Below are positions 1 to 64,000 of a DNA stretch of 64,000 bases, piece by piece (position 1 is the first letter of the stretch; every line of letters starts with the position of its first letter). Where the stretch lies: the NCBI RefSeq assembly GCF_009914755.1, contig NC_060931.1, one strand, 5' to 3'. The notes beneath the pieces were generated by a model. The model ran no database searches, was not told where the DNA came from, and was given only the letters and a program-made list of their open reading frames with translations. The DNA comes from the human T2T-CHM13v2.0 reference genome, Homo sapiens. Both the position numbers and the translations under genes were made by a program.

Positions 1-539
1 TGTCATCTGGTCTAGAGTATTCCTCTTCCTGCAGGCAGAATTGCATCCAGAGCTATTCTCTCATATCTTAAATGTACTGCTGCTCTCTTGCTATTAACCT
101 AGTTGTATCAGCTAGCAATATAAAGTCCTGCAACAGTCTCCGGTCATGGAATAATTGATGATGTTCCACAAAGACTTATCTATTAACAACCATTACACTT
201 CATTCTGGAAATGAAAATAAAGAAGGCATGTTCTTTCCCTTGAGTGGCTCAAAGACCTGTAAACAGATCATTATAATCAAATATGATTCTATCAAATGCA
301 TAGCTCACATGAATTGCAAAATCTATCATCTTGATAGATTTTTCAAGAGAAGTTTCTGAGGTCTTGCACAATTATTTGTTTTGCAATATTGGTCAAGATA
401 TTCAACCTTTTTGTTTAATAATTCCATAAACAGCAAATTTTTGAGGTTTACAGTGAGGATTACATGAGAGAACATATCTGAAAATGCTTTGTAAACATGA
501 TAAGCACCACTAAAATCTTATACAGTATTTATATTCTTC

Positions 540-1090
540 CAAATCTTAGCTATTGTGGACAGTGCTGTGACAAACATAGGAGTGCAGATATCTCTTTGAT
601 ATACTGATTTCCTTTCTTTTAGGTATATGCCTAGCAGTAGGATTGCTGGATCATATGGTAGCTCTATTTTTAGTTTCTTGAGGAACCTCCAGACTGTTCT
701 CCATAGTGGCTGTACTAATTTACATTCCCACCAACAGCGTACGACGGTTCCCCTTTCTCCACGTGCTCACCTGCATTCATTACGGGTCCATCTTTTGGAT
801 AAAAGCATTTTAACTGGGGTGAGATGATGTCTCATTGTAATTTTGATTTTCATTTCTCTGATGGTTAATGATGTTCAACATTTTTTCATATGGTGTTGGC
901 CATTTGTATGTCTTTTGAGAAGTGTCCATTCATCTTTTGTCCGTTTTAAAATCAGATTATTAGATTTTTTTCCTGTTGTTTGAGTTCCATATATATCCTG
1001 GTTATTAATCTCTTGTCAGAGGGGTAATTTGCAAATATTTTCTCCCATCCTGTGGGTTTTAGCTTCATTTTGCTGATTGTTTCCTTTGTT
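540..1090 (-). mobile_element. L1 (L1MA/L1PB-type) ORF2 3' fragment
   Basis: gtgcagatatctctttgatatactgatttcctttc...ggattgctggatcatatggtag...ttacattcccaccaacag...ttgcaaatattttctcccat. Confidence 0.88.
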
Positions 1091-1559
1091 GGTCACTGTG
1101 TTTAATTGGGTTTGCCCTGCTTTCCAGTTTACCAAAGTAAGGAATTGATCAATGGGGGAAATGGCGATGTTTATGAGTTGGGAGAGAGTGATTCATTGGT
1201 TTGAGATTTTGTCTATTCTGAGACCCATTCCCAAATCATCAATGATTAGCAAAGAAAATAAGGATGCCTTTCCACACTGTGCCTCTATTTTCTACTCTTA
1301 AAGAGAAAAGGAGGAAAACTTGGGCAGAAAGTATACTGTCACCTGAAGGATCCTAAAGATTATCAGGGAAAGAATCCTATTAGGTAATTTTTAAAAGGAC
1401 ATAAAATTATGCAGTGCTATAAAAGAAGGGAAAACTGCTTATTTTTGTCCTAGTTAAGAACACTGCCCCAACCCCTGCCAAGAAATCTTGGTTAAGAATT
1501 CCACACTCTTGCTGAGGATTGTATGTTTTGAAAATTCAGTCTTCCTCTTTCTACTTTTG

Positions 1560-2135
1560 CTCCCTAAATCCAGTCTTCCATAGCAGCCAGAATGATCATT
1601 TCAAATGCAAACCAAATCATGTTATGGTTAAAACACCCTACTTGCTCCCTCTTGTTTGTAGGATAAAATCCAAACACTTTTACATGGCCTACAAGGCTGT
1701 CATGATCTGATTCTTGCCTCCTCCCTTGCCTTCATCATCTCCTCCCTTCCCTCTCTCTCTAGGCTCCAGCCACACTGGCCCCCTCTCTTATCTTTGAGGA
1801 ATCTCCTTCCACCTCCAGGAGCTGCGCCAGCCACTATTTTGTGTGGAAGGCTCAACCTCCACGTCTTCTCACGGTTTGATTGTGTTTTGGGGTCTGTCTC
1901 AGCTCAAACCTTACCTGTTGAGAGGGGTCTTTATTGCCCATCCAAACAAGAGTAAACACAAACACCCACCTGCTCACCCCTTCTTTCAGCTCCCTATCAC
2001 TTCGAGTTTCATTTTTCAGTTGCTAATTTTCTGCCTCCCCTACTGTGTGCTGGGATCTTGCTTGATTGACCTTTCTTTTCCTAAGGCCTGGCATATAGTA
2101 AACGCTCAATAAAAAATTATTGGAAGAATGAAAAA
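1560..2135 (+). mobile_element. L2 3' end
   Basis: cagccagaatgatc...ggataaaatccaaac...ctccagccacactggcc...cctggcatatagtaaacgctcaataaa. Confidence 0.78.
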
Positions 2136-4309
2136 ATGGGTGGGCAATGTTCTCAAACTAGTTGGAACAAACCTTCAGTTTCCTTCCCAGAAGGGAACAC
2201 TTATTGAAGTTACTGAAATATTAGCAAGTTTTGAGAACCAGAGGAAAAAAAATTTAATTGCAGGCATTGTTTTGGACAATCATTTAGAGTTAAAAAGATG
2301 AAGCAGCATTTATTAAAAATTCACTTCATGCTGAGATTAATTTTGAACCTCTTTAATATTGCTTAGAAATGGTATTTTTCAGTTTAGACTTCAATTTGTG
2401 TGAATAATGAACCAATATTTAGAAAATCTTTCTTCTCTTGTTATTTAATTTTGGTTCATCTGATTACTTCCCTAAAATACACAGAAGCAAAATGACATGG
2501 AGTATTATTTTGGCTTGAGGTTGGAGTTCTACTCCAAGTAGACCTCTCAATTTGAAAGCCCTCCAAGCTCTGCATGTTGTTTTTTGAGAACAGTTGGTCC
2601 ATACCTAATCTATTTGTGAATTCAAACAGAATTTTATCATTATTTTTAAATCTAGTTTCCTTGGAGCTTAAGGGAAATGTTTTATTTTCCAAAGGAAGAA
2701 TATTACATTTATTTAAAAGAAAAAAAAAGCAAAAAAAAAAAAAACAAAACAACAACAACAACTTCTGCTATTGCCATTCCCCAAGTACAATCTGTCTTAA
2801 AATCTGAGGCAAAATAAGAAAGTGATGAGTTGCATTGAAGTTCACTTTGCATAGTTTAATAATCATATTCAAACACTTGTATTTAATGGTATGTTGACAA
2901 TGTCAGAAAATCAGATGTTTATGAGGAACAGATTTATTCTTACATGATCCTGTTCTTAGTTGATATTTTGTATCTGAAGATATTTGTTGGGATGCAAAGG
3001 ATTTCTGTGGGAAACATTAAAATTATAGAATTTAAGCATATTTTATTTAAAAGTACATATGCTTATAGAGACTTATAGACTTGTATCAAGTTATATAATT
3101 TACACAGAGGTGAACTTAAAGTGCTAACATATAAACATTAGTGACAGTCTTTAATTATTATTTAGTGAATTTTTCATCATGTGCCAATAGAATATATGAT
3201 GTTAAACATGGAATGTGAGATTCTGAAATTAAGGAGTTTGCTATAATTATGACCTGAGCAGGGATTGATAAGAATTGAAGTTTAGTTGTAATCCTTGAAG
3301 ACTTTTGAAATTTGGATAAATTACGATGGTATCTGGCACACAGAACAACATCTGTTTGAGTATATGTAAGTGTGTGTGTGTTACAAACTCAGAATGGTCA
3401 TAGGCTGCCCGTGGCATGCTTAGTGTTCGGCCCAATTGCTATACAGTAGCACAGAGAATAGAGAGACAGCCTGACAGATGAGTATGAGCACACACAAAAG
3501 GCAAAGGAGAAGCTGTGCAGCTGCCCTCTTCTTCATCTCTGCTGGGTTCCCCACTGAAGTAACTCACCTGGTGTCAGACGAGTGGCACACGGTGTGTTTT
3601 ACAGATGAGGCCTCAGCAGAGATTCACACAGGCTTGCACATTTATCTGTCCCACAGATGTTTCGTCTTCTGTTATCTAGCCAACAAGGCAACAGCTCGAC
3701 TTTGCTAGGGGATCACCTCCAGATGTTCAACCAAAGAGAGACCCTGCCACCCCACTGAGAGTAAGCAGACATCTCCTCACTACATCTGGGGCCACTCAGT
3801 GACAGTACAAATTAGAAAAGGGTTAGCCCATACCAGCTTTGCAGTGGTCATATTTGTAGTTGAGAAACACATAGAAAACAAATTCCAAATACTCATTTTC
3901 CTAGTAAATAGTCGGAAATTTACAAATAGCACAAAGTAACTTTTATAGGAAATAATTCAAATCTGGCAGGCAAGAATTTCTCTGTGACTTTTGTTTGTAA
4001 GTTTTCCTTGCTGAAGTTAATTGAAAATTTTTCCACTGTGACAAATTTGACTGTTTAAACAAAAACAGCCTTAGTCAGATACCTAAAATAAGAAGTGTAG
4101 ATTAACTCCCTTTCTGCATTTATATTTTGCAACACTGGCACCGGATGTCCCATTTGTCTTTTTTGTATTTTGTGAATCTTTACAAAGAGCATATTTTATT
4201 CCAGAGAAGATGAAAAACGGGTAGTTATTGCTCTTTTAGACATTGACTTTGTTTTGTAACGTAGGAGAAAAAGTGTCAAAGCATTGTTACTAAGCATTAA
4301 TAATTTTTT

Positions 4310-5330
4310 CAGAAACTTATGAAGCTCCAATTAGGTGTTATGCAATGTATCAGGTACTAGGATATAAAATGATGAAAAACATATAGCTTATGCCCTATGA
4401 GATTTATATTATAGTCTGGGAGATAACTATATTGTAAACAAAGATAGCGATATGATGCCAGACAACAATAAGGACTCTAAAGAAAATATATTAATGAGAT
4501 AATAACAGAGGTAAAATATGATAAGAAGGAGCCAGTCAGGCATGTAAAGATTTGAGGGAGTAGAGAGAGCACGGCGTAGACTCAGGCCTTGTGGGCGAAC
4601 AAACTCTGCATGTTTTTATTCACGGGGCAACCAGAGGCCAGGGTAGCTGGAGCATGTGAGAAAGAGAGAACAAGATCCCAACTAAGGTCGGAGAAGTTGG
4701 TGGTGCCAGGTTGTCGAAAGTCTATGGACCATGGTAGGAGGTTTGAATTTTATTATAAGCATAATAGGAAGTCAGTGGGGGATTCTAAGCAGAGAATTAA
4801 TGTTACCTAAATTATATTTTAAAAATCATTATTAGAGCTACTGTAAGAGATTGTACTGTTGAGGGCCAAGAGGGCAATCAAGGAGCCCAGAGTAGGGCCT
4901 TTGGGTAGTTTAGGGTGAAAATGATAGTATTTAGGAGCACAGTAGTAGCAGCAGAAATGGAGAAACATGTTAAGATAAAGCCTTTATTTTTGGAGGTTGA
5001 ATTGCCAGGGCTTGCTCACAAATTAAATGAAAAAGATGAGTGATAGAGAAACAAGGATAAATCCCAAATATTTGGCTCATGCAGTTGGGTAAAGCTGTTT
5101 ACTCAAATGAGAAAGATTGGGTGATCAATACAATTGGGTTAGATGGGAATAAAGGTTATTTTTGAGGTGTTTAATGTTTATGATGCCTATTAGATATTCT
5201 AGATCTAAGAAAACAAGTTAAGTACGCAGCTAACTATGCAAGTTTGGAGCTCAGGGGAGAGATTGGAATTGCTCCTATTAATCCAGTTGTCATGAGAATA
5301 TATAGCTATTTCAGAGCAAAATGTGGAGTA
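4310..5330 (-). mobile_element. L2 fragment
   Basis: Purine-rich L2 signature (gaccatggtaggaggtttgaattttatt...gattctaagcagag...gtttggagctcaggggagag). Confidence 0.72.
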
Positions 5331-6089
5331 GAATGGTATAAAAAGTTCTAGGTTTCTACTCTTTTTTTTTAAATCAAATTCATATCTTACAATCTTAGAG
5401 ATGACTTGTCTTTTTTGGGCATGAGATTCCTTATTTAAAAAATAAGGTTTTTAAGAATGTTATTAAAAGATTTTCAAGTCCAGCATTTTATATCTATATG
5501 TTTTCTACTCAGAAGTTACTGTTTTATATCAAGAAACATTTCTTTTACAAACCATGAAGGAATTCTGCTCTTGGAAAAAGATCACAACGTTATTTATTCT
5601 GGCTTTTTTCTTCCCCATGTTTCCTTTGATAGATCAGAAGTGTAGATGAAGCCAAAGAAACTGACCGGAACAAATAGAATTATTTCTGTATTGCATATCA
5701 AAAATTGTTATATATACTGTCATATGCATATCTGTGTCAGTGAGGTTGTAAATACTGACCAGATTTGATTAATGGACTGAACAATGTGATTTCTGGGTAC
5801 TTCAGTGACTTCACAGGTCAGATTTCAGAAGGTCTTCTGTTAAAATGTACATATAATACGTTCCATGGAAACTCAGGGGTTTGTTAATATTAGAGATTTT
5901 CCTTAACTTGCTAACGATGGGAAATTATATTCTAGTAAATTAACACTCAGTTTGTCTGGTCTTTGGCTGCAGTGGTAATACCAGTCTCTTATTTTCAAAA
6001 ATGCTATGATTTTTGTGTTATTTCCCTTTCTAAAATGTTTCACCTTTGCTGCCACCTATTAATATCATATTTAAATGGCCACTGGATTT

Positions 6090-7160
6090 GGCATTATTGC
6101 AGTCATTATTGACCTTAACAAGAGATTTTGGTTAAATGGTGTAGAGGAAAGCCTAAAGAGAAGGGGAAAAGAGAAATGAAGACAGTGAAGAGCGATAACT
6201 CAAGAAATTTTATTGTGAAGGGAGGTATGTAATGGTGTGGTGGGGGAGGAGGTCAAGGAAAGTTTTAGTTAAGATGGATGATATTGCTGAAAGAGTACTA
6301 GTGAGAGCATTCCAGCAGAGAGGGGATCTGTGTGATGGAGGACACAGTGGATAATTGCAGGAGTGGAAGGGATCCAGAGTGTAAGCCAAGGGGTTGACTG
6401 AGATAGGAGTGCAGACATTTCACTCATTGCAACAGCAGGAGGGGTGGATGGGATAGCTTCATAAATGTGCTGGTAGCAGGAGGCTGAGTTTCTCTTCTGA
6501 TGCTTCCATTTTCTCAATGAAATGAGAAGCAAAGGTATCAGCAGGGAGTGAGGAAAAGGGGAGAATGTTAGAGATTTGAAGGGAGAGGAGGTAGTACGAG
6601 ACGGTGAAAGTAAATTAACTAGAAAAGTGGAATAGGGTTGCTAGGCAGCACTGAGACCCCATTGGAGGGTGTAGTCATGAATTTGGAGAACACTCAGCAT
6701 GATCGTAATTTGTTTGTTTGTTTCCTAGCTCATTCAGCTGCTTGGGTTTGGCAGAGATTTAGTATTGACCAAGGTTAGAAGTCTTATTTGTCCAGTAAAA
6801 CCCATATTGAAAGGAGCAGGAGCACTGATGGTAATATAAAGGAGTGGTTTTCAATGAAGTATGGAGCCTAGTCCAGAAAGGAGGGAAGTGAGCAAATGAA
6901 GGGGACAATATGTAGTGAGAATGTGGCTTGGAAAACCCACTAGAATGAGGAATGGTTGGAGTCAGACTATTCTGAGAAAGAGCCAGAAGAAAGGAATGAT
7001 GTTTGAAATTGAGATTTAGAGTAATGCAGGGTTACTGATAAAGATAGGTCTCAGGTAAGGTCATAATGTTGGGGAATGAGGTCAAGTGGAGGACAAAACC
7101 ATTGGAGGTTAGGAGGTTGAGACACTGAGAGGCCATGTTGTGGCCAGGGATTAGGAAGGA
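6090..7160 (-). mobile_element. L2 fragment (old)
   Basis: Purine-rich: ggatttggca...tgaccttaacaagag...gggatccagag...ttctgatgcttccattttctcaatgaa. Confidence 0.6.
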
Positions 7161-8329
7161 GAAGAATCGCAACAGAAGAGTCTTTTTACTTGGTGGGTGA
7201 TATTTGTGGCTTCCTCTTAGTTATTGAATATTTCCTGTAGTGTCAGACATCCAGAAGCTAGCTAGGTTCCAAGTCGCGCCCTCCCTCCCCCTCACCCCCC
7301 AGTAAGCAGGGACTTCCGACATAGCATTTCCTGGACACTGGCTCTCTGGCTAATCTTTCATCCGGTACTCAGTTCCTATTCCATGACCACACATCCCGTA
7401 TAGTTCTTCTGCTATCCTCAAGAGGCCCTTATTGGCAGGATCCTTTGAACACCTCTCCGGGTATCTACTTGAATCCTTAGTGTCATTGGTCCACTAGCTC
7501 TACTGAGCAGGTTCCCAGTAACTTTTCAGCTGTGCTGTGTTAGTGAGAGGGAGAGTTTCTACAGCTCAGTGAGCATTTGTCCAGTCTTCTTACATTTGGT
7601 TTCTCTGATGGGCTCCTGCAGCCTCCTTCACCTGGCTTGTATCTTTTCTCAGATAAATCCCTTCTTCCCACAAGCTCCCCTCACCTGCTCTTATTTGTAG
7701 TCTGAGGTATGAGTAAGGGTTGCAGCACTGACTGATAGTCTCTGTCCCTCTCTCTCTCTGAATAATGAGCGGATGTTTGTTACCCAGTGTCCTTATTCCT
7801 GGCATCCCAGCCAAAACTAGGAATTTTTCTTTAATATCTTGCTCGTTTCTATGCTGTTGCATATTCTTTCTTAAACAGCCAATTAAATGGGTTCCTACAA
7901 CTTTGTAGTCAAAATTTAGGACTATAATATGGTCTCTTTTCTCCAGAATCTCAGTAGTGTCCAAAGTACTATGTATTAAAGAAAAGAAGAGCTGATTAGT
8001 ATTCAGAATTGGGACAAAAGTCCTGCAAATAGTTTCCTAAAATATACTTAAAGTCATCTAAACCATGAGTAAATGAATGTCCTCCTTCTCCCGACTGCCC
8101 AGTAACAATGGATGTTAGATGGTAGGCACAAAGGAAATTCATATTCAAATTTCTTCATTGTGATATGAGTTTTGATTGGTATATGTTTTCTTAGCTTGAT
8201 CTTGTCTGACTTACTTTGGTGATATTTAGGTCTTATATGTGTTTTTCCTAAGTTATATTTTATTTCTCTAGATTCTTACTCTTCACCCAAATATATTATA
8301 AATTGTATCATCTACTTTAACATTATCTT

Positions 8330-8790
8330 TCGGCATGTTCCTCTGGTTCTCAAACTCCACTAGCCTTTTGGTGACTTAGATGCGCTGGTCTCCTTTTCCA
8401 ATCCAAAGTCCCCACAGACTCTGCCTTCTACCAGAAATGCTCCCCACCCTTATTTCCGCCCCTGCTTCCCACCCCTCACACATGTAACTTACTCCTTTCC
8501 ATCCTTCATTCTTTGTGTCTAAACCTAAATATAACACTTCCTCAGCTTAACTCCCTTAACAATCCCCATTTCCACTGCTATGCCAAGCAGTATGTGCTCT
8601 TATAACACCTTGTGTTTCTTTCTTCAAAGCATTTTGTCATACTTGAAAATAGGAATAAGTATTTGAAGCTTTCTAAGACATTCACTAAAAGCTCCATGAG
8701 GGCAGAGCAGTGGCTATTTTTCTAATGCTTAGCATGGTGTCTTGAACATAGTTGGCACTCAGTAAATATTTGTTGAACAAATGAATGAAA
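8330..8790 (+). mobile_element. L2 3' end
   Basis: aagctccatgagggcag...catagttggcactcagtaaatatttgttgaacaaatgaatgaa. Confidence 0.78.
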
Positions 8791-10043
8791 ATTCCTAATA
8801 AATCTACCTACAGTGAAATCAAAGGACTTTGTTAGTGTGTTCAGGGCCATTTGAGGTTGCGTGGACTGCAGGAAAGTCTATAAGCCTAAAGAGGCTGAGG
8901 TGTCCATCTAAGTCTGAGTACTTAAGTATTCACATTTTAAAACATGTATTTTGTAATTATGTGTGAGTGGGAGGTAAGCATGAATTTGACAAAGAAAAAT
9001 CTGCATTCATGTTTATGGTGGTAGTATTATAAGTGTGCTGCTAGTTACAATAATTGGCATGTTGCTTACATAGGCACTGACTTAGCAGAAAACTTAGCAA
9101 CTCTTGAAAACACAGTTCAAGGTCTGCAGATGATTTGGTCCACAGGGCCACTGTGAAATAAAACAAATGACCAGTGTGAGACAAAATAATCTTGAGACTT
9201 TTTCCCCATTTATTGAGCTTTCATGTTATGATATTTTGCTATTGTTTAAGTTAGGCATATTGTCAGTTATCTTTTAAAATCATTAAGCAGTTAATTCATT
9301 GACTTCTGAAAACTAAGTTCAATCTAATTTATAAAATAAATAAAATGTCTAAATAATGATTTCCAAATTAAAAAATAATTTCCTGATTCTTTTCTAATAT
9401 TTAATTTCCATTTGAGTCTGTTCATAAAACATCTTATTGTTAATTTTTTTTAAATCATACACCTCTTTAAAGTTCAGAATATCAAAATAAATATTTCTAG
9501 TTCTTACAAATATATATAAGAAGATGCTTTTTCATTTGACTGTCGTTTCTCTGTATAGGTACAAGAAAATTAGACAAAGACTATTAGCATTTGTGTTCTG
9601 GCTTTCATAGCGTTTAACATTCGTTGAAAAATGATATTGACAACATTTTTTATCACCCCCTTTATCTTTTGAGAAAAGTATTATTCCCAGGTTCAACTTT
9701 CAAAACATGTCCTTTTGAAAGTTTCAGGGTTTCCATGGATAGTTTATTTACCTTTTTCTACACCATGTTCTAACTGCATTAAAGAGTGATCCATTAAAAA
9801 GAAAAAACAATCCAACACTTAAAGACCTTATTCACTGCCTACTGGACCCATACAATATGGAATAATGGGACTACTTTAGATTTAGTATTACTGAGGAAAC
9901 TTGTTGCCTACAAGTTCATTCTGAAATTTATGTTCAATGATTAGAAATCACAGTGTATGAGTTATTAGAAATCAAAGTGTAATTTGCTTCTCTGTTACCA
10001 TGAAGAACTACTGAATTTTGAACCCCTGAACACTCTCTTCTAG

Positions 10044-10307
10044 CTGCTTTCGAAATCTATTGAACAACTGAAGCAACCAGGCAGTCACCTTGAGGAAGCA
10101 GAGGAAGAGCTTCAGGGGGACCAGGCGATGCAGGAAGACAGAGCGCCCTCTAGTGGCAACAGCACTAGGAGCGACAGCAGTGCTTGTGTGGATGACACAC
10201 TGGGACAAGTTGGGGCTGTGAAGGTCAAGGAGGAACCAGTGGACAGTGATGAAGATGCTCAGATCCAGGAAATGGAATCTGGGGAGCAGGCTGCTTTTAT
10301 GCAACAG
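10044..10307 (+). CDS. HDAC9: HDAC9 internal coding exon (exon 12 in common numbering), 88 codons, contains the VKEE SUMO consensus
   Basis: Acceptor cactctcttctag| ends at 10043; donor CAG|GTAATA at 10307/10308; 264 nt, phase 0-0. Translation [88 protein letters not shown] is recognised as class IIa HDAC9. It is in frame with the ORF-track entry 10128..10358. Confidence 0.97.
10142..10158 (-). promoter_or_regulatory. CTCF-binding motif inside the coding exon
   Basis: + strand AGCGCCCTCTAGTGGCA = minus strand TGCCACTAGAGGGCGCT, matching the core CCASYAGRKGGCRS at every position. Confidence 0.75.
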
Positions 10308-10358
10308 GTAATAGGCAAAGATTTAGCTCCAGGATTTGTAATTAAAGTCATTATCTGA
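10308..10358 (+). CDS. HDAC9: MITR/HDRP isoform-specific C-terminal extension [16 protein letters not shown] (read-through of the exon donor)
   Basis: Open frame continues past the GT donor to TGA at 10356-10358. The peptide matches the known C-terminus of the short HDAC9 isoform lacking the deacetylase domain. Confidence 0.93.
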
Positions 10359-12675
10359 ACATGAAATGCATTGCAGGTTTGGTAAATGGATATGATTTCC
10401 TATCAGTTTATATTTCTCTATGATTTGAGTTCAGTGTTTAAGGATTCTACCTAATGCAGATATATGTATATATCTATATAGAGGTCTTTCTATATACTGA
10501 TCTCTATATAGATATCAATGTTTCATTGAAAATCCACTGGTAAGGAAATACCTGTTATACTAAAATTATGATACATAATATCTGAGCAGTTAATAGGCTT
10601 TAAATTTATCCCAAAGCCTGCTACACCAATTACTTCTAAAGAAAACAAATTCACTGTTATTTTGAGTTTATGTGTTGAGATCAGTGACTGCTGGATAGTC
10701 TCCCAGTCTGATCAATGAAGCATTCGATTAGTTTTTGATTTTTTGCAACATCTAGAATTTAATTTTCACATCACTGTACATAATGTATCATACTATAGTC
10801 TTGAACACTGTTAAAGGTAGTCTGCCCCTTCCTTCCTCTCTCTTTTTTTAGTTAAGTAGAAATGTTCTGGTCACCATGCCAGTAGTCCTAGGTTATTGTG
10901 TAGGTTGCAATTGAACATATTAGGAATACAGGTGGTTTTAAATATATAGATGCAAATTGCAGCACTACTTTAAATATTAGATTATGTCTCACATAGCACT
11001 GCTCATTTTACTTTTATTTTGTGTAATTTGATGACACTGTCTATCAAAAAAGAGCAAATGAAGCAGATGCAAATGTTAGTGAGAAGTAATGTGCAGCATT
11101 ATGGTCCAATCAGATACAATATTGTGTCTACAATTGCAAAAAACACAGTAACAGGATGAATATTATCTGATATCAAGTCAAAATCAGTTTGAAAAGAAGG
11201 TGTATCATATTTTATATTGTCACTAGAATCTCTTAAGTATAATTCCATAATGACATGGGCATATACCGTAACATTCTGGCAAATAACAATTAGAAAAGAT
11301 AGGTTTAACAAAAAAATTTACTTGTATATAATGCACCTTCAGGAGGACTATGTCCTTTGATGCTATAAAATACAAACAACTTTGAAGGCAACAGAAGACA
11401 CTGTTTATTCAAGTCAGTTCTTTGTCAGGTTCCTGCTGTTCTCCTACAGAAAAGTGATTCTGTGAGGGTGAACAGGAAATGCCTTGTGGAAACAGGAAGT
11501 CCAAGTGATTCATGTACTGAGGAATGTAGGAAAAAAAATCTGAGGATAGTGCTTTACTCTTTCTGTTTTTAAAGGGCACTCTATGAATTGATTTATTGTC
11601 TAAGAAAATAACACCACAAGTAGGGAAATTGTTACGGAAGCTTTTCACTGGAACATTTCCTTCATATTCCCTTTTGATATGTTTACCTTGTTTTATAGGT
11701 TTACTTTTGTTAAGCTAGTTAAAGGTTCGTTGTATTAAGACCCCTTTAATATGGATAATCCAAATTGACCTAGAATCTTTGTGAGGTTTTTTCTATTAAA
11801 ATATTTATATTTCTAAATCCGAGGTATTTCAAGGTGTAGTATCCTATTTCAAAGGAGATATAGCAGTTTTGCCAAATGTAGACATTGTTCAACTGTATGT
11901 TATTGGCACGTGTTGTTTACATTTTGCTGTGACATTTAAAAATATTTCTTTAAAAATGTTACTGCTAAAGATACATTATCCTTTTTTAAAAAGTCTCCAT
12001 TCAAATTAAATTAACATAACTAGAAGTTAGAAAGTTTAAAAGTTTTCCACATAATGAAAGTCCTTCTGATAATTTGACAAATAGCTATAATAGGAACACT
12101 CCCTATCACCAACATATTTTGGTTAGTATATTCCTTCATATTAAAATGACTTTTTGTCAGTTGTTTTGCATTAAAAATATGGCATGCCTAAGATAAAATT
12201 GTATATTTTTTCCATCTCATAAATATTCATTTTCTTCAAAGTCTTTTTTCAATCTCATAAAAAAGGGATAGTGCATCTTTTAAAATACATTTTATTTGGG
12301 GAGGAACATGTGGCTGAGCAGACTTTTGTATAATATTACTTCAAAGATATGTAATCACAAACAAAAAAAACTATTTTTTATAATGTCATTTGAGAGAGTT
12401 TCATCAGTACAGTTGGTGGACGTTAATTGTTTGAATTTGATAGTCTTTGAATTTAATCAAGAAACTACCTGGAACCAGTGAAAAGGAAAGCTGGACTTAA
12501 ATAATCTTAGAATTAATTGATAAATGTCTCTTTTAAAATCTACTGTATTTATTATAATTTACACCCTTGAAGGTGATCTCTTGTTTTGTGTTGTAAATAT
12601 ATTGTTTGTATGTTTCCCTTCTTGCCTTCTGTTATAAGTCTCTTCCTTTCTCAAATAAAGTTTTTTTTAAAAGAT
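10359..12675 (+). other. HDAC9: 3'UTR of the MITR/HDRP (short HDAC9) terminal exon
   Basis: ~2.3 kb AU-rich stretch with no recognisable interspersed repeat between the stop codon and AATAAA at 12654. The 3' end is approximate. Confidence 0.8.
12654..12659 (+). terminator. Polyadenylation signal (AATAAA) for MITR/HDRP
   Basis: AATAAA preceded by several TGTA (CFIm) motifs (12544, 12592, 12607) and U-rich sequence, and followed by a GT/T-rich tract (ttggctttgtgt). Further AATAAA at 12788 and 12831. Confidence 0.75.
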
Positions 12676-14344
12676 CCCCTTTCATACACTTGGCTTTGTG
12701 TAAACTTGCCGTATTTAATCGAAGTTGAAGCTTGCACACTAGATCTCATATATCAAAATACATTGCCAGTCTTTGTTGAAACAAGAAAATAAAGACATTT
12801 TGAGCAGTTACATCTAATACCATTAAAAACAATAAATTCAGCAATAATGACTTTCAACTATTTACATCCAAAATTTTCAAATAGCTAACACATGTAAAAT
12901 TTGTTTCATTTTCCTTTTGCCAGTGTAAACTTTTTCATGATATGTTATCATGTTTGGTATTTAAATTAAAATGTCAACTTCTAAATATAAAACTTTATCT
13001 AAATAGATGTCAGTTCCTAACTTTGCTCAACTTAAAAAATTATTTTTAAAAAGCTTAACACAATCCCTTGAACATAACAAGCACTCAATAAATATTAAAA
13101 TGAATAATATTCCAAGTGTCGTAATAATTATGTCTATTACAGTGAGATCTTGAAATACAAGTAGAAAGTGACAGCACATAAATTTAAAGAGAAAATAGTA
13201 ATTAAATGATCTCCCCTTATATGGTAACAATTATTATAATACCAGTGTGAGGAATAGGAGCCTGATTCAAGTAAAGGCAACTCTGCCGTATTCTAAGTCA
13301 CATCAGTATTGCATTAGAGTATCAAGAAATCTGGAGCTATAATTATTGACTGTTACAGAATGGATTATCATTTTATAGTGCCATAAATTTGAGAATACAG
13401 TCACAATTCTGGAAATACCATTATTGCTAATTATAATTTCCTGAAATTTGCCTTTGAACTATAAAATTACAGGACTAACTTGGTACCAGAGATCCTAAAG
13501 TATGAGTTAGAGAAATCAATTAAAAAATGGTTTTATAGTGTATATCTGATTTCTGAAGTGTTATATAGGGTGAGTTTTAAAACAAAGCATCAATCCAGCA
13601 TTAGAAAACTTTTCATTAGAAAAAATAGTTATTGCCAAGTCTTGAAATAAATAATCATTAGATTTTTTTTCTTCTGGAAGTAAAAATTCACCTTCTCATT
13701 GGTGAAGGTGGTTGATGAAGTGTAGACTGCTACTTTTCATAGATCTGAGAAAGATAGTCTTCTAGAAATTGTTATATATTGTTTTATGCTCCTTTTTTTC
13801 AAAGGATGTTGAAAAGGAATTCAGACACTAAACCTTTTGTTGAAACCTAGTACTTAACAGATAGATATATATAGAGTATTGTTTTTAATTTGGTGTTTCA
13901 TTGTGTTTTTTTCAATAATTGAAGTGTACAATTTTGAATCGCTGTAATATGTATAAATTGTAGGTGTGTGATTGAAGGTTTACAATGATAAATAGTTTGA
14001 GGTCTCCAATTGTAACTGATTATATCAGGAACTTGGAGATACAAAAGAAGGAGTTTGAGACTATTATTCCCTTTATTATTGATCATTGCTTCATCTCTGT
14101 TTTAAGAAGAAAATATTGAAGGCAATCAAAGAATTTGAGCAAACACAAAGGAAATTTGGAATGTGACTTTTCAGTCATGCCAACAACATATCTATGTAGG
14201 CTTAAAAACGTTTATATTCTTGTTGTTACATCTAATTTTATAATAACATCTTTGAGGCTATAAACTGTGTTTAGGCAATGCAACTTTTGGGGATCATTTT
14301 GATTTAGAAAAAGATGTTTACTTTTATCTATTACAAACACACAG

Positions 14345-14530
14345 TGCGCAAGCACTTCATATCTATTAGCTCATTTGGTCCTCACAATAACCTGATGAAG
14401 GAGGTATTATTATCATCCCACTGTAGAGATGAGAGCACTGCAAAAGAGAAATTAAAGATTTAGGAGGTCTAGCTTTAATTTGAACCTAGGCACTTTGGCA
14501 CCAGAGTCCCTGTTCTCAACCTTTACCATT
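14345..14530 (-). mobile_element. MIR
   Basis: ctcatttggtcctcacaataacctgatgaaggaggtattattatcatccc...agatgag...ttgaacctagg. Confidence 0.78.
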
Positions 14531-15444
14531 GTGCTGTGTTGGTGCAACGATTCTTTATATCTGCCCGATATGCTTACTTCTGTCCAATTTATTCAGTTGT
14601 TTCTCTCTCTCTCCTCATTAGCATTTACCAAACTGTCTTGATCAATAATCTTTTTTTAATAGCTTCTATAAATTGTGAGATTAGTGATTAGTACTCTTTT
14701 TTTTTTTTCTAATTCTAATGAGGGTTAGGGTTAGATGAAGGTTCTAATCCTGCACACATTTTATTCAACCATTTTTAATCGTGAAAATCTGTAGCCTTCT
14801 TTTTTCTGACCATAGCCGGTCCTAGGAGGGACTGAAACAGAGTGGCCACACTTGGTTAACTTTTAGGGGAAGGAGAAAGGATTTCAGCAGGTTCAGAGCT
14901 CTCCTTTACTTCTTAGCTTCATTCCCAAACTAACGCAAAGAAAGTCCAGTTTCTAAGCCATCAGGACGCTGCCTTTTACAGACTTTTTAAACCTATCAAG
15001 GACACGCTTGATAATAATTTTGACTTAAGTAGTCTGTATAAAACGTTGTGGAAGGGAAAAATAGAGACAGTTGTCACGTTCTAGACCTCCTAAGTGGTAT
15101 TCTAATAGAAAGATGCATAACAATCCTCTCGAGGGAAACAGGTTCTGACCACACCCCTAGAGGTTCTGAGTCTGTTGTTCTGACTGGTTGCTCAGTCATC
15201 TACCTTTTTCAAGCCTTTTGAAGAGTCCGATTCAGAAATAATGTTTTGGAGATGGCCAGGTGCCCTAACCACTTCCTGAAATCTGGCCTGATTTTTAATA
15301 GCTTTTACCTAAGTTCCTCAGATTCTCTGATTCATAGTTTTCAAAATATCTTGTCTCCTATTTTTGTATATTGTTCTCGGCTTCTTCTGCATTTTAACTC
15401 AAGTATAGGCAATTCTCACTATATTTACTGGAATTACTCCAATA

Positions 15445-16555
15445 CGTTTTAGAATATTCATGGTGCTGTGCAGCCATCACTAGTATCTAATTCCAAAACA
15501 CTTCCATTAACCCCAACTCAAAAAAAAATCTTGTACCAACTAAGCAGTCACTCCCACTCCACGCTCGTTCTTGCCCCTGACAACCACTCATCTGCTTTAT
15601 ATCTCTGTGGATTTGCCTATTGTGGATATTTCATATAAATGAAGTCATGCATTATGTGGCCTTTTGTGCCTGGCTTCTTTCCTTATGCAGAAGATTTTCA
15701 GGGTTCATCCACAGCATCAGTACTTCATTCCTTCTTATGGCTGAGTAATATTCCCTTGTATGGCTATACAACATTTTGCTTATTCATTCATCAGTTGAAC
15801 ACACAGTTTTCACTTTTTTGTCTATTATGAATAATGCTGCTGTGATCATTCGTGTACAAGGCTTTTGTGAGAAGATATATTTTCATTTCTCCTGGGTATA
15901 TATCTAGGAGTGAAATTTCTGGGTAATATGGTAACTGTTTAACTTTTCGAGGAACTGTCAACCTGTTTTCCATGTAGCTGAACTATTTTACTTTCCTGCT
16001 AGCAATGTATGAGGGTTCCAGTTCCTCCACATCTTCTCCATTTGTTATTTCCCCTGCCTTATTGATGGTAGCCATCCTAGTGAGTATGCAGTGCTATCAT
16101 TGTTGCTTTGATTTATATTTCATTAATGACTAATGATGTTGAGCATCTTTTTATTTGCTTATTGGCCATTTCTATAACTTCATTAGGAGCAACATCTAGT
16201 CAAGTCCTTTGCCCATTTTCTAGTTGGCTTGCTTGTCTTTTTGTTGTTGAGTTGTAAGTGCTTTTAGATATATTTTGTGTAGTAGACCTTTATCGGGTAT
16301 ATAAGTTGCAAATATTTTCTCCTATTCTGTCAGTTTTCTTTTCATTTTCTTAAGTGTTCTTTGATGCACAAAAGTTTTGAATTTTGCTGAAGTCCAGTTT
16401 ATCTATTTTTCCTTTTGCTGCTTGTGCTCTTGGTATCATATTTTAAAAACTGTAACCTAGTCCAGGGTTATAAAGATTTACACTTACGTTGCCTTCTTAG
16501 AGTTTCATTAATATAAATTTAGCACTTAACATTAGGTCTTTGATCCATTTTGTGT
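15445..16555 (-). mobile_element. L1MB-type 3' end fragment
   Basis: caaccactcatctgcttt...ggatttgcctattgtggatatttcatataaatg...atgaataatgctgctgtg...aatgatgttgagcatcttttt. Confidence 0.88.
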
Positions 16556-16671
16556 CATACACATTGTTTTTAAATATTCTTCTATGCATTTAAATTATTT
16601 TCAAAGAGATATGAACTTCATGATTATTGGACTTCATTTTCTCATACTTTATCTTCATTTTCCTTATTATA

Positions 16672-16728
16672 TGAGTTGATGCAAAAGTAATTGCGGTTTT
16701 TGCAATTACTAGTTGCAATTACTAGTTG
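16672..16728. mobile_element. MADE1 (Mariner MITE) half-element
   Basis: gttgatgcaaaagtaattgcggtttttgcaattact matches the MADE1/Hsmar1 TIR. Confidence 0.8.
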
Positions 16729-16965
16729 ATTTTGGTCTTGCTTTTCTGATATTTCTGTGGCTGACCCTTGTTGCTTTCTAACTTTTGATACTGTTACTTT
16801 TTTCTTCCCAAAATATCACTGAAATGTTACAATCTTGATGTTTATTATTCCTTTTTTTCTGGTGCTCTTTAAAAATTAAATCAATTATTTTTCTTCATGA
16901 ATATTACTTTTAAAATCCTACCCTCGTCACTCAGTTTTACTAATTACAGTTGAATTTTATGTTGA

Positions 16966-17118
16966 AGCCAGGTGTGGAAGGATGTCTGTAGACCTAGATA
17001 CCTGGGAGGTTAGGGCAGGAGGATTGTTGAGCCCACGAGTTTGAGGCTACATTGAGCTATGATCATGCCACGGTGCTGTAGCCTGAGTGACAAAACAACA
17101 GCATGTCTTTAAAAAAAT
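16966..17118 (+). mobile_element. Alu monomer (FAM/FRAM-like), highly diverged
   Basis: gccaggtgtgg...ggcaggaggattgttgagccc...gagctatgatcatgcca...gcctgagtgaca + A tail. Confidence 0.8.
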
Positions 17119-17199
17119 TATGTCGAACTAATGTTCATGTCTTAGCTTTGATCTTCATGCCTCTGTTGACAGAATTTCTGGAGAAAGAACCCTAAATTT

Positions 17200-17500
17200 G
17201 CTCTGTCCAAACTAGTAGCCACATGTACCTATTGAACGTTTAAATGTGGTTGGCAAGAATTGAGGTACAGCCTAAGTAGAAAATGCACAGCAGATTTCAA
17301 AGATATAGTACAAAAAGTTTATTAATATTCCATGTCTATTGATTACATGTTGAAATAATATTTTAAATATATATTAAGTCATATAACATCATTAAAATTA
17401 ATCTTACCTGTTTTACTTTTTAAATGTGGCTATTCGAAAAGAATATACATGGTTTGCATTTGTGACTCACATATTTTTATTTGTATTTATGTTTCTGCTT
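17200..17500 (-). mobile_element. MER33 (hAT-Charlie DNA transposon)
   Basis: ctgtccaa...tagccacatg...attgattacatgttgaaataata...aaatgtggcta: reverse complement of the MER33 consensus as recalled. Confidence 0.8.
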
Positions 17501-19134
17501 TAGATCGTCTTCATCTCATTTTGTATTTTGTTAATTGATAGATCTCATCACATCAATTTGAAAATAGATGGGCTATAAAACTTGAACAGATGAATTTTTG
17601 CTCTTGCCAGTATCTTTCTGTTGCTCTTAATTAACATAGAGGCATAAAATGTTAGTGTTAGCAGAGATATGAGGCATCTGAATGGTTTAAGGGTTTAAAG
17701 ATCCTTCTCCTTTACCTTAAAGACAACCGAAAGTCTGCCAAATGTTTTATTACCAATATTAGTTGTAAGGAGAATTCACTTACCGCTCCATTCTCATCTC
17801 AAAGTTAGTAAATTCATGCATAATGTGTGCTGGTTTTTCCTGCTTTTCCTTTTTGCTGTTGTTGTTGTTGATGAGACCACCATTTAGACAGTGGGATAGA
17901 TGATCTTGTAGTCATCTTTGATTATCTTCATTCCTTTATCTCCTATAGGCAGTTGGTCCTCCTGTTTCTGATTTCACATCATCATATTTCTTTACTTCAC
18001 CTTCAGCTTTGCTTTCTCCAGCTACTAGTGAACAGTAAAACAAATCCATGGTGCTCTCATTGCAATAGCCCCCTTTTACATCAGTGTGATATTTATACTA
18101 CTTCAATTAACTTACTGTAAAATGACAATACCATTTTCCCATTTTCTGTGGTCAACCTACAGTAATTGCTTTCTAATATTTCACTTAAATGATATCAGAG
18201 AGCTACAGTCTTCATAATTCAACCTTTATACTCTAACCAGGCACTCACTTCTGCCATATGCCATCTGTGATTTCTCTAGCCCTTCTGAACTCCCCAACTT
18301 GAAATCAGTTCCATAGTTTCCCATGTAATTCTTATTTATCATTATCTGTGTGGCATTATGTCTTTTTGGTTTTTGAGGTCAGGGAAAATGTACTCTATTG
18401 TGTTCATCATTGTTCCTAGAGCCACTCAGGGAACCTATGAAATGTTCAGCTGAACTTTATTTTAATGGTTTTTGTTTTACATTGTTCTTATTCAGATGTA
18501 AATGGTTAAAGGCATTTTCTTCCATACTATGATTTTATTCTCACTTTTATTTTCGATGTGAAATGTGGAGTCATATTTTACTTGATGGGCTATTTCTTGT
18601 CCTCAGTGTCCTCCCTAGTAATATATTTTTTAAACTGGCTTTAGTAAAAATAGCTACTATTTTTCATTTTCAGCCCATGGTAAATGATGGAAATATTTTT
18701 CTTGATGAATTTATTATTTAACAGTACTCACACCATATTAATTTTTATAATTTATATTTGTATATGAATTATTGACTATGACTTCTAATATCTAGCATAC
18801 ATTTTTAGATAAAAATATAATATCTAGATTAATTTGAATGACCTCTTTATAGTATTAATTTTTCTATTTCCACGTATTCTATAGATAATTTTTTAAAGTG
18901 AGAGCTTGGAAAGAAGACAAAATGATTCATATTAATCTTTCTTAGAGAGTGAATCAGCCTCCTCCTTGTGCATATTTAAAGAAAACTTACTAAATGTGGA
19001 AATTGATGTGTTGTTTTGACTAGGTATGCATCAAACCCTATGTATGCATCAAAAACAGTGGCATTTTGCATCGTCTTTGAGATCTATGCATGGAACTGCC
19101 TCGTACGGTAATATTGATTTTATAGTTAGGCTGC

Positions 19135-19350
19135 AGGAGTTGCAACTCCAACTTCCCCACCTACTAGCAACTCCATGTGAAGTAAATTACCGAATTCTGC
19201 CAAGCCTCTGTTTACTGGTTTGTTAAATGTGGTCAGGAATTCTAAATTTTTCTGTTAAGGAATTGTCAGCTTTAAATGTGTTAACATGTTTAAATAGTGT
19301 AATGAGTACTAGCATAATGGGTACACAGTAAAAATTAGCTATTGTTATGA
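19135..19350 (+). mobile_element. MIR (diverged)
   Basis: ccacctactagc...aagcctctgtttac...tgttaaatg...aaaattagctattgtta. Confidence 0.55.
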
Positions 19351-19486
19351 AAAGTAGCATTAATATATCTTGGAACTTTAGTAACTTTGTTCTCCTTGGT
19401 AGGAGCTGACCTTACACTCAATATCAATCTTTAATAATGAATAATTTTCTCTTCTGTAATCAAAAAAAATTATAGTACAGTACTTC

Positions 19487-19600
19487 CCACCTTTTTCATG
19501 TCCTAGCACACATAGAAAATGGCAATATGTATACGGCCCAGGTCACTGCAGGAGGCTGCTCAGCCTCTCCTCCCTGCCCCAAGAGTTGAGAACCGTCTAG
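19487..19600. mobile_element. Small hAT-type DNA transposon remnant
   Basis: cagtacttcccacctttttcatg...cacacatagaaaatg...gttgagaacc, hAT-like ends. Confidence 0.5.
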
Positions 19601-20032
19601 GGTTGATTCAGCTGCAGCCCTTTCATGACTTACAGGGAAGTTCTCAGGCTGGAATGTTCTTTGGGAGACCCTGTGAGTACATTACTCCTCTTCTTCCTCT
19701 CCACTGCCTTTTCTTCTGTCTCCTCTCACCTCCCATAAAAAGAATCCTGGATTTTTTTTCACCAGATTTCAACTAATGATTCACTAATTTTAAAACAACT
19801 CTAGGTGTGAATGATTAACATGATCATTGTTCCGAAGGATGTATTAAGAATATGTGTTGATCACGGAGGATCTTTGGATAAGCTATGTCTGTGCCCAGGT
19901 CTCCTCTAACTTTAATTCTCACCCTATTATCAGCACCAAAACCATCAATCAGAAAGCAAAACTCAGAAAATTGGCATTGTCTAGTAGCCTATAGGGGGTT
20001 CTCTTGTCATATTTGCACTGGACTCTGCCTTT

Positions 20033-20086
20033 CTTTCTTATTTTTATTTTTATAGCCAGTCAAATTTAGCAGTGCGGGGTTGTATA
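20033..20086 (-). pseudogene. 5'-truncated Y4 RNA (RNY4-like) retropseudogene with A-rich tail and TSD
   Basis: Minus strand 20086-20054 reads TATACAACCCCGCACTGCTAAATTTGACTGGCT, matching the hY4 3' end with one mismatch. T-rich tail at 20033-20053. TSD TGGACTCTgcCTTT (20019-20032) / TGGACTCTttCTTT (20087-20100). Confidence 0.88.
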
Positions 20087-20799
20087 TGGACTCTTTCTTT
20101 GGAATCAGCATGAAATAAAGAATGCAAAGATTTTTCTGTCTCTGCTTTTTAACAAATGTTCTGGGAAACTTCCCCCCTCCCCCACCTACTATCTCTAGTT
20201 AGGTAAATGCTCAAAGAACTTAGAATGGGAAATCTTGCAATGATTTCTTGATCTTAAGTAATTTGACTGCATAATTTTGCATAGCCATTTGTCCTCTCTC
20301 TATTACCTTCTTTTAACATGGTGAAGAATAAGTCTACTTTACACTATATTTTTAGCATCTTAGATATATTTTGGTCATGAAGATGGTGCTATCAAATCCT
20401 TTTTTAAAAAACTTAAACTTTTTGAATTATAGCACATTTAATGTTTATTTTTCTACTGTAAATTATAAATTATTTGACTTTTGCTTAATTATTTCAATTG
20501 TCTGACAAACTCATAAAAATATCCAACTTGGTTCCTTTATTTTATATTTTCTTTATCACCTACAAATCTTAAAATGTATATATTTTATGTCTTTATATGT
20601 TTACAGTGGTTAGTTGTATCTCATTATAACCTTTTTCTGGATATGGAAGCAGATAATATTTTCTTCCTTAAAAGGGACTCTCTTAGGGATTAAAAAAATT
20701 CTAATTTTTAATGTCCTGGGGTTTTTGGCATGCTGTTTAAATTAAAATTTTAAAATGATATTTTTGCTTTTGTTTACACACAACTTCCTAAATCTTAGT

Positions 20800-22060
20800 G
20801 ATTTTTAGTCTACTTTTTGAACTATAATATCCATACAAACTCCACTTGATATATATACATAGAGTTTAATAAACTTTGAGAAATATATATGCCACTATCT
20901 AGATAGAGAATATTTATGTCATTCCAGAGAATTCCCTCCTGCCCTCTTTATACTCAGACTCACATCCTCACTCTCCTCCCAGCCCCAGTCAACTATTGAT
21001 CTGTTATTCTGACACTATATATTAGTTTTTATTTTTCTAGAAGTTCATTTAGGTGAATCATATAAAAAAGAGTTTGTGATATTTTCAGTCTGAATTTTTT
21101 TTCAATCAGAAAATGCTTCTGAGATCCTTCCATGTATGTACCAGTGATATGGTCCTGTTTATTGCTGAATAGTTAGCCACTGTACAGATATGCCACAATT
21201 TGTTTATGTATTTGTCTATTGATGGAAATGTAGGTTATTTTCAGGTGTGAGTAATTATGAATGAAACTACCATGAATATCTTAAACAAGTTTCTGTAGAA
21301 ATTTATTTTATTTCGTTTGAGTAATTACTTAGGAGTGAAAATGAGTTGTACACTAAGTATAGGTTTAACTTTATAGGAAGCTGCCAAATTATTTGTAATT
21401 AATTATTGTTTGACATTCTCATCAACAATGTATGAGTTTCTATTACTCTGCGTTCTTGTTTACACTTGATATTGTCGGGTTTTTCTAACTGTATGCAGCT
21501 AATGACTGCATTAGGTGGCTCAGTTTTTAAATTGAGGCATGTCTTTTTATTGTTGGTTATCAAATTATATATTTTGGATACAATCTATTTCTACATATGT
21601 ATGTTACAAATAATTTCACCTACTTTGTCATTGGCCTTCCATTTTGAAGAGCAGAATATTTAAGCACTAACACTAGCACTTGATGTGTTCCATTCTATCA
21701 ATTTGTTCTTCTATGGTTAGTGCTTTAGTGTCCTTTCAAGAATGATTTGTTTTCCTGCTTTCTTCCTCCAGTTTAAACATTTAAATGAAAGAGCAATTTT
21801 GAGTTAATTTTTATATGATGTGAAGACAGGTTGAGTTTCATTATCTTACAGGATTCGATTTTTCAGCACCTCTTTTTTTGAAAAGATTATTCTTGCTCCT
21901 TTGAATTATTCTGGTCTATTTGTTAGAAATCAATTGAACATATAAATGTTAGCAGATTTCTGAGCTCTTTATTTTATTCCATTGATCTCTGTCTTTACAC
22001 CAATACCACAGAATCTTGATTACGGTTGCTATTTAGTAACTCTTAACATTAAGTAGTTTA
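20800..22060 (-). mobile_element. Old L1 (L1ME/L1MC-type) fragment
   Basis: Diverged L1 3'UTR/ORF2-end motifs (gagatccttccatgt, tttattgctgaatag, gccacaatttgtttat, ttttcagcacc...ttgaaaaga). Confidence 0.75.
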
Positions 22061-22089
22061 TTTTTATCTGCTTGTTTGTAAGATTTTTT

Positions 22090-22760
22090 GGTTAATACTA
22101 GTTTTTAGCAAATTGATTATGATGTCCCTTAATGTGGTTTTCTCTGTGTACATCCTTCTTTGGTTCACTGAGCTTCTTATATCTGTGGGTTTGCACTTTT
22201 TAAAAGTTTAGAAAATGTCAAGTGTTATTTCATCTGATATTTTTCCTGCTAATTATTTTCTCTCTCTTTCTTTTGGGACTCCAGTTACACATAGAGTAGA
22301 CTGCTTGATACTGTCTCACGTATCAAGTTTCCATATTTTTTTCTTCATGTTTTCTTCTGTACATTTTCCATTGCTGTACACATCTTTTCTTCCTAGTGGA
22401 TGAACTTCTGTTAATCACATCCAGTAAATTTTTAATTTAAGATCTGGAGGTTTTCACATCTAGAAATATAGATATGTTTTCCATTTGTCTCTGCAACATA
22501 TTCACATTTTTCTTTAAATCCTTGAGTGTATTTTTGTTTACTTTAAAGTCCTTTTCTGCCATTTTGGGGTCTGCTACTACTGCTTAATTTTTCTCTTGAA
22601 TATGGTTCATATTTTCCTGTTCTGTTTAATGTCTAGTAAATTTCCATTCAATGTTAGACAATTTAAATTTGCTGTCTTTCTTTAAAGAATGTTCACTTGA
22701 AACATTCAAGGCTTGTGTTAAAGTTTTGTTTGTGCAAGTCTATCATAACCTTTACACTCA
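22090..22760 (-). mobile_element. Old L1 (L1M) internal fragment
   Basis: ttgattatgatgtccctt...gttcactgagcttctt atatctgtgggttt...tgggactccagttacacat: typical L1M ORF1-region remnants. Confidence 0.6.
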
Positions 22761-23283
22761 ACTTGGTTTCTCTCTTGCTCCCTAATTTGTGAGTTCTCTG
22801 GAGCATTTAACAGGGGTGGATGACACCAGGGAATAATCAATCTTAGCCTAGGACCCTGGTGCAGGAATGAAGATGGAGAGAAAGGATTGGATTTAGTAAA
22901 GATCTGAAAAAATAAATCCAGCTATTCTGGGGGGAATGAGCTGCTTCAACTAATTCTTAGTCCTGTATTCACTTTAGAAGCTAGTCACTTACTGGGTCCT
23001 ACCAAGTCAGTTCTCCAGTGTGGCTTGGTCATTTTCAAGCAGGCTTTGAATTTCTTGGATTTTGGTACTCTTTACATTCAAATATTAACTTTAAAGGCAG
23101 ATATGAGGGAACAACCATTAACAATTGCCTATACATATACAGACAAACACAGACTGAATGGACATTTTTACCCAAGTTTTTTGGAGGACCTGTGCATCCT
23201 ACAATTACATTGGTTAAACTATGTGAAAACAATAATACAATCTAGTTTAAATTTTTTTTCTAATCTCCATTTAAAGAATTAGA

Positions 23284-23462
23284 CTTTCTCTTTCTTCCTT
23301 CCCTCCCACCCTCTCTCCCTTTCTTTTCTTTTCTTTCTTTTCTTTCCTTTCTTTCTTTCTTCCTTTCTTCCTTTCTTTCTTTTTCTTTTCATCTTTCTTT
23401 CCCTCTTTCTCTTTCTTCTCTCTCTCCGTCTCTTTCTTTCTCTCTCTTTCCTTTTCTTCTCT
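23284..23462. repeat. Polypyrimidine low-complexity tract, (TTTC)n/(TC)n
   Basis: ~180 bp almost purely C/T. Confidence 0.95.
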
Positions 23463-26400
23463 GAGTAACATTGATCCTACTAAATTTATTAGACCGTGTT
23501 CTGTTAATTCAGTTACTCTTTAATATAGTAAGAAATAATATGTCTTATGAAAAATTTTAATTCCAGTATGAAGCATAGATAATGGACTATTTATAACATC
23601 TAAATACTAGGTAACGTAAGTGTAATTTTTATTTTAAAAATTATTATTTACATTTTGTATATTATATTTTAATGCTTCTATTTAAAGAGGTAAGCCATGG
23701 ATGTTCTGCAATGATTCTACATTTTCTATGTCTCTAAGTTAAAAGTGCCTTGCAGTCTTCTAATTTGGGATCCCTGTTAAGCAGTTTTCTTGCATTTAGT
23801 TTTCCACCACAGTGCTTAGTTCCTGGTTTCTTTATCCAGGATGACAATTACTATGGCATAGTTCATGTTCTTTGCATTAGAAATCAGTGCCAATATAAAC
23901 CATGACTGATAAAAATGAATGGGACCTACGAACCCAGGGGAACTTTTCTAGAAACATGAAAGTATGGATATGTTTAAAATGTTCTTGACCAAAAGCCTAG
24001 AACTGCAGTGGCAAACTTAGAGAAAATTGTGCCATTGGCCTAAAAATTGTGGGGAGCCTACTAGGAGAGTTTTCTCAAAAGATTCCAAAGGCTTTTATGC
24101 CTTTTAAAACATTTATCTCTTCATCTTCAGTTGCGTAATGAGGAGGAAGAAATTAAAAGTGGTGGAAAGTGAGCAATAGATTTTATTTTAACTTTGATTC
24201 AGAACTATTCAGGTTTTGATTTTAGTTGGTATAGAAATGTGTTCTTAAAGCAATCAGAATATTAGCTGAAGTTAGTGTTAGTGAACCTTGATGGGCAGAG
24301 GTGTTTCTTTTTCATCCTCTTTAATTACCATGGACTTTTAGACGGCCCCTAAAGTGAATTTGGAAGTTTTCAACATTTGGCATTCAAGTTCAGGCCCAGG
24401 GAGGTTATGTGGATGTATAACTTCTGATTCTTGGATGGTGGGTTGATACTGTATATTTTTTAATGGTTACACTTTTCCTTGACTAGTATAAAAGATTTAC
24501 TGTTACAGTTTGTGTGTGGCCAGGCAGTGGCATATGGAAAAGCTGTTTCCTGCTATTTAATTTAATTAGCCCAATCACGTGCCAGCCTTCGGGCATGTCA
24601 CTCTGGACCTCTGAGGCTCTTTGTCTGTCAAGGAGATGAACAATATCTTGGCTTTGTTTGGTTGCTTGGGATGCTGAAGATACAAACCACTGAAATTTTG
24701 ACTGTTTGTTTAACCAAATCTTTGCATTTTTACCATTTGGCTTTGATTTTGTTTTACAAAAAAGGATGACATTTGGCCTTGGGGAAGTGAAAAAGAAATA
24801 TTGAGTAGATGAAGAAGAGCTGTTGCTTTCTATGGCTTAATACAGGATTGAGATGATTATCATTTTATAATCAGGAAGTTTTAGTTTTCTACTATTTTGT
24901 TGGTAAAAACTGAGGACAATTTTCATTGCATCACTTTAGCCCTAAACTTAGCTGACAAACTGTCATTCTAATTCAAGCCTTCTTCTTTGGTTCATGTGTG
25001 TATTTTTGTGTGATTTTCTTCATCTTGCCAAATCTCGAAATCTTTCAGTGAATTCATTGTTGAAAAAGAAAATATTTTGTTTCGTTTTTGAATTAGAATA
25101 TTCCAGTTTGGTCTTGTTTTCATAAAAAAGATGGTGATTAATACATTTAGGCACCTTCAGAATTGTTCTCAATATTTTAGCCTTTCTTTTAAAGTTAAAG
25201 TACTTTTAAAACTTTTTTCTTTTATAGTCAATATGTTCAGTTTTTAAAAATTATCTTTAACAATATTTGTTATTATTATATTTCTTTAGTTTCAAAGCTT
25301 TAAAATTAATAAAGAACATTTGAAGAAAAACAGAAGATTTGAAAATATATGCTACAGTATAGGAACTTGATTTGCAATAAGGACTTCTGCCTAAATTTCC
25401 AGCAGAATTAACAGCAACTTCCATGAGTCAAAGTTACTTGTCCCAGGTGATCAATTTCTTTGAACATCCAGATTTTAAAATTAGTTGTCCCAGATTTGAG
25501 GTTCTTAACCAATTATAGATACATGCACAGTTTAGAACTTCAAGAAGATGTGCCCATGGACTTAATCCTGCACTAAGAAAGTTAGATTAAGTCACACAGA
25601 GCATCCATTCCATATGAGCTACTGTCCCAGGTGCCAAGATATCGCCCCACCCTCTGACATCTCTTGGCCTTTGGAGTAACCCATAGGACCTATACTGAAT
25701 AAATGACAATCTGTCCCAAAGAAAATATCCTTTGTCTAACGCTAATAGAACCATTGCTTCTCAGTAGATTGGGATTTTTTAAGCAAATTATTATCTATTT
25801 CATTTTGATAAACTTTGCAAGAAAAGCCCTTACCTCTAATTGCATTTTTAAATTTAGAATAAAAGGTTAAATTTATTAAGAAAAGGAAATGAAAACCTAA
25901 AAATTTAAATTCTCTTTACCAACACAATTCTCAGAACATAATTTACATTCACAATACAGACATTTAAAATGACCTTATAATATAGTTTCCACATGCAAAG
26001 TATAAATCTTACTTACAAACCTATGATCTGCATAGATTTTGCATTTTGTTTAAGGGCAAGTAAACAATCAATAACAAAGAGAACATTGTGCTTTTTCTCT
26101 TCTAATGCTTTCTATCATCATTTCTTCTGTGTAATTGTACTTAAAACTTCAATCATTGTATCCATTTTGGGATTCATTATTGTAATTTATAGTTCTTTGT
26201 GTATGATTAATTTTTCATTTTTATTTTCCTTATATGTATAGAGCGTGATATTTCTGAGGGTACACACATGCCTACACACATTCACACTCACTCTACATAT
26301 TGATTTTAGAATAAAGTTGTATCCATCCAAGAAAATTTGTTTTGCTGGTAACTTTTAAAGAATGAATATATTTTTAATATTGGGAAACACCCATGTTCTC

Positions 26401-26569
26401 TAAATAAAATATAGCCATGGCAGAAATGCAGTCCTTTTTTTTATAAAGGTCTTTTTTTTCACTATTGATGTTTTGTTGAAAATGTTATAAAGTATAACAA
26501 GACTAAAGGTTGAAATCAAATTAATCGTGAGGTGACAGTTAATTCAGAAATAGAGATCTTAAAAATTTT

Positions 26570-26840
<271 letters not shown>

Positions 26841-27805
26841 TTATTTGTTAGCCAAACATAAGGCCCTAGAATATAGGTATTAAAATGGTACAACCTTGTT
26901 TCTGCTAGAAAATGTAATCCTTGTGAAATTCTGAACTTTTCTTTTTTTTACAAAAAACGAATAACAATAGTGAAAGTAATTGTGCAATTTCAAATAGAGA
27001 TTTAGAAACAGCAAGGTGTATAGAAAAAGTCCTTATAATTAAACTTACAAATTAATTTGGCTTGTAGTAAACATTACTCCAAATTTTATTTGCACATTGT
27101 CCTAAAATTCTAAATGAAAAAAATAAAAAATACAGTGTCGTTTGTGCCACTATGGTCAAAATATATATAAAGCACAAAACCTGCACCAGTCTTGATCAAG
27201 ATCTTCCAGCTTCTAAGTTGCAGAACTGTGATCAAAACCTACATCCAGTTCCATGTTCTTTCCATTAAACATCGCTACTTCTGAGCAGAACCCACAGTTC
27301 AGCAAAGGGTTTGACATCTTGTCCCTGGTTCTTCTAAAGACTGAAAGTAGGAAGGATCTTTACTTCCCTACACTACAGTTTCATGACCTCTGTTATCCAC
27401 TGGGTTACTTTGAGGAACAGCTTCCGCTGATAATTGTAATAGTTTATTTTTTGTTTGTTTTATGATAATGGACAAAATTTATTGAAGCGCTTGCTTACTT
27501 CTTATAGGTATATTGAGTGAGCTGTTGTATTTTTTCACTCAAAATGGAAAGATAGTGCTGGCAGAAACCAATCTTTACATTGTTTTATTTCAACTCTGCT
27601 TGTTAACAAACTGGAGGCATCAAAGTCTGAGATATTGGGAGTTGAGTTTTCTACGTGTAATTTCTATGATATGCTTCCATTTTTCAAACTTTTTTAATTT
27701 TCAAGTTTTATTTACTCTAAAATAAAACTAAGAATACTTAACTCATGAAGACCAGAAAACAATATTTGATCCATCTTACTTTTTAAAATCAAAACTATCA
27801 TGTTA

Positions 27806-28096
27806 GACCAGGCGCAGTGGCTCACACCAATAATCCCAGCCCTTTGGGAGGACAAAATGAGCTGATCACTTGAGCCCAGGAGTTCAAGACCAGCCTAAGT
27901 AGCATGGCAAAATCCCATCTCTACAAAAAAATACAAGAATAAGCCATGTGTGATGGTGCATGCCTGTAGTCCCATCTACTTCAGAGGCTGAGGTAGGAGA
28001 GTCACTTGAGCCTGGAGGCGGAGATTGCAGTGAACCTATCATCCCACTGCACTCCAGCCTGGCAACAGAGCCAGACCCTATCTCAAAAAAAAAAAA
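27806..28096 (+). mobile_element. AluJ, full length
   Basis: J-type ttgagcccaggagttcaagaccagcct; both arms present; A12 tail. Confidence 0.9.
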
Positions 28097-28188
28097 GTAA
28101 GAATATTTAACTCATGAGGACCAGAAAACAATATTTGATCCATTTTACTGACAACAAAAACTTTCTTTTCATCAAAACTATCCTGTTA

Positions 28189-28326
28189 GGCCAGGTGCAG
28201 TGGCTCACACCTACAATCCCAGCACTTTGGGAGGACAAGGTGGGCAGATTGCTTGAGCCCAGGAGTTCAAGACCAACCTGAGGTGCAACAACTCACAAAC
28301 AAACAAACAAACAAACAAACAAACAA
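28189..28326 (+). mobile_element. Alu left-arm fragment (AluJ/FLAM-like) with (CAAA)n tail
   Basis: ggccaggtgcagtggctcacacc...gagcccaggagttcaagaccaacctg followed by ~7 CAAA units. Confidence 0.85.
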
Positions 28327-31300
28327 TAAAACTATACTGAAAAGGCTTTAATACACCAACTGATAACTTTTAGATGGTTTAAAGGCATCTTCTGATGAAC
28401 TGTGTCCTAATGAGTGTGAATGGATACCTTTGAGCAAGGTACCCAGATTTAAAATGACATATCTCTTAATTTTAAACGTAAGATCAAGGTCCTAAAATTT
28501 GATATAGACTAATTATTCTTCAACAGCTTGGGAACTTTATTTCCTACCCCAAGAGACAGTTGGTTTATGAAGTAACCCCCTACACACAATATATATACAC
28601 ATATATTTATATGTATATGTATATTTATGAGTGAACTTTTTTCTTTGCACACTTTTCCTAATGGTGTCATGGAAAACTCCCCTCCACCTAAGTTATGTTC
28701 TAAAGCCAATCTTCTAGTTTTTTATCACATCATTTCTCTTGATTTTAAACATTTGAAATTTGAAGGAAAATGGTTTCTTCTGTAACATGATCCTCTCTAT
28801 TCAGTTTTATGTGGTTTTCTTTTCCTTGTTACTTTTCCTCCTCAAGGTCCTCCCACTTTTTTGTTGTTAAATAAAATTCGTCTGAATCTCTCTTTGAAGA
28901 TAATTTATGGAGAGAAACTGTCCTCCACCCTCACTGTGGCTTACCACAACCTCTAGAAAGGTTAGTTGGAGTACACTGAAATAAAAAAAGACTGTCAAAC
29001 AGCAGTTCTCTAGCTATGGAATCTACTGGTGTTTTGCTGGAAAGCTCATAAAATGAAGTGTCATTATGCACTGTGCTATACCATCCATTGTGTGTTCTAA
29101 CTATATCACTCCCTTTTCCACTTACCCATGGGAAGCAGCTTACCCAACCAGTCTGGCCTATGTGATGGAGAAGCAAAGATCTGAAGAGCCAGTTTTTTTT
29201 TTGTTCTTGGCCAGCTATACAATTTCTAGGTGTTCTATGCCTCAGTTTCCTCATTTGTTAATTGAAAGTGTTAATCCTGATCTTCATCGAAAGACTATGG
29301 TTTGCTCACCCATGCTGACATGTAAAGATGACATATAGCCACAGCTTTCTTGACAGTTATCAGGAAGACAGACCAATATTGAATGACCATCTTAGTTTTA
29401 AAAATTATTTTTCTTTTATGTTCATATAATTTCCTTTAAAATTCTAACTAGTAGAAAAAAGATTTGTTCAGTGTTTAAGAAAATGTCAAGTGAATGCTGA
29501 TTTACTATTTTTGAACTAGAATTGGCAAATAGATTTCCTCCTAAGGGGGGTGGGGTGAGATGGAAGAAACATTCTATGCGACAGAGTTTTTGATATTCCT
29601 CAGGAATGAAAATAACCTAACTAAATTAGTCATAAAATATATGCAGAAATAGCGTGTGCCAGTATTTAAAGTTTAAACACTATTAAAAATAGTGTAGAAT
29701 GGCAAAATTTTATTGTTGGTAGGAATGTTAGATAATGACAACAATAACAACAATGAAAGGTAGTAGGGATTGAAAGCTAATTAATTGCCAAACACCATAC
29801 CCAGTAATTTATGTTTATCATTTAATCACCATTTCATATTTACCAAAGAAAAAATGAAGACTTCAGTGTGGTAAAGCAGAAGTCATACATCTGAACTATG
29901 ATAGAGCTCAGATTCCATCCCTGATCCATATCCAGAAAGGTTGAGAGGCTGGCTTGGAGTCTCAGTCAATTTGTGGTGATACAGTAACAGACACTCAGGT
30001 CTGACTCATAAACTATTCAATGTAACTTCAAAATACAGTACTTTCAACATCAAATCAGAAAAGCCATTTGCTACTATGCTAACTTTTCAACCAAGTCTTC
30101 TTTACTCCCTCCAATTATTTTCATGGTAATGTTCCAGCACTTGTAGAAAGCAAAGGCAAAGATGGAATGTGAAAAACTCCTATCAGTCAGGAAGTCACTG
30201 TATGGATGGCTTCACAGTTGTGGCCCTGCTTTTTTCCTTCATACTAAACACATGTCTTAGCATTTTTAATTCTTCTATTCATCTCTAGTTCATAAAGCTT
30301 ACATCTTGTGGTCATGGCTTGGAAGACTACAAATGTCATTTATGAAATCCCCAACTCTTCCATTCTTATATTACATACTTGATGTGGAATTTGCCTTATG
30401 TATTAATGTTTTAAAGTCTAAATATATATTCATTCCCTTCACCTCTTAGAATATCTAGAGAAACACGAATTTAGATATATAGCCTGGCATAAATTCTTCA
30501 CAAATGGCTGAAGTCTCTTTAACCTACCTGGTGGATTCTGAAATTTTAACTCTGTCAACATTTATACAAAACTTTTTCCTCTTCTCCGTACATAGTTATA
30601 GTAAAACACTATGTTTAAAAGAATGGTTGGAATCCTCTCACCTTCATATGTAAAAATCCTCATAAAATAATTCAACTAATCTAACATAAACCTTCATTTC
30701 TTTAATTGCTTATCACACATCAGAATGTGCAAGGCATTATTTTAAATATTGGACATGGTCCCGCCTGGCTCCAATAAGCTTATAACCTGATAAGAAGAGG
30801 GTAAATTATACATATATAAAATTATTAGATAAAAGATGTTAGGTACTACATGATAGGAACAGATACAGTATGCTTTGAGAGTTCATATTTTTATAATTGT
30901 TTAAAGTCTGAATTTTCCAAGTACCATGTGCTTTACATAAATATAAATAGTTAATAAACATTTATGCTTTCTAATCCTATCAAAATTCTTAGTGTAGCTT
31001 CTTAATGTTATTTCTGTATATACACATTTCCTAGGGCAACACATTTTCCAGCATAGGCAATAAGCTGTTCAATATGTAACATAAGCTAGTAAATAGTACA
31101 ACCGATTTAAGTAGGTACCATTTAAATAAATCTTCTACTCAATGCACTGGCCATGCCAGATCCCTTTATGTGTATTTGCTTGCAAAACCACAAACTAGTT
31201 TACTCTTCTTGAAATAACAGATATTCAAAGGTGTATGATATAATTTACAACAATATTTTTATGTTATAATTGATACTATCATAGAACCCTCATTGATGGG

Positions 31301-34300
31301 AAATAAATGTCTATATTGGGATAAATAACATCTATACTTTTCAAAAGTCCTTCAGTGAATTTTGCATTCTTTTATTTTTCACATCTCCGGGTATAGTAGT
31401 AGATGCAGGACATCATTATTTTGGCAATATTCAGGTATCTTTGATATTCACTATGGAATAAATTATTTCAACATATCGAGAACAGATCCAAGGAGGTGAC
31501 CTCAAAGACCTGAAGGTTAATTAATGGACTAGGCTATCCTGACTCAAAATGAATAGGAATTCAGAAAGGGAAGAAGAGGGAAAGCTGTGTATTTCTGCAG
31601 GGATTCATGACTAGTTAGATGGACATATTTTATTATGTTTTTTCACAAGGGAAACATTTTTCTTCATTGTATATTGAGGTGTGGTCTCTTATAATAAAGA
31701 TTGTTTTAGTCTTTACCCAATAAATTTTCCACAGTATCTGGTATAAACTCTGGCTAGATAACTTTTTACTTTATAGAATTTTTCCCTAATGTAATGTGTG
31801 AAGGAGTGAGGTAGCTATCAGATTTCCATTTATAAGCTAACTGAAAACATGGAAACTCCACAAACAGCCCATATAACCTGAAAATTGAGCAAAATGACTA
31901 TATATACACACACACACTTATATATGAGCTATGTCTATATGTGTGTGTATTATTTAGAATACTATTTTTCTATACATCAGTTTGTTCTACTCCATTACTC
32001 TTTTAGTTTTCAACAAGTGGAATAAAAAATAGGATTTCAAAAGCAATATCATAAAGAATAATATTCTCAGAGAGCAAGAAATGATGGAGGAAAAATGCTG
32101 TTTTATAAAGCTCAGTCTGTTTAGTCTAGCCTTAGTTTGACTGCTGACACCGGGAATGCATTTCTAAACTTCTAAATGATGAAGGTTCCATTTCTAGTAT
32201 ATTTATATACAAATTTTATGAATAATGTGCAAATTTACAAAAGATGATTTGCTTTACTCCAATTCCAGTGACATTTTCCAACCAATTATTTTAGAAATAT
32301 TTTTACATATGCCCTCTATATTGCTGATAAAAGCTGACTCCTGAAGGTTACATGTTTATTCTCTAATAGTTTTCATTTTCCAATTTTGATACTGACTTCT
32401 GGGTTCACTTATAGTTGGCACATCCTTTTTTTCCTGTTTACTTCTTTGTAAACCTTCTTCCAATACACAATTACCCACCCCACATGTCTTTTCAAATAGG
32501 AGATAATTGGTTAGACAAGTAGATCCTACTGTTTCCACCGAAAAACTAGAAGAAGCACACATTCACGGGAAATGTCTTTAAGTTTATCTTTAAATTGGAG
32601 CAGGGCAGAGGTCACTAGCTGAAAGGAAGTCAAAATGACAAGGACCCTAATGGTTACAGAGAAAGGTTAAGACAAGTAAATATCTTTCCATGAGACACTT
32701 GGGCTGTTGTTAGCTACCTGGCAAAAACCATTTTCCACTGAAATAAGTTAAAATATCACTAACTTAGAAAAAGTAAAGGAAAGACAGTTTAACTTAATGG
32801 AAGTTTTAATTATAGTCTACTTTAAAAGTGATTTAACTTTATTGCTTCTGAACCTGTATTCTGTCACATAAATTAAAACTACCAAATGGGAGCAGATAAA
32901 TTAAAAATACAGTTTACAAAGACTTACGTTGAAAAATAACTTACAAACATACACACCATTAAAACATTAAAATGGGTTGCTAGAGACTGGCCTAACCTTG
33001 GAGAAGAAATCCTGGATTTGGATTTGGGGGAGCTTTCTTTTCTAAACATTATTGCAACTTCCAAATGAATACATTATTTCCCTCCCACCGTAGGATAAAT
33101 AATGAGTTTAAACTAAGACATGGGAGACAGAGAGAGATTTTAGGTACTACAGCCTTCCTTACAATTTTCAAAATTCAGAAACGCCCATTGGCTTTTCTAG
33201 TAGGATATGGCTAAGAAACAATGTCACAAGGGTCAATGGTAATTGCTGCAGAGGATCTAGTCTGAGAGGAATGATTTAAAGGCAAAGAGGAAGAAAAATG
33301 ATTATAACCAAACAGTCCCTTTAGGAATGTTTTAGGAATATATTAAAAGTTCTCTTAATCAAGAAATTTCTCTTAACCAGATAGTGCCTGATATTCTTGG
33401 AGATTTTCAAACTAAAGGTAAAGTTTTGTTGGCTTACGGTTTTACAGCAATGTTGTTTCTAACTGGTTTTATGCAACCACAGTAGCAACAAGGCCTAGTG
33501 CTTAGCATGATGGATTTATGGTCCATTTTGGGCTTACGGCCATTAGGATCACTAGCAGCCTAGTTTCCCTTTGATTTAAACAGGATATCATTGGTTTGGT
33601 TGGTGGCATATTTCTTCTGTGGCTATGGTTGGCTTAAAATAAGCATTTTTGGTGTACTTGTCAACTGTATCTAGGGAGAGGGAATAATCCAAATTGTCCA
33701 AATTTTATTAAGAAAAGAAATCACATTCTTGCATATATCTATAAGTCAGGACACAAATTCCATTATGATGTGTAGAAGGTATTCTTCCATGGGTAATTTT
33801 ATGCCTTAAATCAAGATTTATTGACATCAAGCAGTGGTGTTTCATCAAATGGCCTAAGCATCCTTGGGAAAGGAACAGAGGCGGTGACTGTAGAATGAGG
33901 CACAAAGTTTGTTGAGCAGTCCCACTGGTTCATTTCCAGACAGCATATTGCTGCTTGTCTCTCAACCCTTTTTGCAAGAGCCCCCTCATCTGATGGTAAC
34001 TAAAGAGGTTTTTATCCATATTTTATATTCCTGAGTGTTAGATGTGAACTTTGAGTAGATAAAGTGAAGAGATATTACTGGTTATAATACGCCAAGATGC
34101 AACGACTGCAATTTGCATTTATGAAACTAAAATATTTGTAAATTATATCCCATAACTGTTCATAGGTTATATGATAGGTGTATACGTATATTTTGGTTTT
34201 GTTTTGGCAGAGGCTGGTATTTTTAAACTTTGACTCTCCTTTGCAGAGATTGATGCTGAAAAGGTGTCTGTGAGCATAACTTTTTTAGCCAATCCATCTT

Positions 34301-35799
34301 TTGTGGGACAACAATCCCTGCCAGACATTTCTTTAATGTTTGGCACAATCTATGTCCCTGTTTCTTTTCTGGAATTAGAGCTCTTTTTTTATTCTTTCTG
34401 CTGTTCTGAAAATGAGAAGCAGCCGCCTTTCTATTTTCACCAGGGTCAAATTGCTAAAGTACCATTTATTTTTTTTAAATGTGGCTATAGTACACATTGT
34501 GCATGAATTTATTCATAGAAAAGAGAAGTCTAATTATTTTGAGAGAAAATCCTCTCGAAATTTGAATAAAGACAGGACAAAGTAACCAATTTTGCAAACA
34601 AGACGTACGGCATGCAACTAGCACATTTTGGCATTATGCCTTTTTTCTGTACAATATTAAAAGATATATTAGATTTGATAATAGAGTTGCTTAATGTCCT
34701 TTATGGAATTTGCCTCTCCTCACTCAGAAACAAAAGCATATTTCTGTTTGATCATATACCTTGCGATTATAGTTTTCCACTAAGGGATTGTAGGGAAAAC
34801 AAAAAAAACTAATATTATCAGATGTCTGTTTAATGTATATTTATAAATAACTTCTGTGGAATTCTTCTGTCTTGGAAAATTCTGAGCAAAATGCTAATTT
34901 TATTTGCTTTGCAGTATTTACACATGCATAGAAGGTCTTTTCTTAACTCTGAATGAAACCCATCTAATTAATGATGAAGAAAAAGTGTCTGAGACGGTGC
35001 ATTCAGGAGATAGGAGACATGGCAAACCACTGAGAGCAATTTGTGCACTCAAGTTTATGTTCTGCATAAGAGGGTTACCTGCTACTTCCTAACAAAAAAA
35101 TTATTTGCAATTTAAGTATTTAACATGTCCTCATTAATGCTAACAGACAATAATCCAGAAGTTTAAATATGTTTTACCAAAACTTTTCTGAGAGGTTGGT
35201 GGGTCACTTTGTATTGCTCTTTCTGATCTTATATTCATTTAAGTACCAAAGAGTAGAGGGACTTTCGTAAGCAGTATAAAACTAAATTATATGTTGATTT
35301 TTCCGTGGGCTGTTAATGTCTTGTTACCGTGAGGTGGAAAGGGCTGCTTCGTGGTTTCTGGCTTGGTAATATTTGGCTTGTAGGTAAAGGGGAAGAAAAC
35401 ACAGACCACCTGTAACATGAATGTTGACCTCCAATTGCTCTTTAACCAAAATTCCTTTCAGTTATTTCCAAATTTATCTTTGATTAATTTTAACATTTAT
35501 GCATTCTTCACCCTACTCTGTGTGTCATAAATGGCAGTCCTTTAGAATGGATAATGTTCTAAATAAAATTAACCTGTGTGTAATTTTTTTCCACAATAGA
35601 TAGAATTCAAGCTAACATAGACTGCAGTGGTCAAAGAGGAAACCATCAAGATTGCCAATGTGGGGTAGCCCATATTGATCCCAATCAGGTCATATGACCT
35701 TGGCATACCAGAGAAGTCACTAAAGAGTGTCAACAAAAGAGAACAGTCTGTGTAACACAACATAAAGAAAAGAGGGCAGACCCTGCAGTGATCACATCT

Positions 35800-35960
35800 T
35801 GTGTTTGAGACCTGCCTTGGCCACTTACAAGTCTCAAGTTCCTCATCAATGAGATGGAGTTAATAATACCTGTCTCCTGGGGTAAATGGTGAATGAGTCT
35901 CAGAAAAGACAGCATATTTCAGCCCCATTCACAGAGTTAAGGCTTAATGTGATAGCTACA
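35800..35960 (+). mobile_element. MIR
   Basis: gtctcaagttcctcatcaatgagatggagttaataatacct (MIR core). Confidence 0.65.
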
Positions 35961-38900
35961 GATTGGAAAGGAATGAACCATTACTCTTCTTAAGAATACT
36001 CAGAAGGAAAAAGCCTGGATGACTTAAGAGAAAACTTTCCAAATTGTGTTTTAAAACATCAGTCCAGGGAGATGTTCTCTTGTCTGATGAGTTTTGTAAG
36101 CTTCACATTCTATGTAAGCTTTGTGGAGACACCCGGAGTACTTTAGCAAACTGGTGGCTCTGAGAAATCCTGCAGCACAGCAACTTATTTACATTATTGA
36201 TCGCAACATTAAAAAAATGACCATGACATTTTTAAAATGTTACTTTTTTATGGAACAAACTTTTTGAAACACTGACCTAGGACATAGGTAATAAGCTTTT
36301 AACTCCTCATATCTCAGACTTTAGGTAACAAAACTGAAGTGAACTGTAACTTAAAACAAACCGTCTTTCCTTTTTCTGTGCATTTGAGAAAAAGAAGATT
36401 TGGATGTAAATCTATTTATCTCAGACTAAGTTTGGGGTTTCTTGTTAATTTCTGTTTAAAGAGATTTTGTGGGCCACGCAAACTAATGGAGATCTAGTTA
36501 GTATATAATACTTTCTCACATCATGTGGCTAAGTTTACTTGTTTGCTAGTCTTGTATATAAACAGGGCTCTGACAATCTAATGTCTTTCGCCAGCCATTT
36601 ATAAAAGTGACCATGTATATTTTATGGTAAAAAGTAAGTGCATTTTTTGGGCACTGGTAAATAATGATTTGTTTTGTCCTGTTATTTTTTTGTGGAAAGA
36701 AAAATCTTACATTTCAGTCAGATGTTTGTAGTAAAAGAAAATTGTCATATTCAGTAGCCGATGATAAATACATTTTTTGTGTTGTTATGTATACTATACT
36801 GTTTTAAAGACTAAGCTATTTTTTGGCTTTTTAATTTTTTATTGTGATAAATTTAAATAACATAAAAACTAATTGTGCCCCATAAATATAGACAATTATT
36901 TTGTATTAATTAAAAATAAAATAAAACTTTAAAAAGAAAAAAATTTAAATAGTAGCTGAGAATAAAAACTAGATCAACTTAGATATTATTAAAGTCCTGG
37001 GACTCACAGAAAACAATACACTGAGATAAGGTTATATTTGACACCTAATTGTTAAAAGGAGAGATAACCAAACCAAACAAAAATAGCATTATTTCTATTT
37101 AGCCTATTGCAATGTTTTTGTAATAGTTATTGAAATTCAGAGTACATTTATAAAGCTAAAGGAATTCTTTAATTATTAGATACAGAAAATGTCCTTGAAT
37201 GGGAGAATAGATTGAGAAAACACAGTACTCTTCCTATTTTAAGAAGGTCAAAATATTTTTAGAGGACATATTTGGTGTGTTTGTTTAACTAAATATTCAA
37301 TATGAGCAAAGAAGTTACACAATTTACTTTTAACGAAAAAAATTTTCAAATAGGGAGGAGAGAGACGAGGAGAGAACAGATGCTTCTGGTGGTGCAGCAG
37401 CACAAATTGAGCAATTGTCCAGTAGGGGTTGCTCATAGAGCAGGAAGGCTGATTGTTCCAGCTACAAGTTTCACAACTTCAAGTAGACTGGGATTTCAAG
37501 GCCACTCAAGTGTCTTAGTCGAAATAACCTCTTTATGTACTCCGGAAGTGACCCAGCCTCTGATATCTATTAGGATAAAATAGTATGTGTGAAATTAAAG
37601 AATTGCTAAATAAATCATTTGAAGCTTGTCATCTGCCTTAAAATGACATTTTACAAACCACATTTAATATGTTGCTGTGCATTAGTGAGGGGAGCTCATA
37701 ACTGCTTTTCCAAACAGAATCAAAGTGTAGTTAAATTGTTTTTAAACACAGATTTAGAGAATGAAATTGAGGGTAGTAAACTAGTAGCCAACTAAAGCAA
37801 AACAGGCTGGAATGTTGGTAACCGATTGTACACACAGGATCCAAGCAAAACATCTTGAATTGCTAGTACAGTAATAAATTATAGTTTTCACATTTGTATT
37901 TTGCAAGTGAAAACAGCACTAAGTCAAGCTTGTGAAATAAAGACCAAATGATGACGTTTTTAATTCACCCACACCTATGATGACCCAGTAGACCTGCCTC
38001 ATCATGCAATAAATGGAATAACTGAGGCTGAAAAAAGAAAAGACCAGTAGACAGAAACTCCATAGTTTTTGTATGCAATTGTAGATGGGAAAAAATGGTT
38101 GAGAGAGGCAAAGGGTTAATTGTCACAAAGGATCTAATGAATGTGTTGATTTCTTCTCCTTCCTTTGTCCCTCTCTCCTCACAAGATGACCCATACCACA
38201 TTCAGCCAACAGTCAAGGAGCTATCTCATTTTCTTTAGGGTTAATTTTCTCTTCTTAACGTAATGAGATAAACGGCTAAATGGGGTTGGTGTCTCGGGAG
38301 TGTTCAGAGGGCAAGAAATGGTCAAGAACTGGTTTATCTCCAAAGTTCATTAGCCTATTAGATAACTGACGCAGGGCACCCCAATTATCTCAAAGAATGA
38401 GAGACTTCTAAGAGATGGGAGTCAGTCCTTATAATAATGGAACTTGGCTGCCTGCTTCAGAAAAGAGACTCGCAAATCCCTTTCGTGGAGCAGGACTCTT
38501 CTGGGTGGAGAGGATGGGCTGATTTATTTCTCTGTGGTGTCCTGGAGTGTATCTGCCCTGATTGACTCCCTTGGTCTTGACATCAGTCACTTTGGAGTCA
38601 AGATAATGAAAACTACATTAAAGAGGCCCCTCCAGTTTATGCAAATGGAACTTTTTCTTCAAAGGGACAATATCCTTGGGAGAATTTCTGTACTATTGAA
38701 AAGTATTAATAAAAGAAAATGTGTTGGATATTTCCTCCCTCCTACTCCTCATTTTCTCTAATTTACATAGGAGTGGGAGTGACATTTTTTATTTTGTTTC
38801 ATTAAAACCCTAAATTTTCCTCATGCTTTATCTAAGGAAGTCAAATTGTATTTAGTCTGAAGGTTGCTGCATGGAATTAGTAAGGACATAAGTGACACTT

Positions 38901-39661
38901 AACATTATTCTAAACAATTAAAGTTACACACTTTAGGACATCTTGGGACTGGATCAAGATGACTGGAGGAGCATCAGTTTTGCATCTGAACAGGTGTGCC
39001 TTAGGCTAACAGGGCAAAAATGATAACACTATTAGCAATGACATCTGCAGTTGTAGCTTGGGTTGCCACTCAAGTTAGAAAAGAATATTATGTTATGTCT
39101 ATTCAGGGACTCTTTGGGGGAGGGAACATGAGATAATGCTCAAGGAGGGAATATTGGAATCATGTGGGAATGTTGTGTTTCCCTATCTTTCCTACGATGC
39201 TAATTATTTAACAAATAATATCAACATAAATGTGACAATAAATGAGGACTGTGTTTATATGACACAGTCCATGTTGACTCAACATTTTTGGAGATTGATT
39301 TGAAAGAGTAGAAGGAGTTTCTTAACACAGCATAGTGACACTTCCAATCAGTGACCAGAATGGGACTTAGCAAGAAATCATTAAAGAATGAATAGTTTAC
39401 TTGGTAATCTCTCTGGTGTTTTCAAAATGTTGCCAAGGTTAGAGATACAGGATTCAGTTTGACCTTGATGTCAGGTTTGTGTTCCTTGGTATTCTAAATT
39501 GAGAATGAACGGGTGGTTTATGAGTGTCCAACAGGAGCTTATCCTCACCTGAACTTTCTTTAACAACCAAAAAAAGAGCACAACTTGAAGGATTCTTCCT
39601 TTTTCTTAAGAAAAATCTATACCTAGAGAAGAGTGTCTCAGTTTTTCAGTTTTCTCACACA

Positions 39662-39772
39662 TTTTTATTTATTTTCTGGCTAGTATTTTGAATATAATGG
39701 ACCTAGATGCAGTTTTGTCACATGTTTTTATTTATTTTCTGGCTAGTATTTTGAATATAATGGACCTAGATG
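39662..39772. repeat. Direct duplication: 48-bp perfect unit, 63-bp period
   Basis: TTTTTATTTATTTTCTGGCTAGTATTTTGAATATAATGGACCTAGATG at 39662-39709 and 39725-39772. Confidence 0.95.
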
Positions 39773-40124
39773 GTAAAAAGTTTTATGTAACTATTTCACA
39801 TATGACTATTTTCCAAAGTGAACTCAAATTGTTACTTTATTTTTGAAAGTTGAAATCTGTAATATCATTCGTACTAACACTATGCTGTATGTATGAAACA
39901 TGGTTAAAATGTGATAGAATGCTCTTGCTTTTAATATCATTTTTGTCTTTTCCTTAGTATTGCCAATCAGATAGTGATCACTAATAGGATACATTTATAT
40001 AGTATTCCAAAATGGTGGCTTCTTTAAACCAAATAGACGTTTAATTCAAACTAATCACTGAAATAGATTGGCTGTGAAATTATAGTTAAATTATCTTAAA
40101 TGTTGTCACAAGATGCAAAACTAC

Positions 40125-40598
<474 letters not shown>

Positions 40599-43187
40599 AG
40601 TTGTTCTTATTATTACTTGACTTAGGAATCTATGGCTGTACAATTACAGGTGAGATTCACAATATTGAACAACCATTTGGTTTGGCACTTATCAAACAGA
40701 ACAGAACAGATAGTGGCAATAACAATCATCACATTCTCGGTGAGCATCATTGGCGCTGAGGAAGAGATATGATTGCAAAGATATCTGTTGGAGGTATTAT
40801 TCTTCCCACACATAAGCACAAACAACTTATTACGGAGAAATAAATAAAAGTAACCCAGAGACTTCCTTTGCTAGTGAAAACACAGAGGCAAATTCTTAGA
40901 GTTAAGCTAAGAGTAAACGATGCCTGAGGAACGCATTCAAAGTCCCAAATACTTAACTTGGAAGACTCTCCTTGTAAGGATGGCCTAGCAGTTTCCCTTC
41001 AGCAGTAGTAAATCTGGATGAGCTTCTCTAGGATCACATCCTGGCAGATGAGATGCTCATCATGACGAGGCCCAGCCTATGGGAGATGGGATCATTAGCC
41101 TGTTTTTACATTTTAAAATGGCCTATGTGTTTTCTTCCTTTTATTTTTTTTAAATCAGGAATGCATGATCTTTGTAGAAAATTTGGCAAAAGCTGACAAG
41201 TATAAAAAACAGGTGAAACATCACCCATAAAACCATCACCCAGAGCAAGCACTATTCACATTATTACATGTTTTTTCCCTAGTCTCAATCTCTCTTTCTT
41301 TGTCTCTCTCTGTGTCTCTCTTTTTGCTGAAAATTATCTTGCTGTTTGGAAAGACAGTAAATATTTCTTCCTTTGGGTAACATCTGAAGCTTTTTGTCCC
41401 ACTCCCTTTTCAACTGTAATACCACCTATGTTAAGACTGTTTAAGATGGCTAATCTTTTAGACACTGATATTCCTAAAGTGTTCAAATGGCTCTTATCCC
41501 TTGAGTCACCATGGTTTGCTCAGTCTTCATGGGACCTGTGAGGAAATTCCTTTCAGGGGTCTTGGCATGAGCTGAGAGTTTAGAGTTCAAACATTTCTTA
41601 CTTTGGATCGAAATGGAAGTAAACAGTAGATTTTTTTTTTTGTTATGCTCATGACTGCCAAGATTTTTATTTTAGGGTTGGATGTTATTTTAGGGTTGAA
41701 TTTTAGGGAGGCATGATGAGGGTGATCAGTACTAAAGCCTTGACTTAATAAAAAGAATTTTGATGGTAGTCATGGAAGTGTTCAGTGAACTCTAACTACT
41801 CATGAATCAATGATATCATGAGTAATGCTAAAATTAGACTCACCAGGAGAAGACGCATGAACAAAAATTATGTGATTATGAGAAAAAGAAGGAAACTTAT
41901 CTGTTATCATAAACACTGATTATAACTCTGGAAATGCTTCACTAAACACATCAAAAATTCTTTTTGATCAGAATTTAATATAAGCTCAATGAGTTGATTA
42001 TGTAAGCCCTCTGCTACTTTTCTCCCCCTACACCAAATGCCTAAATAAACTTTATTTTTCAAGTTGAAAGGACCGTTCTAAAATTCGTCATTCTTAATGC
42101 TCTAAAACGCCCGGGTTCAGAAAATTAAATTACGCCATTTTTATCCGTTTGAGATCAGTTCTGTTTCCTCCTTTGGTTTGTGTTTACTTTCCTGCAGTAG
42201 CTGACATCAAAATGTTTTCTGGAATGCTGGGACTAAATAAGTTATGCTTAACTCAATATCTAATACAAATAGCCCTGGGGAGCTTCAGCGACACAATCAT
42301 AAAAGCTATAGTTTCTTTTAATAGCTTGCCACACTTTGCTGATATAGTATTTCTCTAATCACCAATCTTTATGTGCCTTCCTGACCTTGGAGCTCTCAGT
42401 CTAAATGGCTTTATGGTATCAAAGGCCTGTGTCATTGGAAGAGTGAATGGCTTTCATTTTTCCCCTTGAAACTTCCAGTTCCTGGCATCTGTAAAGAATT
42501 ATTCCAAGTGGTATTTTGCTGCCTTGCGGCCACTGCCCTGTCCAATGGAAGTGACTTTTCCCAGAAAGGTCACAGTGGTCTGTAATAGGTGGATATTGCA
42601 TTCAGGGAGGAGGCAACTCTGATTTCTCTATTTTTTTCTTTTACAATATTAATTATTCTTGTATCACATTAGTTATCAAAGATCTACATCACATTTTGTT
42701 TGCAAAATATTTTGGCAAAAAATGGTACACTGTCATGTTCTAAGCATGAAAGGTTAGCAACAAGCTTCATAAAGTCATCCTATTTGTTGGGAAAAAGACT
42801 TTTCATTTACACTTGATGGGGGAGATTATAGCAATGCACAATAGTTCGTCTTCAGACTCTGTTCCTCTTCAGCACCTCAAAAGCACACCAAAAAGTGTGA
42901 CACAGCAGTGATTCTGGGGTCTCAAATCCACAGTATCTCTCCCTAACTGTGTCAACTGGCTGGGGCAACCATTGAGAACCAAGACTTCTGACTCACACCT
43001 TATTCTAAATTTGCATTTCTCAACATAATTATGTTTTAAGCTTTGTGCACAGTCAATAGAGGGTGATCCCATGGATATCTTTCCATGGCTTAGACAGGAA
43101 CTTTGGGTAATAGGTAACGTTTCCAAACCTTCTCTGTGCCTTAGAATCTTAAAAGCACAGAGAGCAGTGTGGGCAGGGGAGTCTGTA

Positions 43188-43244
43188 GGTGTGTCTGTGT
43201 GTGTGTGCGTGTACGTGTGTTTGTGTGTGTGTGTACGTGTGTGT
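43188..43244. repeat. Imperfect (TG)n microsatellite
   Basis: gtgtgtctgtgtgtgtgtgcgtgtacgtgtgt... Confidence 0.9.
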
Positions 43245-44384
43245 CGAAATAATGTAGAATACTAGCAAAACCTGTGAGGCAATTTAATATGTTTCCAATC
43301 AGAATTCCTTAGTGCAAATAAGAAGTGTAAGAAGTATAAAATCAGTACAGAAGAACATGACAACGAACTTTAGAGGTTCTTGTATATCATACAATTCCAT
43401 CTATTTATTTATTTATATAAAATCTGAACATGTTTTCCCTGCTATAGTGAACACCCTCCCAATTACTCCTAGGAATGTTCATTGTCTGTTATTTGGTCTA
43501 CATTTCTTGATTTTTCCTAAATGGCTCTTAGAAATCTACTTTATATATTAAGATATTCCCCATTGATTCCAGTTTATGCTAATTTGTCTTGTATTTTATA
43601 TGCATTTTAATACTACTGAGGATTAAGACTAGAAAATAGAAATCTCCTCTAATTCCATAAAATCTTTTACTATTTGGTACATTTTCTTCAAAGTCCTTTT
43701 TTTGTATTTCATATATAAAATATGTATATTTTTTAAAAATTTGATTCATATCAGATGTACAATTTTGTAAAGTGATTTTTTTTCTATTGACATGTTAACG
43801 TTGTTCTGTGTTCCTAAATGTTCCTCAAAGCCATGTTTTGTGGAATAGCCAAAATACCTTAAAGGAATACCTGTTTACGAAAATTAGTCTCATAGATGAT
43901 GGTTATAGAGTAACAGGCACACTTGTCCTGGCATTGGAAGCTACAAGAAGAAAAAAAAATGTCTCCCTTTTGGAGAGGTAACGATTCTAAAGGTTTTGAG
44001 ATCTTAGAGCAATTACTAGATTTGGATGTTTCCTCTACTTCAACAATCATATGTTTGTGTATGGCGATGGGGAGAGGGAGAGAAGTAGTTTTGAAGTCCT
44101 AGAATTTCTGTGAAATGCAGTTGCATCTTATGAATGAGTTGTCTTTATCGTCTTAACTTGACCAACCCTTTAACCCCTCACTGCCCCCTGTGGCCTTTTG
44201 CGTGAATAACGGTGACAATGCGACTGCCATTCTAGAATTTAGTTTCCCAGAAGTAACTGAGGTAGTTGGTCTGTTTATCAAGATACGCTTGGGAGTGGGG
44301 CTATCTCTCACCTCTGTGTGTTGGTAACAGTTTTCAGTCACTCTGAGCCTTTGCTAGATTTATATTTACATTTTTGGAGGAACA

Positions 44385-44830
44385 GTATTGAGTTGGCAAC
44401 CTTTTGCTCTGTAACAAATCAGCCCAAAACATAATGAAAACAATAAACACGCATTATTACCCAGGAATCTACTGATCAGCTGGTGGTTCTTCTGTTCTGA
44501 GTCTACTCTGCTAGGTCTAGGCTGGCCTTGCTCACACGTCTGGGAAAGCTTGCCTGGCTGAGAATGCTAGGGCCTCTCTCCACATGGTTGTCATCTCCAG
44601 GAGACTAGCCTTAGTGTGCTCACAGGGCATGGCACAAGTGCTCCCAGTAGCCAGAAGTTGCTGGCCCCAGCTGGCAAGCACTTTTTAAGTGTCTGCTTCT
44701 GTTACTCCTGCTATTATCTCATTGGTCAAATCACATCCCACGGCCAAGCTCAGGGTTATCATGGGAGGGAGCTACTTAAAAGCTTGTGTGTAGAGAGGAA
44801 TGCTTCACTGGGTACCTGTACTGCTACCTT
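44385..44830 (-). mobile_element. Old MLT1-type (MaLR) LTR
   Basis: Typical MLT1 segments (gctctgtaacaaatcagcccaaaac, ggcctctctccacatgg, cattggtcaaatcacatcccacggccaagctcag). Diverged; boundaries approximate. Confidence 0.65.
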
Positions 44831-47800
44831 TACTGCCACTTTCTTCCTAGTTTCTGAAATCCCTTTCAGTTGGACAGATACAGGACCAAATTAAAAAGTT
44901 TTCATGACTGTTGCTGCAAAATTTATGTTTCTGCAAAATTCATATTAGAATCAATAAACCTGAATACATAGAAACTTGTTCATAAAAAAAAAAAACCTTG
45001 CCACTGTGAGGTTTTTTTCCTCTTAAGCAAAACAAAACAAACAAACAAGAAAACAACTCTCCGAGATAAGTGAATCTTCTCCCAGTTTTGGTGTATCATT
45101 CTAGTCATTGGAGATATTTAGGAGAATAATAAATGCATGTTTTACAAACTGTAATCTGACATGCCAAAAAGACATTTCAAAATTCTCATGTCCAATACAG
45201 ACATTGATTCTGTTGTGGCGTCTGATTTAAAAAAAAACAAAACAAACAAAAAAAAAAAACACAACTGTACTATAGTACCACAGTACACCAGTACTATGAA
45301 ACTCAACTGGTTAGTCTTAACATGTATTTTCAGATAAAGGCAATTTCCTAAAGATGAGTTATTTTTTGTTAATGTCCGTTAGATATATACTACACACCCA
45401 TATGTTGCATATTTTTAATAGAAAATACAATGCTGTTTCAAAATTCTGTCTTTAAAATCAGAACCCATTATAAATAATTTCGTCATGGGAATACAGAACT
45501 TTGAATAATTAGTAGATAAAATCATCTGTCAATGTCATGCCTAATTCACACATGAAGTGAACAGGGAACATCCATTACATGTCCAAAGACACCCTAGATT
45601 CCCACATATCTGTGATGTCTTGTACATATGATTTCCCATAAATTCACCTGGAGAGAGTGTAGACTAAGGATCTTCCATATTGGAGACGCACTTGGATTAA
45701 AATTCTTGCTCTATTAATTACTGTTTAATCTTGAGCAAAATCCTCCAGTTTTCTGTGTTTCCATAGGGATGACATAGAGTCAAATAAGGCACAGAGACAG
45801 TCTCCTGAGTGTTAGTTTCCTGCCTTCTCTCTTTCACTCTTTTTCTTACTGTTTAACTTCAGCTACTAACAGCAGTTGAACACTTTCTGCTAAGTTGCAA
45901 GCCAGGCACCATTTGGAAGCAAAGAAGCAGGCTGGGAGCGTGGCTGTAGGTTAGTCGGATCTCGCTGACCCGTGAAAAGGGACAGGCTGTCGCTTGTGCC
46001 AGACCCATCTTTCTATGGTTGTTTGCTCCTCTCTCCAATTTCCCTGCATCTGCTTTTTGGAGACCTGCTATATTTCCGTGCTTACTGACAACCAAATTGT
46101 TCTGCCTCTAGTGCTTATTATCATACTTCAAGGAAAAGGCACTTGGGGGCCGTAAGGAGAACTTAAGGCACAAAAGCCAAAACCTTGAGTGGATTTATGG
46201 ACGCACTGGTGTCCGCAGCACCTCCAGAGAGTGGATGGAGTGAGGAGGATAAAAGTCGGCGACTGTCCAGTCTGCATAATTTTGGGATGCGGCCTGTAAG
46301 GCTTTACCATTTCTGTGACTTTAATTTGTGTTTTTGCTAAACATTAGATGGCTTAATTTGTCAGTGGATCAGAATCAAAAACACTTTGGGACAACCATAA
46401 TGCTATCCTGAGAGAACCCAGGGACAAGCTAATTAGGAATAAAGAGGAGAGATGGAGAAGAGGGTGTATCTGGGTAACTTCATGGGGTGAAATCCCCTCA
46501 TGGGAGGTGGCAGCTCGGAAATCTGCATAGTAACAAACCTGTCACGATTCAAGGACAACTCGGCGGAACAATTAGAATTACCATTTCCCTCTGGCCTTTA
46601 CCAAAAATCTCTGCCCACACTTTACTCTTTGCAACCAACACTGCGGTTTTGTCTTAACATTTAGTAAGCTGTTGTTGAACTTTAAACATCCTTTGTAAGG
46701 TATGCATTTTCTGCCTCAAGAGTAAAAAAGAGTTACATCTTTTGAATTCTCATATCTCATATGAATCCTACACTGTTTCCATTTGAATGACAATTGTGTA
46801 TTTTGAAATCCACACATATTATATGAATCCTAAACATTTTATTTGAATAGCAAATGCTATAAGGAATCAAGAGAATATTAAATATTTTATGGTAAATAAC
46901 ATCTGTTTCAATGATTTCTTCAAACCTGTTTCATTTTATTCTTTCCTGAAACTTTAAAGCCAATCAAAAAAAACAGATACACTGAGTATATATATTGTTG
47001 CCTTATAAAAGAAACACGATTCTTATTTTTAATGTTTCTTCTATATAAAACAATACTTTGAATGTTTCATTTCTGAACAGGTGCTCAAAGGAAACAAAAA
47101 AATTAATGATATTATGGTATTTTGTAAGTTGTAATTATATCCCTGACTTCCTATTTTCATCAAATTATTATAGATATTCATATATCAAAAAGCACAGTTT
47201 CCCCAAATAATTAATTTTTTAAATTAAATAAAATATATCAAAAGTAGCAATAAGGGTAAAATCTCATTGGTGAATTTCTGATTGTACGAATTAATATTAA
47301 TAACTGACCTTTAAGAAGACAAATATATGTGAGAGTAAATCTGGTTTGCACTTCTGTCTGACTTTCTTCTCTATCTTTCTGCATAGCAGCATAATCTGGC
47401 ATGTTTCCTATTCTATCATTTTAACATTTTCCATTTTATTTAGACGTAGTGAACTAATGCATGCATGTTTATGAAGGATTTCAAATTGGAAGAGTTAGAA
47501 AACAATGAAGAGAGATCAACACACAGTTCTGAAAACAAAAGGAAGAAAAATTATGATATTTCCCCCTCTCCTTCCAGAAATAACCCCCAATCCCCATCCC
47601 TGTCCCCCAGGGCCCTGGGCAGTGTCACATTCCTACCTCTTCCTCCAGGCAGAACTATGCAAGTGTGAACTGGGTTGGCTCCTCTGTTTTCTCCTTTTTC
47701 ACCACAACACAGGCACACATTCAGTCCATTACTAATTTTAGCTGCTTCCTTTTGCATACTCCCACAAGCAGATCTTAGGCCAAGCCCTGACCTTGTCCTG

Positions 47801-48780
47801 CCTTGACTAATGTGGCATCTCTGCCATTCCTGGACTAGAGGAGGAGGGTGGCTTGGAGAAAAATGGTATCAAAAACAGCTCTTAAAAACAAGAAGTACAC
47901 TCTGCTACTACCATGTAACTGGCATTTGCTAGATTCTCTTGAGGGCCCACAAATGTTCTTGGTATAATCAGGACCCAGTGGCACCCAGGCACTCTGGCCT
48001 GCCTGCAAAACATAGCCTTAGCCAGATTTAATTTGTGACACCCAAAAGAAGAAAGTATCGGATTCACCAAGGTGCAGTGTGTATACTGTCTCTACTTTTG
48101 CTTACACACTTCTTCCTCCATGACTTGTTGACTTTGGAGGATTTGGGACTTTTCCTTGCTTAGGAATATTAGAAGTATTGTGGGCTCTTCCTTACCTTTA
48201 GTGACTTTAAGCATCAGCATTCTTCTGTGTACTGCAGAAAACTCTTATTGCAATCCAATTTTCCTCCCATATTTTAAGAAGCCATTCTAGGTACTTAACT
48301 GAATTTGTGTGTTTGGAATCTCCTTAAGTGACTGACATCTTCCCTTTGATAGTCATATCCTTAAGTCACAAATGGACATTCTCAAATGGCATTCTCATCT
48401 ACTTTGACCTTGATAGTCTCTTACTTTTAGTACTTCAAAATGGGGACAAACATAAGATTTGGAGCAAAGATAAAATGAAGAATTTGAAGTTTAAACATAC
48501 TGCTGATTTCAGTAGCTGATGAAAAATTAAATTTGATTTTAAACATCTGAGGAGCAGGAAAGGTATTCTCTTGCATATACACAGACTTGATAATAATTTT
48601 TAAAAATAGGTCACATAGCCTACATATCACAAGCAGTTAAATACTAAATTATACTTTAATAAACTAAAAAAGAAGAGGAAATTGAAGTAAAACATCCATT
48701 GCCATTAGTTAAAAATGGTTTTCAGCATTTTATAAGAAATGGAATATTTTGTTTTATTGATATGAGGAAATGATATACAT

Positions 48781-48900
48781 CAGTACTGTCTAATGGAAAT
48801 ATGTGGGCCACACATACGATTTTTAACTTTCTAGTAGTCAATTAAAAATAAAGAGACAAGTAAAATTATTTTCAATAATATATGATTTTTTAAATTAAAT
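48781..48900 (+). mobile_element. MER33 5' fragment
   Basis: cagtactgtctaatggaaatatg...gccacac...tttctagtagtca. Confidence 0.65.
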
Positions 48901-49007
48901 ATGCGTTCCTGTGTTTAAACACATTAAATGGGGATTGACTGATGTACCTGCGGGACTTCTGGATCCTTAACTTGCTAATTTGTGTTGTGCATCTATCAAC
49001 AGGTTAG

Positions 49008-49265
49008 AGTAGGATTTCTCAGCCTAAGCACTAATGACACTACTGACTTGCCAAAATGTCAGCCCCTTGATTCCCCATTGCGGGAGCTCTTCTGTTCATT
49101 GTGGTATTTTAACAGCGTCCCTGACTCCTCCTTACTAAGTGCTAGTAACACCCTTCTTCCCTACCTCACACCCATTGAGATAATGAGAAATGTCTCTAGA
49201 CATTGTCAAATGTACTCTGTGGTGCAAAATTCTCCTCCACTCCCCACCCGAGCCACACACTGGGA
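49008..49265 (-). mobile_element. MER20 (hAT-Charlie)
   Basis: ggatttctcagcctaagcact...aacagcgtccctg...aaatgtctctagacattgtcaaatg. Confidence 0.75.
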
Positions 49266-49399
49266 TAGAGTGTGGAGCAGGATCTCACCCGTTTGCTCAC
49301 ACCTGGTGATCTAAATGGGTGTGCATATTCTATTCCAATGATTAACCGAACCCTGTACCTATGCTTAGTAACTGAATTGAATTAATTTGAAATGTTTTA

Positions 49400-49928
<529 letters not shown>

Positions 49929-50429
49929 TTAATGCTAACCAGGTCGTTTGTTTACATGTGGTAAAATTTTGATCCTCTCTGAAAGTTTTCCTTTTTTTTT
50001 TTTTTTTTTTTTTTTGCTTTATTCTCCCTGAGCCGCAATAAATTTCCACAGCAAACCTAAACATTTCATTTGCGTAATTAAGTTTCCATATGGATGCTGA
50101 TGGCTTGTTTGCCTCATTTCTTTCCAGCAAAATTGTAAGCACCCTGAGGTTAAAGACTTCGTTGATTTTTTTCAATACCTACCATGGATCAAGGAAATTT
50201 GTTAGTAATAAAATATTTGCTTAATGATTGACAATAAAATTGAATGCTTTCATAAAACAACAAGCTGTTCCCACTAATTTTAACTTTTTCCTAGCTTTAC
50301 CTTGTATTTCACTCAAATAGGGAAATGATTCTTTATTTGACATCATTTATGTGCTGGACACTGGACAGGATTCTGGGCAAAACTGATAAACAAAGAACTC
50401 CTGCCCTTGGCAAAGCTCACAGTTGAGCG

Positions 50430-50643
50430 CAGTAGTTCTCAACCTGGGAGGACTTTGTCCTGAGAGACATCTAGTCATGTCTAGAGACATTTTTAATTAT
50501 CACAGTTGGGGTGGGTTGCTACTGGCATCTAGTGGGTAGAGGTAAAGGGTGCTGCTAAACATCTTACAATATATAGGACAGAGCCCAACAACAAATAATT
50601 ATTTGGACTAGAATGTCAAGAGTGCTGAGTTTCAGAAAGCTTG
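50430..50643 (+). mobile_element. MER20 (hAT-Charlie), near full length
   Basis: cagtagttctcaacc...tgtctagagacattttt...gctactggcatctagtgggtagagg...tgctgctaaacatc. Confidence 0.88.
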
Positions 50644-51685
50644 GGAAGAGGAGGATAAATCAACCGATGACAGCTTAATGGAAAGTGATGTATGCCTTGA
50701 TAGAGTTAGGTCGAGGGTGCCTTGAGAGCTCACAAAAGGAAAAATAAATCCAAGTGTATGGCTGAGAGACAGAGAAGGCTCCCCAGACGAGGTTATGGAG
50801 GCTGGGTATGCAGCTTGGGAACCAGCAGCAGAGGAGTGAACAATGAGGCACTGGTTACCCCCAAGAAGAAAGTGTGGAAATAGAGCCAAGAGCTAGGGGT
50901 GGAGCCCCAGAGAAGCCAACTGTCAAAAGGAAGCCCAGGAAGAAAAGCCACAAAGAGAGGGAGGAACTGGAAGGGTGGAAAGCAGCGAGATGGCGTGGAA
51001 GCCAGTGAAGGAGACTGTTTCAAGAAGGAGAGAATCACTAACAATGTCATATACCTCAGAGAAGCTGAGTGAGATAAACACAGAAAAGTATCTTTAACAT
51101 AGGTAAAGAGGTCACTAGTCACTTTAAAGAGAGAAATTACAAGTGAAGGAAGTCTTAGAAGTGATGGAGGATAGATTGTCCTAAGCAGAGAAGTCAATGT
51201 GGGGAGATAAAAAGTGTGGATTTATCTTCAGGAGGAATGCTTATGATTATTTATAGAGCAGAAAAATTGAAAACAGTCCAACAGTCTAATAAAAAGGTAT
51301 GAAAATATTTATAAATATATGCAGGAATATACAGCCCCTAACAGGCATACTTTTCAGGAGCATTTAAGGTGAAGGGAATATAGTCAGAATATATGAAAAA
51401 ATCAAGATGCCAACCATTATTCAGTATGACACCTGCTCTTTTTTTAGGTAGGGAAGAACAAAACTACAAAAAATCCAAAATATTAAATATTAACAGTTTA
51501 TTCATGCATGGTGGATATGGGCAATTATTATTTTCCTCTTTGTAAATTAATCTCCAAATGTTCTAAAATGAGCATGTCATACTTTTAAAATGAGAAGAAA
51601 ACTTTCTTAAAAGAAGAAACTTGACTGAGAAAGAACAGAGAAAGTTTTGGCAGTAACTTGAAGGGAACACAGGGAGGGGAAAGGA

Positions 51686-51732
51686 GTGTGTGTGTGTGTG
51701 TGTGTGTATGCACGTGCATACATGTGTGTGTC
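51686..51732. repeat. (TG)n microsatellite
   Basis: gtgtgtgtgtgtgtgtgtgtgtatgcacgtgcatacatgtgtgtg. Confidence 0.9.
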
Positions 51733-52741
51733 TGTATTTGAGTTGGAAGCGATGAGAGCATTTTTGTATATTGAGGGGAGACAGACAGTACATGCTGAGA
51801 GGCTGAAGATACAGGAGCATGGATGATTGATGGAGCACATCCCTAAGGGAGCAGGAGGGGATGAAATCCAGATCACAGGTGGTGGGATTAGCCTTGGCTA
51901 AGAGGAGAGACATCGCTTCAACTGAAAAATGAGGAAAAGAGGTAAGGATGGATGTGGGTGCTGATAAGAGTGTAGAGGAGGGGGCAGGAAGTTGAGGGAG
52001 TTACTGTTTGTTGGCGTCTATTTCCTTTGTGAAGTAGAAGGTGAGGTCATTTGCTGAGTGGGGTCAAGGGTTTACAGAGAATGGAGAATGATGGAGATTT
52101 GGAAGGGTGGTTATGGAGAAAAAGAGGGAGGAAGGGGACTTGGGACACAGAGATTGCCCAGCTGCCTTGAAAGGCCAGCTGAGGCTGAAGACAGGATCTT
52201 TAACAAACAGCACGTATTTGTGTGTCCACATGGCTTTCTCTAACTGTCACATGTTTAAAAATAGACAAAGCAAATAGTGAGACTGATCATAACTTGCAGT
52301 TTTTGCAGAAATAATGAGACTGATCATAAGGGCTTTCTGCATAAGGCCCTGTGGAAACATGATTATTTTGAGTGCCTGAAGTAATAAACAATAGAGTTTG
52401 TACTGGAAAGGGAGAGAAATAAGCCAGAAGAAGGCTGAAGGGAATGGAAGCCAGGTGAGGTCTACAAGTCCCAGTATTGGGAGACAGGGAGTGAGAGAAC
52501 TTGAATGGTGAAAGGTTTGGGCTGTGAATGGAATATTGGACGGCAAGATTCTAGTTATGAAAGAGTGCTTGGTGGAGGGGAGAGGCCTCATTAGCTGATG
52601 TCTCTATGGACTCTCCCAGCAAGTGTGGCTACTGGACTGTGAAAACACAGTTTCTTATCATATGTGGTACACAGAAACACTCACAAAAAGAAGCAAAATC
52701 CTCTGTGTAGATTAAATCACATTCATTCTTTCTCCTCTCTC

Positions 52742-52820
52742 CACACACACCCACACACATGCACACACACACACACAATTCATACACACATGTATACATA
52801 CATATATATATTCATACATA
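52742..52820. repeat. (CA)n/(CATA)n microsatellite
   Basis: cacacacac...catatatata. Confidence 0.85.
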
Positions 52821-52903
52821 TGACTTGAAATATTATTCAGAAAATAACATAAACGTTAACAACAGATTCCCAACCAAGAAAAAAGAACACTGGACTTTGT
52901 TTC

Positions 52904-53232
52904 TTTTTTTTTTTCTTTTTTTCTTTATTTTATTGCAGAATGTGCAGGTTTGTTACATAGGTATATGTGTGCCATGGTGATTTGCTTCACCTATTGACAC
53001 ATTCTCTATGTTTCGTCCCCTCACTCTCTACCTCCCCAGCAGGCCCTGGTGTGTGTGTATTGTTCCCCTCTCTGTGTCCATGTGTTCTCATTGTTCAAAT
53101 CCCACTTATGAGTGAGAACATGCAGTGTTTGGTTTTCTGTTCCTGTGTTAGTTTGCTGAGGAGGATGGCTTCTAGCTTCATCCATGTCCCTGAAAAGGAC
53201 ATGATCTCATTCCTTTTTATGGCTGCATAGTA
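52904..53232 (-). mobile_element. L1PA-type 3' end (5'-truncated, ~330 bp) with TSD
   Basis: gtgcaggtttgttacataggtata...cccacttatgagtgagaacatgcagtgtttggttttctg; TSD TGGA(C/G)TTTGTTTC at 52891 and 53233. Confidence 0.92.
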
Positions 53233-53591
53233 TGGAGTTTGTTTCAATTCCAGATATTTAATTGCTCTATAATTTAACATGACACTTTCACATCAGAAAA
53301 CTTGATTTTCTCATTGGCAAAATGGGTTAAATTATATCTATTTAACAAGTATTTTTTTAAGAACTAGATTAAAATTTAGAAACATATCTCAGAGTTTTTG
53401 AAACCCCAAATATTATAGCTTAATTCACTTATTCAACAAAGATTGATTGGGAACTACAACATGTTTGTATTTGTGCTTGGGGAATTGACTGTGAATAAAC
53501 CAGACACATTCTTCTCCCTTACAGGTTTAGAATCAAATGGGAGAATTTAAGGGATTATCATATAATAAAGCACCTTTCTTGCCCTGTGTTG

Positions 53592-53667
53592 TCCTGGCCT
53601 CAAGCAATCCTTCCACCTTGGCCTCCCAAAGTGTTGGCATCACAGACATGAGCCATGACACCCAGCC
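53592..53667 (-). mobile_element. Alu 5' fragment (~75 bp, AluJ-like), no tail, flanked by direct repeats
   Basis: tcctggcctcaagcaatccttccaccttggcctcccaaagtgttgg...cccagcc between two copies of CTTGCCCTGTG (53578, 53667). Confidence 0.85.
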
Positions 53668-53764
53668 TTGCCCTGTGATTCTATGCTTCACCCTCTTCCA
53701 AGACTTAAGCCAGAGTTCTGCCAGGGTCCTCCTACACTCAGGGGTGTCTTCTGAGAAATGTCAG

Positions 53765-54130
53765 TGTATTAGTTTGTTCTCATGCTGCTGATAAAAAGAC
53801 ATACCCGAGACTGGGTAATTTATAAAGAAAAACAGGTTTAATGGACTTAAAGTTCCACGTGGCTGAAGAGGCCTCACAATCATGGTGGAAGGCAAAGAGG
53901 AGCAAAGTCACGTCTTAGGTGGCAGCAGGCAAAAGAGCATGTGCAGGGGAACTGCGCTATATAAAACCATCAGATCTCATGAGACTTATTCACTATCATG
54001 AGAACAGCATGGAAGAAACCCACCCCCATGATTCAGTTAACTCTCCCCAAGTCCCACCCATGACACGTGGGAATTATGAGAGCTACAATTCAAGGTGAGA
54101 TTTGGGTGGGGACACAGCTAAACCATATCA
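53765..54130 (-). mobile_element. THE1-family (MaLR) solo LTR, 366 bp
   Basis: Minus strand begins TGATATGGTTTAGCTGTGTCCCCACCCAAATCTCA and ends ...AATACA. TG...CA termini; perfect 5-bp TSD GTCAG (53760-53764 / 54131-54135). Confidence 0.93.
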
Positions 54131-54279
54131 GTCAGGGAAGAAGGATTTTGGTTATCTGTGATCACAATCTGTTAATGTTTCATCTTATGTTACATTTATA
54201 TTGGTTTAATTATTCAAAATCTTAAATGCAAGCTCCTAATTTTACTTCAGAATGATTATTTTCACATGCTTATATCAAT

Positions 54280-54370
54280 CATACACACATGCACACATAT
54301 ACAGATATGTACAGAAACACACATATATGCATACACACATACATACGTATATATATACACACATACATAT
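54280..54370. repeat. (CATA)n/(CA)n simple repeat
   Basis: atacacacatgcacacatat...acatacatat. Confidence 0.85.
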
Positions 54371-54879
54371 TCTGGTAAAAAAAATTTCACGCATAATCAA
54401 AGCCCAAAGGAGGTTAAATATTCAGAATATTAGCTCATTAACATTCAGCACATTGGGGATAATGTCTATGTTAATGGTATCCGTTCATCTAACAGAGGGT
54501 TGGCATTCATACCTAGGAGTTGAAAGTACATCAAATGCTCCTTGATGAGCTAAGCAAAGTGAAAATGTACGTGCTATTCCCCTAACAAGGAAAGCCGCTG
54601 AAGTTTAAATAACAGAAAAGAGCACATGGATAGAGAAAAAGTTAATGCAGAACATTTTGTTGCTTTATTATTCAGTGACAGAGATTAGCCAGTGGGGAAT
54701 ATATATATACATGTGTATATTTACCCATATAAATAAATATAGATTTTAAACTAACAGTCACAAAGGATATCATACATTTCAAATTTGCATACAAATAGTA
54801 CTTCCTAAAATTGGCAATTTGATTTACTCATCTTCTGAATATCTTCTGCAGGTGTAGTAATAATTTTCAGTATGTCTGG

Positions 54880-55035
54880 ATGCCTAGAATATGTTTAGCA
54901 GTGTCCTAAGTATTTTAAGTGGATCCTCTCATTTAATTTCGACAACAATCTCTATGCAGTAGATACTACTGTTATTGAAAATTTACAAATTCAAAAGATG
55001 GGGCAACTGAGGCTTTAAGGAATTAAGTAACTTAT
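54880..55035 (-). mobile_element. MIR
   Basis: ctcatttaatttcgacaacaatctctatgcagtagatact...aactgaggctttaaggaattaagtaactt. Confidence 0.7.
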
Positions 55036-57245
55036 CTGTCATCGTCATTGCTCCTCATTGCCCCAAAGTAGAGAGAACATCTCAATTCAACAAATCATAT
55101 TGATTCCACCTTCTAAATATCTCAGGGGTCCACCTTCCTCTCTCCAACCCACTGCTGCAACTCTGGTTCCGGCTGCTGTCAACTGAGTTAATGTAAAGTC
55201 TCTGGTAGTCTGACTACTGGAGTTTAATAACCCAAGTGGTTGACTAGTGTTTACAAATAAGCTCATATTAGTTTTGATTACTAACCTCCTGCTGTCACAA
55301 TAGTCCTAACACCATAATCAGTGTCTCTCAGGTACTTCCGGGTCTTCCTCGAGGGAGTCTTGCACGTGTTGAGGAATGAGTCTGTGCTCAGTTGAGAGCC
55401 ACCAATACCAGCTGTGGTCTGCCACACCCACCACCCCTGCCCACACTTGGGGTTGCTGCTTCACAGTTCTCAAAACTTTACAATCCTCAGAGTGCAAAGT
55501 GACTCTTCATTCCTTTTAGCCCTCAATGACTTTTTTGTCACAAATGAGAGGAACGCTGTCTTCCAAACTGTTTCATTTTGCCACAAAAGAACAGCACTTG
55601 TGCTATAAATCTCATATGACACAGTTCTTTCTACTTCTTCCTGAAGGCCTTTTCTCTTGGAGCTCAAATAGCCATTCACCAGGCTCAACAGAGAACACAC
55701 TTTGTTCGGGGCTGTCCATTCCCTGTCTTTTCCCATCTCTTCTCTCATTTCTCACCATACTTCTTTTTTTTTTTTTTTCCTTCGGGAAAACAGTCAACCA
55801 AACAAAGATAAATCAAACTCATATCAATCAATGCAAATGCCCAGTGGATGTAGTGGGCCAGTGTGCAGGATGAAGGATGTGTAGTAAACCCCTTAGTAGT
55901 GCACTGGTCATGGCTCATCAGGTTTGCCCATAGCCAGTCTTTGAATTCCAATTTAAATAAATAGGGGTACTTTAAGTCTTCCTTAAATTTAAATATAATC
56001 ACATTTTTTCATTCTTTAATATACATCAGCGACTTCTCATTGTTTTCTGATTAAGTTAAAATCCCTAAAGATGTTGACAAATTTTTCATTAACTGCTTTC
56101 AGTTTTTTCTCTTTCATCAGCGGCAACAACCTTCTCTACCAACCTTGCTTCAAACTCCATGTTCTAGAGAAGGGATGGGCTCTAGCATGTGGGACTATTG
56201 CATGATAAACAAACAGCAGTGCATAGAGCTATTGTAGAATGCCATAGTCACTTATTCTGCAAGTTTACAATAATTCCTGTTTCAGTGTCAATTTATAAAT
56301 AGCTACTAATAACTAAAAGCATGATTTTAAATCTGCAGGTATAAGCAATAACAAGCTTAGTTAACATCTAAGAATGATGAGAACTGTTTTAGCCTTTACT
56401 CAAGTTGTGAACAAATATTATGATGATGACTCTGCTGAAGAACCAAGCAGAGGATAAACAATGCCAGTAAATCCTAGGTATTGCAGGTTCATTGACATGT
56501 TATAAATCAAATAAAGTTAAGCTTGCCAATAATTGAATATAACCACTTTAACATATTATTTATATTGCTTATTGAGCCTACAAGTATAATTTTGAATAGC
56601 AATGTTTGATACTTTACAAATTATAATAGCATGTGCATAAATGTGCATAATAATATTATTTTATGTCTTTCAAGGAGATGAAATAACTTTTATATGCAAG
56701 AGTTTATTCATGTAAGCCAGGAACTATTTTAGTGAGATTTACTTTGTTTCTATTGATTCTATTTAGAGCTGAATCTGTAGCACTAAAACCAAATAATACC
56801 AGACAAGGTCTTAAACCAAATTGTTAAGCCTTGTCTAATCATATTATATTATCCATTTGTTCTTTGTTCCGTTTGATGAGCATAGTTAAAATCAGGTAAC
56901 TGAAGTTAACATAACTTGACGCAAAAGCAATGCAAGTTGTATAGCAGAACAGAAAAGTCTATTTTGTGGGCAGTGACCACTAAAAATAATTGTGAGAAAT
57001 GAGTGTCATAAAAAAAAAATTTGACTGTTGATAGATGTGACAATTTATGACAACTAATGAGACCACTTAGCAGAATCTGCATACCTTTGGTTGCTATAGG
57101 CCAAATTATTAAACAGTGTTGTTAGGATAATAGTTTGGTGATGAGCATTGCAGATGAGTTGATAAAAATTATTGACCCATGAGACTAAATACAGGGACTA
57201 TCTCAAAAACCAATTGTTAGAAGATATGTAAGAACAGAGACACAA

Positions 57246-57385
57246 AATAATTAAGTACGTGAGGTAACATATATGTTAATTAGATTGATTTAGCTATTCC
57301 GCAATGTATACACAGATCAAACATCATGTTTAACACCATGAATATATACCACTCTTATTTATCAATTACAATTAATTTTTCAAAA
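57246..57385 (+). mobile_element. L1MA-type extreme 3' end
   Basis: gtgaggtaacatatatgttaattagattgatttagctattcc...aacatcatgtt...aatatatac. Confidence 0.75.
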
Positions 57386-58199
57386 GAATGGAGCCATCAC
57401 AACAGATTTAGAAAGATTTGTCTTGTCATCCTCATAAGGATGTAGGGCATTTATGCAAGAAGATTTATTAATATAAAAATATTAGTAAATTATAATAAAA
57501 ATATATGTAAGAAAAATCAACATGTGCATAATTCTGCATAAGGAGCTAAATGATCATGGAGGCTGAGAAGCACCATAGTAGATGGTTAATGAAGTGGTTA
57601 AAGACTGTTAAACAATATCTAGTTGTGACTAGTCATAACTGATGACTGTGGCATTGGTGATGGATATCAGAAAGAAGGCAGAAGTTTGGCTCAATAACAC
57701 CTTGTTATAACGTATTTTGGTAATAGAGTCAATTTGAGTTTTAAAAAATAAGTCGTTGATAACAATGATATATTAATGATCAATTTCCTTATCCTATTTG
57801 GAGAAATACCTGATACTATGAACGTTTAAATAACAATGCTAATTAGATTAGTCTTTTTTGCAGATAAACCACTTATTCTGGAAGAAAAAGTGCTTATCAA
57901 ATACACTGTCATTTCTTTATTTTATAGATGTGCTCTGAGAGTTCAAATAAAGTTTTCCTAATTTGCATCTTTGTAAAGTGGTAGAGCTGGAGTACAAACC
58001 AAGGAGTTTGTTTTTTTCTGAATCCTGTGCACTTTTTAATAACGTCATTTAATTTGCGTAGCAAGGTGTGTGAAGATTAAGTTGCCTACTCTACGCAAAA
58101 CATAGGTTATTTTTCTGCTGGAATAATCATTTCTAATGCAAATTTGTTCTTATCAACCCTGTTAAACTAATTCAATCCTCAGGCCCAAACTCCTGGAAT

Positions 58200-58760
58200 C
58201 TAAAGCTATTTGCTGACTTGCTGTTGCTGTTAGGCTTGAGAGTCAGCCTCCTTAGATAGGGTGCAAGTACTGCATGGCCTCCACAATTCTATTCATTCCC
58301 CAGAATCTCCATAACCAGCAGTCTTATGGAGTCTTACGAATAAGGGCTATTCACCCTTATGAATAGCCATGCTGACCTGCACCTGCTCTGTGGCATTTAC
58401 CAGGTGCCCTGTCACGAGAGTGACTTTCCACATGCTATGCTGTCTACATGGAACATTCTTCTTTCTTTCTTTGCCAAGCTAAACCCTTCTCATTCTTCAT
58501 CTCTTGGCTCAGAGGAGCTTTTCTTGGTTGCTTCTAATTTAGGACCCTGTACTACTCTTCATAACTCTTACCTCCATTGCTCTTTTATAATTATTTGTGT
58601 GGAACTGGGTGAATATTTGTCTCCCTCACCAGATTGTAAATTCAGAAGAAGAGTGACTGGATCTGTTGAGTCCACCATTGTATCTTCTAATTTCTACTAT
58701 GATTCCTAACACCTAGTAAGCGCTTAATATAATGGATATACGAATGAAAGAATGAGTTCC
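58200..58760 (+). mobile_element. L2 3' end
   Basis: ctgtctacatggaacattctt...ccagattgtaaattc...acacctagtaagcgcttaat...gaatgaaagaatga. Confidence 0.7.
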
Positions 58761-61262
58761 ATGAAAGCCAAGAAATAATTACAAAAGTGTTTTAAATTAT
58801 CAATGCCTTTTTGTGATATTTATTTTTAAGTTTGAGGAAATACTTAGAAAAGACATTCTTTTCAAAAACCAAAGTATTTTTAGATATTATGTTACATTCA
58901 TCTCAGCAAATACACCAGAGTATTATTGTTTAAAGGTTTGGTTGTTGAGACAACCACAGTTTTCAATTCTGACCCACAGTGACAAGTTTTCATTCTATTT
59001 AAGACATTTTCTTACATGCTATGAGTTGAGCTGTGTGCTTCCTCAAACACTTATCTATTTTAAGGGGAAAGTGTTTTTTTTTTTTAAAGCGGATACTTCT
59101 GTTTAAATGCCAAAATAAATACATGTTAAACAATATTCTCTCTGTCTTATTTTTATTTTTAAAATTTTTTGTTATCCAAACATCTTAACATAAACTGTCA
59201 GTAATTGGCTCCTAGTTCAATGACAAAAGATATTTGGAATATCTTTACTTTGACCCATGCATGCTTTGGGAGGAAGGGTAAAATAGAGATAAAGTCAAAC
59301 TTTTCTTGAGTTAGACATGCTTGGTAATTTATACACAAGCAATTGGGTCTAGACGCCAGTGATGAAAAATGTGATTCTCCTAATGTTATGTTTAGTAAGA
59401 TGTTTTCTTGGAATGAGAGGGTATAAAGATTAATGTCTGATCCTGAAAGAATTGGGATCCTACTTACTTGACCCAGCATGTGATATGTCTGAACCCATGG
59501 GTTTTAAAAAATACATTCATGACATATTATCAATGTTAAATCTAGTATATTAACAGAGAAATCTAAAAGTTGTAATTAGTGAGATTTTATTATGGCCACT
59601 TACTCCATTTTTTCTTTAAAGCTGTGTTTCGTAATATTATTTTTTAAATTAATGACCTCTGATGAAAACTATAGACTAAATCTTCAGAAAAATTCAGAGA
59701 TGCACACTCTCATATAATTTTACACACAACTTCAGGAGTTTTATATCCACTAGAATTCTTCCACAGATCCTAGACTGAGAATATCTGTTCAAGATAAATC
59801 TATCCAATTCATGTGTCTTAAATAGAAATGATTTATGTTACTTGTCATGTCTCTCGTTATGATATTTTATATCCAGACTCTAATTATCAAAAGGGAGGAA
59901 TAAAGGAAATGCTCAAGAGATCCATCTTATTCAAACGAAACCTCTTTTTCCCCTCCTTCTCTTCAGGCTATTATCTCTAGACCAGAGCTCTATTGTTCAT
60001 CCTGTACTGTCCATTGGCTGCCAACCAGACAAGGGATGCTAATCTAGGCCATTGTACAATTTCATCCCTCTCTGGGCTGTTATGTAATTAAAATAACTTC
60101 AGTGTGCTCTCTTGAACATTTTTTTCTACAGGCAATTGTAAAAATATAGAAGTTAAAAAGCAAATGAAGGAAGAAAAATATAATTTGTTTTCTTTACTTT
60201 TCTATTGCAAAAGACATTACTTATTGTGGACTTGTTATTTATTTAATTTCAAAATTGGAATATAGTTTCTTTTGTATTTTGTACTGCAGAAAAATATCTA
60301 TTGATTTAAAGTGGTCATTTTCCAAGAATGCTTCAAGGCAGTTGAATTTTAAACATTTCTAAAGCAACTAGTTTTCATATATATATATATAAATGCATAG
60401 TGCAACCAAATTAGTAATTTATTTTCTCCTGGAACCTTTATGTCTGAGGATACCAGAAGCAATTTAAATATTCTGTATATAGGTAGTAACTTTTACCAAC
60501 ATTCTACCCAATTGAGAAACAGTGTTGTTAAATAGGTGCAGCTTCACATAGGTCAATGCCAACACTAAACTAAGTCCCTAAACCTCAATCCAGAATCATG
60601 GGTTAACTAAACATACACACTCTCTCCCATTGTGTGTGCATACAAACACTGGTTACTCTTGAATCCAATTCCCTCTGCTTCTGTTGGTGATACTTCAGCT
60701 GAAAGCTTTGTAGCATTCAGCTACCAACAGTCCTGTCTTATAAGTCACATTATTGTTTTGGATTCTTCATGATTTGAAAACAAGAATATTTGATTTGCAA
60801 AATTTTACCTCTCGTTAGCACTTTTTTTTTTTTTTTTTTTTTTGGTATTTTGTTCGCTGGCATGAAAAATGTGCTAGGCAAAAACTCCTGTTTAAAATGA
60901 GAAGAACGTGAGAAGGAGAGAGTGACCTACCCTCACTGGAAGTGACCAGTGAGTACCTGGGGGCAATACTTCATCTCCTTAGAGGCTCACCACTGTTACA
61001 AGGGGCCACCACTTGGCCCTAGAGGGAAGACTGGTAGAAAACAGTGAGCGCATTCTGTTGCTGGTGAGCATACACCTGTTAATCCAGCTTCCCTGAACTG
61101 TGCACCGCACTTGCGTACTAGAATTCAGCAATGCTATCCATAGCTAGGGAGAAGGGGGAATAATAAAGATCCTCACACGTTTGTTAAAGATACCCTCTAC
61201 CTTAACCAAATTTTTACTGAGCACTTCACCTTCCACCTCTTATGGATTGATTTACAATTTCC

Positions 61263-61533
<271 letters not shown>

Positions 61534-61976
61534 CAATTTCTTAAAATCACAAGGGATAAAAATATTTTAGCATAAACACACACAACATATAATTGTACAG
61601 ATGTACAAATATAAAAATATATATACAAACTATATAATGTATCACTACATAAATATGTGATATGTTACAAAACATGCACACCAATAGAAATTAAGAAAGG
61701 AGATAAAAATGAAATAAACATTATTTTAAAATTAATTTTGAGATAGTGGGATAGAAACTTTTTTACTATGATTTTAAAAAGTGTTTTTAACAACTTTATT
61801 AATATATTCATATATGCTATATGCTTTACTCATTTCTATGTACAATTCAGTGGTTTTTCGTATAGTCACTGAATTGACTGGTGCAACCATCACCAGAGTC
61901 AATGTTAGAACATTTTCATCACCGCCCAAAAGAAACTGTACCCATTAGCAGTAACTTCATCCTCCTACAACCCTAG

Positions 61977-62362
<386 letters not shown>

Positions 62363-63140
62363 AGGTGTGTGGTCTTTTGTGACTATTCTCTCATGTTTTC
62401 AAGGTTCATCCATGTTGTAGCATGTATCACTGTTTCTTTCCTTCTTACGGCTAGATAATATTCTATTTTATGGATAAAGCGTAATTTTTTTATCCATTTA
62501 TCAATTGGTGGACATTTGGATTGTTTGTACTTTGGGCTTTCACGAATAGTGCTGCTATGAACACTCAAGTACAAGTTTTTATGTGGAAGTATTTTTTCAT
62601 TTTTCTTAGGTGTATACATATTATTGAAATTGCTGGGTCATAGGGTAACTTTATATTTAACCCTTTGAGGGAGCACAAACTGTTTCCAAAGTGGCTGCAT
62701 CATTTTACACCCCCACCAGCAGTGTATGAAAATTCCAATTTCTCTGCATCTTCCACAGCATTTGCTTTTTATTTTTTATTTATAATAAACATTCTAATTG
62801 GTGTGAAGTTGTAAATTGTTGGGGTTTTGATTTACAAATCCCTGATAGCTAATGAAGTGAGCATCTATTCACAAGCCTATCTTTTTTAGACAAATGTCTG
62901 TTCAGAACTTTTCCCATTTTTAAATTGGGTTGCCTGTTATCTTTACCTGTTCACCTCATTTTCAATTGGATTGCCTGTTAGTATTGATTATTGTGTTTAA
63001 GGATTCTTTCCATATTCTGGATACAAGTCTCTTGCCAGATACATGATTTGCAGATATTTTCTCTAACTTGTGGGTTACCTTTCCACTTACTTTATGGTGT
63101 CCTTTGAAGCACAACATTTTTTAACCTCAATGAAGCCTAA

Positions 63141-63469
<329 letters not shown>

Positions 63470-64000
63470 TTAAGTAACCTATTTTTTTGGGGGAGGGGGT
63501 CTCTTTTGCCTTTGGTCTTATACGCAAAAAAAGTACTCCTCTATTTCGTCTGAGAATATTATAGTTTTAGATCTTACATTTGGTTCCATGATCCATTTGG
63601 AGTTAACTTTTGTGTATGGCATGAGGAATGGAGTTTTACTGTATTCCTTTGCGAAAATGCGATGGTGGTTATGCAGTTGTCCCTGTTCTATTTGTTACAA
63701 AGTCCTTCATGGAGGAAGAATTTTTAAAATATTTTGCCCTGCTGAATTGTCTTGGCACCTTTGTTGAAAATCAATTCATCGTAAGTGTAAGAGTTTATTT
63801 CTGGATTATCAATTCAGTTCCATTGATCTACATGTCTATCCTTAAGCAAGGAACACACTGTTTTAATTACTGTACCTGTATAGTACAGTAAGTTTTGAAA
63901 TTAGACTCTTCTTCCTATATTAGGATATCTTCATAGAGTTTATATATGTGACCTTTGATGCAGGAAATGGGTAGAAATGGTAGTATCTATCCATATATCA

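What the first reader, a model, noticed from the sequence alone, without database searches (positions are those of the whole stretch)
10142..10158. Near-perfect CTCF site encoded in the codons of the HDAC9/MITR decision exon
Seen: codons R-A-P-S-S-G (AGA GCG CCC TCT AGT GGC) read TGCCACTAGAGGGCGCT on the minus strand, a full match to the CTCF core. It uses the rare CpG-containing Ala codon GCG (CpG 10144-10145) in an otherwise CpG-depleted window. Established: exonic CTCF can pause Pol II and favour weak-exon inclusion, CTCF binding can be methylation-sensitive and can influence poly(A)-site choice, and the HDAC9 gene body carries regulatory elements for neighbouring TWIST1. Inference: this exon is dual-coding. 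The site lies ~100 nt from the acceptor and ~150 nt from a weak donor, so a methylation-switchable CTCF site could steer inclusion, skipping or MITR termination. Its reverse orientation points back toward the HDAC9 promoters, so a loop could bracket the MITR transcription unit.
Basis: partly seen in the sequence, partly recalled or inferred. Interest (0 to 1): 0.8.

Follow-up and report, generated by a model that had tools for sequence, protein, structure and literature searches.

The report
Strong CTCF motif inside HDAC9 exon
A near-perfect docking sequence for the genome-folding protein CTCF is written into six codons of the HDAC9 exon that can be kept, skipped or turned into the end of the short MITR form; it is probably a real binding site, but whether it steers that choice is untested.

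Summary
The minus strand at window 10141-10159 carries a near-optimal CTCF core. It scores 24.4 of 29.2 bits, against 16.5 for the next best site in 264 kb. It lies inside codons R-A-P-S-S-G of the 264-nt HDAC9 exon, 98 nt from the acceptor and 149 nt from the donor CAG|GTAATA.

About 1e-4 such sites are expected per window by chance, but about 2 per exome. The synonymous codon choices are almost the best possible for CTCF: 16 of 55,296 encodings score as well (P about 1e-4).

The exon truly has three fates: included, skipped (HDAC9-delta12) or extended to the MITR end.

- The single CpG sits at motif position 12, which is not the position where methylation blocks binding in vitro.
- The site lies 2.5 kb upstream of the MITR poly(A) signal, not downstream as the published CTCF/poly(A) model requires.
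- The looping idea is geometrically sound. Plus-strand motifs lie 75 and 314 kb upstream, at the places of the published CTCF-5 and CTCF-6 sites.

No occupancy data or orthologous DNA could be reached. My verdict is a likely genuine exonic CTCF site, a new member of a known kind, of moderate interest.

The parts
10141..10159 (-). CTCF core motif (19-mer TTGCCACTAGAGGGCGCTC; strict 15-mer at 10142-10156)
   Evidence: sole exact IUPAC match in the window; 24.39 of 29.15 bits; T2T C7:18796141-18796159.
10144..10145 (.). The only CpG in the motif. It is positions 12-13 of the 15-mer and codon positions 2-3 of Ala GCG.
10044..10307 (+). HDAC9 coding exon of 264 nt (88 codons). It is exon 12 in Petrie's numbering and exon 11 in NM_058176 numbering.
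   Evidence: Annotation given with the finding; translation; the delta12 isoform loses 88 aa; eTw19 is listed as 'Intron 11'.
10019..10046 (+). Acceptor: tgaacccctgaacactctcttctag|CTG. By my own count, 14 of 18 pyrimidines at -20..-3.
   Evidence: sequence printed; the pyrimidine count was read from that output.
10305..10313 (+). Donor CAG|GTAATA, lacking G at +5 and T at +6. It is suboptimal, not extreme.
   Evidence: 7 of 9 consensus matches; log-odds 7.35 against 12.63 for the consensus (frequency table recalled); 98.65th percentile of all GT sites in the window.
10308..10358 (+). MITR-specific coding tail [16 protein letters not shown] plus stop, read when the donor is not used
12654..12674 (+). 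AATAAA poly(A) signal at 12654 and the annotated end of the long (MITR) terminal exon at 12674
   Evidence: annotation row 'exons of other transcripts 10044-12674'.

Best explanation
The 19-mer is a genuine high-affinity CTCF recognition sequence superimposed on codons R-A-P-S-S-G of HDAC9 exon 12. The sequence shows a near-optimal core, produced by near-optimal synonymous codon choices, in reverse orientation relative to HDAC9 transcription.

I infer three further steps. First, it is occupied by CTCF in many cell types. Second, it acts mainly as an orientation-dependent cohesin barrier. In that role it would be the downstream anchor of loops reaching back into the 5' half of HDAC9, convergent with the plus-strand motifs at the human counterparts of the published CTCF-5 (75 kb upstream) and CTCF-6 (314 kb upstream, beyond the classical promoter). 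This would set the MITR-encoding half of the gene apart from the 3' half, which holds most TWIST1 enhancers. Third, any slowing of RNA polymerase inside exon 12, and hence any effect on its inclusion, would be a secondary consequence. A simple methylation on/off switch is unlikely.
For: Motif strength: and the comparison with the canonical site.

Chance: 1.4e-4 expected per window.

Codon choice: 16 of 55,296 encodings score at least as high; P is 2.4e-4 or 1.0e-4 with the gene's own usage over 546 codons. The best attainable score is 24.62 against 24.39 observed. Every single synonymous change in the Ala, Pro, both Ser and Gly codons lowers the score, by 1.1 to 7.2 bits.

Genome-wide excess: the exact 15-mer occurs 18 times, against 0.35-3.8 expected. 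The 18 copies share no flank similarity (0 pairs at E<=1e-3), so they are independent loci and not a repeat family.

Base rate: about 80% of FIMO hits at p<1e-6 are true CTCF sites, a figure by Dozmorov quoted in 10.64898/2026.07.18.739380.

Locus: this is the strongest motif in 264 kb, 24.4 bits against 17.3 for the next. A plus-strand motif of 14.8 bits lies in the 1-kb intron between the two exons that match the published CTCF-5 deletion and eTw20. A plus-strand motif of 15.05 bits lies inside the eTw23 / 700-kb place. The Twist1 promoter is reported to contact sites 475 and 700 kb away, not one at this exon's place. That fits a site facing away from TWIST1.
Against: No ChIP, cohesin or contact data could be consulted, so occupancy is inferred from motif strength and base rates alone.

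A simple exon-like null model still allows about 1.8 motifs this strong somewhere in the exome by chance.

The exon's protein is identical in 119 of the 120 best hits, all placental mammals. Twelve of the 19 motif bases are therefore pinned by the peptide anyway.

The weight matrix and codon table were recalled from memory.

The partner motifs are only moderate (about 15 bits). Their occupancy is known only for mouse limb bud, through the papers' text. Their human placement rests on Table S1 coordinates and a bounded hg19-to-T2T offset of 89.3-90.3 kb.

The exon is not among the 15 TWIST1 enhancer candidates. It is not discussed in either Hirsch paper.

Only 264 kb plus 5 kb of the roughly 1.2-Mb locus was scanned.
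Confidence: 0.5

Rival explanations
1. CD45-exon-5-type roadblock. CTCF bound inside exon 12 slows RNA polymerase II just after the acceptor has been transcribed. That would favour inclusion of exon 12 over the delta12 isoform, and this would be the site's main selected function.
For: The site lies within a documented cassette exon: delta12 is an in-frame loss of 88 aa. CTCF bound in CD45 exon 5 promotes inclusion, and CTCF sites within about 1 kb downstream of alternative exons correlate with inclusion. A second exonic example, the calcium channel exon, is listed in the same review (PMC8373115, passages). The donor is suboptimal at 7 of 9.
Against: There are no isoform or Pol II data. The acceptor is not obviously weak: 14 of 18 pyrimidines, TAG|C. 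The methylation control central to that model has no sensitive CpG here. The review itself notes that the roadblock model does not explain many sites.
Confidence: 0.2
2. Fortuitous motif. The sequence arose by chance on a conserved peptide and is not bound, or is bound without consequence, in gene-body chromatin.
For: About 1.8 such motifs are expected per exome under an exon-like null. The peptide is fixed in placentals. The finding was picked because it looks like a motif, so the codon-choice P value is post hoc. No paper mentions it.
Against: The synonymous choices are near-optimal. The exact 15-mer is in 5- to 50-fold excess genome-wide, at unrelated loci. The quoted base rate for strong motifs is about 80%. 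The motif CpG is one of only 4 left in an exon where codon resampling expects 12.2.
Confidence: 0.2
3. CTCF/cohesin control of intronic polyadenylation. Binding, tuned by DNA methylation, decides between the MITR poly(A) site and read-on to full-length HDAC9.
For: CTCF/cohesin looping has been linked to the choice of proximal poly(A) sites in a methylation-dependent way (Nanavaty 2020 as summarised in PMC8373115; abstract of PMC12162027 in the listing). MITR is made by using AATAAA at 12654 inside the intron.
Against: The published geometry has CTCF downstream of the proximal poly(A) site. Here the site is 2,495 nt upstream of the signal and also upstream of the donor, so a stall there precedes both competing signals. 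The CpG is at the insensitive position.
Confidence: 0.07
4. The codon choices reflect RNA-level constraints, such as exonic splicing enhancers or RNA structure, and the likeness to a CTCF site is a by-product.
For: Alternative exons carry dense splicing signals that bias synonymous sites (general knowledge; titles in the listing).
Against: A by-product matching 15 of 15 strict consensus positions is improbable.
Confidence: 0.03

Closest known systems
CTCF site in CD45 (PTPRC) exon 5, and the similar exonic site in the calcium-channel gene listed in the same review (Shukla 2011 and Lopez Soto 2020, seen only as summarised in PMC8373115)
   Same: A CTCF motif lies inside an alternatively included coding exon. 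The proposed action is slowing of RNA polymerase II so that the exon is recognised.
   Different: In those cases binding is switched by methylation of the site. Here the only CpG is at motif position 12, which does not block binding in vitro. No binding or splicing data exist for the HDAC9 exon. This exon also has a third fate, terminal-exon extension to MITR.
CTCF-5 and CTCF-6 of the Twist1-Hdac9 locus (Hirsch 2018 and 2022; PMC6233932 and PMC9341515, passages and Table S1)
   Same: They are CTCF sites inside the HDAC9 gene body that belong to the same regulatory landscape. CTCF-5 lies in a 1.5-kb stretch with two coding exons.
   Different: CTCF-5 is intronic, and its human counterpart is a 14.8-bit plus-strand motif facing TWIST1. 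It contacts the Twist1 promoter, and its deletion lowers Twist1 expression. The exon-12 site is exonic, far stronger as a motif (24.4 bits), faces the other way, and is not mentioned in either paper's text. A site numbered 'CTCF-4' is implied by the numbering but never described in the text. The figures could not be seen.
Dual-use coding exons of HDAC9 acting as TWIST1 enhancers (eTw6, eTw17, eTw18, eTw20; PMC9341515 Table S1), and HDAC9 exon remnants kept near zebrafish twist1 (PMC2831330)
   Same: Coding sequence of the same gene carries a second, DNA-level regulatory function.
   Different: Those are enhancers defined by chromatin marks and reporter assays. This exon is not among the 15 candidates. 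Which HDAC9 exons survive as remnants is given in a supplement I could not read.
CTCF/cohesin-dependent alternative polyadenylation (Nanavaty 2020, seen only as summarised)
   Same: A gene-body CTCF site near a proximal/intronic poly(A) choice.
   Different: The required position, downstream of the proximal poly(A) site, is not met: the site is 2.5 kb upstream.

Membership tests
CTCF binding site (core-motif class) | Match to the 15-bp core consensus or weight matrix | tested here: met
   Exact IUPAC match, 0 of 100 shuffles. 24.39 of 29.15 bits (matrix recalled). 14 of 16 bases identical to the canonical site printed in PMC5694663.
CTCF binding site (core-motif class) | Occupancy by CTCF in cells (ChIP-seq or footprint) | not testable with these tools
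   No ChIP data are held. Only the base rate of about 80% for p<1e-6 motifs is available (quoted).
CTCF binding site (core-motif class) | Conservation of the motif bases, including synonymous positions, in orthologues | not testable with these tools
   No vertebrate DNA is held. Scans of genome contigs and viral contigs found no relative. Only proteins could be compared.
Convergent CTCF loop anchor | An oppositely oriented partner motif on the side the site faces | tested here: met
   Plus-strand motifs lie at C7:18720776 (14.8 bits, -75.4 kb) and C7:18482336 (15.05 bits, -313.8 kb), at the places of the published CTCF-5 and CTCF-6. No plus-strand motif of 13 bits or more lies at the classical promoter within the 200 kb scanned.
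Convergent CTCF loop anchor | Cohesin co-occupancy and a contact in Hi-C, Micro-C or 4C | not testable with these tools
   Not available. The Twist1-promoter viewpoint in Hirsch 2018 reports contacts at 475 and 700 kb only.
CD45-exon-5-type exonic CTCF splicing regulator | CTCF site within, or within about 1 kb downstream of, an alternatively included exon | tested here: met
   The site is inside the exon. The delta12 isoform lacks exactly these 88 codons.
CD45-exon-5-type exonic CTCF splicing regulator | CpG at a motif position where methylation evicts CTCF | tested here: not met
   Positions 2-3 read CA. The only CpG is at positions 12-13. Position 12 is insensitive in vitro. An in vivo association for this position is reported.
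CD45-exon-5-type exonic CTCF splicing regulator | Weak splice sites of the regulated exon | tested here: inconclusive
   The donor matches 7 of 9 and lacks +5 G. The acceptor has a fair pyrimidine tract. No calibrated splice-site scorer was on hand.
CTCF/cohesin-regulated alternative polyadenylation | CTCF site downstream of the proximal poly(A) site | tested here: not met
   The site at 10141-10159 is 2,495 nt upstream of AATAAA at 12654.
HDAC9 exonic TWIST1 enhancers (eExons) | Listed as an enhancer candidate with active marks, or contacts the TWIST1 promoter | tested here: not met
   The exon is absent from the 15 candidates of Table S1. It is not among the promoter-contacting CTCF sites in the text.

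The most novel reading that the evidence does not exclude
The codons of exon 12 have been selected for genome architecture. In this reading a methylation-independent, reverse-facing CTCF anchor is written through near-optimal synonymous choices. It closes a loop from the CTCF-6/CTCF-5 side that brackets the classical-promoter MITR transcription unit. By holding polymerase and cohesin inside the exon, it couples that loop to the three-way fate of exon 12 (include, skip, or terminate as MITR). It would also separate HDAC9's own regulatory space from the TWIST1 enhancer field in the 3' half of the gene.
Probability: 0.12. Interest if true: 0.7.

Novelty: new member of a known kind. Interest (0 to 1): 0.45.

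Why it matters
HDAC9 and its catalytically dead short form MITR have different activities. What sets their ratio is not known from the reviews I read. The same gene body also carries the TWIST1 regulatory landscape, whose disruption causes craniosynostosis-like and limb phenotypes.

A strong, oppositely oriented CTCF site between CTCF-5 and the TWIST1 enhancers has three consequences. It would have to be taken into account when interpreting structural variants and synonymous variants in this exon. It would add a coding-exon CTCF anchor to a locus already known for dual-use exons. And it offers a clean test case, because motif-breaking changes can be made without altering the protein.

Tried and rejected
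- Orthologous DNA for the synonymous-site test: the search for related loci in genome contigs (247 pattern matches, none confirmed) and in viral contigs (28 matches, none confirmed). No vertebrate DNA collection is on hand, so the key conservation test was not run.
- Paralogous exons (HDAC4/5/7) in the own genome: the 88-aa query found only the exon itself at E<=10.
- Full motif map of the roughly 1.2-Mb HDAC9-TWIST1 locus: only 200 kb upstream was obtained. One 5-kb piece was obtained later. The 400 kb between the window and TWIST1 and most of the far upstream part remain unscanned, so I cannot say whether this exon is the 'CTCF-4' implied by Hirsch's numbering.
- Genome-wide IUPAC count (at least 3,654 against 40 for the backward control): set aside as a fair comparison, because the backward pattern contains an obligatory CpG.
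- Literature: no paper holds the 15-mer or its complement. HDAC9+CTCF+TWIST1 gave 34 papers, HDAC9+MITR+CTCF gave 22, the TAD-boundary search gave 202 at 3 of 4 terms, and the exon 12/polyadenylation search gave 65 at 3 of 5 terms. None describes a CTCF site in this exon, judged by titles and by the passages read. PMC5650274 and PMC8303726 held nothing site-specific.
- Papers not reached: Hashimoto 2017 is not held and is known here only through the review PMC6222495. The supplement of PMC2831330 that names the HDAC9 exon remnants could not be read. The figures of the Hirsch papers and their PDF supplement are not held.
- The upstream (ZF9-11) CTCF module was not tested, because I could not recall its consensus reliably.

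Full report
**Observation.** The sequence is as described. On the + strand, 10142-10158 reads AGCGCCCTCTAGTGGCA. The minus strand therefore reads TGCCACTAGAGGGCGCT. Exon 10044-10307 translates in frame 1 to ...[13 protein letters not shown]..., so the motif lies in codons AGA GCG CCC TCT AGT GGC. Reading through the donor gives [16 protein letters not shown] and a stop, which is the MITR tail.

The strict consensus CCASYAGRKGGCRSY, which I recalled, has one match in the 64-kb window, at 10142-10156 on the minus strand. None of 100 shuffles had a match. Allowing two mismatches gives 4 matches against 2.19 expected, which is unremarkable (16 of 100 shuffles reach 4). With a weight matrix (JASPAR MA0139.1 counts, recalled from memory) the 19-mer at 10141-10159 scores 24.39 of a possible 29.15 bits, and the next best site in the window scores 16.48. 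As a check that does not depend on my memory, the site differs at 2 of 16 bases from the 'canonical CCACTAGGGGGCGCTA' printed in PMC5694663 (passages).

**Chance.**
- Under a first-order background fitted to the window, P(score >= observed) is 1.1e-9 per position. That gives 1.4e-4 expected per window and about 7 in a genome of this composition.
- Under an exon-like composition P is 2.5e-8, or about 1.8 expected in a 35-Mb exome. Chance is therefore negligible for this window but not for a scan of every exon.
- In the window's own genome the exact 15-mer occurs 18 times (6 forward, 12 reverse), against 0.35-3.8 expected.
- The 18 copies share no flank similarity over 150 nt on each side (0 pairs at E<=1e-3). 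They are independent loci and not a repeat family.
- The genome-wide IUPAC count (at least 3,654 against 40 for the backward control) overstates the excess, because the backward pattern has an obligatory CpG.

**Is the motif forced by the protein?** No.
- Of the 55,296 synonymous encodings of D-R-A-P-S-S-G-N, 16 score at least as high as the real one. The best attainable score is 24.62.
- Weighted by human codon usage (a recalled table), P is 2.4e-4. Weighted by the usage of 546 other HDAC9/MITR codons, P is 1.0e-4.
- Every single synonymous change in the Ala, Pro, both Ser and Gly codons lowers the score, by 1.1 to 7.2 bits. Changes in the flanking Asp, Arg and Asn codons are neutral or nearly so.
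- GCG is used only once among the other counted codons.
- The exon is strongly CpG-depleted. It has 4 CpGs, whereas codon resampling expects 12.2 +/- 2.7 (P(<=4) = 0.0009 in 20,000 resamplings). Independent resampling overstates CpGs across codon borders.
- These figures are post hoc, since the site was chosen because it looks like a motif. They nevertheless agree with selection on the DNA.

**The exon.** PMC8516780 (passages) summarises Petrie's isoforms. Full-length HDAC9 has 1,069 aa and HDAC9-delta12 has 981 aa 'due to an in-frame deletion of exon 12'. The difference of 88 aa equals this 264-nt exon. Together with the annotated extension 10044-12674, and AATAAA at 12654 lying 20 nt before that end, the exon has three documented fates. 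The donor CAG|GTAATA matches 7 of 9 consensus positions and lacks G at +5. It is suboptimal rather than very weak, and the acceptor has a fair pyrimidine tract.

**Methylation.** The only CpG in the motif is C12-G13 of the 15-mer, and positions 2-3 read CA.
- The review PMC6222495, summarising Hashimoto 2017 (not held), states that methylation at position 12 'only marginally improved' recognition, whereas methylation at position 2 'significantly impacted' binding.
[quoted passage not shown] A direct methylation switch is therefore not supported. An indirect in vivo association is not excluded.

**Splicing and polyadenylation models.** According to PMC8373115 (passages), CTCF in CD45 exon 5 stalls polymerase and promotes inclusion, and sites within about 1 kb downstream of alternative exons correlate with inclusion. 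The HDAC9 site fits that geometry. [quoted passage not shown] Here the site lies 2,495 nt upstream of the MITR signal and upstream of the donor, so that model does not fit.

**Locus architecture.** I scanned 200 kb upstream plus the window, 264 kb in all, at a threshold of 13 bits.
- There are 7 hits, and the exon site is far the strongest. The next are 17.33 (minus, -95 kb), 16.48 (plus, window 37416) and 15.86 (minus, -189 kb).
- Mapping a human 546-aa MITR-type protein (P0041) onto this DNA shows a plus-strand motif at C7:18,720,776 (14.8 bits). It sits in the 1-kb intron between exons at 18,720,186-326 and 18,721,359-484.
- That place matches the published CTCF-5. The matching facts are a 1.5-kb deletion with two exons and an intronic CTCF site, eTw20 'Exon 3, intron 3' in Table S1, and a position 475 kb from Twist1 in mouse. 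The last step uses my recalled position of Twist1.
- eTw20 bounds the hg19-to-T2T offset to 89.3-90.3 kb.
- With any offset in that range, eTw23 (the 700-kb place of CTCF-6) contains a plus-strand motif of 15.05 bits at C7:18,482,336, which is 313.8 kb upstream.
- No plus-strand motif of 13 bits or more lies near the classical promoter (eTw22 place) in the scanned DNA.

By the convergent rule (established knowledge, recalled), the minus-strand exon site can pair with both plus-strand sites but not with TWIST1, from which it faces away. This fits the report that the Twist1 promoter contacts sites at 475 and 700 kb only. A loop from the CTCF-6 place to exon 12 would enclose the classical promoter and end 2.5 kb before the MITR poly(A) site. 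Hirsch's numbering implies a bound 'CTCF-4' between the Twist1 promoter and CTCF-5 that the text never describes. Whether it is this exon cannot be told without the figures.

**Conservation.** Only proteins could be compared.
- The 88-aa exon is 100% identical in 119 of the 120 best of 1,242 hits. These are primates, carnivores, cetaceans, horses, bats and others. One hit, a colugo, is at 99%.
- Ruminants and camelids differ nearby but keep R-A-P-S-S-G.
- Of 21 cluster representatives I aligned 15. I left out two fragments (P0126, P0129) and four repetitive partial matches (P0136, P0139-P0141). Only 1 of the 15 keeps RAPSSG, while the flanking blocks [11 protein letters not shown] and VKVKEEP are kept throughout.

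The hexapeptide therefore lies in a linker that is free to change at greater distance. The motif, if selected, would be no older than mammals or amniotes. No orthologous DNA could be found and no paralogous exon was detectable. The decisive synonymous-site test remains open.

**Prior description.** No paper in the library holds the 15-mer. None of the papers returned by the searches describes a CTCF site in this exon, as far as titles and the passages read show. The exon is not among the 15 enhancer candidates of Hirsch 2022. PMC2831330 reports five HDAC9 exon remnants kept near the zebrafish twist1 genes. Which exons they are is given in a supplement I could not read.

**Verdict.** The site is most likely a real CTCF site. 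The quoted base rate is about 80% for motifs far weaker than this one. I rate occupancy in at least some cell types at about 0.8. An architectural, reverse-facing barrier is my leading mechanism at 0.5. A CD45-like effect on exon 12 inclusion comes next at 0.2. An inert chance motif is also at 0.2. It is a new member of a known kind (an exonic CTCF site in a locus already known for dual-use exons), easily checked in public data, and of moderate interest.

Noticed in passing
window about 41,000-43,100 (T2T C7:18,827,005-18,829,117, by the bounded offset): The published TWIST1 craniofacial enhancer eTw19 (hg19 chr7:18,737,675-18,738,849, 'Intron 11', active in zebrafish branchial arches) falls inside this window, about 31-33 kb downstream of the exon. 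It is flanked by two weak CTCF-like motifs that face each other: 37416-37434 (+, 16.5 bits) and 44659-44677 (-, 13.1 bits).
   Followed up: partly
L013-L014, G000:C7:18,720,776-18,720,794 (+): The human counterpart of the functionally tested mouse CTCF-5 site is only a 14.8-bit motif. It lies in the 1-kb intron between two coding exons. The untested exon-12 motif, 75 kb away and convergent with it, is about 10 bits stronger.
   Followed up: partly
L022, G000:C7:18,482,336 (+) and 18,483,665 (-): The eTw23 / 700-kb (CTCF-6) place holds two moderate motifs of opposite orientation 1.3 kb apart (15.05 and 14.78 bits).
   Followed up: no
window 10044-10307: The exon keeps only 4 CpGs, against 12.2 expected from codon resampling. 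All four involve a synonymous third codon position (TCG, GCG, GCG, AGC|G), so each could have decayed without changing the protein.
   Followed up: partly
window 10341-10346: An ATTAAA hexamer lies inside the MITR-specific coding tail, 34 nt past the donor and before the stop codon. Four more ATTAAA hexamers lie at 11795-12170 in the MITR 3' UTR. The annotated end uses AATAAA at 12654.
   Followed up: no
window 738-818 and 1763-1873: Two exons of other HDAC9 transcripts have good splice sites (cag|...|gtgaga and tag|...|gtttga). The first overlaps stretches that NCBI masks as repeats, so it may be an exonised repeat.
   Followed up: no
L023-L040 (18 loci in G000): The exact 15-mer of this site occurs at 17 other places in the genome with unrelated flanks. 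Several have stop-free frames across them, so other exonic copies may exist.
   Followed up: partly
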